64,000 nucleotides of DNA from a virus, in IMG/VR virus record IMGVR_UViG_3300019487_000019, positions 99,924 to 163,923 of that record, one strand, 5' to 3'. The translations under genes were made by a program, and so were the position numbers. The notes beneath the pieces were generated by a model. That model was given only the letters and a program-made list of their open reading frames with translations, was not told the origin of the DNA and ran no database searches. Shown here one piece after another: positions 1 to 64,000 of this stretch; position 1 is the first letter of the stretch, and the number at the start of each line of letters is the position of its first letter.

Positions 1-1
1 A

Positions 2-175
2 GCAATCGAAGCCACTTACAAAGAAGCGTATCGATTAACAGAAGAAACGGGACAACCTTATGAGGTTGATCATATCATTCCTCTGCGAGGGAAGAACGTC
101 TGCGGTTTGCATATTGCGGAGAATCTACAAATCTTACCCAAGGTAGAAAATGCTACTAAGAGTAATCGATTCTAG
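2..175 (+). CDS. HNH endonuclease, C-terminal fragment (5' end outside window)
   Basis: Manual translation from base 2: [57 protein letters not shown]. Contains the DHIIPL..G.H...NL......N..K HNH motif. Confidence 0.85.
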
Positions 176-215
176 TACCGTTTGGATCAATCTTCGGAAC
201 ACCCCTCTACAAAAG

Positions 216-242
216 GAAAAGGCCGGAAAAACCGGCCTTTTC
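216..242. terminator. Bidirectional rho-independent terminator between convergent HNH and tail tube genes
   Basis: GAAAAGGCCGG-AAAAA-CCGGCCTTTTC, an 11-bp perfect inverted repeat whose outer arms are A/T runs, between convergent ORFs. Confidence 0.8.
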
Positions 243-260
243 GCAGGGACAAGACTGCTA

Positions 261-845
261 TTAACGGCCTGCACCACCTGTTGCAACACCAGGACCTTGT
301 GCATATCCACCAAGAAGCTGACGTGCATGGTCGAACGCGACGGATAGTTCGATCTGAATTGGATCACCAGTCGAATAATCGTTTTCATCAAAGTTTGCAT
401 TCTCAATCCAGCAACCTTCAACGGTCCATTTCTCAATAACTTGCTCGTTACCATCAAGCTGATCGATGTACGTAACGAATTTGTACAGGCTACCTTCACC
501 AGCTGCTGCAAGCCACTGACCTTCCGCACCAATCAACCACTGTTGTTTCTGTAGTTGAGCCTGGATAACGGCTGCTGCTGTGCCCGTTACATCGCTCTGA
601 ACAATCAGTGTCATTGGATCCCATGAATGCTTACCAGCGATGTAAGCAATTGAGTTATAGCGGTGTAGTTCGATTTTTGCAAAAGTTAGCTTTGGTCGTG
701 TAACGCGAATACACTGCATCGACACAGGGACGCTAGGAGTACCGCCACCCATGTTAGCGAATGTGACTCGCCAACGGTTTTTATGCATAGGGTGGAGAAT
801 ACCGCTGCCAACTTCTGGAATTCCGATGTCATTAATTGTTGCCAC
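261..845 (-). CDS. gp19: Tail tube protein (T4 gp19-like)
   Basis: 194 aa directly downstream of the sheath gene. Tube-like motifs RWRVTF, RP.LTF, AGKHSW, W...GCW...NF. Confidence 0.85.
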   Translation of the reverse strand: MATINDIGIPEVGSGILHPMHKNRWRVTFANMGGGTPSVPVSMQCIRVTRPKLTFAKIELHRYNSIAYIAGKHSWDPMTLIVQSDVTGTAAAVIQAQLQKQQWLIGAEGQWLAAAGEGSLYKFVTYIDQLDGNEQVIEKWTVEGCWIENANFDENDYSTGDPIQIELSVAFDHARQLLGGYAQGPGVATGGAGR

Positions 846-857
846 GTTTTTCTCCTA

Positions 858-2999
858 TTAAATCTCTGCACCTGTTGCAACGATGCGGATTGGGATGTAA
901 ATAAATTCAGCTGCACGTACTGGCTTCAGCGCCACGTCAATATACATCTCGTTTCGATCGATACGATCAGGAGTGTTGTTGCTTTCATCACAAACCGTTG
1001 CGAAGTCATACAAACCACGTTTAACAATCAAGTCGCCCAAGAATGCGTCAACAACCGCCTTCAAGTTATCTCGCGTCAGCTGATCGTTCGGTTCAAACAC
1101 AAAGCTCATTGTGTTCTTGCGCAGCTGACGCTTGACGTACATAACCAAACGTACAACGTTGATACGGTCGAGAGCACTTGCATCCGGTGCCGATGTTTTC
1201 TGGCCCCAGACAAGAATGCCGCGGCCCGGGAAGAATGTAATCGGATTGATGTTCGTGAAATATTTGTACAAGTTATCACGCTGGCCCTGGTTGAGGGCAA
1301 TTGGAGTGAATGTTGTAGCTGTTCCTAGAGTACCCGTTACGTAGCCAACATCTGTAACGCCCGAAACTAGACCACGTCGTGTACCTGCTGGTGCAAACCA
1401 AAATTCCGAGACTTCATCACTGTATGTAATCGTACGTAGTGCTGTACCTGATGCAGCAATGAACACGTTCTTACCGTCAAGATTTGACGCCAGTCCGTGT
1501 GGATAGTAATATGCAACATCACGAGAGGTTGTACGTGCCGTTGTTGCTGCCCATGCCACAACATCATCTGCATTCAAGTTGAATGGTGTATCTGCTACAA
1601 CCATTGCTTCTTCCTGAATATCGATACACAAGTTAAACATTTCGTCACTTGTTTCTGGATATCCTGGGCAAAGAATCAAGTTGTATTCGTATGTTTCACC
1701 ACGAATGTCAGTGTTGCTGTTGATCGAAGCTTGCAGTGCCGTAACAATAGCTGTACGACGTGCTGCATCGTTTGCACCGAGACTTGTTTTGTTCAAGAAT
1801 TCAATTGTGTACTTGAAGTCATCTTCAGCACCAAGAAGTGTATTCGAGGCTTCTGTTGGTGTCCATTCAGTTTCACGACCTGGTGTTGAGCCAAGCATAC
1901 CCGCAACCCAAGCTGCTGCAATGCCTGCCATGCCAAGATATCCTGGTGGAACTGGTGGCTGATCGTAACCGTTCGGGAACACAGCTAGAGGAGCTGCCGT
2001 TTGGTCATCAAAGAAGTCGTCATGCAGCAGTGGAACACCACGACTGAATGAGAACATTTGCCAAATTGGCGCCGTTGCGCTTTCGGCCAGTGACAACATT
2101 TCTGCGGATGTGACGGTGTATTTGTACAATGTATTACCACGTACCTGTGGGCCAAGACCACCAAATCCTGGTGGGCCAACAATTGCCGTCCAAACGTTTG
2201 CACCAAAGCCCGTAAACGTTACATCGATTTCGATTGTTGATGACAAACCAGTTGTTACGCTTGTGATACGAATGTTATCACCCGGACCAGCTGGGAGTGC
2301 TACGTTGCCAGCATACAAAGCTGCTGTTGCTGTGCCTGCCAAAATCACATTGATACGAGCAATTAAACCGGCAAATGTTGTTGCCTGGACGTCTGTAATA
2401 GAGCCTGTGATAGCAACACCATCAACAACTACACGCAAGCTATATGTACCAACAGGAAGGTTTGTTAGTGTTGCTGGGATTGTCAACGCAGCAAAGTTTG
2501 CACGCTGAAAACCTGCCGTTGCACCAGAAGCTGGTGTATAACCATTGCTTGTGTTGTATTCGTTGATGTATTGTGCTGTAATGTTCTCAAGAACGAATGC
2601 AGCCTCTTGCATCTTTTGATCCCACAGAGCACGAAGATCGTCGAGGTTGTCGTTCAAGTTGACATTTGCGCGAATGACATATGCAAGATCACCGATGCCA
2701 AGGTATTGATTCAGGGCAAAGAGACCATATTCATTACGTGCATCGCCATTTAGCGGACGGCCTTGATCGTCTTCAAGGAAGCGTGGAATACCATATAGTT
2801 CGGTACTTTGTTTCAAGGATGTAATTGTTCGAATTACATTGCTCTCAAATGTACCTGCCGCATCTGTTACGCCATCAGCTTGCTTCTTTTCGTCAGCCGT
2901 TGCAAGGAAAAGCATTGCAACAGTACGAGCAGCAGCAGGAATGAAAAAGCTTTCATCCGTGACTGTAACTTGGACACCAGGGGAGACCAAATTTGCCAT
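858..2999 (-). CDS. gp18: Tail sheath protein (T4 gp18-like)
   Basis: N-terminal LVSPGVQVT; C-terminal WFAPAG.RRG, WGQKT, LDRINVVRL, FEPND, CDESNNTP..IDRNE, AEFIYI, all typical of contractile sheaths. Confidence 0.97.
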   Translation of the reverse strand: MANLVSPGVQVTVTDESFFIPAAARTVAMLFLATADEKKQADGVTDAAGTFESNVIRTITSLKQSTELYGIPRFLEDDQGRPLNGDARNEYGLFALNQYLGIGDLAYVIRANVNLNDNLDDLRALWDQKMQEAAFVLENITAQYINEYNTSNGYTPASGATAGFQRANFAALTIPATLTNLPVGTYSLRVVVDGVAITGSITDVQATTFAGLIARINVILAGTATAALYAGNVALPAGPGDNIRITSVTTGLSSTIEIDVTFTGFGANVWTAIVGPPGFGGLGPQVRGNTLYKYTVTSAEMLSLAESATAPIWQMFSFSRGVPLLHDDFFDDQTAAPLAVFPNGYDQPPVPPGYLGMAGIAAAWVAGMLGSTPGRETEWTPTEASNTLLGAEDDFKYTIEFLNKTSLGANDAARRTAIVTALQASINSNTDIRGETYEYNLILCPGYPETSDEMFNLCIDIQEEAMVVADTPFNLNADDVVAWAATTARTTSRDVAYYYPHGLASNLDGKNVFIAASGTALRTITYSDEVSEFWFAPAGTRRGLVSGVTDVGYVTGTLGTATTFTPIALNQGQRDNLYKYFTNINPITFFPGRGILVWGQKTSAPDASALDRINVVRLVMYVKRQLRKNTMSFVFEPNDQLTRDNLKAVVDAFLGDLIVKRGLYDFATVCDESNNTPDRIDRNEMYIDVALKPVRAAEFIYIPIRIVATGAEI

Positions 3000-3069
3000 A
3001 GTAGACTCCTAAAAAGGCTATTGTTCTGATCTTATTTAGGAAAAGTGCCCCTGAACAGCATGAAAAACA

Positions 3070-4155
3070 TCATTGAACGGTCAGATCGCCCACATCCATA
3101 ATTAGCTGGTAATTGTTCGGCATTCTGCATAGACCATTAGGGGTAGCGAATGCAGGGATTGTTTCCTGAACCACAATTTCTGTATTCAAACCTACCAATG
3201 CCACGGAAACAACAGTAAACGGCGTAGTATCAACCAAACCAGTGTTTTGGGAGATTTGAATCGTGTTTCCCGCCTCTAGATTCGTCGTAAAATTACCAAG
3301 AACCGTCCACGTATTTGCAGCTGTGTTTACCCCTTGAACAGGTGTTGTTATTCCTTGGGCATCCAGTTCTTCAATGATGTCTAAACTGTTTTGAGTAGCT
3401 GTATTGACAACCCCAATTCGCATGAAAATCTTTTCGATGAAATCACGACGAACATCGGCTGGAGATTGCAAATAGATTGGCATCTTAAACGTCAGTGTGC
3501 TTTGAATGATTCGCCGATCTTGATTCGACGGAAAGTTCGTATTCATTGCTATATTCGTCAATTCAACATGCGTGATTTTTCCCATGTCAAACAGTGAATC
3601 ACTCGTTTGAATTTGCAACATTGGATCGAAGATCATAAGGATCTGCTCGAGCATTTGAAAGTGTTGATCTGTATTGCTTGCGTACAACTCAAGATCCAAT
3701 CCAAGCGCGAACGGAAATGCACGACGTTGATGAACGACTTTCACATCATCAGGAATTAATCCACCTGTTGGAGCATATGTCGTACGACGTTGCATGCCAA
3801 TTCCTGCTTGATATTCCTTTAGGAAGTCAAGATCCTTCATGTATGCACTCATTATTGGGAGACGCAACAGCTTGTTCTGTGTGTTTTCGGCCTTGAGCGC
3901 TGCCATGACTCGATCTTTGTGGCCATAATGAATCGGAACTGTAATTAAACGATTGTCTTCAACAACAGGCTCCGTCGTTGTCGTGCCATCGCAGTTTTCG
4001 ACATCAGTGGTCCCAGTCTGTCGCTTTCCAACGCTAACCTGAAGGCCAGTAAAGATCGCCATAAACTGCAGAATATAACTACGCAACTGACGATCGTAGT
4101 AATATGCCAGTGTTGGTCGTCCAGTTTGTTGTGTCCTTTTGTAATAATTTGGCAT
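3070..4155 (-). CDS. gp15: Tail completion / sheath stabiliser (gp15-like) with C-terminal beta-rich module
   Basis: YYYD.QLR.YI.QF..IF, VPI.YG, LP..S, Q.LEQIL..F.P motifs. Probable start is the ATG at 4155 (MPNYYK), which overlaps the upstream stop. Confidence 0.8.
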   Translation of the reverse strand: MPNYYKRTQQTGRPTLAYYYDRQLRSYILQFMAIFTGLQVSVGKRQTGTTDVENCDGTTTTEPVVEDNRLITVPIHYGHKDRVMAALKAENTQNKLLRLPIMSAYMKDLDFLKEYQAGIGMQRRTTYAPTGGLIPDDVKVVHQRRAFPFALGLDLELYASNTDQHFQMLEQILMIFDPMLQIQTSDSLFDMGKITHVELTNIAMNTNFPSNQDRRIIQSTLTFKMPIYLQSPADVRRDFIEKIFMRIGVVNTATQNSLDIIEELDAQGITTPVQGVNTAANTWTVLGNFTTNLEAGNTIQISQNTGLVDTTPFTVVSVALVGLNTEIVVQETIPAFATPNGLCRMPNNYQLIMDVGDLTVQ

Positions 4156-4493
4156 TAGAGTCCCTTTTGCAGAGCGAGCCTTTCCTTTGTGTCCAGGATC
4201 CACTTCTGTATATAGATGATGTCCTCGAGCGTAGTATCCACGTCGTAAATTTGGAGTTTGATTAACTCCAAGTCACTACGAAGATCGAAGGCCTGTTTTC
4301 CATCGCTGTCTATTTCATCAGAAAAACGATCATGATAATACTCACGTTTCTTACTAAGGAGGTCGTGTTTTTCTTCTAGGTCCTTTTGAATTTGATCAAT
4401 CTCTTTTACGGCTCGGGGGCCAAACTTTTGAATCAAGCTCTCCACTCGATGCCGAATATACATAGGGAGGATTACATCTTTTATGTGCATCAT
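4155..4493 (-). CDS. Hypothetical protein (helical)
   Basis: 112-aa ORF coupled to both neighbours by overlapping start/stop codons. Confidence 0.6.
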   Translation of the reverse strand: MMHIKDVILPMYIRHRVESLIQKFGPRAVKEIDQIQKDLEEKHDLLSKKREYYHDRFSDEIDSDGKQAFDLRSDLELIKLQIYDVDTTLEDIIYIQKWILDTKERLALQKGL

Positions 4494-6142
4494 CGAATCT
4501 CCCGAGCAGATTTCTTACCGGGAGCAACGAGATATTCATCAAGGATTGCCTTCTCGGAGTTGTATTGAGCGCGACGATCTGTTTCCATGTAAACCCAGTA
4601 TCCCTTGGCGTCCTCCCACCGATACAAACGCGCCGGAACATCTTTTGCTAGACCCGTATAAATCAAGCGGAAATATTCCTTATCAACACCCGTTCCAGGT
4701 AGAACTACTCCCTCCGTATACGGAGCATTGTTTTCCGGAATAGCATCTTCAACATACAAGCCTGTTGGATGCAATCCAATCTTATTCAATTGTGGGAAGC
4801 CATCTTGTGCTGCTGTTTCCAGCTCGTCGGGCTCAAAGCGGCGAACAGTATTTGACCCTTCGCTTCCACGTTCTGCAACCTCAGTCAGAGCTTCATTGTG
4901 AATTGTTTGTGAAATGTCGCTGTAGTCTTGATCGATTGGATGATTGCCGTCATCATTGTCAAACAATCCAGACGAATCAACATTCGCAGCAAGATCACCA
5001 AACAAGTCTTGTGTTTCTTGTGTGTGCATTGCTGGCTGAGTTGTCACGAGAAGCATTGTTGGTTGCCAACCAGGCGTATAAGAGTTCGGATCCCATGTGA
5101 CGTCAGTTACTTCAAGAAAACGCTTGATTGGTTTTAATTCAGGTGTATACTGTGTTTCGCTTGGGAGCTCAATATGGTCTCCAATGATGATTGGACGACC
5201 AAGTAAACCAACACAAGCATTGAAATTCATCTTAATTTGATACGTTGACGCAGGAATCTCAATACCAAATTTCGCTAAGTCTGTCGCCACGTTTACTAGA
5301 TCGTAATAACCTTTCAGTGTAACTGCCTGTGTTGCATAGCGGCGATCGCGAATTTCAAACAACACCTTGTCTTGATTGTTATCCTCTCGTGTCAATTGAT
5401 AATCAATCAATTCGAGTGCCTTGACAGTCCACCAGTCACCAGGAACGCCTCCAGTTGTATCACACGTCGCTCCGTTGAAAGCTAGTGGTCGGAGTCTCCA
5501 GTATCGGCTTGGAACAGAATGCTTGAAATGAATCGTATTCAATTTATCATTGTCGGGTAGATTGATGATGGCGACCCCATACCACGTTGTGCCTGTATCA
5601 CTTCGTTCCACACGAACCTTCGTTACACGATTGGCCGCATTACTCCCTTGCTTGATTCGAATAGTTGTGATGTGCTGACGAATACTCGTGTCAATACCGT
5701 AACGAGCTCGACCCGTTGAGATCTTAATGATACCAAAGTCGTAGCCTAGATATCCTGTTTGCGTTACAGCAATACCATTCTGAGCTGATCGCCACTCGGC
5801 AGCAAACGTTGTAAAGGCATTTTCTGCTGGAAATCCTGAATAGTCTCCACCCGAAATCGCATTCCCATCACCCGTCAAGTCAACAAGCTTCGTTTGTTCC
5901 TGGACGCCAAGGAGCTTAAACACTCGAACTTGAGCTCCAGCAATATTCAGCGCCTCTTGTGTGAGACTATCGATATAGCACTGTGTTCGTGGTTGGTTCG
6001 TTAAGTCCCACGGACGACAAGTCGACCAATCACTTGGTGCTGGACAAAAGATGGATGAATCGCTGGGTGGCGTAGGTGTCGGTACTGGAGGTGGAGTCTC
6101 CGCACTTGGCGTACCTACTTTTGGAACACATGATTCAGTCAT
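4490..6142 (-). CDS. gp14: Neck / head-closure protein (gp14-like) with inserted discoidin (F5/8-type) domain
   Basis: E.L.I.G..V.V.K, QD.VLFE.RDR.Y, DL..FG, LGR.I..GD..ELP motifs. The internal segment WRS..YLGYDFG..SRYWRLRP..W.V..LEL looks discoidin-like. Lies between gp13 and gp15 homologues. Confidence 0.75.
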   Translation of the reverse strand: MTESCVPKVGTPSAETPPPVPTPTPPSDSSIFCPAPSDWSTCRPWDLTNQPRTQCYIDSLTQEALNIAGAQVRVFKLLGVQEQTKLVDLTGDGNAISGGDYSGFPAENAFTTFAAEWRSAQNGIAVTQTGYLGYDFGIIKISTGRARYGIDTSIRQHITTIRIKQGSNAANRVTKVRVERSDTGTTWYGVAIINLPDNDKLNTIHFKHSVPSRYWRLRPLAFNGATCDTTGGVPGDWWTVKALELIDYQLTREDNNQDKVLFEIRDRRYATQAVTLKGYYDLVNVATDLAKFGIEIPASTYQIKMNFNACVGLLGRPIIIGDHIELPSETQYTPELKPIKRFLEVTDVTWDPNSYTPGWQPTMLLVTTQPAMHTQETQDLFGDLAANVDSSGLFDNDDGNHPIDQDYSDISQTIHNEALTEVAERGSEGSNTVRRFEPDELETAAQDGFPQLNKIGLHPTGLYVEDAIPENNAPYTEGVVLPGTGVDKEYFRLIYTGLAKDVPARLYRWEDAKGYWVYMETDRRAQYNSEKAILDEYLVAPGKKSAREIR

Positions 6143-6161
6143 TTACAGACCCCTAAAACGC

Positions 6162-6188
6162 AAATACCCTGGTTTTGCCAGGGTATTT
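6162..6188 (-). terminator. Hairpin terminator overlapping a late promoter motif
   Basis: Minus strand AAATACCCTGG-CAAAA-CCAGGGTATTT then GCGTTTT. TAAATA (6184-6189) lies in the 5' arm. Confidence 0.6.
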
Positions 6189-6216
6189 ATCGCTGCTTGG
6201 AGAAGCAAATTACTAA

Positions 6217-8055
6217 TTACAGACCACGTGCAAGTGTTTGTGGTGGGTTGTTTGTGCCTGCGCTCGTGTCATTAGCTACAACACGACTTGCATCACCAGC
6301 AACAAAATAACGCCATGCAGCACCATCCCAGTACAACATACCAACAACGCACTCGCCACGAGACTGTGGACGCAGTTCTTTTTCGAACGACGAACCACCA
6401 TCACTTGTGAACAACGGACCATAACCTGTTGGACCAAAAATGAACTGACCCATGCCAAGACGGCCGCCTACTGGCGAACGTGCTAGAACTTCTAGCCAGT
6501 TAGCGTAGGAAACACCATTGAACATTTCAGGGAACGACAAGCCTACAACTGCTGCGTTTACGCCAGGTGTTGCAAACCCGTCAACATTCCATGTTGACAC
6601 GTCTGTGTCGCCACGTGGATCAACAACATCAAGAGCGGCTGCAATTGCACGGAACAGGTCTGGGTTTACACCAGCTGTTGGAATTGTAACTTCGACTTGT
6701 GTGTTGAAACCTGTGTTAACTTCACTGATCAAGAACTTGTTACCAATCGCGATTACGAGCTCGTCACCATCTGTTGTAGCTGCTTGCAGAGCTGTTTCGA
6801 GGCTTGCTGCAATAACTGTCATACTGTCAGCAGCTGTTACAGCAACTGTGACTGTGACCGTTTCGCGAACTGGACCAGTACTGTCTGATACAGTAATTGT
6901 TGCATCATAGTTACCTGCTGGAACTGCTGGAACTGTTGCAGGTAGAACTGCTAATGCATTAACACGATTGAAGTTCACAACACCGTAACCTGCCTGCGCT
7001 GCATCAAGTACTCCACCGAATGCTACCAGAGCGGCAACGATACCGTTCGATGCACCGTCTGTGAGGACCAACGACGAATCAGCACCAGCAAGCATATCAC
7101 CTGTTGCTGTTGGTGTGAATGGAGTGTTTGAATTCAACACTTGGAAGTACAAACGAGGTGGTTGTGTTGCGTTAAGACCTTCGCGGAATGCACAGTAAAC
7201 TGGAAGACCTGCTGCTGCGATACCTGCATTGATGGCTGCAACCAACTGATCAAACGGTGCACCAGTTGTTTGTGGAATGCCCAAATTGATAAACACTGTA
7301 ACGTTGCCAGCGCCATTTACATTCAAACGAAGCTCATATGTTGTTGTGCGGCTCAATCCTGTCTCCGTAAACATGCTTGGAGCGCCTGTTGGGACTGCGA
7401 TAGAAGCTGCTGCGTTGACCCAGTCTTGATGTGATGTTGCAACACTGTCAAGGAAACGGTCAACAACTCCTGCAACATCACGCTGTAGGTTTGTCCAATC
7501 ACGAAGTTTATTCCAGAGCAAATACTTTGTATTACCACGTACACTCTCACCTACACGATTTACTGAACCAGCAATAGCGAACCAACCGCGTGTGCTGTCG
7601 TAGTTCGTTACGCCGTAGTGCGCAATATCAGGTGTTGCTGTGCTTGTATCACCACGAAGGCCTGCAAACAGGAAGTTTGCGCCTGTGTCGCTCACGAATA
7701 CAGAGCTTACTGCACCGGTTGTTGTGCTTGTGATAACGATTTCGTCACCTTCAAGTACTACTGCTGCAGATAGGTCTGTGTTAAGTTCTGTTACAAGAGT
7801 AGCAATCGTTTGAGCTGCGGAACCAACGATAGAAACGGCTTCGGTTAAACCATCAACAATAACTGTTGCAGTGTATACGGTTGCGTCGTTTGCTAGACCA
7901 GTTGGGGAAGAGTCGCCACCTGGAAAGTTCGGACCAAGTTTGATGCGGCAAGAGCCAGCTGTCGCCAGAAGAGGAAGACCAAGTTCTTCCCATCGGTTCC
8001 AGGTAGCGTCCACCTCAACAAATGGTGATGGAACATTAGGAACTGTTACTGTCAT
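6217..8055 (-). CDS. Putative virion structural/decoration protein with repeated beta-rich module
   Basis: 612 aa, A/T/V/G-rich, with three copies of a module also found in the sheath, gp6 and others. Exact TATAAATA and an AGGAG RBS upstream. Confidence 0.65.
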   Translation of the reverse strand: MTVTVPNVPSPFVEVDATWNRWEELGLPLLATAGSCRIKLGPNFPGGDSSPTGLANDATVYTATVIVDGLTEAVSIVGSAAQTIATLVTELNTDLSAAVVLEGDEIVITSTTTGAVSSVFVSDTGANFLFAGLRGDTSTATPDIAHYGVTNYDSTRGWFAIAGSVNRVGESVRGNTKYLLWNKLRDWTNLQRDVAGVVDRFLDSVATSHQDWVNAAASIAVPTGAPSMFTETGLSRTTTYELRLNVNGAGNVTVFINLGIPQTTGAPFDQLVAAINAGIAAAGLPVYCAFREGLNATQPPRLYFQVLNSNTPFTPTATGDMLAGADSSLVLTDGASNGIVAALVAFGGVLDAAQAGYGVVNFNRVNALAVLPATVPAVPAGNYDATITVSDSTGPVRETVTVTVAVTAADSMTVIAASLETALQAATTDGDELVIAIGNKFLISEVNTGFNTQVEVTIPTAGVNPDLFRAIAAALDVVDPRGDTDVSTWNVDGFATPGVNAAVVGLSFPEMFNGVSYANWLEVLARSPVGGRLGMGQFIFGPTGYGPLFTSDGGSSFEKELRPQSRGECVVGMLYWDGAAWRYFVAGDASRVVANDTSAGTNNPPQTLARGL

Positions 8056-8090
8056 TTTTTATTCTCCTAAAAAGAAATGAACTGCGAAGT

Positions 8091-8098
8091 TATTTATA
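8091..8098 (-). promoter_or_regulatory. T4-type late promoter TATAAATA
   Basis: Exact T4 late consensus about 35 nt upstream of the ATG at 8055. Confidence 0.8.
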
Positions 8099-8105
8099 GG
8101 GGTTA

Positions 8106-8630
8106 TCAGTTTTTCGGCAGTATTTGCTCCAGAGCGATTTTCACCGCCGGGAGATTGTGCAAACGCTTTGTTTTTCCACGAGAAAATCCCAACGGATCTA
8201 GAGAGTAATCTTTCAATTCCGTTTCAATTTTCTGCTCAAGTAGGAGAGCCTCTTTCAAAGACATATAACGTAAGTACCAAACAGTGTTATTTGTCTTGCG
8301 TTGTTTAATGCTTTTTGTCGTGACACCGACCTCAAGATGCTCACCAACGTCTGCAACGTACAGCAAGGCTGGCGCATATGCTCTTTCTGGCCGCTCAATC
8401 ATCCACTCCATAGAAAAACGCTCATGCTTACCTTTGCGTTGGTTTGCACACTGTGGACAATGTTGCTTCTGGTTAACGTGGTTCTGTGGTCGCTGAAAGA
8501 ACGGACCATGAACATGGCAGACTATTACGATTTTCTTTGTGCTTCTTTCGTAAACTACTTTTGTATAATCGTATCGGTCGCCATGAACTTCTTTTGCACG
8601 TTGTATGAATGTTTGCGTATTAAGTTTCAT
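8106..8630 (-). CDS. Homing-endonuclease-like protein (DUF723-type Zn repeat), possibly degenerate
   Basis: FI.RAK.VHGDRYDY..V.Y......I.C..HG.F.Q.P..H......CP.C module. Paralogous to 55174..56094 but with a single repeat. Confidence 0.7.
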   Translation of the reverse strand: MKLNTQTFIQRAKEVHGDRYDYTKVVYERSTKKIVIVCHVHGPFFQRPQNHVNQKQHCPQCANQRKGKHERFSMEWMIERPERAYAPALLYVADVGEHLEVGVTTKSIKQRKTNNTVWYLRYMSLKEALLLEQKIETELKDYSLDPLGFSRGKTKRLHNLPAVKIALEQILPKN

Positions 8631-8632
8631 GC

Positions 8633-11600
8633 TTAGCCAAGAATCATGGTGCTTCCACTACCGTATTCTTCCGGATTGTCGTGAATATAATCTTCAAGGT
8701 CTTTCAGGCAGAGGGCAATTTCTTCAACGCCTGCGGACCGAAGATCACTAGCATTCAACGATACCCCTCCCGATGCACCTGGTAGTGTACTAAACTTACC
8801 GCGAATTTCTGCAAGCGCAATACGTGATTGTGCTAGGGCATAACGACGAATCCAAGGTTTGGTCCAACGATCGCTCAACAAGTCTTGTTCTGTACGTTCG
8901 ACGGACGCCTCAATCAATACCATTCGCTCCGCAAACGGGAAACGATGATGCAAGAACAACTCTCGCGTTTGCTCATTCCACGTAAACGTAATACGGGCCG
9001 CAAACAAGATTTCCATTAACTCAACATATTCAGCAATCAAGTGGTAGCTCAATAGATCAAACGTGCCCATGTTGTACAAATGTTGCAAAACGATCTGACC
9101 ATATACGCCAGCGCCGTGTGCTGAACTCAAGAATGCTGACGTCATACGGTATACACCCATCACTTGAACAATTTTATTGTAGCCTGTTGCTTTATTGGAC
9201 AGGGTGTAGCGTTGTGTCTCCGGCTGAATTTGCATAAAGAAGTAGCCACGCCGATACGCAATACCGGTTCGAGCACGAAGTTCGTCAAGCGCCTTTTGAA
9301 TAAAGTAATCGAGCTGTTCTTGCATTAGCTCAACATCAATTGTTGGATATCCCAGCTGGAAACGAATCTCACTCATCAATTCCCGACGTTCATCCGCCGA
9401 ACCATCCGTACCAACTCCCAATTGCTTGTACATTGGTTCCCCGGAAATCTCATCTCCCCCTGGCTGCGGATTTCCAAAGCTTGTTTGTACATCTAGAGAC
9501 ATCCATAGTGTGCCAGGACCATTAGGTCCAGGTACCCACACAGGATAACCAAACTCCAATGAATTTGTTAACACACGACCATCGACAGAAATAAAGGACG
9601 AGCTGCCCATGTTTGTGTCTGTGAACAATAAGTTGCCATTGCAATCGAGCTCAACCATTGCAATTCCAGGGCTCACGACCCACTGTGTGCCGTCCCATGT
9701 CATCACTTGATTATCACCTTGGTTGAACCAGCAATCACCTTTCAGTGGTGTTGGTGGAACTGTGACATACATTAGGTTCACCCACGTTGCACCGTTCCAA
9801 AGGTTCAGTGTGTTGTTCATTGTGTTGAACCAATATGTGCCAGCTGCGATCAACGATGGATCAATTTCAGAAATCGTTGGGATGAACGGAACCCACATTG
9901 CACCATCCCAGTAGTACCAGTTCGTTCCATCGAACCATACTGTTCCGGTTGGCATTAATGTTGATGGATCCACAGGCAAGAAAATATATTCCGTCTGCAC
10001 CCAGCAACCATTTATCCACACATAGATCACAAGTGTAATTGGATTCAACCAATAAGAGCCTTCTGTGATCGTTGGAGGAATGGTTGGATCGGTTTCTTGC
10101 TGGAAGAAATCGTTCACAAGCACCCATGTGTTCGATACGTTGTTCCAAACAAACAACTCGTCTGTGATTGTATTCCACCACAAGTCGCACGATACTCGGT
10201 TGCGTGGGTCGGAACCGAACGTAATTACGTCTGGTAGAAGGACCCACATTACGCCGTCCCACTGTTGCAGGACTTCTGTGATAGGATTATACCAATACGT
10301 ACCAGGGCCAGGAAGTGTAGGTGTTGTTTCTTGAATACGAACGTTTACCTGCGCAACCCATGTAATACCATTCCACTGATACAACGTCATCGTTGTTGTG
10401 TTGAACCAGTAGAAACCAACCGGCAAAGCACTTGGATCGACCGTTGACTTGATAACGTTGGTCAAGAGCCAGATATCAAGATTGTCGTCCCACTTATACA
10501 TCTGCTTCGTTGAGGCTTTGTACCAGTACGAACCACACGGTGCCGGATATTGCAGCGAAGGATCCAGAGTGTTTACATACGTAATAACATCACACCACGC
10601 TAGACCATTCCACTTATGGATTGAGGTACCGTCATACCAGATTGTTTTATCGCAAATTGGTTGTGTTGGATCGGTCGAAAACTTAATGACAGTTTGAACG
10701 ATCCAGGCAACACCATCCCAACGATATAGTATGTCGATCGATGATTTGTACCAATATGTTCCGACGGCAATTAGGTTAGGAGCTGTTGGTTGAACATAGA
10801 CAGGAAGTTCGTTTAGTGTGTAGCCATCCCACTGATACAGTTTCTGAGCAACAGCATTCCAGTAATACACCCCAGCATTCGGTGGTAGTGGGCTTGCAGG
10901 GCATCCTGTGAGCAAACCAAATTGTTCATTGATAGCATTAACAAGATCAGCATACGTTAGAGCATCTTCGCCCTGAATCTTGACTTCAAACGTCGTCGGT
11001 TTCGAAATACACGCGGACGGCGGAAGTGGAATATGTGGTTGTGAAGCTAGAGAACCCAGACCTAGCGACGCAGAGAATGTATATTCGACATTGTTGACCA
11101 AACCTGTGTAGTCAGTTGGCAAGACGCCCTGTGTTCCATCATTTTTAACGAGCAAAACGGCTTGTGTTGAAGATGTTGCATCTGTCTTTGGGCCTTTAAA
11201 GTCCAAAGAAAAGCCGTGAACACCTTCTTGAAAGTAGCGAAACTCACAGTCAACAGGAAAGCCCGAAACATATAGTGGTGTGTTCGGTGTAAGGCCCGTA
11301 ATGTCAAAGAATGTCGTTGTGCGATCTTGGTAGAACGCACCTACAACAAGGGCTGTACCAAGCTTGTCGCCTGCAAAAAGATTTCGATCAATTGTTGGAT
11401 CGGATGTATAGACTTCTCCATTGATGGGCAGCTTCGAAATATCAGGTGCTGTGTTATCTGCTGTGACAACAATGCCACAGTATGCCTGTGTTTCTGCCGT
11501 ACAGCCAGCAGCAGGTGTCGGAATATTCCAACTGATTCGTGCCGTTGAATTACTTGTTCGTTCGACTTTGAGCGTAATGTTCAACGACTCATATCGAAGC

Positions 11601-11638
11601 ATGTTTGGGGCATCACTACGGTGATCAAACGTGCTCAT
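8633..11638 (-). CDS. gp13: Neck protein (gp13-like) with large N-terminal extension carrying 11 Trp-rich repeats
   Basis: The C-terminal ~260 aa has gp13 motifs LG.P.IDVEL..EQL, W...YALA....LAEIRGKF..LPG..GGV.LN. The central region is G.YW.N....L..W.G..W repeats. Confidence 0.85.
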   Translation of the reverse strand: MSTFDHRSDAPNMLRYESLNITLKVERTSNSTARISWNIPTPAAGCTAETQAYCGIVVTADNTAPDISKLPINGEVYTSDPTIDRNLFAGDKLGTALVVGAFYQDRTTTFFDITGLTPNTPLYVSGFPVDCEFRYFQEGVHGFSLDFKGPKTDATSSTQAVLLVKNDGTQGVLPTDYTGLVNNVEYTFSASLGLGSLASQPHIPLPPSACISKPTTFEVKIQGEDALTYADLVNAINEQFGLLTGCPASPLPPNAGVYYWNAVAQKLYQWDGYTLNELPVYVQPTAPNLIAVGTYWYKSSIDILYRWDGVAWIVQTVIKFSTDPTQPICDKTIWYDGTSIHKWNGLAWCDVITYVNTLDPSLQYPAPCGSYWYKASTKQMYKWDDNLDIWLLTNVIKSTVDPSALPVGFYWFNTTTMTLYQWNGITWVAQVNVRIQETTPTLPGPGTYWYNPITEVLQQWDGVMWVLLPDVITFGSDPRNRVSCDLWWNTITDELFVWNNVSNTWVLVNDFFQQETDPTIPPTITEGSYWLNPITLVIYVWINGCWVQTEYIFLPVDPSTLMPTGTVWFDGTNWYYWDGAMWVPFIPTISEIDPSLIAAGTYWFNTMNNTLNLWNGATWVNLMYVTVPPTPLKGDCWFNQGDNQVMTWDGTQWVVSPGIAMVELDCNGNLLFTDTNMGSSSFISVDGRVLTNSLEFGYPVWVPGPNGPGTLWMSLDVQTSFGNPQPGGDEISGEPMYKQLGVGTDGSADERRELMSEIRFQLGYPTIDVELMQEQLDYFIQKALDELRARTGIAYRRGYFFMQIQPETQRYTLSNKATGYNKIVQVMGVYRMTSAFLSSAHGAGVYGQIVLQHLYNMGTFDLLSYHLIAEYVELMEILFAARITFTWNEQTRELFLHHRFPFAERMVLIEASVERTEQDLLSDRWTKPWIRRYALAQSRIALAEIRGKFSTLPGASGGVSLNASDLRSAGVEEIALCLKDLEDYIHDNPEEYGSGSTMILG
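9680..10880 (-). repeat. About 11 tandem ~37-aa Trp-rich repeats within the neck protein (approximate bounds)
   Basis: Examples: GTYWYKSSIDILYRWDGVAW, GFYWFNTTTMTLYQWNGITW, GTYWFNTMNNTLNLWNGATW, GDCWFNQGDNQVMTWDGTQW. Confidence 0.85.
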
Positions 11639-12051
11639 GTGTTATCCTTTGCGAAACGAGCCTGGTGCAGGTGGATGTTGTGCCCACCAACTAAAGTAGC
11701 TAGCTCCTGCCAAGTCTCGTGAAACTGCGACAAGGCTTCTCTGAATTGTTCCCCAGCGGGGGTGCTTGGATAATAAGAATTGAGATGCCAATAATCGTCG
11801 TCTTCTGGCCTTACTCTTACTCCCGAAAGTTGATCTGCTTGAACAGACCAATCAACTTTTCCACCTTCGAGAGGAATTGATAGTGCGGGAACGTCAAGGC
11901 GATGAGCAGTCTTTGCCCGCTCACCGATTTCCATTCGGCTTTCCATCGCCAAATCCATTACGCGGCCGAGAAGAAAGCGTAGCTTTTTCTCTACCCGATC
12001 CTTGTGGGCGATCGCATCATTATGGTTGAGAGTAATTTCATTAAGTAGCAT
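11635..12051 (-). CDS. Hypothetical protein, N-terminus MLLNEI (candidate internal head protein)
   Basis: 138 aa. TAAATA at 12071-12076 upstream. ATGA overlap with the gp13-like gene. Confidence 0.65.
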   Translation of the reverse strand: MLLNEITLNHNDAIAHKDRVEKKLRFLLGRVMDLAMESRMEIGERAKTAHRLDVPALSIPLEGGKVDWSVQADQLSGVRVRPEDDDYWHLNSYYPSTPAGEQFREALSQFHETWQELATLVGGHNIHLHQARFAKDNT

Positions 12052-12094
12052 GAATACAGGCCTAAACCCGTATTTATGCTACCTTATTCTCGGT

Positions 12095-12676
12095 TCATTC
12101 GAAGTTCAGTTCAGCAATTTCCTCGAGAACCCGACGTTCTTTTTTCACACGCACGGTGCGTTTTTGGACCCGTCGTTCTTCCTTTTGATGAATTTCGTGG
12201 CTGATCATTGCCCGAGCAATGATCGCATCATCGTAAGTGCCCTGGTGTTCGTGATTCTTCACCATGTATTCGATATCACCAAGCACGTAATCAATTTGTT
12301 GAAGGGCTTGTGCATGCGTTCCCTTTGCAAACAGATCGATCACCGGGGCAAGGACCAGATGGTACATCGGTTGGTTCTTCTTGCGGAGCAGCGCTGCTTG
12401 CCGCGGATCTTCGTGACCGAGCAGCCATTCTTCCATTTCTTCACGAACATCTTCACAGAAGTCGAACGGTGTATCCCGGTATTTCTTTTTCCCAAACATT
12501 TCGACAGTTTCGTGGAATTTTGTTCGAATCACTTCGAGAGCTTCCAGAAGGTCAAACTCATCCAGAATGTACTTTTCCTCTTTGGGATCAAGACGGAGAG
12601 GAATCAGACGAACGAATTTACGCAGACCTTCGTTCACAGCAGTGTAATCTTTGGCAATTTGCATTTGAGCCTCCAT
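12095..12676 (-). CDS. Hypothetical protein
   Basis: 193-aa ORF co-oriented with its neighbours, with a sigma70-like TTGACT-N16-TAGCAT upstream. Confidence 0.6.
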   Translation of the reverse strand: MEAQMQIAKDYTAVNEGLRKFVRLIPLRLDPKEEKYILDEFDLLEALEVIRTKFHETVEMFGKKKYRDTPFDFCEDVREEMEEWLLGHEDPRQAALLRKKNQPMYHLVLAPVIDLFAKGTHAQALQQIDYVLGDIEYMVKNHEHQGTYDDAIIARAMISHEIHQKEERRVQKRTVRVKKERRVLEEIAELNFE

Positions 12677-12693
12677 TTGTTTCGATGGTGGCC

Positions 12694-12721
12694 ATGCTAA
12701 ACACCCTTACGTAAAAGTCAA
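12694..12721 (-). promoter_or_regulatory. Putative sigma70-type promoter
   Basis: Minus strand TTGACT (12721-12716), 16-nt spacer, TAGCAT (12699-12694). Confidence 0.4.
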
Positions 12722-13480
12722 CTACATAGGTCTACGTGGGCCGCCCGCTACACCGGGAGCCGGCGCCCGTGTCGGTTGAACCGGTCGTGCCTGTACTGGC
12801 GCTGGTTGTTGCCTCTGCTGTGGCGCCTGTTGCCCCTGCTGTGGCGCTTGTTGCCCCTGCTGAGGCGCTTGTTGCCCTTGTTGCTGTGGATCTTGTTGAC
12901 CTTGTTGTTGCTGTTGTGCCGCAGTACGCAGTCGATTCATTAGCTGTTGATAAAAACCATGCAGACGTGCTACTTCATTTGCTGTGTTTTGATCAGGAAC
13001 TTGCGACACGGCCTGCTTAAATTGCTGAACTTCGGGCGATGTCGCTGAACGACCAATTGCCGCAATGGCATCGATCGCCGCTTGATCAGGCGAAAGTCCT
13101 TTATTCTTGGCTTTAACTTGATCGTAAGCAGCTTTCAACGGACTTACTCCACCGCCGGATTTTTCGATTGCTTGAAGTCCACTCAGGATGTCAACCATTT
13201 GCTGTTCGTGTCCAGGAACAGCAGCAGGTGGCTTTCCATTTTTCGCCAAATTCGTTGCTGCCTGAAGGATCTGTGTAAGGTTTGATGCTGCCTGAGGAGC
13301 ATTTTCCTTAAACATTTTAATCAATGCTTGTTCGCAAAGGCCAAGACGTTCATCACGCTTACGCTCTGACACTTCTGCCTCTTTGATCATGCCGTATGGT
13401 TTGTACATATCCATCATTCGCTTGATTTTGCGAACTTTCATAACCAAAGGAATTTGGTTCTTCTTTTGTTTCTTAGCCAT
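12722..13480 (-). CDS. Hypothetical protein with Gln/Pro-rich low-complexity C-terminus
   Basis: Probable start ATG 13480 (MAKKQ) after AAAGGA. Carries QQGQQAP repeats. Confidence 0.7.
   Translation of the reverse strand: MAKKQKKNQIPLVMKVRKIKRMMDMYKPYGMIKEAEVSERKRDERLGLCEQALIKMFKENAPQAASNLTQILQAATNLAKNGKPPAAVPGHEQQMVDILSGLQAIEKSGGGVSPLKAAYDQVKAKNKGLSPDQAAIDAIAAIGRSATSPEVQQFKQAVSQVPDQNTANEVARLHGFYQQLMNRLRTAAQQQQQGQQDPQQQGQQAPQQGQQAPQQGQQAPQQRQQPAPVQARPVQPTRAPAPGVAGGPRRPM
12815..12885 (-). repeat. 21-nt tandem repeat (about 3 copies) encoding QQGQQAP
   Basis: Near-identical ctgtggcgc(c/t)tgttgcccctg units on the + strand. Confidence 0.75.
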
Positions 13481-13491
13481 AAAATTTTCCT

Positions 13492-13833
13492 TTACGTAAT
13501 AACGCCGGCTGACTCTTTTGTGTGTCGTGCTAACCACTTCTTTAACTTCTTTGATGTCCAGAACATTGAAAATTGTTCCGTCTCATCTAATGCTTGTACC
13601 TTCTGAAACTTGATGTGGACTATCGTTGGATCTTCTAGAACATCGTAGCGCCACTCCACAACCAGCTTTTGTTTTGGCTTCAACCCAACAATTCTTGCCT
13701 CTTCTTTACTGTCTCCCACAGCGATCGAACAGTATTTACGGACCTCATGCTCGGTAATCGATACGGGCGTATTCTCGATCGCTTTCCGAAGTTCTTGCTT
13801 GCTATCCAGATATTGTTTGAATGAGAGGTCCAT
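13492..13833 (-). CDS. Hypothetical protein, N-terminus MDLSFKQYL
   Basis: 113 aa. TAAATA lies only 6 nt upstream of the ATG, with no obvious RBS. Confidence 0.7.
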   Translation of the reverse strand: MDLSFKQYLDSKQELRKAIENTPVSITEHEVRKYCSIAVGDSKEEARIVGLKPKQKLVVEWRYDVLEDPTIVHIKFQKVQALDETEQFSMFWTSKKLKKWLARHTKESAGVIT

Positions 13834-13853
13834 AGCAGATATTTATCGTTCCC

Positions 13854-14237
13854 CTAAAACTTTCTGCCCTCTTGACAATATGCTGTTATTAGTGCATTGA
13901 GGCGATTCCAAACAGCGCGCAGTTGTTGTAATTTCGTCGGGTCCCAATGTTTCCAAAGATAAAGTGGAACCGGTTCCCCAGGCTTCGCCCGCGGATCGGT
14001 ACCCTGCCAATTCCCACCAAAGAATGGAATCGTATATTTTCCACCTTCTCTGTTGTAAGCAGCCTCCAATTCCTCACAAGGAACACACGCGCCGTCAGGA
14101 ATGAAATCATCCGGAAGGTGAGACGCCTTGCTTGCTGCTACGTTCATTTCTGTGAACAGTTTCTCCATGTCTTTTTCATAATGAAAATACCGGAAAAGTA
14201 TTGCCGCTTTTTTGTTGCTGATTTCAAACAGTTTCAT
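13854..14237 (-). CDS. Hypothetical protein, paralog of 14234..14629
   Basis: Start ATG 14237 (MKLFEIS) in an ATGA overlap. Shares FRYFHYEK, GGK and KL..L.A.W.RL......YC with its neighbour. Confidence 0.75.
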   Translation of the reverse strand: MKLFEISNKKAAILFRYFHYEKDMEKLFTEMNVAASKASHLPDDFIPDGACVPCEELEAAYNREGGKYTIPFFGGNWQGTDPRAKPGEPVPLYLWKHWDPTKLQQLRAVWNRLNALITAYCQEGRKF

Positions 14238-14629
14238 TTGGTGCCCCACTTTTCACAGTACGGCGCGGAAAAATCATCCAATCGATGCCAAAGAGCTTGA
14301 AGCCGGTCTAATTTATTTGGAGTCCAAAGCTTCCAAAAACTAGACACAAGCGAATGCACTGGCAGGACCTGTTTCCCCCCATAAAGCTTATAATGGTCAT
14401 TAAATTCTTTACAACAATCGGTCTTCTGTTTAACTATAAAGTCTTGCGGATGTTCCTGAATTAGGCCGTAGATGTTCTTTGAGCGTACTTCTGCTGGGTC
14501 TCGATAGTGTGTATGAGCCGCATCCGCCATTTCACCCCACAGCTTGATGAATGCTTTTTCGTAATGAAAATATCGGAAAAATGCTGCTTCGATTTGCTCG
14601 TCTTGCGTGTATATTTCAAACAATTTCAT
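14234..14629 (-). CDS. Hypothetical protein, paralog of 13854..14237
   Basis: MKLFEIY start; same shared motifs as its neighbour. Confidence 0.75.
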   Translation of the reverse strand: MKLFEIYTQDEQIEAAFFRYFHYEKAFIKLWGEMADAAHTHYRDPAEVRSKNIYGLIQEHPQDFIVKQKTDCCKEFNDHYKLYGGKQVLPVHSLVSSFWKLWTPNKLDRLQALWHRLDDFSAPYCEKWGTK

Positions 14630-14952
14630 TCGGAATCTCCCACACCAAACCCGTGTCCATCATAACCACGCAAGGTAATACTATACGGCGTGGATAGATG
14701 CCGACGGAAGTAATGTTGCAAACGAAATTGTTGTGCTCGAGCTAAATCATACTCAACTGGTTGGAATACCCATGAAACCGAACGAGCAATTCCCTGTGAA
14801 AGAATGTCTTGTCTATATGTTTCGCGCCCAACAACTTCGGCGAGTTTCTGAAAATTGAACACTTCCGGAAATCTGGCGACAAGAACATCAGCAAAAGTTA
14901 TCTCGAGCTTAAAATAGACTGGGTTGAGGCCGGGATATGCTTTATAGCTCAT
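14626..14952 (-). CDS. Hypothetical protein, probable paralog of 14956..15300
   Basis: VGRE...R.D...W.F...E.D.A....FRL pattern shared with the upstream ORF. Confidence 0.65.
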   Translation of the reverse strand: MSYKAYPGLNPVYFKLEITFADVLVARFPEVFNFQKLAEVVGRETYRQDILSQGIARSVSWVFQPVEYDLARAQQFRLQHYFRRHLSTPYSITLRGYDGHGFGVGDSE

Positions 14953-14955
14953 ATT

Positions 14956-15300
14956 CTAGTCCTCTACCTCATACCATGCGCCAGAAAGATGATTTATCTT
15001 ATACAAAAATACACCCGCCTCTGGCCATGTGCGTATAGCATTTTTGAGGCGGAAATGAGCGCCTTCCGCTTCGTCGGTTTCATTAACATGAAACCACCAC
15101 CAATAACGATCCGCCAGAGCGTTTCCTTCGTCATCACGCCATTCTGGTTCACGACCAACGAGACGATTAATACGATCTCGTTCGAAAGTATATCCCCGTG
15201 TTACTCGAAGCAACAATTTATACTCTGGCTTAGCGTGATCAAGTTTCTTCTGCAGAGTTGACGAAATGTCGCCAGCCGGAATAACTTCGAATATTTTCAT
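14956..15300 (-). CDS. Hypothetical protein, N-terminus MKIFEV
   Basis: Probable start ATG 15300. Shares the motif pattern of 14626..14952. Confidence 0.65.
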   Translation of the reverse strand: MKIFEVIPAGDISSTLQKKLDHAKPEYKLLLRVTRGYTFERDRINRLVGREPEWRDDEGNALADRYWWWFHVNETDEAEGAHFRLKNAIRTWPEAGVFLYKINHLSGAWYEVED

Positions 15301-15424
15301 GATGATTTGCCTTGACAATATTGAGTTATAATCCGATTAATGTGTGCGAATGCTGTTTTCAAGTGCGGTGATTTTCACACTTTTTCTCCGGTAAATCAGT
15401 ATTTATTCAGAGAAAAGAACACTC

Positions 15425-15729
15425 CTACGGTTTCAGTCCCTTTTTGAGTAAGCGCTGCTGTTCGACGGTTTCTTTGTACTGATCGACTAATTGCCGAAGC
15501 TCTTCGTCTTTTTGCAGGAGTATTTGAAACCGCTCTAGGCCAGCGGGTTTTTGTAGTTGTATCGCTCGTTGTAGATCGTACTTAATGTCGGTCAAAAGGT
15601 ACATTCTATCGTCCGGATAATGCATCGTTATGTGATCGTCGATTCGATTCACATAATACGTAATTCGTGATTGCAAAAAACGTAGGTTGCCTTACGTGGA
15701 TCAGCAGCAAAAATCTCATTAATTTTCAT
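15425..15729 (-). pseudogene. Frameshifted small gene (MKINEIF... joined in -1 frame to the 15425..15676 ORF)
   Basis: ATG 15729, 4 nt after TAAATA, gives MKINEIFAADPRKATYVFCNHELRIM*. The 83-aa downstream ORF is in the -1 frame, starts at TTG inside a T6 run and has an in-frame TAA at 15694-15692 just upstream. Confidence 0.55.
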
Positions 15730-15744
15730 CTTGTATTTATCGAA

Positions 15745-17406
15745 TTATACTGCTCGAAAATTGCTGGGACAACACTCTTGTGGATCTTGCTTGTTTTTGA
15801 GAACAAACTTGAGCGTTCCACAGTCCCAAACACGATAGAAACCATGGTTTTCCATGTTTTGATATTCCGTTAGACCAGCATCATAATTTGGCAATGTGTT
15901 CTTAATGATGTCTTTGCGGTAATTCCAACGATGTTTCCTCTTATTGTCAACGACGTAAAAGTAATCAGGTGGGTTGATTTTTTCAAGTTTGAGGCCAAGC
16001 TTTTCATACAAGTTACCAACACTCCAACGACGGTCAGCATAGCTGTAAATTTCCTTCCACGTGTTGTTGTTTTGGAAATGCTTCAATAATTTCGAAGCTA
16101 TTCCTGGAATACGATAATTAGTGTCCGTGGCGAACCGTACAAGCTCAAACGTTCCTTTCTGTTTCTTATTATGTTTACCTATGCCAGCTCGCGGTGTTGA
16201 AAATGTCATAACTGCAATTATAGCATCTGCGTAGTAGGCACCATACGCAATTTGGGCGTTGTCATTTCCTTGGTTATGATGAGCATTTAGCAAAGCAGCT
16301 TTTTCTTGTGGGATACACATTCGTATGTCACATTGTCGTGCATGAATTCGTTCGACACCATTAACGCGTGTTCTGTGTAACAGTTTACTTCGTATCAAGT
16401 TAATGTTTGCCAGTTCATCCTCAAAGACGATTGTTGTTGTTATCCCCTGTGCGTCGAGTGCTTTTTTGGAATGAAGTGCTGTTTTGCTATTTGATTGAGA
16501 ACGGTCCAAAGGAATCAAGACGATCGCATGGTTGTATTGTTCGCTATAGAGATCAACGATGGTATCACCTAACTTATAAAATGGTTTGTAGTCATCGACA
16601 GTCAAAGTGTCTCTGTATGATTTCAAACGATCGTGAGCGGAAAGATGTGGATAGAAAACAGGAGGGATTGTTCCTTTTAGGTGATTGCGCGAACCAACAT
16701 TTTCACGCCATCCAATCATTTGCAGGTTACTTTTGTCAGCACAAACTACTGGGGGGATTTGGTTATCAAAACAAAATCGTTTTGGAACGATATGATCAAG
16801 ATGATATGCTCCTTCGGTTCCTGCCTTACCTTTGGGGAGATTCTTCGGATTGATATGCTTCTTGTATTTTCGGTACGTTTGAGACGTCAATGATGAAACA
16901 TCAGCTTTATACTTCTGCCACTCAGAAGCTGTTTTACGCCATTTAGCGGAATTTGCTTTCGACCAAGCGGTGATTGTAGACGTTCTATCTCTTTTTCCAC
17001 ACACAGTACATTTAGTTTGTAATTCTATAACATTTCCAGGATATGTCTCAAATTCATGACCACATATAATGTTCTTGAATTTTATTTTTTGTGTCGTTGA
17101 TCTCAATGCTGAATATTCACCCACAATAACAACTCCAAGATTGGCCATTTTATCTAGGTGAATTTGCTGTATTTGCTGCGTTGCTTCTTTTTTACGAGCT
17201 TTATTACACATAGGGCATCCACCAACACCGTATTTCTTATATGTTTGACGTTTGGAAATTGGTGTAGCCGTCCATGTATGGTGGCATGTTAAACATTGCA
17301 TTGAATGATGTTGTTTAGCACCTGAGAATGGTTCTAACAACTTAATTCTGTTTTCCTGTTCAAGCGTCGCAGGATAGCTATCATCTAGTTCACCTTCTTG
17401 GGGCAT
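15745..17406 (-). CDS. Homing-endonuclease-like protein (Zn-ribbons + HNH + Hef-like C-terminal domain)
   Basis: CxxC repeats; YHLDHIVP...NLQ....EN HNH motif; C-terminal H.QG, AVMTF, ELVRFAT, ASKLL, SYADRRWS, RVWDCG block typical of Hef-like phage genes. Probable start ATG 17406 after GGAG. Confidence 0.75.
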   Translation of the reverse strand: MPQEGELDDSYPATLEQENRIKLLEPFSGAKQHHSMQCLTCHHTWTATPISKRQTYKKYGVGGCPMCNKARKKEATQQIQQIHLDKMANLGVVIVGEYSALRSTTQKIKFKNIICGHEFETYPGNVIELQTKCTVCGKRDRTSTITAWSKANSAKWRKTASEWQKYKADVSSLTSQTYRKYKKHINPKNLPKGKAGTEGAYHLDHIVPKRFCFDNQIPPVVCADKSNLQMIGWRENVGSRNHLKGTIPPVFYPHLSAHDRLKSYRDTLTVDDYKPFYKLGDTIVDLYSEQYNHAIVLIPLDRSQSNSKTALHSKKALDAQGITTTIVFEDELANINLIRSKLLHRTRVNGVERIHARQCDIRMCIPQEKAALLNAHHNQGNDNAQIAYGAYYADAIIAVMTFSTPRAGIGKHNKKQKGTFELVRFATDTNYRIPGIASKLLKHFQNNNTWKEIYSYADRRWSVGNLYEKLGLKLEKINPPDYFYVVDNKRKHRWNYRKDIIKNTLPNYDAGLTEYQNMENHGFYRVWDCGTLKFVLKNKQDPQECCPSNFRAV

Positions 17407-17495
17407 AGCGTTCTCCAAAAATATAAAGTATTCTACCGTTATTTATGAGAATATTTCAACGCTGTACAAGTCTGTTGGATTACCTACTAGAGAAA

Positions 17496-17525
17496 GTAAA
17501 ACCCCGCGTTTCCGCGGGGTTTTAC
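17496..17525 (-). terminator. Rho-independent terminator after the major capsid gene
   Basis: Minus strand GTAAAACCCCGCG-GAAA-CGCGGGGTTTTAC, a 13-bp stem with a GNRA loop followed by TTTCT. Confidence 0.9.
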
Positions 17526-17536
17526 GAGGTTTACTA

Positions 17537-18973
17537 TTAAGCAAACTGGAAGTTCAGAACATTCACCTTGCCGTAGTAGTCAGCCGAATTACCCAAACTC
17601 GTTTCTGTCTGGGTGAACGCTGTCTTACCATAGCGTGTCATCATCGAAACGACTGGCTGGAACGTTACTGGGTTGATAACAACACCACTTGACATCAGTG
17701 GGATGTATGGGCAGTAGAAGTAACCAGTGTCTGTCTCGCCGTTGCCACCCTTGTAACCAACTAGGATGACGTCGTTTGTTGCTGCTGAAAGGCCTGAAAC
17801 TTGGTTCCACAGGTAGCTGTAAACCTTGATTGTACCGTTCAGTGTACCAACCAACATTGTGTTGTTTGGACCCTTGAAGCTGCCAGCGACTGCAGGTGCG
17901 AACACCGACTTAGCTGCGCTCTGAAGGATCGAAACGACCATTGGCGATACAACGATGAAGTTACCTGGACCACGACGTGTCTTGCGAGCGATTTCATTAG
18001 CAACTGCGTTGATAACGATACCGAGGTTAGCAAAACGATCGCCTAGGTAGGCTGGCTGATACTGTGGGCCAAGGCCGATTGTTGCGTAGTCGTATACACC
18101 AACTGTACCTGCGAGGGCCAGAAGGTCTGTCAGGATTTCGGAATCGATTTCCTGTACGATTTCTGCTGAAACAACCTGTGACAACTCAGACTCAAGATCC
18201 AGACCATGCTGTGCCTTAAGGTCTTGCATTGCTTCGATTGTCCAACCAGCTTGTAGCTTACGTGTACCTGCTTCAACAGCCTGGCTGATAACTTCCAGCT
18301 TGACTGTACGGCCACCAGAACCTTCGATGAAGGAGCCGGAACCACCATACAGACGACCTGCGTAGGACTTACCAATTGCATCCGGGCCGTATGGACCGAA
18401 GAATGATGTGTCCCACGATGGGATGCTGGATGGCCATGCACCACGTGATGCTGCGCCTTGGATGTCAGCTTCGTCAGCTGCTGCGTTTGTGATACCTGAT
18501 GCACCTGCTGGCTGTGCCAACGGTGTACCAACTACTGCACCTGCTGCGCCAGAATAGAACTGACGTAGGACAGGGTTGTTACCAAACATTTCATCGCCTG
18601 CTGTGACGTTACCAAAGTTTCCTGCTGGGTTTGGCGACCATGGGTTGTCGGCTGTTGGTGCACCCGGAACCGTGACGCTCTCACCGTAACGATAACGCAT
18701 CGTGTAAACCAGACCAACTGGACCTTGCATTGGCTGAACGCCAACGATTTCGGTTGCAATTGTGCCTGGAAGAATACGACGAATCATCGGGATCAGGATC
18801 TTGCGGAAACCTGCGATGTCGTGAGCCTGGACTGCACCAGCTGCTGCTGTTTCTGCAAGCAGATAGTCTTTTTCGTTCTCGAGGACTGGACCTACGATCT
18901 TTTTCTGATCGGCTGTCAGACCATCAAGAAGAGCTTCCTTGACTTCACTCCAATTTTCAAAAAGTTCATTCAT
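17537..18973 (-). CDS. gp23: Major capsid protein (T4 gp23-like)
   Basis: GVQPM.GP.G....MR, RKL.A.WT.EA.QDL...HG, VGYKG, YFYCPYIPL, TFQP....MTRYG motifs. Follows scaffold, protease and portal. Confidence 0.97.
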   Translation of the reverse strand: MNELFENWSEVKEALLDGLTADQKKIVGPVLENEKDYLLAETAAAGAVQAHDIAGFRKILIPMIRRILPGTIATEIVGVQPMQGPVGLVYTMRYRYGESVTVPGAPTADNPWSPNPAGNFGNVTAGDEMFGNNPVLRQFYSGAAGAVVGTPLAQPAGASGITNAAADEADIQGAASRGAWPSSIPSWDTSFFGPYGPDAIGKSYAGRLYGGSGSFIEGSGGRTVKLEVISQAVEAGTRKLQAGWTIEAMQDLKAQHGLDLESELSQVVSAEIVQEIDSEILTDLLALAGTVGVYDYATIGLGPQYQPAYLGDRFANLGIVINAVANEIARKTRRGPGNFIVVSPMVVSILQSAAKSVFAPAVAGSFKGPNNTMLVGTLNGTIKVYSYLWNQVSGLSAATNDVILVGYKGGNGETDTGYFYCPYIPLMSSGVVINPVTFQPVVSMMTRYGKTAFTQTETSLGNSADYYGKVNVLNFQFA

Positions 18974-18997
18974 TATATTGCTCCTTGTACTAACTAA

Positions 18998-19960
18998 TTA
19001 AGAAGGGATACCTGCGAGACGGCGCAGCTGTTGCTTTTTCTCTTCCGAGATCTTGCCTGGCTGCTGTTCGAGCTTCTCACCCTCTGTGATCTTCTCTTTG
19101 TCGTCGCCGGATACTACTTTGCCGTTTAGTTTCTTCTCTTCTTTCTTGCCTTCAGCTAGTACTTTAGTTTCCTTCTCTGAAGTTTTCTTGTCGCCAGCCT
19201 TTTCGTCTTTCTTAGGCTCTTCAACGACAGTTTCTTTCAAGACACGACCAATGTATGTCTTGTATGCATCTTCAAGTAGAGGTGTGTCCACATTCTTTAG
19301 GATGGCTTCCATTACCTCTTTCGAACGGCCCGATAGAGGTTTGAGAACTTCGTCAAGCTTCTTGCCGCGTTCCATCTTAGCAATTTTCTTCTCTGCGTCT
19401 TCGAGAGCCTTCAGAGCGTCATCTAGACGCTGTTCGGTCTCATTGAGCTTGCCTTCAACGGAATCATCTGCAGCATAGTGCTTCTTGAATTCTTCAACGA
19501 ACGCTTCGAAAACCTTCTTACCGAATTGCTTCTTCTTCTCGGATGCAATGTCTTCGCGTAGTTCTGTAAGTTCTTTTGCAAGACGAATTTCAAGGAATGC
19601 ATCAAGCTTCTCGATAAGTGTATCGACGTCTTTCTTGAGGTCCTTGGCCATTTCGCCTTTTGCTTCGACGAGCTTTTCTGCGTACTCTGCTTCTAGGTCG
19701 CGGAAACGCTCGATGTCTTCTTTAAGTTCAGCAAGTTCTTCCTTTAGAACTTCACTGACCTTCGCGTCGAGAGCTTCAATCAGAGTATCACGCTCGATAA
19801 TCCATTTTTCGTTCAGTTCAGCCGTGACGGAAGCCGTTGCTTCTTCACGAGCTTTTTTGGTTTCTGAATCAATCTTTTGCTTGAATGCTGATTCGAGATC
19901 TTTACGCGTTTCTGGCGTTAGAACCTCGTTCTCTAGCAATTTCTTGAGCAGCTCTTCCAT
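18998..19960 (-). CDS. gp22: Prohead core scaffold protein (gp22-like)
   Basis: E/K-rich coiled coil between protease and capsid genes. Start ATG 19960 after AAAGGAG. Confidence 0.85.
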   Translation of the reverse strand: MEELLKKLLENEVLTPETRKDLESAFKQKIDSETKKAREEATASVTAELNEKWIIERDTLIEALDAKVSEVLKEELAELKEDIERFRDLEAEYAEKLVEAKGEMAKDLKKDVDTLIEKLDAFLEIRLAKELTELREDIASEKKKQFGKKVFEAFVEEFKKHYAADDSVEGKLNETEQRLDDALKALEDAEKKIAKMERGKKLDEVLKPLSGRSKEVMEAILKNVDTPLLEDAYKTYIGRVLKETVVEEPKKDEKAGDKKTSEKETKVLAEGKKEEKKLNGKVVSGDDKEKITEGEKLEQQPGKISEEKKQQLRRLAGIPS

Positions 19961-20098
19961 GTAAACTCTCCTTTGATAACAAGTTGTTCCTTGTGGGAAA
20001 TATTTATTGGTGCCCACAATTACGGCGGGAAAACACGTTTTCCCCGCTTCTTTTTCCCTTCTAAATCAACTAGTTAGTTCGCGTCTAATTTTCTGAAT

Positions 20099-20737
20099 TT
20101 AGCCTTTACGAAAATTTACCGACGCAAGATACTTCAAAATTTCTTCACGTAGGTATTTTTGCGCTTTCGGATCGTGACGAGCAGCTTCAGCGAGGGTTTC
20201 GATTTGCTTGCCGTTGCGTGCTAGTTGTAGGCTTTCGTAAACACTTTGTGGAAATGCGTTCGGAGCAGACGGCTGCGCAACAATATCCACAGTAATGAAC
20301 TGAAAACCACTAACACCACCGCCATCGCTTACATTACCGGCACCTCGGCTGGAAACGCCCGGTTTCACACCAGCACGAATAATTTCACGTGCGATGTTGC
20401 CCATTGGTGTTTCGAGAATCTTTGCTTTTCCGTAGGCGTTTGAACCTAGCATTTTCAATTCAACGATTACGTGCGAAACACGGTCTAAATTGATTTGCAA
20501 AGATTGTGGGTGATCAAGCTCACCCATGATACCATTTTGCTCGCGAATACGCGTCTGAGCGCTTTCGACCGCTGCTGAAAGTTCACTAAGAGGATACGTA
20601 CGACCATTACGGTTTTTAATATCCGCCTGCATGAAGATTCCTGCGAGGCTGAGCGATTTACCATCGACAGCCTGTTCTTGAATCAGATTACATTCGGACG
20701 GCAATAGTTCTTCGATAAGAAAGCTAGACTTAGTCAT
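20099..20737 (-). CDS. gp21: Prohead protease (gp21-like)
   Basis: GIFMQ....N.NGR.YP, GELDHP, RVSH, GVSSRG.G, D.V..PS motifs. Confidence 0.95.
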   Translation of the reverse strand: MTKSSFLIEELLPSECNLIQEQAVDGKSLSLAGIFMQADIKNRNGRTYPLSELSAAVESAQTRIREQNGIMGELDHPQSLQINLDRVSHVIVELKMLGSNAYGKAKILETPMGNIAREIIRAGVKPGVSSRGAGNVSDGGGVSGFQFITVDIVAQPSAPNAFPQSVYESLQLARNGKQIETLAEAARHDPKAQKYLREEILKYLASVNFRKG

Positions 20738-20748
20738 TCAAGTACTCC

Positions 20749-21111
20749 TTAGCACTTGGCTTTCTTTTTCTTCTTCGCTTTTTCTTCCTCTTCCATAGAC
20801 ATTTCGTCGTCCATGTCTTCGTCTTCACCTTCATCGTCGTCCATGTCTTCGTCTTCACCTTCATCGTCGTCCATGTCTTCGTCGTCGGAAGATGCTTTCT
20901 TTTCTACAGGCTCTTCGTCGTCCATGTCTTCATCGGATACTCGTGCTTTCTTTTCGACAGGCTCGTCTTCCATTTCGTCTTGCTCACCAACGAGGATCGA
21001 TTGAGCTTTGCCGCGAAGATACTCATGAAGAGCTTCGCCTGCTGCTTTGGAATCATCGTTGATTAATCCCTTGATAACTACTTCAAGGCTTGCCTTTTGT
21101 GCTTTATTCAT
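20749..21111 (-). CDS. Highly acidic small prohead-core-like protein (gp67/gp68 position)
   Basis: D/E-rich with a basic tail, between portal and protease. Start ATG 21111 after AAGGAG. Confidence 0.65.
   Translation of the reverse strand: MNKAQKASLEVVIKGLINDDSKAAGEALHEYLRGKAQSILVGEQDEMEDEPVEKKARVSDEDMDDEEPVEKKASSDDEDMDDDEGEDEDMDDDEGEDEDMDDEMSMEEEEKAKKKKKAKC
20804..20883. repeat. 30-nt tandem repeat (about 2.7 copies) encoding EGEDEDMDDD-like units
   Basis: tcgtcgtccatgtcttcgtcttcaccttca repeated. Confidence 0.85.
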
Positions 21112-21203
21112 CGGTCTGCTCCTTTTGGTCGACAAAAGTAAATCTCACCCAATTAAAGGTGATTCGTGTTTATTTATTTCTACATTGTTGATTTATCTAC
21201 TTT

Positions 21204-24200
21204 TTATGCGGGTGGCGGCATTCCCCCTGCTAATTCAGGGGTTTGTCCGGCTGGAGGGGTTCCAATTCCTGCAGGTCCACCAGCTGGTGGAGCGCCTGTT
21301 TCACCACCTAAACCACCGGGTTCCGTTCCTGGAGCGCCGCCTGGAGCGCCACCTAAATCACCAAGACCGCCGCCTGCTGGAAGCGCACCTGGGAACATGC
21401 CTCCTCCACCGCCCAAACCACCCATACCGGCTTCTGCACCAGGTTCAGGTTGTGGGCCATAAACTTTGACCATGCTTGCTGGATCGTCTGGATTGAGCTG
21501 CAACTCTTCGCACTTCTTGTAGTAGTTTTCCAATTGCTCTGCATCTGAAAGTTGCAGATATTTCTTACCAGCAAAGCGTGCCGACAACCACGTAATCGAC
21601 ATAGCGGTCGACATTGTATTGAGCAATTCACTGTCAAGTTTCTGCTGGCGATAGATACCAAAGTTCTCTGGATCAGGCAATCGTAGACTAAACATTGATG
21701 TTTCTGCATGAATGCCTGCAGCATGCAGATAACGTTTGAATTCTTTATCCATCACCTTTTCAACATAGCGTTGGAGACGTCGAATGAACAAGGCGAAGCG
21801 CAACTCTTGAATATAAGCAACACCAACAGCACCATCGGTGATGACAGCGTTGTCCGTGCCTTCACGCATGTACGAAAGAGGAATTCGCAGTCCTCGGAAG
21901 ACTTTCCACTGGAAGTATTCAAGATCGGCTAGCTCACCAAGACCTTGACCGCCTGGAAGAACTTCAACCTTCGACCCCTTGCCTTCTGGACGTTGTGCAA
22001 AGAAGAAGTCCTCATTCATACTATTAAGTACCCAAATCCCTGCGGAAATTGCAAAATTATGGTAGTCGTGTAGCTTGTGGTGTCCGTCAATAGTGATTGT
22101 TCCTGTATCAACTTTCTCTGGCAACCATTCAATACTGACTATCTTGTGGTTGAAATTTGACAATTCACTAACAAGATGTTTGAATGACCTGTAATTGTAG
22201 TGATGTGCAACACCCTCAAACATATGTGCGTCAGGAATATTGATTTCCGTGTCAAATGTCTTATTGTATGCAGAGGCATACTGCTTCCATACATCTGGAT
22301 TTTGCTTTAAATAGTTGACAATAGCGAAGTTATGCGGGGATACTTTTGTAATTAAAGATATTGTTTCGTTCATCAAACTACTCGTTTGAATTGTTTGGGC
22401 TTCAATGTTATTTTGAATGATTGATGTGCGAAAAACTTTGAAACTCTGATAGCCATATTGCTGCATCATTATTCGCAAAGATCGTTTTGAGAACACATCA
22501 GTCTTGATTTTTACCATTAGCGATTTCTGCTGTTGTTTCTTATTTGCGTCTGCGTATGATTGTAAAAATTCACAACCTGGCTGATTAACCGTCTCAATGA
22601 GTTGATCAAGAGATATTGTTGGTTTTTGCATAATTACATTCTTCACGATATCAAACATTTCATTCGTGAATACGAGCGATTGATTTTTAAGCGGTGTTGG
22701 TTTTGAACGAATATTTTTGACGAACTTTTCACGAAGTGCAAGATCAACTTTCATTCTTTCAGAAAGTGTCTTTCCATGACTTGCGACAAACTGTCTTTTC
22801 AAATCAGGATCAGCATTTAATCTTTCTCTGAATGCTTTGCGGCCTGTTTCCCGACTCAATTTTCCTTGTTCATAATGGCTGTTGTGATATCTCCGATGAT
22901 CAACAAAATTCATAAACACAAGGTTTTCTGGGTTATTGTTGTATCGATTGAAGTCAACGTGATGAAGTGTTTGCTTTTTCTCTACTGACAGTTGTTCGTC
23001 AAACACAAACTCAACGTGTCGCCCTTTAGTTTTTATATAGTTGCCAACCATCTTATGAACATATTCCCACTTTTTTGCACCAGGCTGATAAACCTGTGTA
23101 TACGTCAATTGGTTTCGAATAGCATTCTGTCGCAATGTGAATGGGAACAACGAGTCTTCCTGTGTCAAGTCTTTTGCAAGCTTGTATCCACCACCTTGAA
23201 CAGGAATTTTATGATCTGGTGTGCACACCAACGTTTCACCGTTGTCAAATGTCAACTTGACAACGGTCGTATTGCGACGTGTAATACCAGCCCATGAAAT
23301 TTCTCCGGGAACAACTTCTCCTGTTTTCGGATTAATACTGTACGCCCAATTTGTTTTACCCTGTTCAAATTCACCAATAATCTCCTGCAACGTAAGATGA
23401 CGGCCGTCCAATAATGGAATTTGTGTGTCAAGAGCCAAACAATGTGGGTTGTACACACTATCGACCTGTTCAACCCCACCACCATATGTTGGGATTTTCT
23501 TCTGACGAATTTCGTTCTTGATTTGTTCCAGATATGTCTTTACTCGTTGAGGAGGCATCTTACCAACATCGATATAGAACACACGACGTTCTGGGGCTCG
23601 TTGGATTCGATAGATGATGATGGCATCTTCAAGAAGTTCTTTTTGCTTCTGCGCTCGATAAATCGCGCGCAACACGCTTTCTCCGAACGGAGCCGATTCA
23701 CCGATATCGTCGTTCAATGTAAACCAAACAATCTCATCCGCTGTGAATGTGTCGACCTGTGTTTCGGCATACTTACCAAAATGACCAACAGGTGAATTAT
23801 ATGGTGAGTTAGGTGTTTTAATTTCTTGCTTGATCTGCCATCCAAGCACTCTTGTCATGTCATTTTCATCAACAATAGCAGCGACAACGTTTTTTGGATG
23901 AAGGTATTCCCATTTTCTTGTGTCGCTCTTTCGAAGAAAGAAACAATCTCCATACTTGATAGTTGTTCGAGCAACTTTAAACAATCGTGTTTCCCAGTCA
24001 TGAAGATCACACCAGTAGCGCAATGCTGATTTCAGTGTCATGACGATTGAAGGTGGAATGAATTCTTCCTTCTCTTGTTTCACATACAACTCGATTGGCA
24101 TTTCCACCTGTGGGTTGCTGCCTGTCATCTCTTCAGCGATTGTGTCGAGAGCACGTGCCACTTCAACGTCGTTGTCCATCAAATCATATTCACGATAACG

Positions 24201-24350
24201 TGTAATACGAGACGCGGAACCTTGAATGAGACGTTGATACCATGTGTAGTTTGCATAGACGCCTTGATCACCAAGCGCCTGACTATCGGTCATTGTTGTC
24301 GTACCAACTCTTGGTTGGACGACCTTGAAAAAATCGACGAACTTTGCCAT
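21204..24350 (-). CDS. gp20: Portal protein (gp20-like), intein-containing precursor
   Basis: LEDA..IYRI.RAPERRVFYIDVG.MP, EDFFF, VE.LPGG..LGE..D..YF...L..P motifs. 575-aa extein plus 473-aa intein. Confidence 0.95.
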   Translation of the reverse strand: MAKFVDFFKVVQPRVGTTTMTDSQALGDQGVYANYTWYQRLIQGSASRITRYREYDLMDNDVEVARALDTIAEEMTGSNPQVEMPIELYVKQEKEEFIPPSIVMTLKSALRYWCDLHDWETRLFKVARTTIKYGDCFFLRKSDTRKWEYLHPKNVVAAIVDENDMTRVLGWQIKQEIKTPNSPYNSPVGHFGKYAETQVDTFTADEIVWFTLNDDIGESAPFGESVLRAIYRAQKQKELLEDAIIIYRIQRAPERRVFYIDVGKMPPQRVKTYLEQIKNEIRQKKIPTYGGGVEQVDSVYNPHCLALDTQIPLLDGRHLTLQEIIGEFEQGKTNWAYSINPKTGEVVPGEISWAGITRRNTTVVKLTFDNGETLVCTPDHKIPVQGGGYKLAKDLTQEDSLFPFTLRQNAIRNQLTYTQVYQPGAKKWEYVHKMVGNYIKTKGRHVEFVFDEQLSVEKKQTLHHVDFNRYNNNPENLVFMNFVDHRRYHNSHYEQGKLSRETGRKAFRERLNADPDLKRQFVASHGKTLSERMKVDLALREKFVKNIRSKPTPLKNQSLVFTNEMFDIVKNVIMQKPTISLDQLIETVNQPGCEFLQSYADANKKQQQKSLMVKIKTDVFSKRSLRIMMQQYGYQSFKVFRTSIIQNNIEAQTIQTSSLMNETISLITKVSPHNFAIVNYLKQNPDVWKQYASAYNKTFDTEINIPDAHMFEGVAHHYNYRSFKHLVSELSNFNHKIVSIEWLPEKVDTGTITIDGHHKLHDYHNFAISAGIWVLNSMNEDFFFAQRPEGKGSKVEVLPGGQGLGELADLEYFQWKVFRGLRIPLSYMREGTDNAVITDGAVGVAYIQELRFALFIRRLQRYVEKVMDKEFKRYLHAAGIHAETSMFSLRLPDPENFGIYRQQKLDSELLNTMSTAMSITWLSARFAGKKYLQLSDAEQLENYYKKCEELQLNPDDPASMVKVYGPQPEPGAEAGMGGLGGGGGMFPGALPAGGGLGDLGGAPGGAPGTEPGGLGGETGAPPAGGPAGIGTPPAGQTPELAGGMPPPA
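22023..23441 (-). mobile_element. Intein (473 aa) with HNH-type endonuclease in the portal protein
   Basis: N-junction NPH|CLALDT, block B CTPDH, HNH motif LHHVDFNRYNNNPENL, C-junction HNFAISAGIWVLN|SMNED. Confidence 0.92.
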
Positions 24351-24407
24351 GTTAGGTCCTATTTTTATAGTGCAAAGTTATTTATCCGCTGGAAAACAAA
24401 GGTACCT

Positions 24408-26738
24408 TTACGCGGTGTTTGTTCCCAAATTTTTATACTGCTTTGTGAGGTTCTTGATGTTGCTCAAACGTTCACCCACATTCATTGCTTTGCGCTCTTT
24501 TTCATCAGTCATTGCGAGCGCCGTTAGCATTTCTTTTGAAAGCTCATTACTTTCCTTCATTGCTTCAAGCAATTGTGTAAGGGTCATACTGTTCTCTTTC
24601 ATCTGAACCAATTGTGTCTCAATTGTTGTCGCAGTTGCTTTCTGGGTCTCGTCAATCTTCTTTTTCCTCTCTTCTTCTTTTGCTTCTTTCTCTTTTCTTT
24701 CTTCGACTGTACCCACTGGAGCAGCTGCTCCTGTTGTTTGTGCTTGTGCTTGAACCCCAGGTGCAACTGTTGGCCCACCCGGCTTGAAGCCGAGACTCTC
24801 CATACTAACACCATATTCTTTGCTAATCTTTTCGAAATCCGCTCGAGACTTTGCTGCCATGATGGCGTCATTCATACTTGCCTTGCCCATGATTTTGTCA
24901 ACCAGGCCGCCGAGACCTACCTCAAATTTGTTCCCAGCCTCGGTATTTTCAAGAAGTGCTCGTGTACCGAAGTAGGCCGCAGCACCAGCAGCACCAGCAG
25001 CACCCGCGACCAAAGCACCCTTGGCTGCTAATGCACCACCTCCCATTGCTGCAGCTCCTCTCAATAGGCCTCCTGCTCCACCAGCGAGACTCTTCGCAGC
25101 TCCTCCCAACAACGAAGCAAATGCCTTGCCCTTCAGTATACCAAAGATACCACCGATCGCCCCGGTAATAATCATTAAGAGAGGATTTTTAGTTAGAGCA
25201 TCAATAACACGGTCGAAGAATATTACGATCTTCTTTAGGTCTTTATTGTTTTCCCCAAGTAGTTTTAGAGAATCCTGCTCGTATTTCGTTCCTTCAACTA
25301 AACGTGTGTTAAATGGACTTGTCGGACCAATTAGTTCTTGTAGGCCTAATTTATCTGCTAGTGTTGCTGCAAAAATTTCACCACCAATCGAACCCATTTG
25401 TGATTCTGACATTGTGTTTGAAAGGTTCGACAAATATTTCTGCAGTTCTTGTTTTTCGTCTGCTGATGCACGCTGTCCTTTAATTAAGATTCTCGACGCT
25501 TCATCACCACCAGCAACGCCCATCGCGCCACCCATCGCTCGAAGTTTTGCAGCTTGTTTAAATCGTTCAAGCGGACCTTGCCCTGAGAGCTTATTCAAGG
25601 CTTTTGTTGCCTCAATAGCTTGTTTTGTTGTCATACCCATTGCACGATTTTCAGCAAGACGACCAGCGATTCCTTTCATAATCGCGGCGCGCTCTTCCTC
25701 AGATGATGCTGCACGTAATTGTGCACTTGTGGCTGCATCATCTGTGATGTCTGCCATCGCTGAATTGAATTCCGCCGATGTCATGTTAGAAGTTTTCTGC
25801 AATTTTGCAAATTCAGGAGCAAGTAATTCCATATTCTTTGCTGTCGGCTTAATGCCTCGCTCAGCCAACATTTTCATCTGTTCGGCGACAAATTGAGTAC
25901 GTTCAGCATTATCACCAATCAAATCTTCGTATTGTTTGTTTGCTGCTGTCAGCAACTCGAGGTGTTTTGTTGTTCCACCAGCCGCGAGCACAACATCTCG
26001 GTGTGCCTTGCTCAACTTTGCATATTCTTGACCTGTTAATCCCAACTGATAACCAAGTGTCATCAGTTGCTCTGTTGTAGCAGACATACCTGATGAGATT
26101 TCTTCCTTAACAATACCAAAAGCTTCTTTCATACCGGACAAGAAAGCAGCACCAGAGAAGAACGTATTCAATTTACTCGTGATAGCACCACCAATCTGCT
26201 TTGCCATCCGTTCGCCAGCCATCGACCAAAAACCACCTAGTTTACGCTCTGCGCTCTCCCATTCTTGATGCATCTTATCGCCTGCTTGCTGGTATTCAGC
26301 TGATAGTTTGCGATTCTGTCTTAGCATTGCATGTCGGTCAGCAAGTTCTTTCCGATGTGCGTTCCAAAGCTGCTGTTGATGCAAGAACGTAGCCTTACTT
26401 ACCCCCGCGAGCTGCGCGTCGTCCCAACGCTGTTTTCGCGCTGCCGTTTCTTTTTGAAGCTCCAAAAACTTCCGTGCGTCGTCGATGAATTTACTATCAG
26501 TTTCTTTTTTCTTCTTGCGGAACTCTCGTTCCGCATTAATCAACGACATCAACGTCGCTCGGCGTTTCTGGGCTATTTCATCATCGCCTTTGATTGTTTT
26601 CTTAAGTTGTTCTTCTTCGGCGTCGCCACGTTGCTTCATGGCATCGATAGTATCCTTAACGGCCGCCGACATGGAACCGAGGTGAGCTTCGACAGCTGCA
26701 AAAGCTTGAGTAATCGCTTGAGTGTTGATATCAGCCAT
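24408..26738 (-). CDS. Tape-measure-like tail protein
   Basis: 776 aa, mostly helical, A/G-rich with a hydrophobic segment. Late motif upstream (26771-26776). Divergent from the gp26-like gene. Confidence 0.6.
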   Translation of the reverse strand: MADINTQAITQAFAAVEAHLGSMSAAVKDTIDAMKQRGDAEEEQLKKTIKGDDEIAQKRRATLMSLINAEREFRKKKKETDSKFIDDARKFLELQKETAARKQRWDDAQLAGVSKATFLHQQQLWNAHRKELADRHAMLRQNRKLSAEYQQAGDKMHQEWESAERKLGGFWSMAGERMAKQIGGAITSKLNTFFSGAAFLSGMKEAFGIVKEEISSGMSATTEQLMTLGYQLGLTGQEYAKLSKAHRDVVLAAGGTTKHLELLTAANKQYEDLIGDNAERTQFVAEQMKMLAERGIKPTAKNMELLAPEFAKLQKTSNMTSAEFNSAMADITDDAATSAQLRAASSEEERAAIMKGIAGRLAENRAMGMTTKQAIEATKALNKLSGQGPLERFKQAAKLRAMGGAMGVAGGDEASRILIKGQRASADEKQELQKYLSNLSNTMSESQMGSIGGEIFAATLADKLGLQELIGPTSPFNTRLVEGTKYEQDSLKLLGENNKDLKKIVIFFDRVIDALTKNPLLMIITGAIGGIFGILKGKAFASLLGGAAKSLAGGAGGLLRGAAAMGGGALAAKGALVAGAAGAAGAAAYFGTRALLENTEAGNKFEVGLGGLVDKIMGKASMNDAIMAAKSRADFEKISKEYGVSMESLGFKPGGPTVAPGVQAQAQTTGAAAPVGTVEERKEKEAKEEERKKKIDETQKATATTIETQLVQMKENSMTLTQLLEAMKESNELSKEMLTALAMTDEKERKAMNVGERLSNIKNLTKQYKNLGTNTA

Positions 26739-26842
26739 ATTGACCCTTCAAAAATCTTGTTTACCGCTTGTATTTATTGAAGGTTTCCCGGTTTGTAAAC
26801 CTGTGGGTACTCACGCTAAATATTTCAAGTAAGGAGAAATGT

Positions 26843-27643
26843 ATGACTAATCCACTGATTCAAACGCTGAAAGCTCGAATTCCTGGTGAATCGTTCCGGT
26901 TGCCTTCACAAGCCTTGTTTTATACAAATGGTGAACTGGATGAATCTGTCAAAGAAGGCGAAGTGCACGTCTATCCCATGACGGGAATTGATGAAATCGT
27001 CCTGAGAACACCCGATAAACTCTTATCTGGTGAAGGTATTGCAGAAGTATTTCAACACTGTATTCCACAAATCCTTAAACCGCGCGACCTGCTCGCGAAG
27101 GACGTGGACTATTTGCTTATGGCACTACGTCTGTTGTCGTATGGAAACGACCTTAGTGTCTCTTATCAGCATGGTTGTGAAAACTCAAAGAGTCATTCAT
27201 ATACAATTCCAATTCGCCCATTGTTGCGAGAGTCTCGTCAAATTGATCCAACGACACTAGCACAAGTTTTCGTTTTAACAACATCAGCTGGCCAGGTTGT
27301 CCATCTACGACCCGCCCTGTTCAAAAACGTTATTGAGGTGTTCCAGACATCGGTACTTGCAAGTGGGCAAGATGAGTTTGCCGATAAAGACTTAAAAAAG
27401 ATTCATACAGACCTAGTCGAAATCTTTGTCAACATGATTCTTGAAGTTGATGGTATTTCTGATAGAGATCAAATACGAGAGTGGGTAACACTCCTCACAC
27501 CGGGAATGCTGCAGGAAATTGGAACGAAATCTCAAGAGATTGCAAATTGGGGGTTGAATCCCGTTGTATCTATTGAATGTCGTGATTGTCGCCAATCAAT
27601 TCCACTGGAGGTACCGGTAAATCCGGTAAGTTTTTTTATCTAA
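26843..27643 (+). CDS. gp26: Baseplate hub / tail assembly protein (gp26-like)
   Basis: LPS....Y, V..MT..DE..L, D.DYLL..LR..SYG, C-terminal C..C and FF end. Start ATG 26843 after AAGGAG and TAAATA (26817-26822). Confidence 0.75.
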   Translation: MTNPLIQTLKARIPGESFRLPSQALFYTNGELDESVKEGEVHVYPMTGIDEIVLRTPDKLLSGEGIAEVFQHCIPQILKPRDLLAKDVDYLLMALRLLSYGNDLSVSYQHGCENSKSHSYTIPIRPLLRESRQIDPTTLAQVFVLTTSAGQVVHLRPALFKNVIEVFQTSVLASGQDEFADKDLKKIHTDLVEIFVNMILEVDGISDRDQIREWVTLLTPGMLQEIGTKSQEIANWGLNPVVSIECRDCRQSIPLEVPVNPVSFFI

Positions 27644-27867
27644 CTCTTCGATTTGGTACACCAGCTGAAAAGCGGCGCTTATTCGAAGAGTTACAAGGTG
27701 ATGCACGGAACTTGATTAAATCAATTATTCAACTCGTCTATTTCATGCGTGGTGCCATTCAATATCATGATATGTTAGCAATGACGCCTGCTGAACGCCG
27801 ACTCGTGCAAGAATTTATTGAAGATCGCCTTGAGCAGGAAAAGGACAAATTACACCAGAATTATTGA
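27631..27867 (+). CDS. gp51-like assembly chaperone, probably expressed as a -1 frameshift extension of the gp26-like gene
   Basis: L..FMRG...Y.....M...ER......I pattern. No ATG until 27745. Lies in the -1 frame relative to gp26, overlapping at T TTT TTT (27631-27637). Confidence 0.6.
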   Translation, partial: FFYLTLRFGTPAEKRRLFEELQGDARNLIKSIIQLVYFMRGAIQYHDMLAMTPAERRLVQEFIEDRLEQEKDKLHQNY

Positions 27868-28127
27868 TTCGCTTCGCGAACTCACTCGCGTCCCTCCTCA
27901 CTTCGTTCGTCGGTCTGCTCGCTCGTTGTTTTGTTTCTAATCTAATTCCAATCGGAAGATCAGGTAGCTTCCCCGCATTATCGTAGCTGACTGGAATAAA
28001 CCTCACGGCATGAGAAGAATACATGCTTACTGTAGATGGAGTTGTAGCCTGCTCCCAAGGATTTACTGCTAACTCAGTCGCCAGAAGGGTATTTGCGAGG
28101 GCGTTTCTATTTTTATCGTTATTTGTT
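27868..28127. ncRNA. Candidate structured non-coding element
   Basis: 260-nt gap between convergent genes containing several nested short stems (see findings). Family not recognised. Confidence 0.3.
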
Positions 28128-28697
28128 TTAACGTGTCAGGTCTACTTTTTCCGAGGATTCGGTTCTAGGAGGGATAACTACTTTAGTTTCTGTCGGTGCT
28201 GGTTTTACTTTAGTTTTTTCTAGTACGTATCTAGCAATCCAATATGCGTCTGTTATATCATATAGGCCCTTGGTCTTCTTATACCCCTGAGCCTCGAAAT
28301 ATTTTAGCACAGCTTTCGGTAAGCTGTCAACCATTTTTTTCTTATCGGCATTTCCTTTACCGCTTCCGAACTTTTTCAATTCATTCGGCGTGACGATTAC
28401 CAGGTGTTGATCATCCACGAAACGAAGTCGATGAACGATTCCAAATTGAAGGCCAGCCAAATCGCGAGTAGCGTCTCCAAACTTCGCATAAGCTAATCCC
28501 TCAAGTCCAATTGTTTCCGGAGCGTAAATTTTAACAAGATTTTGAATCTCATTGATTATTGACCATGAGCGTTGAAACGCGTCGCCATCAGCGGGAGCTG
28601 TTGAAATGATGCGCGTTGCGATAATTTCTTTATCATGATTTAGAACAACAACACCAGTGCTTGTATAAGACTGGTCTATGCCCATGTAAAAAGTCAT
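28128..28697 (-). CDS. ruvC: RuvC-like Holliday junction resolvase
   Basis: MGIDQS..STG, LEG, P..LKK...GKGNA.K, DITDAY acidic catalytic pattern. Confidence 0.85.
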   Translation of the reverse strand: MTFYMGIDQSYTSTGVVVLNHDKEIIATRIISTAPADGDAFQRSWSIINEIQNLVKIYAPETIGLEGLAYAKFGDATRDLAGLQFGIVHRLRFVDDQHLVIVTPNELKKFGSGKGNADKKKMVDSLPKAVLKYFEAQGYKKTKGLYDITDAYWIARYVLEKTKVKPAPTETKVVIPPRTESSEKVDLTR

Positions 28698-28701
28698 ATG
28701 G

Positions 28702-28726
28702 GTCTCCGTTTGATGGAGACTATTTA
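28702..28726 (-). promoter_or_regulatory. Late promoter plus RBS-sequestering hairpin upstream of the resolvase
   Basis: Minus strand TAAATA GTCTCC atcaaac GGAGAC ccat ATG. Confidence 0.6.
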
Positions 28727-28729
28727 CGC

Positions 28730-29053
28730 TTAAACGAGGCCCTGATGCGATTCGTGATAAGAAGGCATCGCTTTGTGGAGGTGTTCAACAGCTCGTTTTA
28801 GGGTGGAAGCATCTGGGTTTGGAAAACATGAACGAACCATATTGACACCAAGCTGGAAATCGTCTGGATATTCAACTTCTGCTGGATGTTGGTGTGCATA
28901 ACTAAGCATAGGGGCAACGTAGTTTCGAAACAATTTTCCTGCTTCACTCATTGGGTTCTTGACGTGATAGTCAATGGCATCGTGGACAAGTGTTGCAAGT
29001 TGCAGGTCCCATACAGGGTTGGATCGTTCCGTGAGAAAGCTGTTTAGACGCAT
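28730..29053 (-). CDS. Hypothetical protein, N-terminus MRLNSFLTE (candidate internal head protein)
   Basis: 107 aa. TAAATA at 29072-29077 and a GGAGG RBS upstream. Confidence 0.7.
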   Translation of the reverse strand: MRLNSFLTERSNPVWDLQLATLVHDAIDYHVKNPMSEAGKLFRNYVAPMLSYAHQHPAEVEYPDDFQLGVNMVRSCFPNPDASTLKRAVEHLHKAMPSYHESHQGLV

Positions 29054-29074
29054 GAATACATCCTCCAGACGTAT

Positions 29075-29374
29075 TTATGGCTTGAAAATCATAACCCCAT
29101 TGCTTTCAACGATTATGTTAGATGAAGGAACAGGAAGCACTTCTGACCGTGTAATTCCGTGATATGTAAACGTCATGTCCCAGTTGATACACTCTCGATA
29201 TTCGGTTAGGAATGTTAGTGAACTAATATGGAGGGCAAAAAATGGGTCGCTAATTCGTTTCGCAGTGTTGATCGACGTAGTCTTTGAACGTATTTCAACC
29301 TCCGTGACTTTCGGATTACGAAAGACATTTCGGTGGTCTGTACCTTCTGCAGTGTTCTTTAGTACTACCTTCAT
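29075..29374 (-). CDS. Hypothetical protein
   Basis: 99 aa. ATGA overlap with the gp46 stop and GGAGG upstream. Confidence 0.55.
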   Translation of the reverse strand: MKVVLKNTAEGTDHRNVFRNPKVTEVEIRSKTTSINTAKRISDPFFALHISSLTFLTEYRECINWDMTFTYHGITRSEVLPVPSSNIIVESNGVMIFKP

Positions 29375-31122
29375 ACTTCCTCCACAATATATGAGAATCC
29401 CTTGCTAAACTGGACTGTAAGAGTGTGGTCAAAGGCTCGGTCAATCTCATCTCTATGTGATATGATATATAGCGACAATCCTTCGTCTCGTGCCTTTCTT
29501 TTTAGCAAACGAGCCGATGCTTGAACGCCAATCGTATCAAGACCATGATCCAATACTTCATCCAACATGCAAACATTGACTTTTTCATGTAGATTTTGAA
29601 GGACATCTTTGAAAGCTAATGCCAAACCAAAGTTGACACGTGCTTGTTGCCCGTTTGAGAGACCTCCAAAGGTCAGATCGCGACCAAATTGTGTGATTTT
29701 CGCCGACATTTCATGCGTAAATTCGACCTTATGTGGTAGGCCTAAAGTGGTCAGGTAGTGCTGTAAACGTGCATTTAGGAACGGTATATTCTTATTCAAC
29801 AGTGTTTTGCGAACAAAGCTATCCTTTTTGGTCAGCAGTTTTAACAGGAATTGCTGGTGTTCGAGCAGTTTTGTTGCCTCATTTACATCTGCATAGTCGA
29901 TCCTTTCGAATACAACAGCCTGTAGTTCTTCCAAAGGCTTGTGATGAGGATTCGGTGTCTGCTCTAGTTGTTCGATTTTGGTACGAATATTGGCGCTCTC
30001 TTGGCGTATTAGAAGCAATTCATCGAGATTATCAACAGTGATTTGCTTCTTTACATCCTTTATAGCATGTGTAAAATTCACTACTTGCTCATCAACTAGC
30101 TTCTTTTGATCAGCAAATGCTAGCATTTGATCCTCAAGTCCCGTGGCTTTCTTCTCATAGGTATCAACTTGATCGAGACCAGCAGCAAAATGTTGCTTAC
30201 ATCGGGGGCAAGTTTCACCCCGCAGGTGGATGATTTCATGCTGTGTGTCTTTGAGGTTGGTTGTTATTGTCCGAATATGTGCTGTCAATTCCCGTTGAGT
30301 ATTCAACGTAGCATTTAATTGATCGTTCACGTCCTTTAGGTTCTGTTGTAAAGCACGTTGCTCATCAAAGTTTACTGACTCAACACGCTTTAGCTTTGCT
30401 TTCAATCCCTTAATTGTGTCTTTATTTTGTGTAGCCCATGTGAGTAGGTGGCGGTGTAAGCCAGCAACTTGCTGAGCATGTCGCGTTTGTTCCTGTTCTT
30501 GAGCAGAAATCTTTGCTCGCTGAACGTCGATTCGCTTCTCGGTATCTTTGATCAGCTCTTTTAAAGTGAGGGCCTTCTGTGAAAGAGCTGTGAGCCCAAA
30601 CAATTCTTCGATGATTGCTGTCTGTTCGGTTGTTTTCAAGTTCAAAAACGGTAAGTGAGACGCGGAGAACACAACAATACGAACGAATAGCTCGTAAGGC
30701 ATTCCAATAATCTTGGCAATCAATGCATTTGCAGCATTGGCACTATCTGGTGTGATGTCTTTTCCATCTTCAAAAACGTAGACCGTATTACCAGCCGCAC
30801 CAGCTTTTGCTTTTCTTGTGCGTTGTATCCTGTACGTCTTCTTTCGAATCACAAATTCAACAACAACTTCCATATTCTTTTTATTGATGTTGTTGACTAG
30901 ATCGTCTTTGGCAAGGTCGGACACAGGCAAGTCATACACAGCATACGTTAGTGCGTTGATGATTGCACTCTTGCCGACACCATTTGAGCCTTTGCCTTCG
31001 GCTGTGTTGTCTAGATTTTCTCCAACAATGAGCGACGTTCCAGGTCGTTGCAACTGAAAGAGCGTTGTATTGTTGCCGTACGACAGGAAGTTTCGAAATG
31101 TTAGTGTCTTGAACTCAATCAT
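29371..31122 (-). CDS. gp46: Recombination ATPase (gp46 / SbcC-Rad50-like)
   Basis: RNFLSYGN, Walker A NGVGKS, CPRC zinc hook, signature LSNGQ, Walker B MLDE, ISH. True start is ATG 31122 (MIEFK); the track's longer start overlaps NADAR. Confidence 0.93.
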   Translation of the reverse strand: MIEFKTLTFRNFLSYGNNTTLFQLQRPGTSLIVGENLDNTAEGKGSNGVGKSAIINALTYAVYDLPVSDLAKDDLVNNINKKNMEVVVEFVIRKKTYRIQRTRKAKAGAAGNTVYVFEDGKDITPDSANAANALIAKIIGMPYELFVRIVVFSASHLPFLNLKTTEQTAIIEELFGLTALSQKALTLKELIKDTEKRIDVQRAKISAQEQEQTRHAQQVAGLHRHLLTWATQNKDTIKGLKAKLKRVESVNFDEQRALQQNLKDVNDQLNATLNTQRELTAHIRTITTNLKDTQHEIIHLRGETCPRCKQHFAAGLDQVDTYEKKATGLEDQMLAFADQKKLVDEQVVNFTHAIKDVKKQITVDNLDELLLIRQESANIRTKIEQLEQTPNPHHKPLEELQAVVFERIDYADVNEATKLLEHQQFLLKLLTKKDSFVRKTLLNKNIPFLNARLQHYLTTLGLPHKVEFTHEMSAKITQFGRDLTFGGLSNGQQARVNFGLALAFKDVLQNLHEKVNVCMLDEVLDHGLDTIGVQASARLLKRKARDEGLSLYIISHRDEIDRAFDHTLTVQFSKGFSYIVEEV

Positions 31123-31573
31123 GCTCAGCTCGAATCTCGGCTCGCACTTCCATCCAGAGCGTGCCGAGCCTGTTTTGTCCTTTTTGGTCCTTGCCCCACC
31201 CCCAAAAATCATCTCGCCAGCTATCCTCAACAAGAATACGATCGCCCGTTTCGAGTAATTTTCGACGAACATATTCGTGTTGGTGGGCTTTTGCAAGGAG
31301 GATCTCACGCATGATGTCAATTTTCACAACATTCCAATCGTGTCGATAGTATGTTTTGTGTTTTTCGGCAATCTTGAAAGCTTCATGTGCAGAAATAGCT
31401 TTCAAAATTAACTCTTGGATGTGTGGATAGTTTGGAAATTTCTCCCAATGATATGCAGCTTCGCTTGTATCAAATCTGTGGCCCTTCCACTGAAGTGTAA
31501 AGGCAGAAAAGTTTGATAGAACATAAAACTCTTGTTCATAAAAGAAAACGTGGGTATCTGTGTCGAGTTTCAT
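31115..31573 (-). CDS. NADAR (YbiA-like) family protein
   Basis: LSNF, F.TSEA.Y...KF, W...K..IM, L..TG...LVEDS..D.FWG.G....G.N.LG...M.VR motifs. Confidence 0.9.
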   Translation of the reverse strand: MKLDTDTHVFFYEQEFYVLSNFSAFTLQWKGHRFDTSEAAYHWEKFPNYPHIQELILKAISAHEAFKIAEKHKTYYRHDWNVVKIDIMREILLAKAHQHEYVRRKLLETGDRILVEDSWRDDFWGWGKDQKGQNRLGTLWMEVRAEIRAEHD

Positions 31574-32625
31574 GATTGTAGTTTCCTATATTGTTCCACA
31601 AGCATATCATTCTCAATGTGTTCGCTTTTGATCTCTTTTAACATTGCGACGACCAGTTCATCAACTGTATCAAGTTCGGTGTTTTCATTTACAACAACTG
31701 ACGTTTCTGTATTAACAACCGCCTCGGCAATGTCCGCGGATTCCTCTGTAATGAATTCACGCAGGTGATAATCCTCGATGAATTTGGCTCGAAGGTAAGT
31801 GCTTTCCTCGAATGAGATGGGTACGTCCATCACGCATCGTACCCTAGCTTCGGGTGTGATTACAACTGTCTTGTCAAGGACGTCTGTAAGCCGTGTCTTG
31901 ATATATCGGGGGCATTCTTTCCAGTTCTTATACGTAATTTTTGCTGTCTCGTGGTCGTAGATCATCATACCGCGTTCCAAATCGCCAGCATCGCCGAAGT
32001 CCATTGGGAAGCAATTGCCCATGTAGACAATATTGTCTTGCGTTTGGCGTTTATGGAAGTGTCCAGAAATGATATGTTTTGGCCCTTTGAAGTCCAGAGG
32101 ATTTGGGCCGGTATTCATTTTGACATTGTACCCCGTGACGACAAATCCCTGGAATTCAAAATGGCCAGCCCAGAATGGGACCTTCAAATACTCGGTAAGG
32201 GACGGGTATTCATCATGGAACATATACGGGCTGAAAAGAGCACCATCGCCAATCTCCGGCACGATAAGAGGCTGATCGATGATTTTGAAATTGTTGAATT
32301 CTTGAAAAGGAATGACCGAGTGAACCTCTCGAGTGTGGCGATGATATAGGTCGTGATTGCCAACACAAAAGAAAACCGGGAGACCAAGATTGTTAAGTTT
32401 CTTGGCTCCCTGATATGAGTAGTTTAGTGTTGCAATATTAAGGGCACTTCGATTTTCATTCCAGTCGCCCAGGAAAGCAACGTAGTCAATTGTTGTATCG
32501 GCCTTGACTTGTTCACAAAACCAATCAATGAACTTTAAACAGTCTTCATTGTGCAGTTGTGAGTTCGCTTTTTTCCCGAAGTGAATGTCGGTTGCGAAGC
32601 TGCCCTTACGCAGCTTTTTTGTCAT
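31570..32625 (-). CDS. gp47: Recombination nuclease (gp47 / SbcD-Mre11-like)
   Basis: TDIHFG, FLGD, VGNHD, GHFE, SGHFH metallophosphoesterase motifs. Lies between gp55 and gp46 as in T4. Confidence 0.93.
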   Translation of the reverse strand: MTKKLRKGSFATDIHFGKKANSQLHNEDCLKFIDWFCEQVKADTTIDYVAFLGDWNENRSALNIATLNYSYQGAKKLNNLGLPVFFCVGNHDLYHRHTREVHSVIPFQEFNNFKIIDQPLIVPEIGDGALFSPYMFHDEYPSLTEYLKVPFWAGHFEFQGFVVTGYNVKMNTGPNPLDFKGPKHIISGHFHKRQTQDNIVYMGNCFPMDFGDAGDLERGMMIYDHETAKITYKNWKECPRYIKTRLTDVLDKTVVITPEARVRCVMDVPISFEESTYLRAKFIEDYHLREFITEESADIAEAVVNTETSVVVNENTELDTVDELVVAMLKEIKSEHIENDMLVEQYRKLQS

Positions 32626-32645
32626 TCTTCTTGATCTTCTTTTTC

Positions 32646-34520
32646 TTAGTACTGCAGTGGTTGATTATCATCTTCCGCAGGAGGGTTGTCAACGGTTGTC
32701 GCAGACGCAGGGGCCTTTGGTAATCGCTCGAGGGCATCTGCAATCTGTTTATTGAGGTGGAAATCATCATCTCCGTCGCGGCCTTCACCTTCACCATAAC
32801 CATGAGAAGGATTGAGACCTTGATCAATGATGAGCAGATCTCGAATAACACGTTGTCGTTTCTCTTGGTTTAGATACTGAATGAAAGAGTGTTTGATGCA
32901 CTGTGTAAAGAAAGCGAAAGCATTGCTACTTTTTGCAGGATCGAAACTGTTCCATGTTCGAACAAGCATCATCATTGCATATCCCTGCATATCCTCGTTG
33001 TATGTATTCCCTGTGACGTAGATATACTTGCCACGCCGAGCGACAAAAGTACCATACTCAGTCCGTGGGCACCATATCTGTCCGGTGTATTGCTCGGTGG
33101 GGAGGTTCGGTTTGTTGTTCCTACGACCGCCGGCTGCTTGCTTTCCACCGTGAAAGTCAATCCACTCCGCACGACATGTAGTTTTTGGTTCACTATAAAT
33201 GTTCACGCTGAGTACATCACTAACACCACCACAGGGATTTTTTCTGCTAATGGGTGTTTTGTACGTCATTGGTGTAACAGAAACGGTCTGCCCCGCTAAC
33301 GTACAGAGCATTAGGAATGCGTCAATATGTTCGGGGGACTTTTGGACGTATGACATCCCTCCTGATGGTCGTATCCACCCATCACCAGCCACCATAGTTT
33401 TGATAAGTAATAGTCGTTGTGTTTGAATAAGGTCTAAAAGAAATTCACATGCAGGTACACGGGACGGAGCAATTGTTTGATGTATTTTTGATATCCAGGT
33501 GCCTGTACAGTTAAAGAGAACAATCCCCTGATTGTTCAGATATTCCTTATGGGGAATAGCGAGTGATTGTAATAGTTGGCGGATTTGGTTAGCTTTGGCT
33601 CCCTGTTTTTGGGAAATTTGTATCGAGTGTCGCTTTTTAGAGTTAGTGCTGTAGTATCCTTCAGTAATGCACCACCCTACAAGCTCCACAACATTGTCGG
33701 AATAGATAATCCTACCATCTGCCACCGGTTGTCCCATTAAAACGATGTGTTCATTGCAGATGATATCCTCAACGGGAATCAAACCACGTTCCATAGAAAC
33801 AAACTTATGATTTGGTGTTACGAGAGCGTCAAGTCCTTGTGTTGAGAGTTTGTGCATTGTGTTTGAATAGTCGCTTCGAAAGACTTCAAGAACTTTTGAC
33901 CATACGAGCTGTTGTGTTTCCAGACTATACGAAAGAATCTCATCGTCTGTTGTCATTTGTTGATGTGTTTTCCAACCACTTTTTGTTAATGCTAGTGTGG
34001 CACCATCAACACAGTAATTAACGAAATTGCCCTTCTTTGCATACTTGGCACATAGCAACTGAAGCATTTGCGCTAGTTTGTTTGTCATCTGTTTATCTTT
34101 CTTGCTATGTTTGACTTCAGCAAGAAGGTCTCTATTGTTCAAGTAGATGTTTTTTGGAACTACTTGCGGTGGTCGTTCAAGAACAAGTTCAGGCGGTGGT
34201 GGAAGTGCTTTGACCTTTGGTCGAACCGGACCAGGAACCTTGTAAATGATTTCTTTGACTTTTTCAGGCTCCGCAGGAGTGTGTCGATTCAAAACTGCTG
34301 TCAGTTTTTTCCGTTCTTCGCGTCGCGCTTTACGTACAGCTCGTTTTTGCTCTTGCTTTTTACGATGGTAGTACGAGAGACCCTCTTGTTTTAGTTTTTG
34401 TTTTTTGGTGAGTTTGGGTTTACGTGGAGTAGCTGATTTTACGACACGCTTAACGATAGTTTTCTTACTCTTTGCGGCTTTGACTTTCTTGGAACGGACC
34501 TTATTCTTCGTTTTTTTCAT
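32646..34520 (-). CDS. gp55: Late-transcription sigma factor (gp55-like), intein-containing, with Lys-rich N-terminal extension
   Basis: Extein YLNNRDLL...NFVNY|TYNEDM...FDPAKSSNAFAFFTQ...EKRQ matches the gp55 pattern, and synteny is 55-47-46. Start ATG 34520, since the track's GTG lies inside the promoter. Confidence 0.88.
   Translation of the reverse strand: MKKTKNKVRSKKVKAAKSKKTIVKRVVKSATPRKPKLTKKQKLKQEGLSYYHRKKQEQKRAVRKARREERKKLTAVLNRHTPAEPEKVKEIIYKVPGPVRPKVKALPPPPELVLERPPQVVPKNIYLNNRDLLAEVKHSKKDKQMTNKLAQMLQLLCAKYAKKGNFVNYCVDGATLALTKSGWKTHQQMTTDDEILSYSLETQQLVWSKVLEVFRSDYSNTMHKLSTQGLDALVTPNHKFVSMERGLIPVEDIICNEHIVLMGQPVADGRIIYSDNVVELVGWCITEGYYSTNSKKRHSIQISQKQGAKANQIRQLLQSLAIPHKEYLNNQGIVLFNCTGTWISKIHQTIAPSRVPACEFLLDLIQTQRLLLIKTMVAGDGWIRPSGGMSYVQKSPEHIDAFLMLCTLAGQTVSVTPMTYKTPISRKNPCGGVSDVLSVNIYSEPKTTCRAEWIDFHGGKQAAGGRRNNKPNLPTEQYTGQIWCPRTEYGTFVARRGKYIYVTGNTYNEDMQGYAMMMLVRTWNSFDPAKSSNAFAFFTQCIKHSFIQYLNQEKRQRVIRDLLIIDQGLNPSHGYGEGEGRDGDDDFHLNKQIADALERLPKAPASATTVDNPPAEDDNQPLQY
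33006..34013 (-). mobile_element. Intein (336 aa) with LAGLIDADG-type endonuclease in the late sigma factor
   Basis: N-junction NY|CVDGAT, block B VTPNH, dodecapeptide-like ELVGWCITEG and LIKTMVAGDG, C-junction FVARRGKYIYVTGN|TY. Confidence 0.92.
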
Positions 34521-34562
34521 CGAGAGCGCCCTTTTATTGTTGTTTTTGGTGGGGTTCCTTTT

Positions 34563-34590
34563 ATTATAGCAGGTTTTTTCCACCAGTCAA
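34563..34590 (-). promoter_or_regulatory. Near-consensus sigma70 promoter for the gp55-47-46 operon
   Basis: Minus strand TTGACT-N16-TATAAT with extended -10 TG (TGcTATAAT). Confidence 0.75.
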
Positions 34591-34597
34591 CGCTGAA

Positions 34598-34603
34598 TAA
34601 ATA
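34598..34603 (+). promoter_or_regulatory. Late promoter motif for the baseplate operon
   Basis: TAAATA 30 nt upstream of ATG 34634. Confidence 0.6.
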
Positions 34604-34633
34604 TTCAAGGAACGCTATTTAGGGAAAATAAGA

Positions 34634-35398
34634 ATGGCAAGCAACTTCAAGGTTCGATTAATCTCAGTACTCAACAACATCGCTTCGAGCGACGGACGCT
34701 TTACGCGGCAGGAAGTCGTGTTTGAAAACACGCCCGCTTTCTCTGAAAACGGTTCGGTTGAGTACACAGCTGTACAGCCTGTTCATATGCCCGGAGCAGT
34801 CCAAATCTATAAGAATACAGCTCCTCGAACGTTCTCGATTAACTCGAAGTTGATTTCGCGCACTCGTTCCGAAGCAATGACAAACATGGTCAATGTTCAA
34901 CTGTTGCGATCATGGCGATATCCGTTCTTTGGTCAGCAAAGTCGTACCTTTCAGGAAGGACAGATTACGCAAAACCAAAAGAAAGCTGTAGATGGCCAAC
35001 TTCTGACGGCCGAAGACAAAATCAATGCTGCTCAATTAGAGGGGACGGAGATTACAGACGTCCAACTCGCAGAAGTCAATACCCTGCGTATCAAAAGCGA
35101 ATCAGGTGGATTTGAATTGCTTGGTGCACCGCCAGAAGTATTGTATTTGTATGCTTATTCGAGCCCCGACACCGATCGGGCACAAGTGGGTTGGGTAAAC
35201 ATCAATCGCATTCCGGTTGTTTTGACAAATCTAGATATTACCTTTCCTGAAGACGTCGATTATCTTCCGAACGCATTTGGACAACCGTGGCCTGTGCGGA
35301 TTGATGTGAATATTGCACTCGCGGAAACACACTCACCACGGGAATTTGAACAATTCTCATTGATCAAATTCAAGACTGGCCAGCTTGACTTTTTCTAA
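34634..35398 (+). CDS. Baseplate/tail-tube initiator-like protein
   Basis: F..TP..S.....Y, Y.NT..R.F.I, GAPP.VL.L, IPVV...L....P..VDY pattern. First gene of the baseplate operon. Confidence 0.55.
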   Translation: MASNFKVRLISVLNNIASSDGRFTRQEVVFENTPAFSENGSVEYTAVQPVHMPGAVQIYKNTAPRTFSINSKLISRTRSEAMTNMVNVQLLRSWRYPFFGQQSRTFQEGQITQNQKKAVDGQLLTAEDKINAAQLEGTEITDVQLAEVNTLRIKSESGGFELLGAPPEVLYLYAYSSPDTDRAQVGWVNINRIPVVLTNLDITFPEDVDYLPNAFGQPWPVRIDVNIALAETHSPREFEQFSLIKFKTGQLDFF

Positions 35399-35407
35399 GG
35401 ATTGAAT

Positions 35408-35740
35408 ATGGCAACCAAAGCAAGAAGTGATGAGATTCGAAACGGACGGTATATTCAGGGTGGGACGACAGAACAATTTCGTGAGCGATTGGGTTGGTGG
35501 GATCGTCGATTATTCTCGCGATCAGCCACCGATGTTCCGTTTAAGATTACTCCCCGATATGGTAAACGGCCTGACTTACTTGCGTATGATATGTATGGGC
35601 AGGTGAGTTTGGGATGGTTAATCCTCCAATATAACTACATTGTTGACATTAATGAGGAGTTTATTGAAGGAGTTTCGATTATTCTGCCCACCAGAGAGCG
35701 TGTCTTGACCGAATTCTTGACACGTCCGTTGGTTGTATGA
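35408..35740 (+). CDS. gp53: Baseplate wedge protein (gp53-like, LysM-like)
   Basis: RPDLLAYD.YG...L.W.I...N.......G..I..P motif. Confidence 0.85.
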   Translation: MATKARSDEIRNGRYIQGGTTEQFRERLGWWDRRLFSRSATDVPFKITPRYGKRPDLLAYDMYGQVSLGWLILQYNYIVDINEEFIEGVSIILPTRERVLTEFLTRPLVV

Positions 35741-35751
35741 TGGAGAGATAA

Positions 35752-38565
35752 ATGGCAGCAGAACCAAGAAAAGAAACATCTCAGCCGATACATGATCCAA
35801 AACAAAAGAGCGAAGCAGAGACGCCACCACCGTCAAAAACGGACCAGCCTCGTCAATTAACGGGTCGACGATCTGTTGACATCAATCGATTGTCTGATGC
35901 TCGCTCGTATAGCTATTATTTTGTGCTAGTGATGTGTAAAGATAGCGACACGGCCGAGGCCCTAGCGAAAGATAATACTGGTAGTATTTGGCGCCATCCT
36001 CTTGGTCCGGACGAAGCCGAAAAGTGGGGAGCGATGGGAAAGTATTCACCCCGAAAACTTACACTAGAGGGTGTTCCGTGTGAGTTTTGTGTATTGATTG
36101 ATGGCTCGTCTGATGCAGATTTTGCCATTACCGATGTAAGGTGGCTATCTGCGACGGCAGCGGAAGCGGTTCCGGGTGATGCAGGAACATCTGTTGCTGT
36201 GGAAGGTTCCGTGAAAGTTTCTGAGCCACGTGGTGTAATTTTTGTTGACCAGATTGTCACGTGCACACAGGCTCTTAACGTTGACGCGTCAAGTGTCGTT
36301 TGGTTGTTAAAGCCGTTCTTTGTTGGATATGACAATAAAGGCTTGGGTCGAAACAATCAAGACAGTGCCCTGTTCATCAACGACATTAAGCCTGTCATGT
36401 TTATCCCATACGACATCGCAGGTGTGTTTGCGGAAACAGGAGGCGTGTATGACATGCAGTGGGTTGGCATGGCGAACGGTGCCACACGTATGCCACAATA
36501 TTCTCGTGCGGCTGATGGTTTTACAGCAAAGGTGGGCCCAACCCTGAAGGCCGCGATGGCCAACATACAAACACAGATTACGAAGCGGTATGAGGAGTAT
36601 TACCAGTGCTTTATTGGAAGATTGAAAGACGCGGGTCTGGATCAAAGCCGTTTTTTTACCGACCAAAACCAATATAAGAGGGTTGAGTACATTATCCTGC
36701 TTGATCCTGTTTACTGTAGCGATTTGTACCGAGTCAACGATACACCCCAGCAGGTCAAAGATAAAGGCGAATGCGAAGAAGCAGCAACACTCAAGCAGAC
36801 AATTGGTGGTAGTCTTGAAAGCGCTATTCGCTCTGTTATGCAAATGTCGCCTCAAGTTAAGCTTGATATGACGGGTGCTGGACCCGACAAAGTTAAGTGG
36901 GAGTATAAGATTCATACATCGCTTCGCTCTATGCCGGACAAAAATCAAGTGATCTATTCCGTAAAACGTTTTGCCTCCCCAAAGGGGGGATTGATCGAAT
37001 CTTTGGTGGGGGGAGCATCGAGGGGTGGACTCAGTGATGAAATCATTAGCAGGCATTTGGTGATTTTTGATTATATCTACACGGGGTTGAACACGGACAT
37101 TCTTGAATTTGATTTAAAGATGAATTTAGGCCTAGCATATTTGCAAACGGCAACAAGCGCTAATTCATTTAAAGAACAACTGCAAAATATTGGTGCTCGT
37201 TCAACTCACATTGATCCGAATGGGTGGACGAATCCACAAACTCCCACTAATCCCGTTAAGTTTCCAGTCTACTTTGGATCACAAGCACAGGGGCGCGGAA
37301 ATAATACTGATCACCCGGGAACAAATATTGGTGCAAGTTTTACAATGGCAAAGCATGCCAGTTTGGAGGTTGCTGAGGCGACTGTAAAAATTCGTGGGAA
37401 TACAGCATTCCTCGAAACAGCTAGCAATCTTTCAAATCCTGCTGTTTCGCTACGATTTGTAGACGCAGTAGTTTTAAAGCCGGACGGTTCAAACGTTTGT
37501 GGTGCAACCAATTCGACAACAGAAACGCAATCAACCATTGGACCAATGTTGATGGGCGACTTTCCGCTCCTGGCAAAGATAAACATTAAGATGCCTCAGA
37601 AAAACGACGACTTGCAGGCATTTCGTGATCGAACAAGCTATGCGGCGAACTTTTGGTTTGAAGGGCATTACTACATCTATGGAATTGAGCATAACTTCAC
37701 TGCTGGGGAATTTACGCAGACTCTTCAAATGATCGCGCTACCTGAGGCCAATACGTATGACTTTTTGAAAAAGAACAAAGAGAAAGCAGTTGCTTTTACA
37801 GCAATGGTGAGCAAGTGTTACGATTTTGTTGAACCGTGCACGGAACCTGCAAAGGGCCAAGAGCCAACCGCTAAAAGCAACGCTGCGGGTGCGAAACCAT
37901 GTCCGACCCCAGAAGAGAAAAAGAAACAAGCGAATAATAAGGACTGTCAGGATAAACCAAAGGTTGATCCACCACCAGCGGTGCAAACGCCCCAACCGCA
38001 ACCAACACCACCGCCGCCTCCTCCTCAAAAACAACCGGCGACGAATGTGCCTTCGGACTGTCAAGATATTTTTGCACACGAGGGACCATTCCCACCAACG
38101 TTCCAATTGTCGCCAAATTATCAACTGAAGGACTTGACAACGAATACGCGTATTTCTGCTCCGAATTATGCTCTGAGGGCAGTAAATGGCCTTTCGGAAA
38201 AGGAAATCGTGTGCAACTTGCGGGCACTGTGTGTTAACATTGTCGAGCCGCTGCGCAACACTTACGGGGCCTCGTTGGTGATTAATTCTGCCTTCAGGAG
38301 TAATAGCAATTCACAACACGGTCTTGGGGAAGCAGTTGATGTCGCATTTACTAACATAGAATCCAATTCAAGTGCAATGTTCGAACGCGCGAAAAAGGTT
38401 GTTGGAGAAGTACCATACGATCAATTCCTCTTAGAAAAGGACCGAACGTTTTGGCTCCACATTTCTTTTACGCGTGGTCAGAGTCGCATAAAGCAGATCA
38501 ATAAAGTTGGAACAATTAATGTATCAAATAAGGGCGCCTTCCTTGTAGGACTTCACCAAATATGA
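35752..38565 (+). CDS. Baseplate hub-like protein with C-terminal peptidase M15 domain
   Basis: Hub-like ending G.Y.I..IEH.F..G.FTQTL, then a Pro-rich linker, then LSPN..L, INSAFR, SQH..GEAVD, DQ.LLE, WLHISF (M15 Zn-peptidase). Confidence 0.75.
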   Translation: MAAEPRKETSQPIHDPKQKSEAETPPPSKTDQPRQLTGRRSVDINRLSDARSYSYYFVLVMCKDSDTAEALAKDNTGSIWRHPLGPDEAEKWGAMGKYSPRKLTLEGVPCEFCVLIDGSSDADFAITDVRWLSATAAEAVPGDAGTSVAVEGSVKVSEPRGVIFVDQIVTCTQALNVDASSVVWLLKPFFVGYDNKGLGRNNQDSALFINDIKPVMFIPYDIAGVFAETGGVYDMQWVGMANGATRMPQYSRAADGFTAKVGPTLKAAMANIQTQITKRYEEYYQCFIGRLKDAGLDQSRFFTDQNQYKRVEYIILLDPVYCSDLYRVNDTPQQVKDKGECEEAATLKQTIGGSLESAIRSVMQMSPQVKLDMTGAGPDKVKWEYKIHTSLRSMPDKNQVIYSVKRFASPKGGLIESLVGGASRGGLSDEIISRHLVIFDYIYTGLNTDILEFDLKMNLGLAYLQTATSANSFKEQLQNIGARSTHIDPNGWTNPQTPTNPVKFPVYFGSQAQGRGNNTDHPGTNIGASFTMAKHASLEVAEATVKIRGNTAFLETASNLSNPAVSLRFVDAVVLKPDGSNVCGATNSTTETQSTIGPMLMGDFPLLAKINIKMPQKNDDLQAFRDRTSYAANFWFEGHYYIYGIEHNFTAGEFTQTLQMIALPEANTYDFLKKNKEKAVAFTAMVSKCYDFVEPCTEPAKGQEPTAKSNAAGAKPCPTPEEKKKQANNKDCQDKPKVDPPPAVQTPQPQPTPPPPPPQKQPATNVPSDCQDIFAHEGPFPPTFQLSPNYQLKDLTTNTRISAPNYALRAVNGLSEKEIVCNLRALCVNIVEPLRNTYGASLVINSAFRSNSNSQHGLGEAVDVAFTNIESNSSAMFERAKKVVGEVPYDQFLLEKDRTFWLHISFTRGQSRIKQINKVGTINVSNKGAFLVGLHQI

Positions 38566-40049
38566 GAACCAGACAACTAGAAACATTTTTAGCAGACGCA
38601 AACCCTCGCTCAACTTTTGAGGGGATTGTCACGATGGGATTGGTCGTTGATACTAACGATCCGCAGCAAATGGGCCGTATACGTGTGGTCTGTCCCACAC
38701 TTGGAGAGACAATTGGTACATCAATCAATGACTTGCCGTGGGCAATTTACGTTTCCCCCTTTGCAGGACAGACCGAAGTTGGAACTCGCGGTCCGGAAGA
38801 AAGTGAGTCTCGGGGAGCAATTGGATATGGATTGTGGTGTGTTCCAAAAGTCGGAACACAGGTTTTGGTTATGTTTATTGACGGAGATCCTCGTCTCCGT
38901 GTATTCCTTGGCGGTATTTGGGATCAATTTCGTCCACACACAATGCCACATGGTCGTTTTATGTACGACGAGCACCCAGAGTTAGAGAAAGGTAGTACAG
39001 ATCAGCGTCCTTTTGGTCCATATACCTCTGACGAAAACTTCATTGAACCACTTAACAAAAATCTTCGAGAGGCATTTCCAAAGGGAGAACCAAACTTTGA
39101 ATGGCGAACTCGAGCTGCGGACTATACAGCAAGTGCAGTTGACATCGAACAACTCCCCTTTGCGACTAGCCTCGTTCAAGACGATAAGGATTTTACGTGG
39201 GATGGTTGGGAAAGTCGTCAGGGCTATAATAAGAGCCGGATCGATCCAGATGCAACCGGATTGTTTGGTGAAGGCAATCTTGATAGTCAGGCGTTTTCAT
39301 TAACATCACCCGGTTTCCATGCATTTTCGATGGATGATCGACAACGAAATTGTCGTGTTCGTACACGAACGACAAGCGGCGCTCAGATTTTGATGGATGA
39401 CACGAATGAACGTCTATATTTTACCACCGCAAAAGGAAAAATGTGGATGGAATTCGATGAAAGTGGCAACCTTGATATCTATTGCGATCGTCGAATCACG
39501 TTCCACGCTAAGAAAGACATCAATTTCACAAGCGATGAAACGATTCGTATGTATGCCAAAAAAGGCATTCATATGTACAGTGAAGATGAAATTCGTGTCG
39601 AGGCGCTGAAAGACGTTCACTTCAAATTTCACATGAATTGGCGCGCTCATATCAATCAAAGCACATTTATTTTGACGGATTCCGACACCCACATCAAAAC
39701 AAAAGGCAGTATGTTTCTTGAAGCGGTTGCCAACATTCAAGAAAAAGCTGGCAGTACATTAAATCTGACGTCTGGTGGAGTGACAAATCACAATGCTGGC
39801 GGCAACATCATCGAAACAGCACCAGCAATTCACCATAATGGTCCAACAGCAGCGACGGCCGATCCAGCAAATGATCCGAGTGAGCAGCCCGCATTCTGGA
39901 CTAATAGGGTTCCTGACCATGAACCGTGGGCTCGTGTTATGACGCAAAACGACTTTACACATGCGCCAGAATTCCCTTACGATAGCAAGCAAGTTGGTAG
40001 AGTTGAGCGTGGGGAAACCATTCCACGAGGCACATTCTGGCGACGTTAA
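38562..40049 (+). CDS. gp5: Baseplate central spike (gp5/VgrG-like), no lysozyme domain seen
   Basis: OB-fold G.V....DP..MGRIRV, LPWA, P.VG..VLV.F..GD, followed by beta-helix repeats. Confidence 0.85.
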   Translation: MRTRQLETFLADANPRSTFEGIVTMGLVVDTNDPQQMGRIRVVCPTLGETIGTSINDLPWAIYVSPFAGQTEVGTRGPEESESRGAIGYGLWCVPKVGTQVLVMFIDGDPRLRVFLGGIWDQFRPHTMPHGRFMYDEHPELEKGSTDQRPFGPYTSDENFIEPLNKNLREAFPKGEPNFEWRTRAADYTASAVDIEQLPFATSLVQDDKDFTWDGWESRQGYNKSRIDPDATGLFGEGNLDSQAFSLTSPGFHAFSMDDRQRNCRVRTRTTSGAQILMDDTNERLYFTTAKGKMWMEFDESGNLDIYCDRRITFHAKKDINFTSDETIRMYAKKGIHMYSEDEIRVEALKDVHFKFHMNWRAHINQSTFILTDSDTHIKTKGSMFLEAVANIQEKAGSTLNLTSGGVTNHNAGGNIIETAPAIHHNGPTAATADPANDPSEQPAFWTNRVPDHEPWARVMTQNDFTHAPEFPYDSKQVGRVERGETIPRGTFWRR

Positions 40050-40085
40050 CCTTTCGATAAATATGCCTAAACAAGGAACGGTTTG

Positions 40086-40469
40086 ATGATCAAGGGACTT
40101 TACAAAGGCTACTCGTCGTTCGAATACCAGAAAAACAAGAGTTTTTCATTGGTCGATGTCGAGCTAGTGAAGGTGGACTTGCTACAACACATCTTTACGC
40201 GACGTGGTGAGCGCGTTATGATGCCAACATTTGGAACGCGAATTCCCGATATGGCCTTCGAACCAATGGACGACATTACGCTTGGCATTATTCGAGAAGA
40301 TCTCGAGACGGTTTTCCGATTCGATCCACGCGTGAAGATGCTCTCGCTTCAAGTAGTCCCAGTTCCAGATCAGAACTACGTAGTTGCTACAGCTCGTTTG
40401 CTCTATGTTGAGTTGGAGTTTATTGATACGTTGAATTTGAACATTACTTTTGAAGGCGTAACGCAATGA
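40086..40469 (+). CDS. gp25: Baseplate wedge subunit (gp25-like)
   Basis: TR.GERVM.P.FG......FEP, DPRV motifs. Confidence 0.92.
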   Translation: MIKGLYKGYSSFEYQKNKSFSLVDVELVKVDLLQHIFTRRGERVMMPTFGTRIPDMAFEPMDDITLGIIREDLETVFRFDPRVKMLSLQVVPVPDQNYVVATARLLYVELEFIDTLNLNITFEGVTQ

Positions 40470-43400
40470 GTCGTCTTGTTTCACGTGCTGAAAGTTGGGA
40501 TCGTGTCTATACAGCGTTCCAAAACGTTAACTTTGCTGCCTTTGATTATAACACAGTCAAACAGAGCTTGATTCATTACATCAAGCTATATTTTCCTGAA
40601 ACCTTCAACGATTATATTGAAAGTAGTGAATTCATTGCAATTATTGAAACATTTGCGTATATTTCTGAACTGATCGCATATCGTCTTGATACAAATGCAC
40701 AAGAGGTTTTCATCTCTACGGCACAGCGCCGTGAAAGTATTCTGCGTTTAGCAAAGCTGATTTCGTATAAAGCGGACAGAGCGCTCCCTGCACGAGGCTT
40801 GGTCAAAATTACATCAGCAATGACCACGGAAACTGTGATTGATGCTAATGGTGTCAATCTTGCTAATACGGCTGTTCGTTGGAATGATACAAACAATACG
40901 GAGTGGAAGCAACAATTCGTTTTGATTATGAATAGAGTGCTTGCACAACCGTTTGGTACGGTTCGACCAACCGACCGATTTCAAATTCAAGACGTTGTAT
41001 TTGAACTATATCGGTGGAATTTGATTCCAGTGCCACAAGGTGTGTTTTCATACGGCACCTCGGTAGGTGGAACATCCGTGAGTATGGAATTGGTTCCGGT
41101 TGAGCACGACGATTCGTTGGGTATTATTGAACGTCGCCCACAAAATAATTCTGACTTCTCGTTCCTCTACGGAACGGATGGACTAGGCGATTCTTCTGAT
41201 ACGACGGGATTCTTCTGTTTTACCAAACAGGGAACTCTGCAACGTTTCCGCACAACATTTGATGGTATTACGCCAAACCAAACGTATGATGTCAATGCAA
41301 CAAATGTCAACGAGATTGATGTTTGGCTGAACAATGTTAACCCCGATACGGGGGTCACCTTGGATGAACCGGCTCTACTACCGTATAAACGTGCAAGTGA
41401 TATTCCGTCGGGTGAATGGCAGCAGGTTGACTTAGCTCATGCGCAAAACGTCATCTTTAACACAAATCCTGCTCGCAACAAATATGAAATCGAAACGTTA
41501 ACAGATGACCGAATTCGTTTGATCTTTGGTGATGGGGAATTTGCAGACATTCCATCTGGTACCTTTGATATTTGGACTCGCGCAAGTCTCGATCAGGATC
41601 TTAGTATTCCGCGGTCTGCCGTCGCTAATATTCCAGCAACGTTTACATACACAGATGCTTTTGGTCGTGTTCAAACATTCACGTTTACTGTATCATTAAT
41701 TAATAGTTTGCAGAATGCTTCCGCGCGCGAAACAATCGAACACATTCGCGTCACAGCACCAGCAGTTTACTTTACGCAAGATCGTATGGTAAATGCAGAA
41801 GACTACAATATCTTCCCGCTCCAAGACAGCACAATTCTAAAACTCCGGTCGATCAATAGAACCTTTGCGGGTGATAGCAAGTACATAGCATGGCACGACC
41901 CACGAGAAAATTACGAAAATGTCAAAATCTTTAGTGATGATGGCTACCTATACTTTGATGATAACCTAACGGGAACACTTACGCCATCAGTCAACATCAA
42001 TACGTTGATTGAAACGTACATTCAGCCGTTGTTGTCGTCAACCGACATCTTTATGCAGCTCGTGTCAAACGGAGTTGATGTTGCCGACATTCGTCGTATT
42101 TTCAATCAAGATGAACTCGACCGTATTGCAGCGGCATTAACTGCTCCACCAAGTCCTGTTTCAGCCGAATTGTATTATAACAAAGTCCTGAATGAATGGT
42201 TTGCTGTAAAGGAAAGCGCGGATCCGGCAAACGCTGGTACCCCACCATTGTACGTGGATGGGTTGGGTGGTGCAGGTTGGAATGCAAGTCCCGCTCTAAA
42301 TGACTTCATTCCGTATGCTCTTATTTTTGCTGAACAAATCAATATTGTTGACAACATCTACCGAGTTTCACGTCTCGGACGTCGAACAATTGTAGAAAGC
42401 GTGACAACACGTTTCTGGAACACAAATAATGCCAACACAGTCGTTGACTATGACACATTGAACTCTGTGAATGATGACGTAATCATCCTTAAGGCTAACT
42501 TGAACAACAACCGAAACGGTGTTCTAACACAGAATTGGGAGTTTGATGTTCTTGGGCAAGAGACGATTGAAAGTGGACCTGATCTCGGCTTGACAGACAT
42601 TCATCGGTTGAGTGTAATTTCAGCAGATCAAAACGGAGATCATGTTCCTGACAACCCAAATCTTTTGGAACTAATCAATCCAGTTTTTACATTGACGGCG
42701 GGCTACCAAGAAATAACGTTTACGACACCAATTAGCGGTGCGGATCTTCCGTATACGGTTGCAACAACATACACGGCAACCCTTACGATTGATGGTGTCG
42801 CAACTCCTGTTTCGATGCCGGTCGTTACACCACTGACATTTACTTTTAGTAGTTTAGTCGCCGCTGTTAATGCTGCATTGCCCGTTGCGCCTGCACCAGG
42901 CGCAGGACATATTCAGCTCTTCCAGGGAGGTTTGCTCGTCACGAGTGCAACTTACGACACGACCTCTACGGTTGCAATAACACAGCCGGGCGGTGGTCCA
43001 TTTATCTTCGGAAGCATTGTTAATCCTGGACCTGGCACAATTGGCACAGCAGTCGTTGGCTCTTCGACAGCTCCACATACTGGAACAGTTCTGACAGTTC
43101 CGAGTGACTACATTACCGGACAGGGAGATGTGTCTGTGTCTGGCGATCTAACGGGCATGGTCAATACATCCGATTGGAATGAAGGATCGCTAATAGCGAA
43201 TGAGATTGTCAACACTGTTGATGTGTTTGACATGAACGGCAATATTGAGGTGTCCGTTTCTGTGAAAGATTACGTGTATTTCTCTCGTCTAACGATAACA
43301 GAGCCGTGGGTGCCGACAGAGACAACTCCTCAGTCAATGTCTCTATTCATTGAAGATATGTTGGCGGGTTCAGACCTGTGGCGCCGAAATAATGGACGAA

Positions 43401-44014
43401 ACAATTTCAACTTTGCATGGTTCCATCGTTCAACTCGGTACCATTTAGTCGATCCAGCAGCAAGCAATATTATCGATACGTATGTGATCACGAAAGGCTA
43501 TTACACATCTCTAAAGCGCGCTCTTGAGAACAATGAAACTCTTCCATCTGTACCAACACCACAAGACTTGCGCACGTCTTACAATTATTTGCTTGATAAT
43601 AAGATGATCAGCGATACCGTAATCCTCCACGGTGGTCTTATTCGTCTGCTTTTCGGGCCTAATGCGGCACCAGAATTGCAAGCTACACTAAAGGTCATTC
43701 GGGCGGAAAATGGGGTGCTGACTGATAATCAAGTCAAGACGACAATTGTCACAACCATTCGAAACTTCTTTGATATTACGACGTGGGAGTTTGGTGAAAC
43801 GTTCTTCTTCACGGAAATGGCAGCAGCAATTCATGCCGCTCTTCCAACAGAGATTCGATCTGTTGTTCTTGTTCCAACATTTACAACCAACCAATTCGGC
43901 GATATGTTTGAGGTGTTGTGTCGTGAGGACGAGATTTTCTACGCTGACATTAGTGTAAACAACGTCGAGATTGTTCCTGCATATAATGCGGTAAATCTGC
44001 GATTGAACGGCTAA
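40466..44014 (+). CDS. gp6: Baseplate wedge protein (gp6-like)
   Basis: F.D..ESS, A.RRES..RLA...SY, FGDG....IP, E.I..IR..AP.....Q.R.V..EDY motifs. Confidence 0.9.
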   Translation: MSRLVSRAESWDRVYTAFQNVNFAAFDYNTVKQSLIHYIKLYFPETFNDYIESSEFIAIIETFAYISELIAYRLDTNAQEVFISTAQRRESILRLAKLISYKADRALPARGLVKITSAMTTETVIDANGVNLANTAVRWNDTNNTEWKQQFVLIMNRVLAQPFGTVRPTDRFQIQDVVFELYRWNLIPVPQGVFSYGTSVGGTSVSMELVPVEHDDSLGIIERRPQNNSDFSFLYGTDGLGDSSDTTGFFCFTKQGTLQRFRTTFDGITPNQTYDVNATNVNEIDVWLNNVNPDTGVTLDEPALLPYKRASDIPSGEWQQVDLAHAQNVIFNTNPARNKYEIETLTDDRIRLIFGDGEFADIPSGTFDIWTRASLDQDLSIPRSAVANIPATFTYTDAFGRVQTFTFTVSLINSLQNASARETIEHIRVTAPAVYFTQDRMVNAEDYNIFPLQDSTILKLRSINRTFAGDSKYIAWHDPRENYENVKIFSDDGYLYFDDNLTGTLTPSVNINTLIETYIQPLLSSTDIFMQLVSNGVDVADIRRIFNQDELDRIAAALTAPPSPVSAELYYNKVLNEWFAVKESADPANAGTPPLYVDGLGGAGWNASPALNDFIPYALIFAEQINIVDNIYRVSRLGRRTIVESVTTRFWNTNNANTVVDYDTLNSVNDDVIILKANLNNNRNGVLTQNWEFDVLGQETIESGPDLGLTDIHRLSVISADQNGDHVPDNPNLLELINPVFTLTAGYQEITFTTPISGADLPYTVATTYTATLTIDGVATPVSMPVVTPLTFTFSSLVAAVNAALPVAPAPGAGHIQLFQGGLLVTSATYDTTSTVAITQPGGGPFIFGSIVNPGPGTIGTAVVGSSTAPHTGTVLTVPSDYITGQGDVSVSGDLTGMVNTSDWNEGSLIANEIVNTVDVFDMNGNIEVSVSVKDYVYFSRLTITEPWVPTETTPQSMSLFIEDMLAGSDLWRRNNGRNNFNFAWFHRSTRYHLVDPAASNIIDTYVITKGYYTSLKRALENNETLPSVPTPQDLRTSYNYLLDNKMISDTVILHGGLIRLLFGPNAAPELQATLKVIRAENGVLTDNQVKTTIVTTIRNFFDITTWEFGETFFFTEMAAAIHAALPTEIRSVVLVPTFTTNQFGDMFEVLCREDEIFYADISVNNVEIVPAYNAVNLRLNG

Positions 44015-44073
44015 AATCGCGGTTTATTTCAGTCGTACCCCAAAACTAAATATCTAGAAACAGAGGATTTACT

Positions 44074-47000
44074 GTGAGCAACAGCGACGCAGACGACAAA
44101 CCACGTACAAACATATTCGAAATGTTGCCGAACGTTCTCCGTTCGGACACAAACGAAGCTGTCTTTGAGAACGTCTTCAACAAGTTCTTGACAAAAGACG
44201 ATACCAGCCATATTGCTGGCTATATTGGTCAAAGCAATCCAACTTCACTAACGAAACGTCAGCTTCCTGAGCCAACACCACAGCTCCAAGCGTTCCAACT
44301 TCAACCAACACTATACACAAAGGTCGGAAGCAGTGAATATGTGCTTCCTTTTAAGTCATTTCAAAAACAATCGGAACTGATGGGCATCGACTTCACTCGC
44401 ATGCAAGAATGGGGCAATGCTTTGCAGTTCAACTGGGTGCCGCCTGTTAACTTTGACATGCTGGTCAATTATGCGGACTACTTTTGGTTTTCGGGTGACT
44501 TACTCGATCGCCCTCAATATCTAACGATTGAGAGCCGTTGTAATAAGCAACAGGGCATTTTGGCTGCCTATAACAAACTGGTGGCAGCGTTTGGTGATTT
44601 GTTTCCGATTATTGAGATCAATGTAGCAGAGAATAGCGTAACGATTTCTGGTCAATACACAACGTTGTTTATTGAGGGCTTCCGAGTATGGATCAAGGGT
44701 ACGAGTGATATTAACATTCGTAACCAGTTCTTCACAGTTCTCACATCGACATATAACCTCTCCACACAAACAACATTAGTGGTGGGCGTGAATGCACCAG
44801 CACAGGAATGGACTATTACAGGCAACTTCTTGTCGGTTTTGACGCCCGGAGCGGTGTTCAATATTACAGGTAATACAGGCGGAGCCGACGGCACATACAC
44901 GGTGGCGGCAGCAACCTTTGATGGAATGAACACCATTATTATGGTGAATGAAACGATTCCTCTATCAGCAACACCTACTGGCACGTGTACAATTCCTTTG
45001 AATGTGTGTGCGGGTGAGACACTTCCACCACAGACAACGATTTTCTTTGATCCAGACGTATCACCAATCGCCATCCGTAGTCCTACCGCACCACCAGCGT
45101 CGGTGGTGGGTCGCTATTGGGTCGATACCGACGACAATAGTGTGTATTGTTGGAGTGGACTTGCTTGGATACCATGTTCGCCAATTGCAAGTGGTACTCT
45201 TTCGCTTCAAGAGCTTCATAGCATTCTTCGTCGAGACACAAACTGTGTTTGCTATGGTGATTACGGTTGGGATTTGGCTTTGTGGGACGACAGTCCACCG
45301 GGTTGGGAAGCGTTCCTAACGCCACTTTCACAACCAACACAGGCAGCTTGGATTACGATGAACGGTACACCAGTTCCATTGGACTTGTGGCTCGATACAA
45401 CCAATGATATTTTGTTTCAGTTGGCACCAGCAGTCTACACGATTACTGATGTTGTTCCAGGATCTAGTTTGTGGGTAGTCGGTGGAGATCAAACGGCTGC
45501 TTTCACAGCTGGCACAAATTTTGCAGTTGTTGGCAACACAGGTATTGGAACGGCAGGATTCACCGTTGTTTCGTCTGTGTATGTTCCCGTTGACCTCGAA
45601 ACACAGATCACTGTTAGCGAAGTAATTCCTGGCACGGCCACAAACGATGGCAGTGCGTATGTTTGGATTCCAATTATTATTGATTGGACGGTTTTTGTTG
45701 GTGATATGTTGGTTGGTGATGTGTTGTGGGATCTTGCAACAAGCTGTTTCAACGCTCTTCAAGAACCAAATCAATGGACACAGCAGAATAAGTGGGTTCA
45801 CAAATCCCACCTGACTTCATTTGCCGGTGTCCGTCGTGCACAAATTCCAATTATTGAATATGATAGTCGTGCAGAATTGAACAGTTGGACAAAAATCAAT
45901 CACGTGTGGAAATATCGACCAGTAAGTTCTGGTTCATTTGAAACAGTTTCAGCTCCTCCACAGCGATTTGAATTGGAACCAATCAGGGGTTGGTTGGCAG
46001 TTGAAGATCCACCGGCAAGTAGTACGTGGTATCTGTATTTGTTTGATGAAAACATGACGCAAGCTCGGGATTATGACTACACACAAGAATTTGTTCCCGA
46101 CTTTCGTTTCCTTGTTCGCGATAATGCATTCCTTAACCAGCTATTGACAGTCGATTATTCGGTCCATCGAGAAGCATTACCGACTGATCCGAGTGCTGTA
46201 CAGGGTTACATGATCACAGTTGTCAAGCTTCAAGACACAGGACCCGCAATTGATGCATTCTTTGCACTGAATCCGAGTGGCGGCACAGCGACAAATAAAC
46301 GTCTCGAGCCCCAAGCAACAAGTCGGGGGGATACCTGGCGTGGATATCACGTTCATTGGGTGTTGAGTCAGGCTGATGAGACGACACAAGCGGCGGCCTC
46401 ACAAACAGAGAATCCAGTCTTAGCACGAGCTGTCAATGAGGGCGATCCTTGGGCGTTCGCCACACAAACATCAGTAGGACCAACGATTGTTGGCGATTAT
46501 TTTCAGGAAATCACACCCACCACAGCAGTATCAACAATTCAATTGGATGCTTCGTTCCGCTTTGCACCGATTACTGAGTTTGTTGTTGTTGGAGTTATCC
46601 CGGGACCGGGCGGTATTTGGACTATCTCTGGCAACTATGCCTCGCTGTTTTCGATTAATCAATCATTCGTCATTCCAAACAACACAGGCGGTGGAGATGG
46701 CATTTATACCGTAGCGTCGGTTGCAAATGCTGGTCCAAATACTGCAATCACGGTGAATGAAACTATTCCTCCGCTAGCTGACGCAAGCGGCACAATTGAA
46801 ACAGGGCGATTGCTATTTGCATTGGCTGGACAGGATCAACTGCGAGTGTTTGTTGACAATATCCAGCAGTACGGTACCTATACAGAACAAACGGCTACAG
46901 GATCACCTGATTACACAGCAATAGGCACAACAACGACAACGCTTGCGAGCTTTACATACGTCACAGGTATAGTGTTCGACGCACCGCTAGCTCAGTACGC

Positions 47001-50000
47001 TGTTGTGCGGATTGAGGTTGGCTCAGCATCCTTGCGGGATATGGGCTTGCAATATGTTCCTGTTCGTACAATTGAAAACGAAGCAACATTCCTTGTTGCT
47101 GCCCTCGCAGGTACACAGCCAGTATATCTTGGCATGAATGTTTACGGTGAAACGAACCAAACGAAACGAGTGCTCAATCAATATCCGTTGTTCAACGTTT
47201 ATGACACGTGTACAAGCGAGGTCATTAAGGCTTCACCTCTATTTGCCTTCAAAGAAGATCCTACCCAACCAATTAATGGGGCGGTTCAGCGTCGCATCAT
47301 TGTAGAAGATGGTGGACGTGAATATACATTTGAACAATTTCTCTTAGAACAGGATGATGGAGTAATTTACAGCTACCGACTGTTTGATGGTCGAGTCCAA
47401 CTGAATGACTATTGGTTCAACACCGCTAATAACACACTGAAGAAATGGAATGGTCGGACCTGGCAAGAAGTAGTCGTTCTCCAAGATACGAATGACCGAC
47501 TAACAGTACATCGCCCATTTGTTGGAACAACACCACCAACATATTTGGTATCAGTTGTCGGTAGTGTATGGTATGACACGAGCGCTAAAGTTGTTCGTGA
47601 GTCGAATGGTGTAGCGTGGGCAGATGTAGCGTGGCCGGAATACGACAATCCATTCAGCAGCACCACACCCGTTGGTCTGTTTATTGAAGGGACGGATCCA
47701 ACACTGACCACAATTTGGCGAAGTGTGCCACAGTATACACACAATACATCCGGTCCACCTTCGACATGGACGGGTGGAGTTTACATTCCTGAGTGGGTTG
47801 ATGGTGACCGAAACGTGTTGCCGGTGGGCGACCCAAATGGAGACTGGGAAATTCCCGATCAGTGGCGCCTTAACGCAGAACACCACAACAAAGCTGTGGT
47901 GAAATATAGTGAAATTGTTACACATTTTCGATCTGTTCTTGCAGCACAGCCAAATGTCTTTGGTTTTCTTGGAGGTGGGGCGAATGTTCGAACACAGGCC
48001 GAATACGATTATTCGCTTGGCGGAATAATGAAAGAACACAATGACAGTTATGATACATTGCTGTCGGCGGTAAATGAGATTGCTCTCACGCCACTTACTG
48101 TAATCGAATTTGCTGAAGACCAATATGCAAATCTGTTGCTCACAATCAAGGAATTGTATCAAAAGAATCTGTTGTCATACCTTGCTATCACATCAACAGC
48201 ATCGATCATTGATCAGGCCAGCTTTATCACAACATCGGTTATTGGCGTTTATGAAGGAAATGACTTTTATGGTCAGGTTTATGTTGATACCAGTGCGTTT
48301 GACGGGGTCAACGGTATTCGACATTGGATCTCAACCATACCAATGTTTGGATTTGGGTTCAAAACAATTCCATACGTAAACATTGATGCTGATCTTGGAA
48401 TCTATGAGTTGGTTCATCATGATGGACACCGATCGCACATTGAGTTTACCGTGGGTGAAGAAGATAGCTACGCACGACTGCTTGTGAATCTTCCCGACCC
48501 ACGTGTGTTCAATGACACTCTTGGTAAGCTCTCTTCATCTGCACCTCCAGCAACCATGACAGCATTCCTAACGGCATTTGGAGTAGAACGAGGTGGTGTT
48601 TATTGGTACCGCACATCCGGCCCCCGCGCATTGTATCGCTTCAATATTATTGGGGCGACTCCTACCGCTCCTTCGCTTATCGGTCTTCCCGACGGAGTCT
48701 ACTATTGGGATACAGCCCTTACGCAATTGTTTATCACAAGTGGAGGTCTGTGGGTAGCTGTTGGTCTACCGGGAGTGATTTCACCCGCTTGGCAACAGGT
48801 GGATATGCGTGAATTGTTGACAGACGTTCTGTTGGAGGTTGAGAATAGATTGTATGCCGTAACACCTGTTTACGACGAACTTGTGTTTGACTTTGATTCG
48901 TTGACGCCAACTGTCAGTGAACAAGCATACTTTGATGAGTATACTGAAGAACAGTTTATGGCTTTTGTTAATGAGCGCCACATTCGAGCACCGTTCGAAA
49001 ATGTTGGATATACACCAACGAACGCCTTCACGTGGAACTATATTAATAGCACAATCACAACGCCACCAACCGGCGCGATTTCGCCCGACCGTGCTGCCTC
49101 ATGGCAGGAATTGTATACTCGGTGGTATGGAACGCCATATCCACATCTTGAGCCATGGAAACTTCAAGGCTATACAGATAAGCCATCGTGGTGGGATGCT
49201 GAATACCTAGACCTATCAGGCACACGTCGTTGGATTTACAACCATAGCACCACAACCGGTATGTGGGAGAACATTCGTGTTGGTCTGGTCCCACTACCAT
49301 ACGACCTACCTGATGGTACGCCAAGCACAGCAGTGCCAGGTGAAGTGCGTACGTACAATTACTTCTCGGTCAACATTGCTGACACAACTATTGCGGGCAA
49401 TTTCAATCCTGATGATTTGCTACCTCCATATTACAGTACGGTATCAATTGTTGTTCGTTCGTTGTTTACAAGCCTGGCGGCGGAGATTGTTGCACCTGGT
49501 GCAAATTATGTTTACGGCGACGGTGGTCCAGTTGAATGGCTGTGGACTGTTTCTGGAGAGCATGTTTACGACCCATTGGTAATTGCCTTCCGTATGCAGC
49601 CGGTTCGATTCTTGCACTATACGTTCGGTCCACAATTTACTCGCGTGAATAATCTTCAGGTTGAAACGGCTCTGTGTCAGATCTACAGCCACGAAGACGT
49701 GTTATTCCACGGCGACCTCTACACTGGTGATCAGTCGTATTTGGTACGAGGGCTGAATCAGTGGTATGTCAACTACAATCGCTACGTTGGCTATGATACA
49801 AACAAAGAATTCCGTGTACTGTGGGCTCAGTGGGATCCATTGCTCGCCTACCAGTTTTCGGGCATTATTGACACGAGTACGTTTGAAATTACTAACAAGT
49901 ATTACGATGTTGTTGCGCAAGATTACAACATCGTTCTGGCAAACATTGGCGTCATCAAAGATATGTGGATGGATGCGTTTGAAGTCACGGTGTTGAACAT

Positions 50001-53000
50001 TCCTCCAGCAATCGTACAGTACAACAATGAATCGTCGTGGCGGTTGGAACTAGATAATTTGGCAAGCATTCCGCGAACAATCTCATATTATGACGTCAAG
50101 CGTTATCCGTTTGTTGTGGATGTCCAAACAAATACAGCAACGATTTTCCAATACAACATTCTAACAGCTCTGCCAATTGCAAAACTGTTTGAAGTTGAGG
50201 GTGATCATGTAACACAATTTACGGACGGGACCCAGTTTGATATCATCAACTCATCAAGCAATGATGGTACCTATACGGTAAGTGGCTCGGCCGTTTACGA
50301 TCCATCGACCAACAGGACTCGTATTACTGTCGAAGAGACGATCCCTTCAACAAACACAGACGGAATTATCGATTTTCCAAATTCTATTCTACCGTGGGCT
50401 ACGGGCCAGCTAGTTTTCGTTACCTCTTCACGGATTCTACCCGCCCCACTGGTACAAAATCAACCTGTGTATCTAGTTGTTGTGAACGGTCGCCAGTTTC
50501 GAGTTTCAGACACACCAGTAGGTGCATCAATATTATCGCCCATTCTTGCTGTAGCAACAGGGCCGATGGGAGCATTCTCGATCGCAGGGAACCAAACAGC
50601 TTATTTCCCGAGCAGCACCGCGTTTGGTGTTGTTGGCTCGACTGGAAATGATGGAAACTACACCGTTTCAACGACTTTATTCGATGGAACCAATACTGTA
50701 ATAATGGTGGCACAATCAGTGCCAAACGCAACTGTTGATGGTTCTATTCAGAATGCTTCTTTCAAGTGGACAACCACTGGTAGTGGTGATTTGAATGTAG
50801 GTGAAGTTGATTCGTCATTCACGGTGTTTGGATCAGCGTCGCTTTCGAATGAGTTGTGGTATCATTTTGCCCTCGACAACACGAAAGTACGAACCTTTAC
50901 ACCACCTTATACAATCGCTGGTATTCAGCGAATGATTGATATTATCGACGGCTATCAAGCTTATGAAAAAGACTTGGGAGTCTTGTATAATCTTGGCCTG
51001 GCAGGAGAAGTCGATCCTGAAACAGGTCGAGCAGTAAGTTGGCAACTAGAGATAGAGCGCTTCATTGATTGGGCATTCCGGTTGCGTCGTTCACGATTGT
51101 CGTTGAGTGATCGGTTTGGCTTTGTTGTCAACAGTCTTCCAAACGATGAACTGATCTTTACAGGGCAAATTCCACAGTGGACATTGGGAACACAACTACT
51201 TGTTTCAACGACAGGAACGCTTCCTGATCCCTTGCAGGCAAATGTGCCTTACTTTTACGTTCCAACAGCAACACCAGGAATCTTTCAGCTTTCAACCTCG
51301 CGTCTGATCTCCCCGACAACGATTGTTGATCTTGTAGGTAATGGTAGTGGAACGTTGCTCATTGCACCATACAAACGTGCAACGAGTTTCCCGTCCATGG
51401 AATTGAATCCAGCACGCAATAATATTTGGATTGATACACCACAAGGTGTTCTAGCAAACGTCATTCAAGGTCCATATGCTGATATTCGCGTACAGCAGAC
51501 GATTTTTGACCAGTATAGCCGTCCACTAACGCCAGACAAACTACTTGTCTATCGTCAAGACAAACAGAATCGTGTTTCGATTCGTGCTGCGATTCCAAAC
51601 GATGTCGTTCCACCTGCAATTTCCTTGGCGGACCCATACAATTATATCCACATGGGTGGAGCACACTTCTTCCTTGAGGGATATGAACATATTGTCCTGT
51701 TTAACGACTACACGGTCGGTAATCAGATTATCTACGACCAATTCTTTGGTCTGCAAACACAGCGATTTGGGGTGGATTATTACGAAAAGAATGACTATAC
51801 GTTGCGTCCGACCTTGGGCGGCTACTACTTGCTGAGCAATAAGTTCTACCGCAACATTGAAGGTCAGACCACAGACATGCGGAAGTATTACGATACGTAT
51901 GACCTAAATGAAAATACAGAAGTTGCGCGCCGTTCACGTAGTCTACTTGGCTACCGCGCTGGACAAAGTTCATTCTTGGATCTGTTGAATACGAACTCGA
52001 AGACACAATTTGTCTTTTATCGTGGAATGATTCAAGCCAAAGGTTCGATTAATTCTGTCAAGGCCTATGTTAATTCACGACGCTTCGTGGACGCAAAGAT
52101 TGATGAGTTTTGGGCGTGGAAACTGGCGGATTTTGGTGACTCGCGACCAAAAATTTATCCAGAGATTAAGCTCCTGGCAACAGATGGTTTGCTAGATGAT
52201 GTCCGGCTAGAATTCTTGACCGATAGTGAAGCAACTGATACCGAGGCTGTTGAGGCGGACGAAGCAAATGGCTTTCAAGTTGTTACTTTCAGCGACGAAG
52301 ATCGATGGGTCGATGCTCCTGAACAGCGTGACTTGCTTGAAAATTCAATCTTGTTCTTGGATAGCGAAGTATCAACACTGACAAAAGTTTATGCATCATC
52401 TGTGATGCCACTGACAGCGCAAACAACGGTTGACTATTGGTACAATAAAACAACGGAACAGCTTCTTGTGTGGAATGGAACATCGTGGGCGATAGCCGTA
52501 AATCCGTCAATCACTATTACCGAGGTGTCTGGTGACTTTTATATCAAAGTCCCAACGTTCTGTGATACAGTTCGTGTGACACGACGTGTGCTAACGTCTT
52601 CTGGTGATCTGCGGTATTATACACCGGAATTCTTGACGGTTGAAAACATTCCTCGATCACCAATCAATCCTGATGATGATTTGTTGATGCAGCCATCGCT
52701 GCTGACCGAGCCACTTGGTAATGATGAGGTTGAGCGTACAAACTCCGAAATCATTCGTATGAGCGGCACCGGTCTTGAAGGTATCTTGTACATCTTTACA
52801 ATCAATCCGGCAAAGTCGAAGAACAGTCCAGCAAAGATTATCGACTACCAATCGGAAGTAGTCTTGTCAGATGTTCCGTTCTGGCATCCGGCTCGAGGTC
52901 ATCATTCACCAATTGCAATTCATAACGTTGATTTGCAACACGCAACCGATCCGGCCCTGTACACAAATACGTTAAACCCTAATGATCTATCCGAACAGCC

Positions 53001-55128
53001 TTGGAATCAGGCAGAACAAAATACAGTATGGCTTGAGACAAATTCACTTGGTTATGTGCCGTATTACGACGATATTCTGTTCCCAAACATCAATGACAGG
53101 CTTGTTTCTTGGGGCCGTTTGGCAGACTGGAGTGAGGTACGCGTCTACCAATGGGTTGAGACCGATTTGACCCCTGAAGAATATACAGTAGCGGCCGCCG
53201 ATCAGGTTGGTGATGACACAATTGCATCCAATACCAAGACAACGGGCACTCCGAAACTAATGTCTTTCCGTCGTGAGCGTACGCCGCTGAGTGCCACACC
53301 GACGGTTGGTACACAGGATCTTGTTGTTGCAAATACATTTGATGTTGGTAATCAGGTTTTGTTGACGACCAGTGGTTCACTTGTCATTTCTCAAGCAGGT
53401 GTTTTTGTAAATACAGAATTGTTTGGTGCACTTCAATCATCGATGACGGCAATTATTTCTTTGACTAACGTTGCTGGGACGCTTGATGAGCCAAGTACAG
53501 CAACTGCGACAATTTATGACACACCGACTGTTCAGCCAAATACAGCGACGGGCTTGGTTGCCGGCACGTATGGTTTCAAGGTGAACTTAAACGGCGCAGG
53601 TGCAATTGAATACGCCGTCATCATCCCAGGTCCAACAACGACTATTGAAGAGTTGGCAACCCTGATGAATACAGCTTTGCTGGGTGTGGGTACAGTCGAA
53701 GCACAGAACAATGCCATCATCATTACATCTTTGCCACTTGAATTGCCAACAACACTAACAACAGTTTTGGCAACGGGAACAAAATATTTCGTCGTGTTTG
53801 GCACAACAACTAGCGCTCTTCGCTTGAGTGATACCGCAACTGGAACATCGTTCACATACACAACGGCAGGTATTGGTAATCTACAAGTCGTGCCAGTATT
53901 TGTTGCTGAAGACTGGGTACGGAAGCCGGTTGTATCACAGAAAATCCTTCCAACCATTGAGGGCTATCCCCTATCAAACCCAACCTTTACGCTTGATGGG
54001 GCACTGTTTGCGGAGAATGATGTTGTGAATGTATATGTTAATGGTACATTGGCAGACGAAGGCCTAATTATTGATAGTTCGTTGCAGATCGTAACAGAAC
54101 TTGGTTTAACGGTCGCTGATATCGTTGTCGTCGCTCGTCCAGTTCCAGTATTAACACCAGAGCAACTCGCCTTCGACCCAGACACCGAAGACGATGGAAC
54201 AATTAACGTCCAATATAAGGAATCGACCGAGTTTACAGTACGTGCTATCACAATTGATGGCACAGATCGAACATTGTACTATTTTTGGGTTGAGAATCGA
54301 TTGAATCGTGAAATCGGTGTGCAGAACAACTTGGCACCAATCCTTGTTGGCCAACAACTGACAAGCATTCCAACGCCTTACTTGGTAGTTCAGCGCCCAC
54401 AAGACGATCCGTACCTTGCAGAGCGCTTTGGTTATGGTATTATCTACGATAGCTCTTACAGCGTGCCGTGGATCTATGATCAGTTTCCGGCCGTTCCCGT
54501 CTTTTATCGTCAGGCTATTTTGCGTCGAGCTGCTGACTATATCACAACCGATGATCGTTATGAAGTTCGATTTACACGTGATTTTACGCTTCGAGACACA
54601 TTGGAGGACCGCGTCAATCTGAAAGATACACACCAGGAATGGTTATTGATTCGTCGGTCACAGGGATCGAATATTGACCGAACGCTGTGGGATCGTTTGA
54701 CAGAGGCCCTGATTGGATACAAACTAACTGATCCAAGCATCCTCGTCCCATCACTCGAGCGTACTTTGTACGACGAAGTCGCGGGAACGGACACACAATA
54801 CGGCTTGGATGAGAAGCAAGCAATGACGTCAGGAACACTGTCACTCGACACGGTTCTCACCTATTTGGAAGACCCGAATAACGATTTCTATCCAATTGAC
54901 ATCAATTCATTCTTTGCAACGTATTCCTTTGATACACCGGCAAATATTGCGACGGCAATGGATGCGATATATAACACATTTAACTCATTGCACGTCAACA
55001 ATATCTGGTTTAACTGCCTAGAAGATGGCTTCTCGGTGAAATCTAAATATAAAGAGTTCTTCAAGACGTCATGGGTAGCACTGCATGGTATTCGTGTGCT
55101 TGAAATTGCAGGTATTTTTGATGACTAG
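44074..55128 (+). CDS. Giant (3684 aa) baseplate wedge-like structural protein
   Basis: Follows gp6, with TAAATA at 44047-44052 and GAGGA RBS. Multi-module structure with beta-rich and Trp-rich repeats. Confidence 0.75.
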   Translation: MSNSDADDKPRTNIFEMLPNVLRSDTNEAVFENVFNKFLTKDDTSHIAGYIGQSNPTSLTKRQLPEPTPQLQAFQLQPTLYTKVGSSEYVLPFKSFQKQSELMGIDFTRMQEWGNALQFNWVPPVNFDMLVNYADYFWFSGDLLDRPQYLTIESRCNKQQGILAAYNKLVAAFGDLFPIIEINVAENSVTISGQYTTLFIEGFRVWIKGTSDINIRNQFFTVLTSTYNLSTQTTLVVGVNAPAQEWTITGNFLSVLTPGAVFNITGNTGGADGTYTVAAATFDGMNTIIMVNETIPLSATPTGTCTIPLNVCAGETLPPQTTIFFDPDVSPIAIRSPTAPPASVVGRYWVDTDDNSVYCWSGLAWIPCSPIASGTLSLQELHSILRRDTNCVCYGDYGWDLALWDDSPPGWEAFLTPLSQPTQAAWITMNGTPVPLDLWLDTTNDILFQLAPAVYTITDVVPGSSLWVVGGDQTAAFTAGTNFAVVGNTGIGTAGFTVVSSVYVPVDLETQITVSEVIPGTATNDGSAYVWIPIIIDWTVFVGDMLVGDVLWDLATSCFNALQEPNQWTQQNKWVHKSHLTSFAGVRRAQIPIIEYDSRAELNSWTKINHVWKYRPVSSGSFETVSAPPQRFELEPIRGWLAVEDPPASSTWYLYLFDENMTQARDYDYTQEFVPDFRFLVRDNAFLNQLLTVDYSVHREALPTDPSAVQGYMITVVKLQDTGPAIDAFFALNPSGGTATNKRLEPQATSRGDTWRGYHVHWVLSQADETTQAAASQTENPVLARAVNEGDPWAFATQTSVGPTIVGDYFQEITPTTAVSTIQLDASFRFAPITEFVVVGVIPGPGGIWTISGNYASLFSINQSFVIPNNTGGGDGIYTVASVANAGPNTAITVNETIPPLADASGTIETGRLLFALAGQDQLRVFVDNIQQYGTYTEQTATGSPDYTAIGTTTTTLASFTYVTGIVFDAPLAQYAVVRIEVGSASLRDMGLQYVPVRTIENEATFLVAALAGTQPVYLGMNVYGETNQTKRVLNQYPLFNVYDTCTSEVIKASPLFAFKEDPTQPINGAVQRRIIVEDGGREYTFEQFLLEQDDGVIYSYRLFDGRVQLNDYWFNTANNTLKKWNGRTWQEVVVLQDTNDRLTVHRPFVGTTPPTYLVSVVGSVWYDTSAKVVRESNGVAWADVAWPEYDNPFSSTTPVGLFIEGTDPTLTTIWRSVPQYTHNTSGPPSTWTGGVYIPEWVDGDRNVLPVGDPNGDWEIPDQWRLNAEHHNKAVVKYSEIVTHFRSVLAAQPNVFGFLGGGANVRTQAEYDYSLGGIMKEHNDSYDTLLSAVNEIALTPLTVIEFAEDQYANLLLTIKELYQKNLLSYLAITSTASIIDQASFITTSVIGVYEGNDFYGQVYVDTSAFDGVNGIRHWISTIPMFGFGFKTIPYVNIDADLGIYELVHHDGHRSHIEFTVGEEDSYARLLVNLPDPRVFNDTLGKLSSSAPPATMTAFLTAFGVERGGVYWYRTSGPRALYRFNIIGATPTAPSLIGLPDGVYYWDTALTQLFITSGGLWVAVGLPGVISPAWQQVDMRELLTDVLLEVENRLYAVTPVYDELVFDFDSLTPTVSEQAYFDEYTEEQFMAFVNERHIRAPFENVGYTPTNAFTWNYINSTITTPPTGAISPDRAASWQELYTRWYGTPYPHLEPWKLQGYTDKPSWWDAEYLDLSGTRRWIYNHSTTTGMWENIRVGLVPLPYDLPDGTPSTAVPGEVRTYNYFSVNIADTTIAGNFNPDDLLPPYYSTVSIVVRSLFTSLAAEIVAPGANYVYGDGGPVEWLWTVSGEHVYDPLVIAFRMQPVRFLHYTFGPQFTRVNNLQVETALCQIYSHEDVLFHGDLYTGDQSYLVRGLNQWYVNYNRYVGYDTNKEFRVLWAQWDPLLAYQFSGIIDTSTFEITNKYYDVVAQDYNIVLANIGVIKDMWMDAFEVTVLNIPPAIVQYNNESSWRLELDNLASIPRTISYYDVKRYPFVVDVQTNTATIFQYNILTALPIAKLFEVEGDHVTQFTDGTQFDIINSSSNDGTYTVSGSAVYDPSTNRTRITVEETIPSTNTDGIIDFPNSILPWATGQLVFVTSSRILPAPLVQNQPVYLVVVNGRQFRVSDTPVGASILSPILAVATGPMGAFSIAGNQTAYFPSSTAFGVVGSTGNDGNYTVSTTLFDGTNTVIMVAQSVPNATVDGSIQNASFKWTTTGSGDLNVGEVDSSFTVFGSASLSNELWYHFALDNTKVRTFTPPYTIAGIQRMIDIIDGYQAYEKDLGVLYNLGLAGEVDPETGRAVSWQLEIERFIDWAFRLRRSRLSLSDRFGFVVNSLPNDELIFTGQIPQWTLGTQLLVSTTGTLPDPLQANVPYFYVPTATPGIFQLSTSRLISPTTIVDLVGNGSGTLLIAPYKRATSFPSMELNPARNNIWIDTPQGVLANVIQGPYADIRVQQTIFDQYSRPLTPDKLLVYRQDKQNRVSIRAAIPNDVVPPAISLADPYNYIHMGGAHFFLEGYEHIVLFNDYTVGNQIIYDQFFGLQTQRFGVDYYEKNDYTLRPTLGGYYLLSNKFYRNIEGQTTDMRKYYDTYDLNENTEVARRSRSLLGYRAGQSSFLDLLNTNSKTQFVFYRGMIQAKGSINSVKAYVNSRRFVDAKIDEFWAWKLADFGDSRPKIYPEIKLLATDGLLDDVRLEFLTDSEATDTEAVEADEANGFQVVTFSDEDRWVDAPEQRDLLENSILFLDSEVSTLTKVYASSVMPLTAQTTVDYWYNKTTEQLLVWNGTSWAIAVNPSITITEVSGDFYIKVPTFCDTVRVTRRVLTSSGDLRYYTPEFLTVENIPRSPINPDDDLLMQPSLLTEPLGNDEVERTNSEIIRMSGTGLEGILYIFTINPAKSKNSPAKIIDYQSEVVLSDVPFWHPARGHHSPIAIHNVDLQHATDPALYTNTLNPNDLSEQPWNQAEQNTVWLETNSLGYVPYYDDILFPNINDRLVSWGRLADWSEVRVYQWVETDLTPEEYTVAAADQVGDDTIASNTKTTGTPKLMSFRRERTPLSATPTVGTQDLVVANTFDVGNQVLLTTSGSLVISQAGVFVNTELFGALQSSMTAIISLTNVAGTLDEPSTATATIYDTPTVQPNTATGLVAGTYGFKVNLNGAGAIEYAVIIPGPTTTIEELATLMNTALLGVGTVEAQNNAIIITSLPLELPTTLTTVLATGTKYFVVFGTTTSALRLSDTATGTSFTYTTAGIGNLQVVPVFVAEDWVRKPVVSQKILPTIEGYPLSNPTFTLDGALFAENDVVNVYVNGTLADEGLIIDSSLQIVTELGLTVADIVVVARPVPVLTPEQLAFDPDTEDDGTINVQYKESTEFTVRAITIDGTDRTLYYFWVENRLNREIGVQNNLAPILVGQQLTSIPTPYLVVQRPQDDPYLAERFGYGIIYDSSYSVPWIYDQFPAVPVFYRQAILRRAADYITTDDRYEVRFTRDFTLRDTLEDRVNLKDTHQEWLLIRRSQGSNIDRTLWDRLTEALIGYKLTDPSILVPSLERTLYDEVAGTDTQYGLDEKQAMTSGTLSLDTVLTYLEDPNNDFYPIDINSFFATYSFDTPANIATAMDAIYNTFNSLHVNNIWFNCLEDGFSVKSKYKEFFKTSWVALHGIRVLEIAGIFDD

Positions 55129-55132
55129 AGCC

Positions 55133-55159
55133 ATAAATACACACGCAATATAAATACAC
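55133..55159 (+). promoter_or_regulatory. Tandem duplicated late promoter motifs
   Basis: ATAAATACAC at 55133-55142 and 55150-55159. The second copy is part of an exact TATAAATA. Confidence 0.7.
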
Positions 55160-55173
55160 AAACAGGGGAACCT

Positions 55174-56094
55174 ATGGGTAAAAAATTAACAACAGAGCAA
55201 TTTATCGCTCGAGTTAAACAAAAGCACGGCAACCGCTATAACTATTCTTCAACGGTGTATACAGGAGCTGATGACAAGGTAACTATTGAATGTCCTACTC
55301 ACGGTAAATTTTTTCAAAGAGCAATAGATCACACAAGCGGTCGTGGGTGTGCCTTATGTAATGAAAGGCAACCCTTGACAAAGGAGCTGTTTGCTCACCG
55401 TGCGAATGAGAGGCACAATAATAAGTATTTGTATGATCGGGTTGTTTATAAAAATGTAACAACAAAGGTTAGGATTATTTGTCCAGAGCATGGTGTTTTC
55501 AAACAAACACCAACCGATCACCTACATGGTGGGTATGGTTGTCCTGTCTGCGGCGGAACCAGGAAACGAACGACAAAAGAGTTTATCAAACAGGCCAAGC
55601 AAGTTCATGGCACTTATTATGATTATTCATGCACAGCTCTTTGTGGTATGAACAGTAAAGTTAGGATTATTTGTAAAGAGCACGGAGACTTTTTTCAGCG
55701 AGCGGCTGACCATATCAACGGTGTTGGCTGTTCGGTGTGTGGAATTCGTAAACAAGGTGGTTATACGGAGGAGTATTTTCGAAATCATCCCCAAGAATGT
55801 GAATTATCAGCACAATTATACCTTATTCAGGTAAAAGATCAATTTTGTAAACTGGGAATTACAAAGAAAAAATATGTCAAACAACGGTTTCCGGGTTTGA
55901 ATTTTCAAGTTGTTACTTCTACACAAATGACGTTGTATGAAGCCTATCAACATGAACAAACGTTGCTTCAAAAGTATAAGAAGCAGCGTTACAAGACAAA
56001 AACTTTGACCGAAATAGGATATACTGGTTGGACAGAGTGCTTTCCATTGTCGCTCCTTTCTACACTGAAAACAGAAATTGAAAAGGCCAACTGA
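55174..56094 (+). CDS. Homing-endonuclease-like protein with three DUF723-type Zn repeats
   Basis: Three F......HG..Y.Y....Y......V.I.C..HG.F.Q....H..G.GC..C repeats plus a C-terminal LY.I......KLGIT......RF...G.TECF domain. Confidence 0.8.
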   Translation: MGKKLTTEQFIARVKQKHGNRYNYSSTVYTGADDKVTIECPTHGKFFQRAIDHTSGRGCALCNERQPLTKELFAHRANERHNNKYLYDRVVYKNVTTKVRIICPEHGVFKQTPTDHLHGGYGCPVCGGTRKRTTKEFIKQAKQVHGTYYDYSCTALCGMNSKVRIICKEHGDFFQRAADHINGVGCSVCGIRKQGGYTEEYFRNHPQECELSAQLYLIQVKDQFCKLGITKKKYVKQRFPGLNFQVVTSTQMTLYEAYQHEQTLLQKYKKQRYKTKTLTEIGYTGWTECFPLSLLSTLKTEIEKAN

Positions 56095-56095
56095 T

Positions 56096-57208
56096 ATGGC
56101 AACTCGTTTAACACAAGCTCTATTCCGCGTCGACCCGACCGAAGGCTTCGTTCAGTACGTGCAAACGATTAAGCCGTACCACACAAAGATTCTTGAAGCG
56201 CTGGTTGAGTTTGTGTGGACAGAGGCCGTCAACGTTTCCGTTTGTGAGGCGTGGAGGTGGGATATGGTCTTCTCCCGCCCAATGCCGGAAGTTGTTTATG
56301 ACTGCGGCTATGGCATCATTTGGGATGCTCCAACGGGATTTGCGCATACTGCCTTTACCATTAAGGGAGTCATTACAGGCGCAGGATCGTGGACAGTTGA
56401 CGGTGATCGAACAGCTGCGTTTCAGCCGAATACATTGTTTGTTGTTGGACGAAACGTTGGAGGGGGTAGTGGTTGGTATCGTGTGAGTGGCCTGGGGTCG
56501 ACATATAATGCTGGCCCAAACACAACAACAATTCCGATTGATACAACCGTTCCTGTTCCACCGAATTTCTGGTTGACATCAATTATTGCAACGGCAACAC
56601 CACATGGTATTGCATACGTATTCGATACAGACAAGGAATTGATTCTCGATAGTAATTCAGTCAATAATTCATTTCTTGTTCAAGGAAATCAGCTTGAAAA
56701 ATTCTTTGAGGGCGTCTTTATCAAAGTTGATAACTCGTATCTTAGTAAGAATAATGGTTCCTACATCGTTCATGCGTCGTTTGCAGAGGGACTAAACACA
56801 CGAGTATACGTCAAGCAAATGGTACCAGCGTCAAAGCCGCTCGCAAATCCATTTGATGGTCGTATGTATCTGCATATTGAAGGTTATGACGAACCAGCTT
56901 ACTGCCGCTTATTGCAAGCTCCAGATTTGCATGCAGATACATTTATTCACGAACACATTCGTTTTGAGATTGTTACTTCGCCCCGAGATGAAATTACTGG
57001 GATGCAGGTTCTTGAAAACGAACCTCGAGGATATGGTGTTTCACCGTATGGAGACAGTTATGGAACGGGCCAAAATGGTCATCCATACACAGCACCAACA
57101 ACAGGCATCACACTACTTCCAACAGGCTTTGATGGTCAGGCTTTTAATATGGGAGGTTTTGACGAAACTGTTCAAACTGTCCGCCACTTCTACGGCCTTA
57201 CGGTGTGA
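56096..57208 (+). CDS. Baseplate-associated structural protein
   Basis: Start ATG 56096 (MATRL). Has IKPYHTKI and two copies of the beta-rich module found in the giant protein. Confidence 0.65.
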   Translation: MATRLTQALFRVDPTEGFVQYVQTIKPYHTKILEALVEFVWTEAVNVSVCEAWRWDMVFSRPMPEVVYDCGYGIIWDAPTGFAHTAFTIKGVITGAGSWTVDGDRTAAFQPNTLFVVGRNVGGGSGWYRVSGLGSTYNAGPNTTTIPIDTTVPVPPNFWLTSIIATATPHGIAYVFDTDKELILDSNSVNNSFLVQGNQLEKFFEGVFIKVDNSYLSKNNGSYIVHASFAEGLNTRVYVKQMVPASKPLANPFDGRMYLHIEGYDEPAYCRLLQAPDLHADTFIHEHIRFEIVTSPRDEITGMQVLENEPRGYGVSPYGDSYGTGQNGHPYTAPTTGITLLPTGFDGQAFNMGGFDETVQTVRHFYGLTV

Positions 57209-57231
57209 TAAATACACTGGGAGAACCAAAT

Positions 57232-57456
57232 ATGGACCTATACAAAACAACAGATATCGTGCTCGCCGCCTTTTTGAAGATCCGTGGCTGTGAGATGACG
57301 GGGATTGAAAAACAGGGGCAAAAGGGTACATTCGTTTTTGCTAATGTTGACCCCGAGTTAGTTCATGAATATGACCTTGGTAAAGCTAGGGTAGAACCTG
57401 TCGCGCTCAACAATGCGATCAAACAGCTTACAACGAGCGTCAAGAGGATGGACTAA
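57232..57456 (+). CDS. Small hypothetical protein (DUF5659-like)
   Basis: Y.T.D..LAAFL...G..........F.F pattern. TAAATA at 57209-57214 and GGAG RBS. Confidence 0.6.
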   Translation: MDLYKTTDIVLAAFLKIRGCEMTGIEKQGQKGTFVFANVDPELVHEYDLGKARVEPVALNNAIKQLTTSVKRMD

Positions 57457-57488
57457 CCGATAAATATGCAAGCCAACAGGAGAATTTG

Positions 57489-58706
57489 ATGCGCGTGTTC
57501 CTACCAATTGAAGTCGATGGTCATTTGAAAGCCGTAGATGATCTCGGCAATGTTCTTGTCGACAAGCACAATGCTGTTCATCCACAAAACCTTGCTCGTG
57601 TCTTTGCTCGTTCGCTTGCAAACGAGCACAACTATTTTATCAATCGAGTGGCGTTTGGTAATGGTGGTACGATCGTTGATGCAGCGTTTACCGTCACGTA
57701 TAAAACACCTAATGATGGACAACCACCGGATATTTCAACGTGGGATAGTCGAATCTACAACGAAACGTATAGTGAAATTGTTGACGAAGGTCAAGTTATT
57801 CTAAACCCAGATCTCGGAACTGATCCGGGATCAGCGGATTTAAATACAGGAACACGTCCGGGTGGCGGTGCAGTTCCGTCAAGCGATCCACCGTCGATAC
57901 CACACGTTTCTGGACCCGGCGTTCGAAGTAACGAACTGGGCCTTACATCTGAAGTCATTATTACGTGCGTTCTGAACGAAGACGAACCACTAGCTCAATT
58001 CAGTTCAGACTCAAATCCACCAACGGAGAACACCGAAGAAGAATTTGTTTTTGATGAAATTGGTCTTTACACTTCGGGTGGCGCCGCCATTGCAACAAGT
58101 GGTTATCAATACATCAATGTTGGCAATCGTGTATCGACGGACGATAGCGGCCTGGTACCTGGTACAGCATACAGCTTCAATATTGCTGTGGATGGCGGCT
58201 TGCCGGTCGTAATTAGTTTTACGACACCAGCCTCGGGTGGATCTGGCACCGGCGGCGAGATTCTGTATGGGGATTTGTGTGAGGCTATTAACACGGGTGA
58301 TGTTTTGTGGCTCATGACGGGAGTTTCCCCACTACCAGGTGGAGCTGTAATGACAATTACCGACTACACGGGTGGCACGTTTCCATCGATTGCAGGTGTG
58401 CAGACGTTTGGTTTCATTCGATTTGAAAGTGCAACAACAGGCACAACGTCATCGATCAACTTGGCCGGTGCAAACACAACAGCATTCCTTCCATCGCTAA
58501 ATCCACCGATTGGCGGTACGTTGGAAACAGCTGTTTCTGGTTCAGCAGCAGGTGTTCAGAACAATCCAATTGCACCAACATTGGAGCGTGAACGTTTGTT
58601 GGCTCACTTGATCTTCTCACCTGTCTTGAAGGCAGCAAATCGAGTTATTACGATTACGTATACGCTGACCATCTCTGTCGCACGTACACCACCGATTACA
58701 TCTTAA
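57489..58706 (+). CDS. Baseplate/tail structural protein
   Basis: HNA.H, FGNGG, C.L...EP, FVFDEIGL, LL.H.IF.PV.K..NR...I.YTL motifs, with an inserted beta-rich module. TAAATA at 57461-57466. Confidence 0.7.
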   Translation: MRVFLPIEVDGHLKAVDDLGNVLVDKHNAVHPQNLARVFARSLANEHNYFINRVAFGNGGTIVDAAFTVTYKTPNDGQPPDISTWDSRIYNETYSEIVDEGQVILNPDLGTDPGSADLNTGTRPGGGAVPSSDPPSIPHVSGPGVRSNELGLTSEVIITCVLNEDEPLAQFSSDSNPPTENTEEEFVFDEIGLYTSGGAAIATSGYQYINVGNRVSTDDSGLVPGTAYSFNIAVDGGLPVVISFTTPASGGSGTGGEILYGDLCEAINTGDVLWLMTGVSPLPGGAVMTITDYTGGTFPSIAGVQTFGFIRFESATTGTTSSINLAGANTTAFLPSLNPPIGGTLETAVSGSAAGVQNNPIAPTLERERLLAHLIFSPVLKAANRVITITYTLTISVARTPPITS

Positions 58707-58778
58707 CTAAGGAAATTAAGCCATGACCAAGTCAGCGATGGGACCTGGGCCGCTGCCGGATCTCTGAGATTGCAGTTG

Positions 58779-59141
58779 CTAAGCAACTAGCCGGGGGTAA
58801 GTATAATCAACTTTACCAACCGTATGCGCATCGACGAGCTCCTTTAGAGGATGTGTTCTTAGGATAAGATTATCGGTTTCTTCTGCAATGTGTTGATGAG
58901 CAAAGTCGTAGGAAAGTCCAGATTCAACATGAAATCGAAAGCATCTTTCCTTCCAGTCTTCGAGACACTGTTGCGTTTCTTCAGCTGTAAGAAAGACTTC
59001 GTCAAGAAAAATTGCACATTCGGTCGACGGAATATATCGACGGATTCCGTTCGGGAAGTGTGTGTTGTATGTCAGAAAATAGACATTACCAGTGGCTATT
59101 AGTCGATCTATCGACCACCAAGCGAGTTCATTCAGTTTCAT
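58779..59141 (-). CDS. Hypothetical protein, N-terminus MKLNEL
   Basis: Probable start ATG 59141, overlapping the upstream ORF. Confidence 0.6.
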   Translation of the reverse strand: MKLNELAWWSIDRLIATGNVYFLTYNTHFPNGIRRYIPSTECAIFLDEVFLTAEETQQCLEDWKERCFRFHVESGLSYDFAHQHIAEETDNLILRTHPLKELVDAHTVGKVDYTYPRLVA

Positions 59142-59328
59142 TGAGTTTGGTCTCAACAGCAGAAACCCACTTGGCCTTTTCTGGGTCGTGGCAATCAGGC
59201 TGATTCATTTCGATATCAGCCTGATATGCGACTTTGAGGAGGTGTTGGAAGTCAACCCAGCGCTGTGGTGTCCAAACGTCTAGCGGTAGACTTCGCCCGA
59301 AGTCATAGACAACACTTACTGTACACAT
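59128..59328 (-). CDS. Small hypothetical protein
   Basis: 66 aa, TAATG coupling to the upstream gene. Confidence 0.6.
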   Translation of the reverse strand: MCTVSVVYDFGRSLPLDVWTPQRWVDFQHLLKVAYQADIEMNQPDCHDPEKAKWVSAVETKLNETE

Positions 59329-59762
59329 TACTTCTTAGGTGTTAGAGCAGCTAGTGCGGCTTGTTGTGCTTGTTGCGTTTCAGCATCCGCTGCAGCTTTT
59401 TTGCCTTCGTCAAATGTGATAGTACCTGTTGCTGGCATACCAACCTGACCTGACTTAGGATCGAGCAGCTTGCCGCTTGGTGTTAGCACTTTAACATACT
59501 GGTGAAAATACGCAAGAGCGTTCATACCATTGCCGAGTGTTTTCTGAGCCATCAGATCCCAAAGCTCAAAGTTGCGAGCGTTGCGATCCCGTAGCAGCTG
59601 TCCAAGACGTGTACGATCGATTGCGTCAAGGTGGTTTGTTGGAAACATCAGTTTGTTGCCCTGAGCGTCGGTTCGAAGAACGGCACACTCATGGAGAACG
59701 CCATCAGAGTTTAGCTCAATCCACTCCATGTGTGGATGTGTCGGTGATTTAACTACTTTCAT
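59328..59762 (-). CDS. Hypothetical protein
   Basis: 144 aa. AAAGGAG RBS and TAAATA (59795-59800) upstream. Confidence 0.75.
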   Translation of the reverse strand: MKVVKSPTHPHMEWIELNSDGVLHECAVLRTDAQGNKLMFPTNHLDAIDRTRLGQLLRDRNARNFELWDLMAQKTLGNGMNALAYFHQYVKVLTPSGKLLDPKSGQVGMPATGTITFDEGKKAAADAETQQAQQAALAALTPKK

Positions 59763-59837
59763 GGTAATCTCCTTTGTTAGTTTACCCTTACGGATATTTA
59801 CAGCAGAAATTACAGGTCATCCCAATCGAAAACAGGG

Positions 59838-60122
59838 TTAGTTTATAAAGACGTCGGGGGAACCGGCCGTGAAAGCACCATCATGACAGCTAGGAGGACA
59901 ACAGTGAACGCTGTGAAGGTCGCCTACGCGTGCAAGAGGGAGATTATTGGCAAAGACATTCGGGGAAGCCGTGACAACAACGGCGGGCGGAAAGCACCCA
60001 TGCCCGGTTGTTAAGTCGGTAAGACGAGCGTGTGGAATACTATTTGCAAAAACGTTTGGGCTTCCCGTGGCTTGTGTATCGCCGTCGCTATAAGGGTCGC
60101 CAATTCGGGTTGCTGCTGGCAC
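59838..60122 (-). CDS. PAAR-motif spike tip protein (gp5.4-like)
   Basis: Three PA(A)R-like repeats (AATRIGD, PHARLTD, PLARVGD) with GSPNVF.N and Cys/His ligands. Confidence 0.92.
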   Translation of the reverse strand: MPAATRIGDPYSDGDTQATGSPNVFANSIPHARLTDLTTGHGCFPPAVVVTASPNVFANNLPLARVGDLHSVHCCPPSCHDGAFTAGSPDVFIN

Positions 60123-60166
60123 GATAAATCTCCTGTTTTGAATAAGTATTTACAGGAGCGTTCGAT

Positions 60167-60643
60167 ATGTTCGAGAGCATTTTACACGGTATTATAGCGT
60201 TTTTCGCTGCCATCCCATTTTCCAAAGCGACCTGGCTCGTACTTGGTATTCTTGGCTTCTTTGTGTGGCTATTTCGCAAGGCTCAAAGAGACCCCGCAAG
60301 CCCAATCGATTGGGAAGATCTGATTGTCGACGACATAACAGGGAAGACATCTCCCTACAAAGTCGGCTATCTTTTAGGACTGATCGTCGGCACCTGGGTA
60401 GTAATCACTTACGCTGACAGTGGCAAGCTGGACTTTGATATTTTTGGTGTGTACCTTTCGTACCTGCTTGGTGGTGCTGGCTGGACTGCCTTTATGAAAA
60501 TGAAAGCAGCCAACGGCAACAACGGTAATGGAGGTGGTTATCGTCCTGGTGGTTACGGCGGCGGTTATCGACGACCACCACCAAAACTAGACGATGATGA
60601 CGAAGAATTAGATGACGCATTGCCGCCACACGAGAAAAAATAA
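60167..60643 (+). CDS. Membrane protein, holin-like
   Basis: 3-4 hydrophobic segments and a Gly-rich/charged C-terminal tail. CAGGAG RBS. Confidence 0.5.
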   Translation: MFESILHGIIAFFAAIPFSKATWLVLGILGFFVWLFRKAQRDPASPIDWEDLIVDDITGKTSPYKVGYLLGLIVGTWVVITYADSGKLDFDIFGVYLSYLLGGAGWTAFMKMKAANGNNGNGGGYRPGGYGGGYRRPPPKLDDDDEELDDALPPHEKK

Positions 60644-60774
60644 TGGCGGGGTGTCTTACTTGCGGGCGTCGGTCCAAAGCAACTCAACGTCGATCATTAC
60701 CAATGAGACGAGCCTCTACGCCCATTGGTAATCGTTTGTCGCGGCGCGGAACTCTTCTGAAACGAAAACGTTAG
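60643..60774 (+). CDS. Putative 43-aa Arg-rich peptide with CxxC
   Basis: TAATG overlap with the upstream gene. Translates to MAGCLTCGRRSKATQRRSLPMRRASTPIGNRLSRRGTLLKRKR*. Confidence 0.35.
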   Translation: MAGCLTCGRRSKATQRRSLPMRRASTPIGNRLSRRGTLLKRKR

Positions 60775-61192
60775 GGAGTAAAGCACGCACGTCTCGATCG
60801 CGGATGCTGACGAATGTAGCATAATGTACGGGATTACCTGTGCTCTTTTCGATAAAATGCCCCGCTCTGTACGGATTATAACTGATCGGAATTCCAAAGT
60901 CGTGAACCGCGTCCCATGACTTTGCAATATTACTGGCAGTATATCCCGCTAACAAAGTTTTTTCGTCGACGAGGCGCGTCACGTATCCTCGAACGTCGAG
61001 AACCTCACCAACGATTCCGGCATGAACGTTTTTTCGTTTGTGGGCTAGAATACGTTGGCGACCAGCTTCACTGACGCGAAAGTCAGGAGCGGCGATGAGT
61101 ATGGATGTGGCGTAGCCAACAACCAATCCTTTGTTCCGGAGCGAATACGTCCAGCCTTTTCGGTTAAGATTACGGTAGATAAACGGTCTCAT
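60716..61192 (-). CDS. Phage hypothetical protein
   Basis: Start ATG 61192 (ATGA overlap). YRNL, F.VS.AGR.R.....KNVHA...G and YNPY..G.F pattern. Confidence 0.7.
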   Translation of the reverse strand: MRPFIYRNLNRKGWTYSLRNKGLVVGYATSILIAAPDFRVSEAGRQRILAHKRKNVHAGIVGEVLDVRGYVTRLVDEKTLLAGYTASNIAKSWDAVHDFGIPISYNPYRAGHFIEKSTGNPVHYATFVSIRDRDVRALLPNVFVSEEFRAATNDYQWA

Positions 61193-61377
61193 TGATTGGG
61201 CTCGTGAACAGCATCGACCCATCCACGGCCAGTATACATGAACATCTGTCCGAGGCCGGTGTGGAAGAACGTTGAGCCAATTGGTATGTCTAGCCACACA
61301 CGAACACCATTCGATAGGTCGCGAAATTGTTTTGGGACTTCTTCACCCGTAATGTGATGTGCACTAAAGTTGAACAT
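61189..61377 (-). CDS. Small hypothetical protein with one Trp-repeat-like unit
   Basis: ATG 61377 (MFNFSAHH...), 62 aa. GSTFFHTGLGQMFMYTGRGWV resembles the neck-protein repeat. Its stop is coupled to the next gene. Confidence 0.5.
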   Translation of the reverse strand: MFNFSAHHITGEEVPKQFRDLSNGVRVWLDIPIGSTFFHTGLGQMFMYTGRGWVDAVHEPNQ

Positions 61378-61516
61378 TGGGAATGTACGGACAATAGAAA
61401 TAGCCAGTGTCGTGGGCTCCGCCAAGCATGAAGACAAGAACACCGTTTTCCAACCACACAAAGTCTCCGGTGCCTTTGTAGCCAACGAGAATATTCTCTT
61501 CTTTGTTTGTTGTCAT
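61364..61516 (-). CDS. 50-aa peptide containing two blocks identical to the major capsid protein
   Basis: MTTNKEENILVGYKGTGDFVWLENGVLVFMLGGAHDTGYFYCPYIPNVQL*. ATGA overlap with the RNase H stop. Confidence 0.75.
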   Translation of the reverse strand: MTTNKEENILVGYKGTGDFVWLENGVLVFMLGGAHDTGYFYCPYIPNVQL

Positions 61517-62424
61517 TTGCTTAGTAGGGGAACAAATTGATCAATTTGCTTTGCAATATTGTCCAACTTGTATTTACCCAAGAACTTCAACAGATGGAAA
61601 TGTGAATACTTTCGCTCCAATGCCTCTGCTTCCACAACAGTCTTTTCGATTTTGACGCGAATTGGGTCGGGTTGCTGGGCCAAGTCCATAAGGAGAATGT
61701 TCTCTTCGTACAGATCTTCAACCATGAATTCAGTCTTGGTTTTGGGGTCAGTCCACAATTCCTTCATCATTTGAACCCGTTCAAATGGATCTGTGTAGGC
61801 TTTCTCGATTCGTTTTGCACCAACACGTGGAAGTGCAGATTGAATGTTGTCAGTCTGATGATCGCCACGAACACAATTAAAGAATACGAAGTAATCAGCA
61901 TCGTTGTTGTATTCTGCCAACGTAAGCGGCTTGTCTGTTGCGGGGGAAATGATTGTTAGCTGTGGGTGGCGCAAAAGCTGCAAGAAATCCTGGTCGCTAC
62001 TGATCAGTACGATTTGATCTTGTGGATGCAGTTGTACAAAACCAGCGATCACGTCGTCTGCTTCGAGTAAATCTGCTGCAAGCGTAATGATTGTTGAGTA
62101 GTTTGTAATCAATGTCTCAAAGTCTTTAAGATGTCCACAGAAGCGTTCGTACTTTGCTTGTTGACCCGGCGACATATCTTTGCGGCGATTGCCTTTGTAT
62201 GGTCGCTTTGAGATGCAGAGATCGCTAGCTGTATAACTCTTACGCCAGCTTGACCGATCAAACGCCATAACGACTCGATCAGGCTTATGCTGTCGAAAGT
62301 ATTTGTTCAGCGTCATCAGTGCAGAGTGCATTGCGAGGCCTGCGATCGTATCATCACTCTCGTCCTTGTGAGCAAAGAACGTGCGGTACAGCATATTGGA
62401 GATATCAAAAACTAGATATTTCAT
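61513..62424 (-). CDS. rnh: RNase H / 5'-3' exonuclease (T4 Rnh-like)
   Basis: LVFD, FD..SWRK, YKGNR, EADD.I, SSD.DF.QL, GD..DNI motifs of the FEN/5' nuclease family. Confidence 0.92.
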   Translation of the reverse strand: MKYLVFDISNMLYRTFFAHKDESDDTIAGLAMHSALMTLNKYFRQHKPDRVVMAFDRSSWRKSYTASDLCISKRPYKGNRRKDMSPGQQAKYERFCGHLKDFETLITNYSTIITLAADLLEADDVIAGFVQLHPQDQIVLISSDQDFLQLLRHPQLTIISPATDKPLTLAEYNNDADYFVFFNCVRGDHQTDNIQSALPRVGAKRIEKAYTDPFERVQMMKELWTDPKTKTEFMVEDLYEENILLMDLAQQPDPIRVKIEKTVVEAEALERKYSHFHLLKFLGKYKLDNIAKQIDQFVPLLSK

Positions 62425-62873
62425 TCGAAATCCGCAATCTTGCCCTTTTGAGATGCGTGTTCAACGACATTCTCCTCGAGTTTTTCCAGAAGGTCTTCGT
62501 ATAGAAATGCGACATACTTCCGAACGATGTCTTCGTCGTTGGCACCTTTCAGTCCATTGTCCTTCAAGTATTGGATGAAGGCCTCATTCCAGTCTAGGCC
62601 GATTGCGATTCCTTTGACTTCATCAAATCCTTCGCTCGTAATCTTAATCCAGGGATCGGTTGCATCGTACTTGGCTTGTTCTTCGATTTCTTTCTTTTCA
62701 AATCCTTCAACCTTTGTACGGAGTTGTGCGTTGTCGTGTCGAAGGATTGCATTTGCCTCTTCCATTCTAATTAGACGATTGGCAAGCTCATCAAAACGAG
62801 TATTGAGACGCTCTTCAAGAGTAGGTCCTTCCGGTGGTCGTTGTGTTGCTTGTAAAAAACTAAACATTCCCAT
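62421..62873 (-). CDS. Hypothetical protein (coiled coil + LDWN..FI..L...G motif)
   Basis: 150-aa ORF coupled to RNase H. Confidence 0.7.
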   Translation of the reverse strand: MGMFSFLQATQRPPEGPTLEERLNTRFDELANRLIRMEEANAILRHDNAQLRTKVEGFEKKEIEEQAKYDATDPWIKITSEGFDEVKGIAIGLDWNEAFIQYLKDNGLKGANDEDIVRKYVAFLYEDLLEKLEENVVEHASQKGKIADFE

Positions 62874-62875
62874 TG

Positions 62876-63586
62876 TTATGTCCTCGGTGGTATGTACAAA
62901 TCCAGCTTGTTTACAACGACTTTAATCATGCCTTTTGATGTTAAGAAGAAGTCGCCGTCAGGGCACTGTTTGAATAGTGTCAACAGGTGTTTGACAGGAT
63001 ATCTATGGGCAAACTTCGACGGCATTCCAGTCGCACCCTCGAGTGTGTAGGAACTGGCGAATGTGTGGACGAATGTATCTTTGTTAATGTCTTCCATTTT
63101 AAACGACACCCCATCAACTGGGTCACCCACAAACTCGATCTCATCCGCTTTCATTGCGGAAGCACCCTTGGACATTAGGAGAACAGCTTCGGGTGTCAGT
63201 GTGATACGATATTTCACAGTGTCATTCAGTGTTTTAGGAGCTGCAATCGTAGCAGGATTTGCACAACGATAATCAATCTTTACACCCTTACCTTTCATCG
63301 TTAATGCTCGTGCAAATTCTTTTGCGTCGTCCAGAGTCGCTTCAATTTCAACATTGTCGCAACTCTTTGCGATCTGGTAGCGCGACATGAAAATGTCGAT
63401 TCGATTGAGACCAATCGAGCGAAAGGGAAGAACTGGAACGTCGTGGTCTTGGAAGATTACAACGAGGCGATCATCGTCAACTGCTCGAATTTTGTCCGGT
63501 TCGATGATGACGCTATCGATATGAACGAGAAGGGCCGTCTCAACAACGTTTTGAATATATGCGAGGGTAAATGGGTCGAGTTTCAT
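62876..63586 (-). CDS. Putative DNA sliding clamp (gp45-like)
   Basis: 236 aa with a two-domain alternating beta/alpha pattern and a terminal Y.IP. Replication-gene neighbourhood. Confidence 0.55.
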   Translation of the reverse strand: MKLDPFTLAYIQNVVETALLVHIDSVIIEPDKIRAVDDDRLVVIFQDHDVPVLPFRSIGLNRIDIFMSRYQIAKSCDNVEIEATLDDAKEFARALTMKGKGVKIDYRCANPATIAAPKTLNDTVKYRITLTPEAVLLMSKGASAMKADEIEFVGDPVDGVSFKMEDINKDTFVHTFASSYTLEGATGMPSKFAHRYPVKHLLTLFKQCPDGDFFLTSKGMIKVVVNKLDLYIPPRT

Positions 63587-63600
63587 TTGTTATCCTTGTT

Positions 63601-63999
63601 CTACTCACCATTTTCCTCCTTTTCGCTGTCTGCGTCAAGAAGTGCAACAAGATCGTCAACAGACGTTGGTGTAGTGCGCGGTGAGCCATCCTTCTCCAGC
63701 TCGAAGACTTCTGCTTCGCCTGAAAGATTCAACCATACAGCAACAATGTGTCGATGGCAAAACTTTCCTGGACCTTCATAACATAGCAGGATCGAACCCT
63801 CGGGAAGAGCATCAACGACAGCGCCCGGGGTTAGATGACGTTGTTTTAATTCTTTCCCGTAACGGCGAGTGTATTCCTGCGCATTGATTGTGCCACCTTT
63901 GATATCACGAAGTAACTCCCACGACGGAGCCAAAGAACGCATTCGTTTTCCCTTATAGAAGAACGGTTCTTTTGCACTAATTGATACAGCTTCTGGTCG
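63601..63999 (-). CDS. DUF488-like protein (5' end outside window)
   Basis: Frame open to the window edge (RPEAVSISAKEPFFYKGKRMRSLAPSWELL...). LLCYE....FCHRH..A motif. Confidence 0.75.
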   Translation of the reverse strand, partial: RPEAVSISAKEPFFYKGKRMRSLAPSWELLRDIKGGTINAQEYTRRYGKELKQRHLTPGAVVDALPEGSILLCYEGPGKFCHRHIVAVWLNLSGEAEVFELEKDGSPRTTPTSVDDLVALLDADSEKEENGE

Positions 64000-64000
64000 T

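Follow-up and report, generated by a model that had tools for sequence, protein, structure and literature searches.

We identified a mini-gene of 50 codons (ORF50) in a giant T4-like phage which copies, residue for residue, both strands of the best-conserved C-terminal hairpin in the major capsid protein (MCP) of the same phage, and which lies outside the structural module in a replication-type operon. The match to the MCP, the insertion that carries ORF50, a codon usage resembling that of coding sequence, and the reappearance of the same architecture in related giant phages were observed directly, and ORF50, itself a singleton, belongs to a recurring and unexplained pattern. Our leading reading, which we hold as possible while stopping short of calling it probable, is that ORF50 encodes an expressed mimic of the MCP hairpin, with its translation, the mimicry and a binding partner all being putative. 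The window, i.e., the whole stretch of 64,000 nucleotides that was analysed, is part of a 183-kb IMG/VR record which represents about 58% of the phage genome.

Location and Coding Signal of ORF50

ORF50 (61364..61516, minus strand) directly follows its upstream operon partner, a gene encoding a 303-amino-acid 5'-3' exonuclease of the RNase H/FEN type (61513..62424, minus strand; PF02739, E 7e-17), and the ATG of ORF50 overlaps the TGA of this gene (ATGA). The downstream operon partner (60716..61192, minus strand) encodes a 158-amino-acid protein resembling gp82 of L5 (PF25735, E 5e-26; phrog_586). The gene order on the minus strand is a clamp-like gene, a gene for a 150-amino-acid protein, RNase H, ORF50 and the gp82-like gene, with a DNA polymerase gene located upstream, a setting which is of the replication type and non-structural. 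No T4-type late promoter box was found near ORF50. A preliminary description of this DNA had pointed to a hidden ORF of 50 codons that is ATGA-coupled to RNase H and placed outside the late module in a replication-type operon. Both observations were confirmed, the first at the positions given above and the second by the clamp-like, RNase H and DNA polymerase neighbours. Just downstream of the gp82-like gene are a gene for a PAAR-motif protein (59838-60122, minus strand) and a gene for a Gly-rich, membrane-protein-like product (60167-60643, plus strand).

The window sequence is also present on contigs of up to 355 kb, and contigs from three or more samples show 100% identity throughout 3 kb of the ORF50 locus, which excludes an assembly artefact. 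The frame of ORF50 is favoured by a codon-usage log-likelihood of 13.4, a value that is reached by 1.2% of off-frame windows. The 20 codons that separate the two capsid-like blocks (see below) show the codon usage of the phage's own genome as well when analysed alone. In our leading reading, ORF50 is a real, lineage-specific small gene, the candidate product of which would be made through translational coupling to RNase H.

Two Blocks Shared With the Major Capsid Protein

The MCP gene of the phage (17537..18973, minus strand; PF07068, E 2e-96) encodes a protein of about 478 residues. The segment that matches ORF50 is the hairpin encoded at 17699..17767 (minus strand), which can be aligned to the corresponding segment of T4 gp23 in solved capsids. 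Block 1, the first strand of the hairpin, comprises residues 9-15 of ORF50 (61472..61492, minus strand) and is identical to MCP residues 403-409 at 7 of 7 positions, with five synonymous codon differences. Block 2, the second strand, comprises residues 36-46 (61379..61411, minus strand) and is identical to MCP residues 415-425 at 11 of 11 positions, with seven synonymous codon differences. Taken together, all 18 residues are identical while 12 of the 18 codons carry a single synonymous base difference, and the recomputed counts agree with those of the preliminary description. In place of the 5-residue turn of the MCP, ORF50 has an orphan insert of 20 residues (61412..61471, minus strand) with an N-G turn in its middle. 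The similarity to the MCP breaks off sharply at both block edges and no further similarity to the MCP was found in any frame of 60600-62000.

The ORF50-MCP alignment score of 83 compares with a mean of 28.5 for shuffled sequences, and 0 of 2000 shuffles reached it. When the six frames of the 183-kb record are compared all against all, a two-block match of this kind is expected 6e-13 times by chance. ORF50 is nevertheless not a member of the Gp23 family (PF07068; profile length 376), as it scores 17.2 bits against a gathering score of 24.4 bits and aligns with profile positions 310-325 only, which correspond to block 2. A second copy of the insertion was not found in the 183-kb record. An AF2 model of ORF50, of low confidence, places strands in the insert at residues 18-23 and 26-30. 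Two other resemblances did not reach significance, namely that of the insert to other MCP segments (alignment p 0.34) and that of ORF50 to the gp82-like protein, which share V-G-Y and D-F..E.G by eye (p 0.31).

The insert could be the remnant of an intein or intron which had split a foreign MCP at the hairpin turn, an origin that we consider hardly credible. The genome does carry inteins, and the generic beta-hairpin pattern and the N-G turn of the insert are, by eye, somewhat like intein terminal blocks. However, inteins start with Cys or Ser, end with His-Asn followed by Cys, Ser or Thr, and contain the blocks of the Hint domain, whereas the insert starts with Thr, ends with His-Asp, is only 20 residues long and has no match to an intein or Hint family. 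Moreover, the turn residues are replaced and not added to, and an expanded turn (24-84 nt) between the two blocks is absent from all MCPs and other sequences in IMG/VR. The inteins of this phage are found in the gp55-like sigma factor (32646-34583, minus strand; Cys...Gly-Asn followed by Thr) and in the family B DNA polymerase (L003:1-547), for the product of which Pfam Intein_splicing and LAGLIDADG_3 are recorded.

Codon Differences Do Not Indicate Selection

The synonymous-only differences between ORF50 and the MCP had been taken in the preliminary description as a sign of protein-level selection. For comparison with other MCPs, 80 MCP loci were fetched, which are 63-91% identical to the MCP of the window. 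In 78 of these clade MCPs, the segment from block 1 through the turn of 5 residues and block 2 to the six residues beyond it is essentially invariant, yet their genes differ pairwise by a median of 9 and a maximum of 20 of the 54 block bases. ORF50 differs from the clade MCPs at 9-17 of these 54 bases, each of its block codons is found in some clade MCP, and an equally or more atypical codon choice is seen in 2 of the 62 distinct MCP versions. Because the blocks are invariant throughout the clade, the synonymous-only pattern is expected without selection on ORF50: any fragment of a clade MCP is predicted from these alignments to show no amino acid changes and about a dozen synonymous ones. The argument for selection therefore fails, and synonymous-only differences to an invariant motif are, by themselves, no evidence of selection. 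The alternative that had been offered alongside it, a fragment of another phage's gp23 gene, accounts for the codon pattern. Within the comparison, one MCP gene, from a 237-kb relative, shows a frame break after block 2 (L037:4272-4284) caused by the loss of 1 nt in a C run, which is probably an assembly error and was set aside.

This result bears directly on the main rival of the mimic reading, i.e., that ORF50 is a neutral chimeric by-product in which a piece of a relative's MCP gene and unrelated DNA were pasted after RNase H and which has no selected role related to the capsid. We consider such an origin possible and nearly as likely as the mimic. The piece could have come from a co-infecting relative through break repair or homeologous recombination at the conserved block, and the resulting ORF is perhaps translated. 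In addition to the codon pattern, which is expected for any captured fragment, the by-product origin is favoured by the richness of the genome in mobile elements, with an HNH endonuclease gene after the MCP gene and inteins in DNA polymerase and sigma factor. Because the HNH endonuclease gene adjoins the MCP gene and inteins are present in the genome, breaks and repair near the 3' end of the MCP gene are plausible, and mobile elements of these kinds could give rise to a patchwork like ORF50. What a by-product does not readily explain is the selective composition of ORF50. The turn and the six residues after block 2 are missing, which demands a patchwork of a 21-nt and a 33-nt piece around 60 orphan bases, and the edges of similarity are sharp, with no graded decay. 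The coding-like codon usage, insert included, also stands against it.

The HNH endonuclease itself (557 amino acids; 15745-17418, minus strand; phrog_559 and phrog_3339) suggests another explanation, in which the recoded MCP segment acts at the DNA level as a target, decoy or immunity site of a homing endonuclease. The endonuclease gene lies 118 nt after the MCP gene and about 280 nt from the hairpin codons, and its target may be located in the conserved 3' end of the MCP gene. Against a role of the DNA, only 42 of the 54 bases match and these are split by 60 unrelated bases. The identity of the amino acids together with third-base changes points to the protein and not the DNA as the conserved level, and we regard a DNA-level role as very improbable. 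In many relatives the same spot holds a full-length or a truncated copy (N-terminal 255 amino acids) of the endonuclease gene, in others no copy, and this sporadic presence is the pattern of a free-standing homing gene.

A Derived Insertion Between RNase H and the gp82-Like Gene

ORF50 and a second small ORF, ORF62, together make up an insertion of 324 bp (61193..61516, minus strand) between RNase H and the gp82-like gene. ORF62 (61189..61377, minus strand) is an orphan of 62 amino acids in the +1 frame relative to ORF50, and its codon log-likelihood of 16.9 is reached by 0.3% of off-frame windows. ORF62 begins with an ATG within ORF50, 14 nt before the end of the latter, and its TGA shares bases with the start codon of the gp82-like gene. 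The two ORFs thus fill the insertion without a spacer and with start/stop overlaps at both ends. The GC content of the insertion is normal and neither a promoter nor a terminator was found within it.

In six related loci (L089, L090, L092/L142, L141, L143 and L189) the stop codon of RNase H overlaps or adjoins the start codon of the gp82-like gene, and the insertion is therefore derived. The absence of ORF50 from these loci is a finding which the preliminary description had named as counting against a functional peptide, and it is likewise to be expected if ORF50, an orphan, is a by-product of recombination. The RNase H proteins of the six loci are 59-74% identical to that of the window. Since the closest RNase H among 15 billion proteins is only 74% identical, the insertion can be dated no more finely than that. 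Other small genes were seen after RNase H in relatives, namely an unrelated 60-amino-acid ORF in locus L188 and a 145-amino-acid ORF in locus L006. Judged from these loci, small genes vary at the junction of RNase H and the gp82-like gene, which again is in line with a by-product. The 60-amino-acid ORF (L188:2870-3052) is ATGA-coupled to an RNase H that is 70% identical to that of the window and has the same position as ORF50; comparison of this ORF with ORF62 or ORF50 gave no significant match.

Homologues of the two small ORFs were not detected. For ORF50 there was no small-protein homologue among 5.8 billion clusters and none in 1.84 billion representatives, in IMG/VR or in phage genomes, and ORF62 had no small-protein homologue among the same 5.8 billion clusters. 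ORF62, a 98-amino-acid frame and the ORFs on the opposite strand had no match in Pfam, PHROGs, phage genomes or the ESM Atlas, and the DNA of the locus had no match in 50,697 phage records. Several candidate matches were rejected. The phmmer matches of ORF50 to long repeat proteins are sums of weak repeats (e.g., Ig-like strands) and do not represent homology, a match in Pseudomonas phage Rollin is antisense to an annotated gene, and a match in RsoM2USA lies inside an unannotated protein of 411 amino acids and is therefore no mini-ORF. A target-site duplication, with the 3' end of RNase H repeated before the gp82-like gene, was not supported (p above 0.26). The ORF50 insert and ORF62 share a V-W-L-acid motif with only three occurrences in all ORFs of the record, but their alignment is not significant (p 0.23).

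The close packing of the two ORFs raises the question whether ORF50 forms only the N-terminus of a longer product (about 108 amino acids) that has ORF62 as its tail, generated either by a +1 shift at the CCC-A that is present after block 2 or from a gene that was recently split by 1 nt. Such a product is compatible with the mimic as well as with the by-product reading. The insertion opens with an ATG in one frame and closes with a TGA in the +1 frame, exactly 324 nt lie between the coupled ATG codons, and the coding signal changes frame at 61364-61379, all of which would fit a single product. A fusion would also reproduce a hairpin followed by a tail of 34-44 residues, the design found in the relatives described below. 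On the other hand, although 62 codons can be read in the +1 frame without a stop, CCC-A is followed by an ordinary codon for Asn, neither a stop nor a rare codon, and no stimulator was recognised; moreover, ORF62 has an ATG of its own. Joining the two parts gains no family match, the tail has no similarity to the MCP, and the Gp23 score of the joined protein is 15.9 bits. A fusion product is considered unlikely.

Hairpin Mini-ORFs in Related Giant Phages

The preliminary description had proposed a hunt for small ORFs with the hairpin motif outside gp23 genes, and such ORFs were found in two related giant phages. The genome G001 (350 kb, complete) has a 59-amino-acid ORF (ORF59; L196:1495-1674) in which the hairpin begins three residues after the start and which is coupled by TGATG to an RNA ligase gene. 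Its similarity to the MCP stops at the same proline as in ORF50 and is followed by an unrelated tail. The genome G016 (332 kb, 94% complete) has a 69-amino-acid ORF (ORF69; L289:1141-1350) of the same design as ORF59, which is ATGA-coupled and flanked by genes for a thymidylate synthase-like protein and a helicase. Both ORFs exceed the Pfam Gp23 threshold (29.6 bits for ORF59 and 27.6 bits for ORF69), solely by profile positions of about 301-341. In a third relative, G006 (364 kb, complete), block 2 and the residues following it are found in the C-terminal third of an unrelated 435-amino-acid protein without an assigned family (L204, G006:C1:222119-225175, minus strand). All three near-complete relatives thus have the hairpin motif, or block 2 in the case of G006, outside full-length MCP genes.

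ORF50 has its hairpin at the N-terminus and a similarity to the MCP that is bounded by both strands, and it shares with the G001 and G016 ORFs a location outside the structural module and a start/stop overlap to a gene of nucleic acid metabolism. ORF50 aligns with ORF59 and ORF69 over the hairpin alone, the tails are unrelated to each other, and each of the three ORFs forms a single-member cluster. The positions that vary in ORF59 and ORF69 overlap while the core is kept, with P about 0.04 for a comparison of two singleton ORFs. The same fragment with the same boundaries at the N-termini of mini-ORFs in two other giant phages also stands against a neutral by-product. Conversely, ORF59 and ORF69 have turns resembling natural 4-residue turns in MCPs of other clades, and could therefore be plain captured fragments. 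An array or a shared tag of fragment-bearing mini-genes was not found, ORF50 being the sole small ORF with a match to a large protein in the 183 kb, or 58% of the genome, covered by the record.

Other pieces of MCP were observed in these relatives. A 155-amino-acid ORF of G016 (L289:1338-1805) overlaps the end of ORF69 and has a C-terminal block with a weak resemblance to an MCP helix (PF07068 positions 169-196, E 0.003), and it is possible that these two neighbouring small genes carry distinct pieces of the MCP. In the same genome, a 184-amino-acid ORF (L320:1498-2052) located some 3 kb downstream from the MCP gene starts with the N-terminal conserved block of the MCP (PF07068 positions 5-53, 39 bits) and has an unrelated remainder. 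In an alignment to T4 gp23, this N-terminal block corresponds to the Gol-type region. The complete relatives also encode a second, divergent MCP paralogue of 430-440 amino acids (L195:628-1950 in G001; G006:C1:323166-324014), which is possibly a vertex protein. No MCP paralogue was found in the 183 kb of the window's phage.

A Candidate Mimic of the MCP Hairpin

In the mimic reading, ORF50 would be translated from the replication-type operon through its coupling to RNase H and would yield a small beta-rich peptide whose outer strands are the invariant strands of the MCP hairpin, with the 20-residue insert taking the place of the native 5-residue turn. Such a peptide would be made before the MCP and could, by molecular mimicry, occupy whatever recognises the hairpin; candidate partners are a host sensor of the MCP, a factor for folding or assembly, or an adjacent subunit of the capsid. 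Giant T4-like phages would, on this reading, repeatedly maintain mini-genes that lie away from the structural module and display highly conserved MCP blocks.

Our preference for the mimic reading is based on several observations. The match is far above chance and limited to the two strands, and the turn and the six residues after block 2, which are equally invariant in the MCPs, are missing. ORF50 and ORF62 are packed seamlessly into the operon with a coding-like codon usage. The hairpin, its edges and its genomic setting recur in G001 and G016, the variation of ORF59 and ORF69 overlaps, and a comparable idea has been proposed for a giant virus (PMC5871332). The mimic reading is weakened by the lack of homologues of ORF50, its absence from the locus in relatives and the 100% identity of all its copies, as well as by the finding that capture from another clade MCP fully explains the codons. 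The natural-like turns of the G001 and G016 ORFs, the lack of an array or shared tag in the 183 kb and the low confidence of the AF2 model weaken it further. The capsid mimic or decoy suggested in the preliminary description thus stands as the leading reading, on account of the missing turn and the G001 and G016 mini-ORFs, and has lost the synonymous-codon argument on which it was built.

A broader and more speculative proposal, which we think is rather unlikely to hold in full, is that ORF50 and the G001 and G016 mini-ORFs represent an undescribed class of counter-measures or regulators, in which early free copies of the least mutable MCP segments would neutralise host MCP sensors or titrate a folding or assembly factor. 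Capsid-sensing defences are expected to target segments that the phage cannot change. If the mimic reading is true, free mini-proteins that display such segments would constitute a novel means of countering defence or of controlling assembly, and the mini-genes would point to the MCP segments that defences sense. ORF50, with 18 of its 50 residues identical to the MCP hairpin, would be a clean and very small case.

Comparison With Known Systems

Compared to T4-type gp23 proteins (PF07068; 5VF3, 6UZC and 8GMO), ORF50 has both strands of the most conserved C-terminal hairpin but shares only 18 of about 478 residues, lacks the HK97 fold, has its turn replaced and is encoded in a replication operon. 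The mini-ORFs of G001 and G016 are the closest in design, as all three ORFs have a distance of 3-8 residues between the Met and the hairpin, a common end point of the similarity, a start/stop overlap and the status of an orphan. They differ from ORF50 in having a 4-residue turn and a tail of 34-44 residues after the hairpin, whereas in ORF50 the additional module lies within the turn and hardly any tail follows. In addition, the G001 and G016 hairpins differ from those of their own MCPs at several positions, in contrast to the 18 of 18 identical residues of ORF50.

T4-like genomes contain variable (hyperplastic) regions with lineage-specific small ORFs, and ORF50 resembles these in being a young orphan at a junction where small genes vary between lineages. 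The small ORFs of hyperplastic regions are not known to reproduce any invariant part of a structural protein.

Recognition of a short MCP segment by host defence is known for Gol, the peptide that represents the conserved N-terminal block of T4 gp23 and is recognised in conjunction with the Lit protease. CapRelSJ46 also senses the MCP (PMC13728456). In both systems a short conserved MCP segment is recognised by a host defence, and a free copy of such a segment could plausibly interact with it. Unlike ORF50, Gol is an N-terminal block and not a hairpin, and it is not separately encoded; ORF50 aligns with profile positions 310-325 and not with the N-terminal block, and is thus not a copy of the Gol region. 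For systems of the Gol/CapRel type, a free copy of the trigger is expected to activate the defence and not to block it, and none of these systems is linked to the phage described here. A 2026 review of phage counter-defences contains no capsid-mimic protein.

The nearest conceptual precedent is Bodo saltans virus, in which ankyrin-repeat ORFs carry fragments of essential viral genes and were proposed to act as decoys that mimic the targets of a defence (Deeg et al., 2018, PMC5871332). That case concerns a giant virus of eukaryotes with fragments that are fused to a binding domain and massively duplicated, and its decoy function is a hypothesis only, whereas ORF50 is present as a single copy without a binder domain. 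Common to both cases is a large virus with additional proteins in which parts of its own essential proteins are displayed. We describe ORF50 as a small accessory ORF specific to its lineage, for which a role as a self-fragment decoy is hypothesised.
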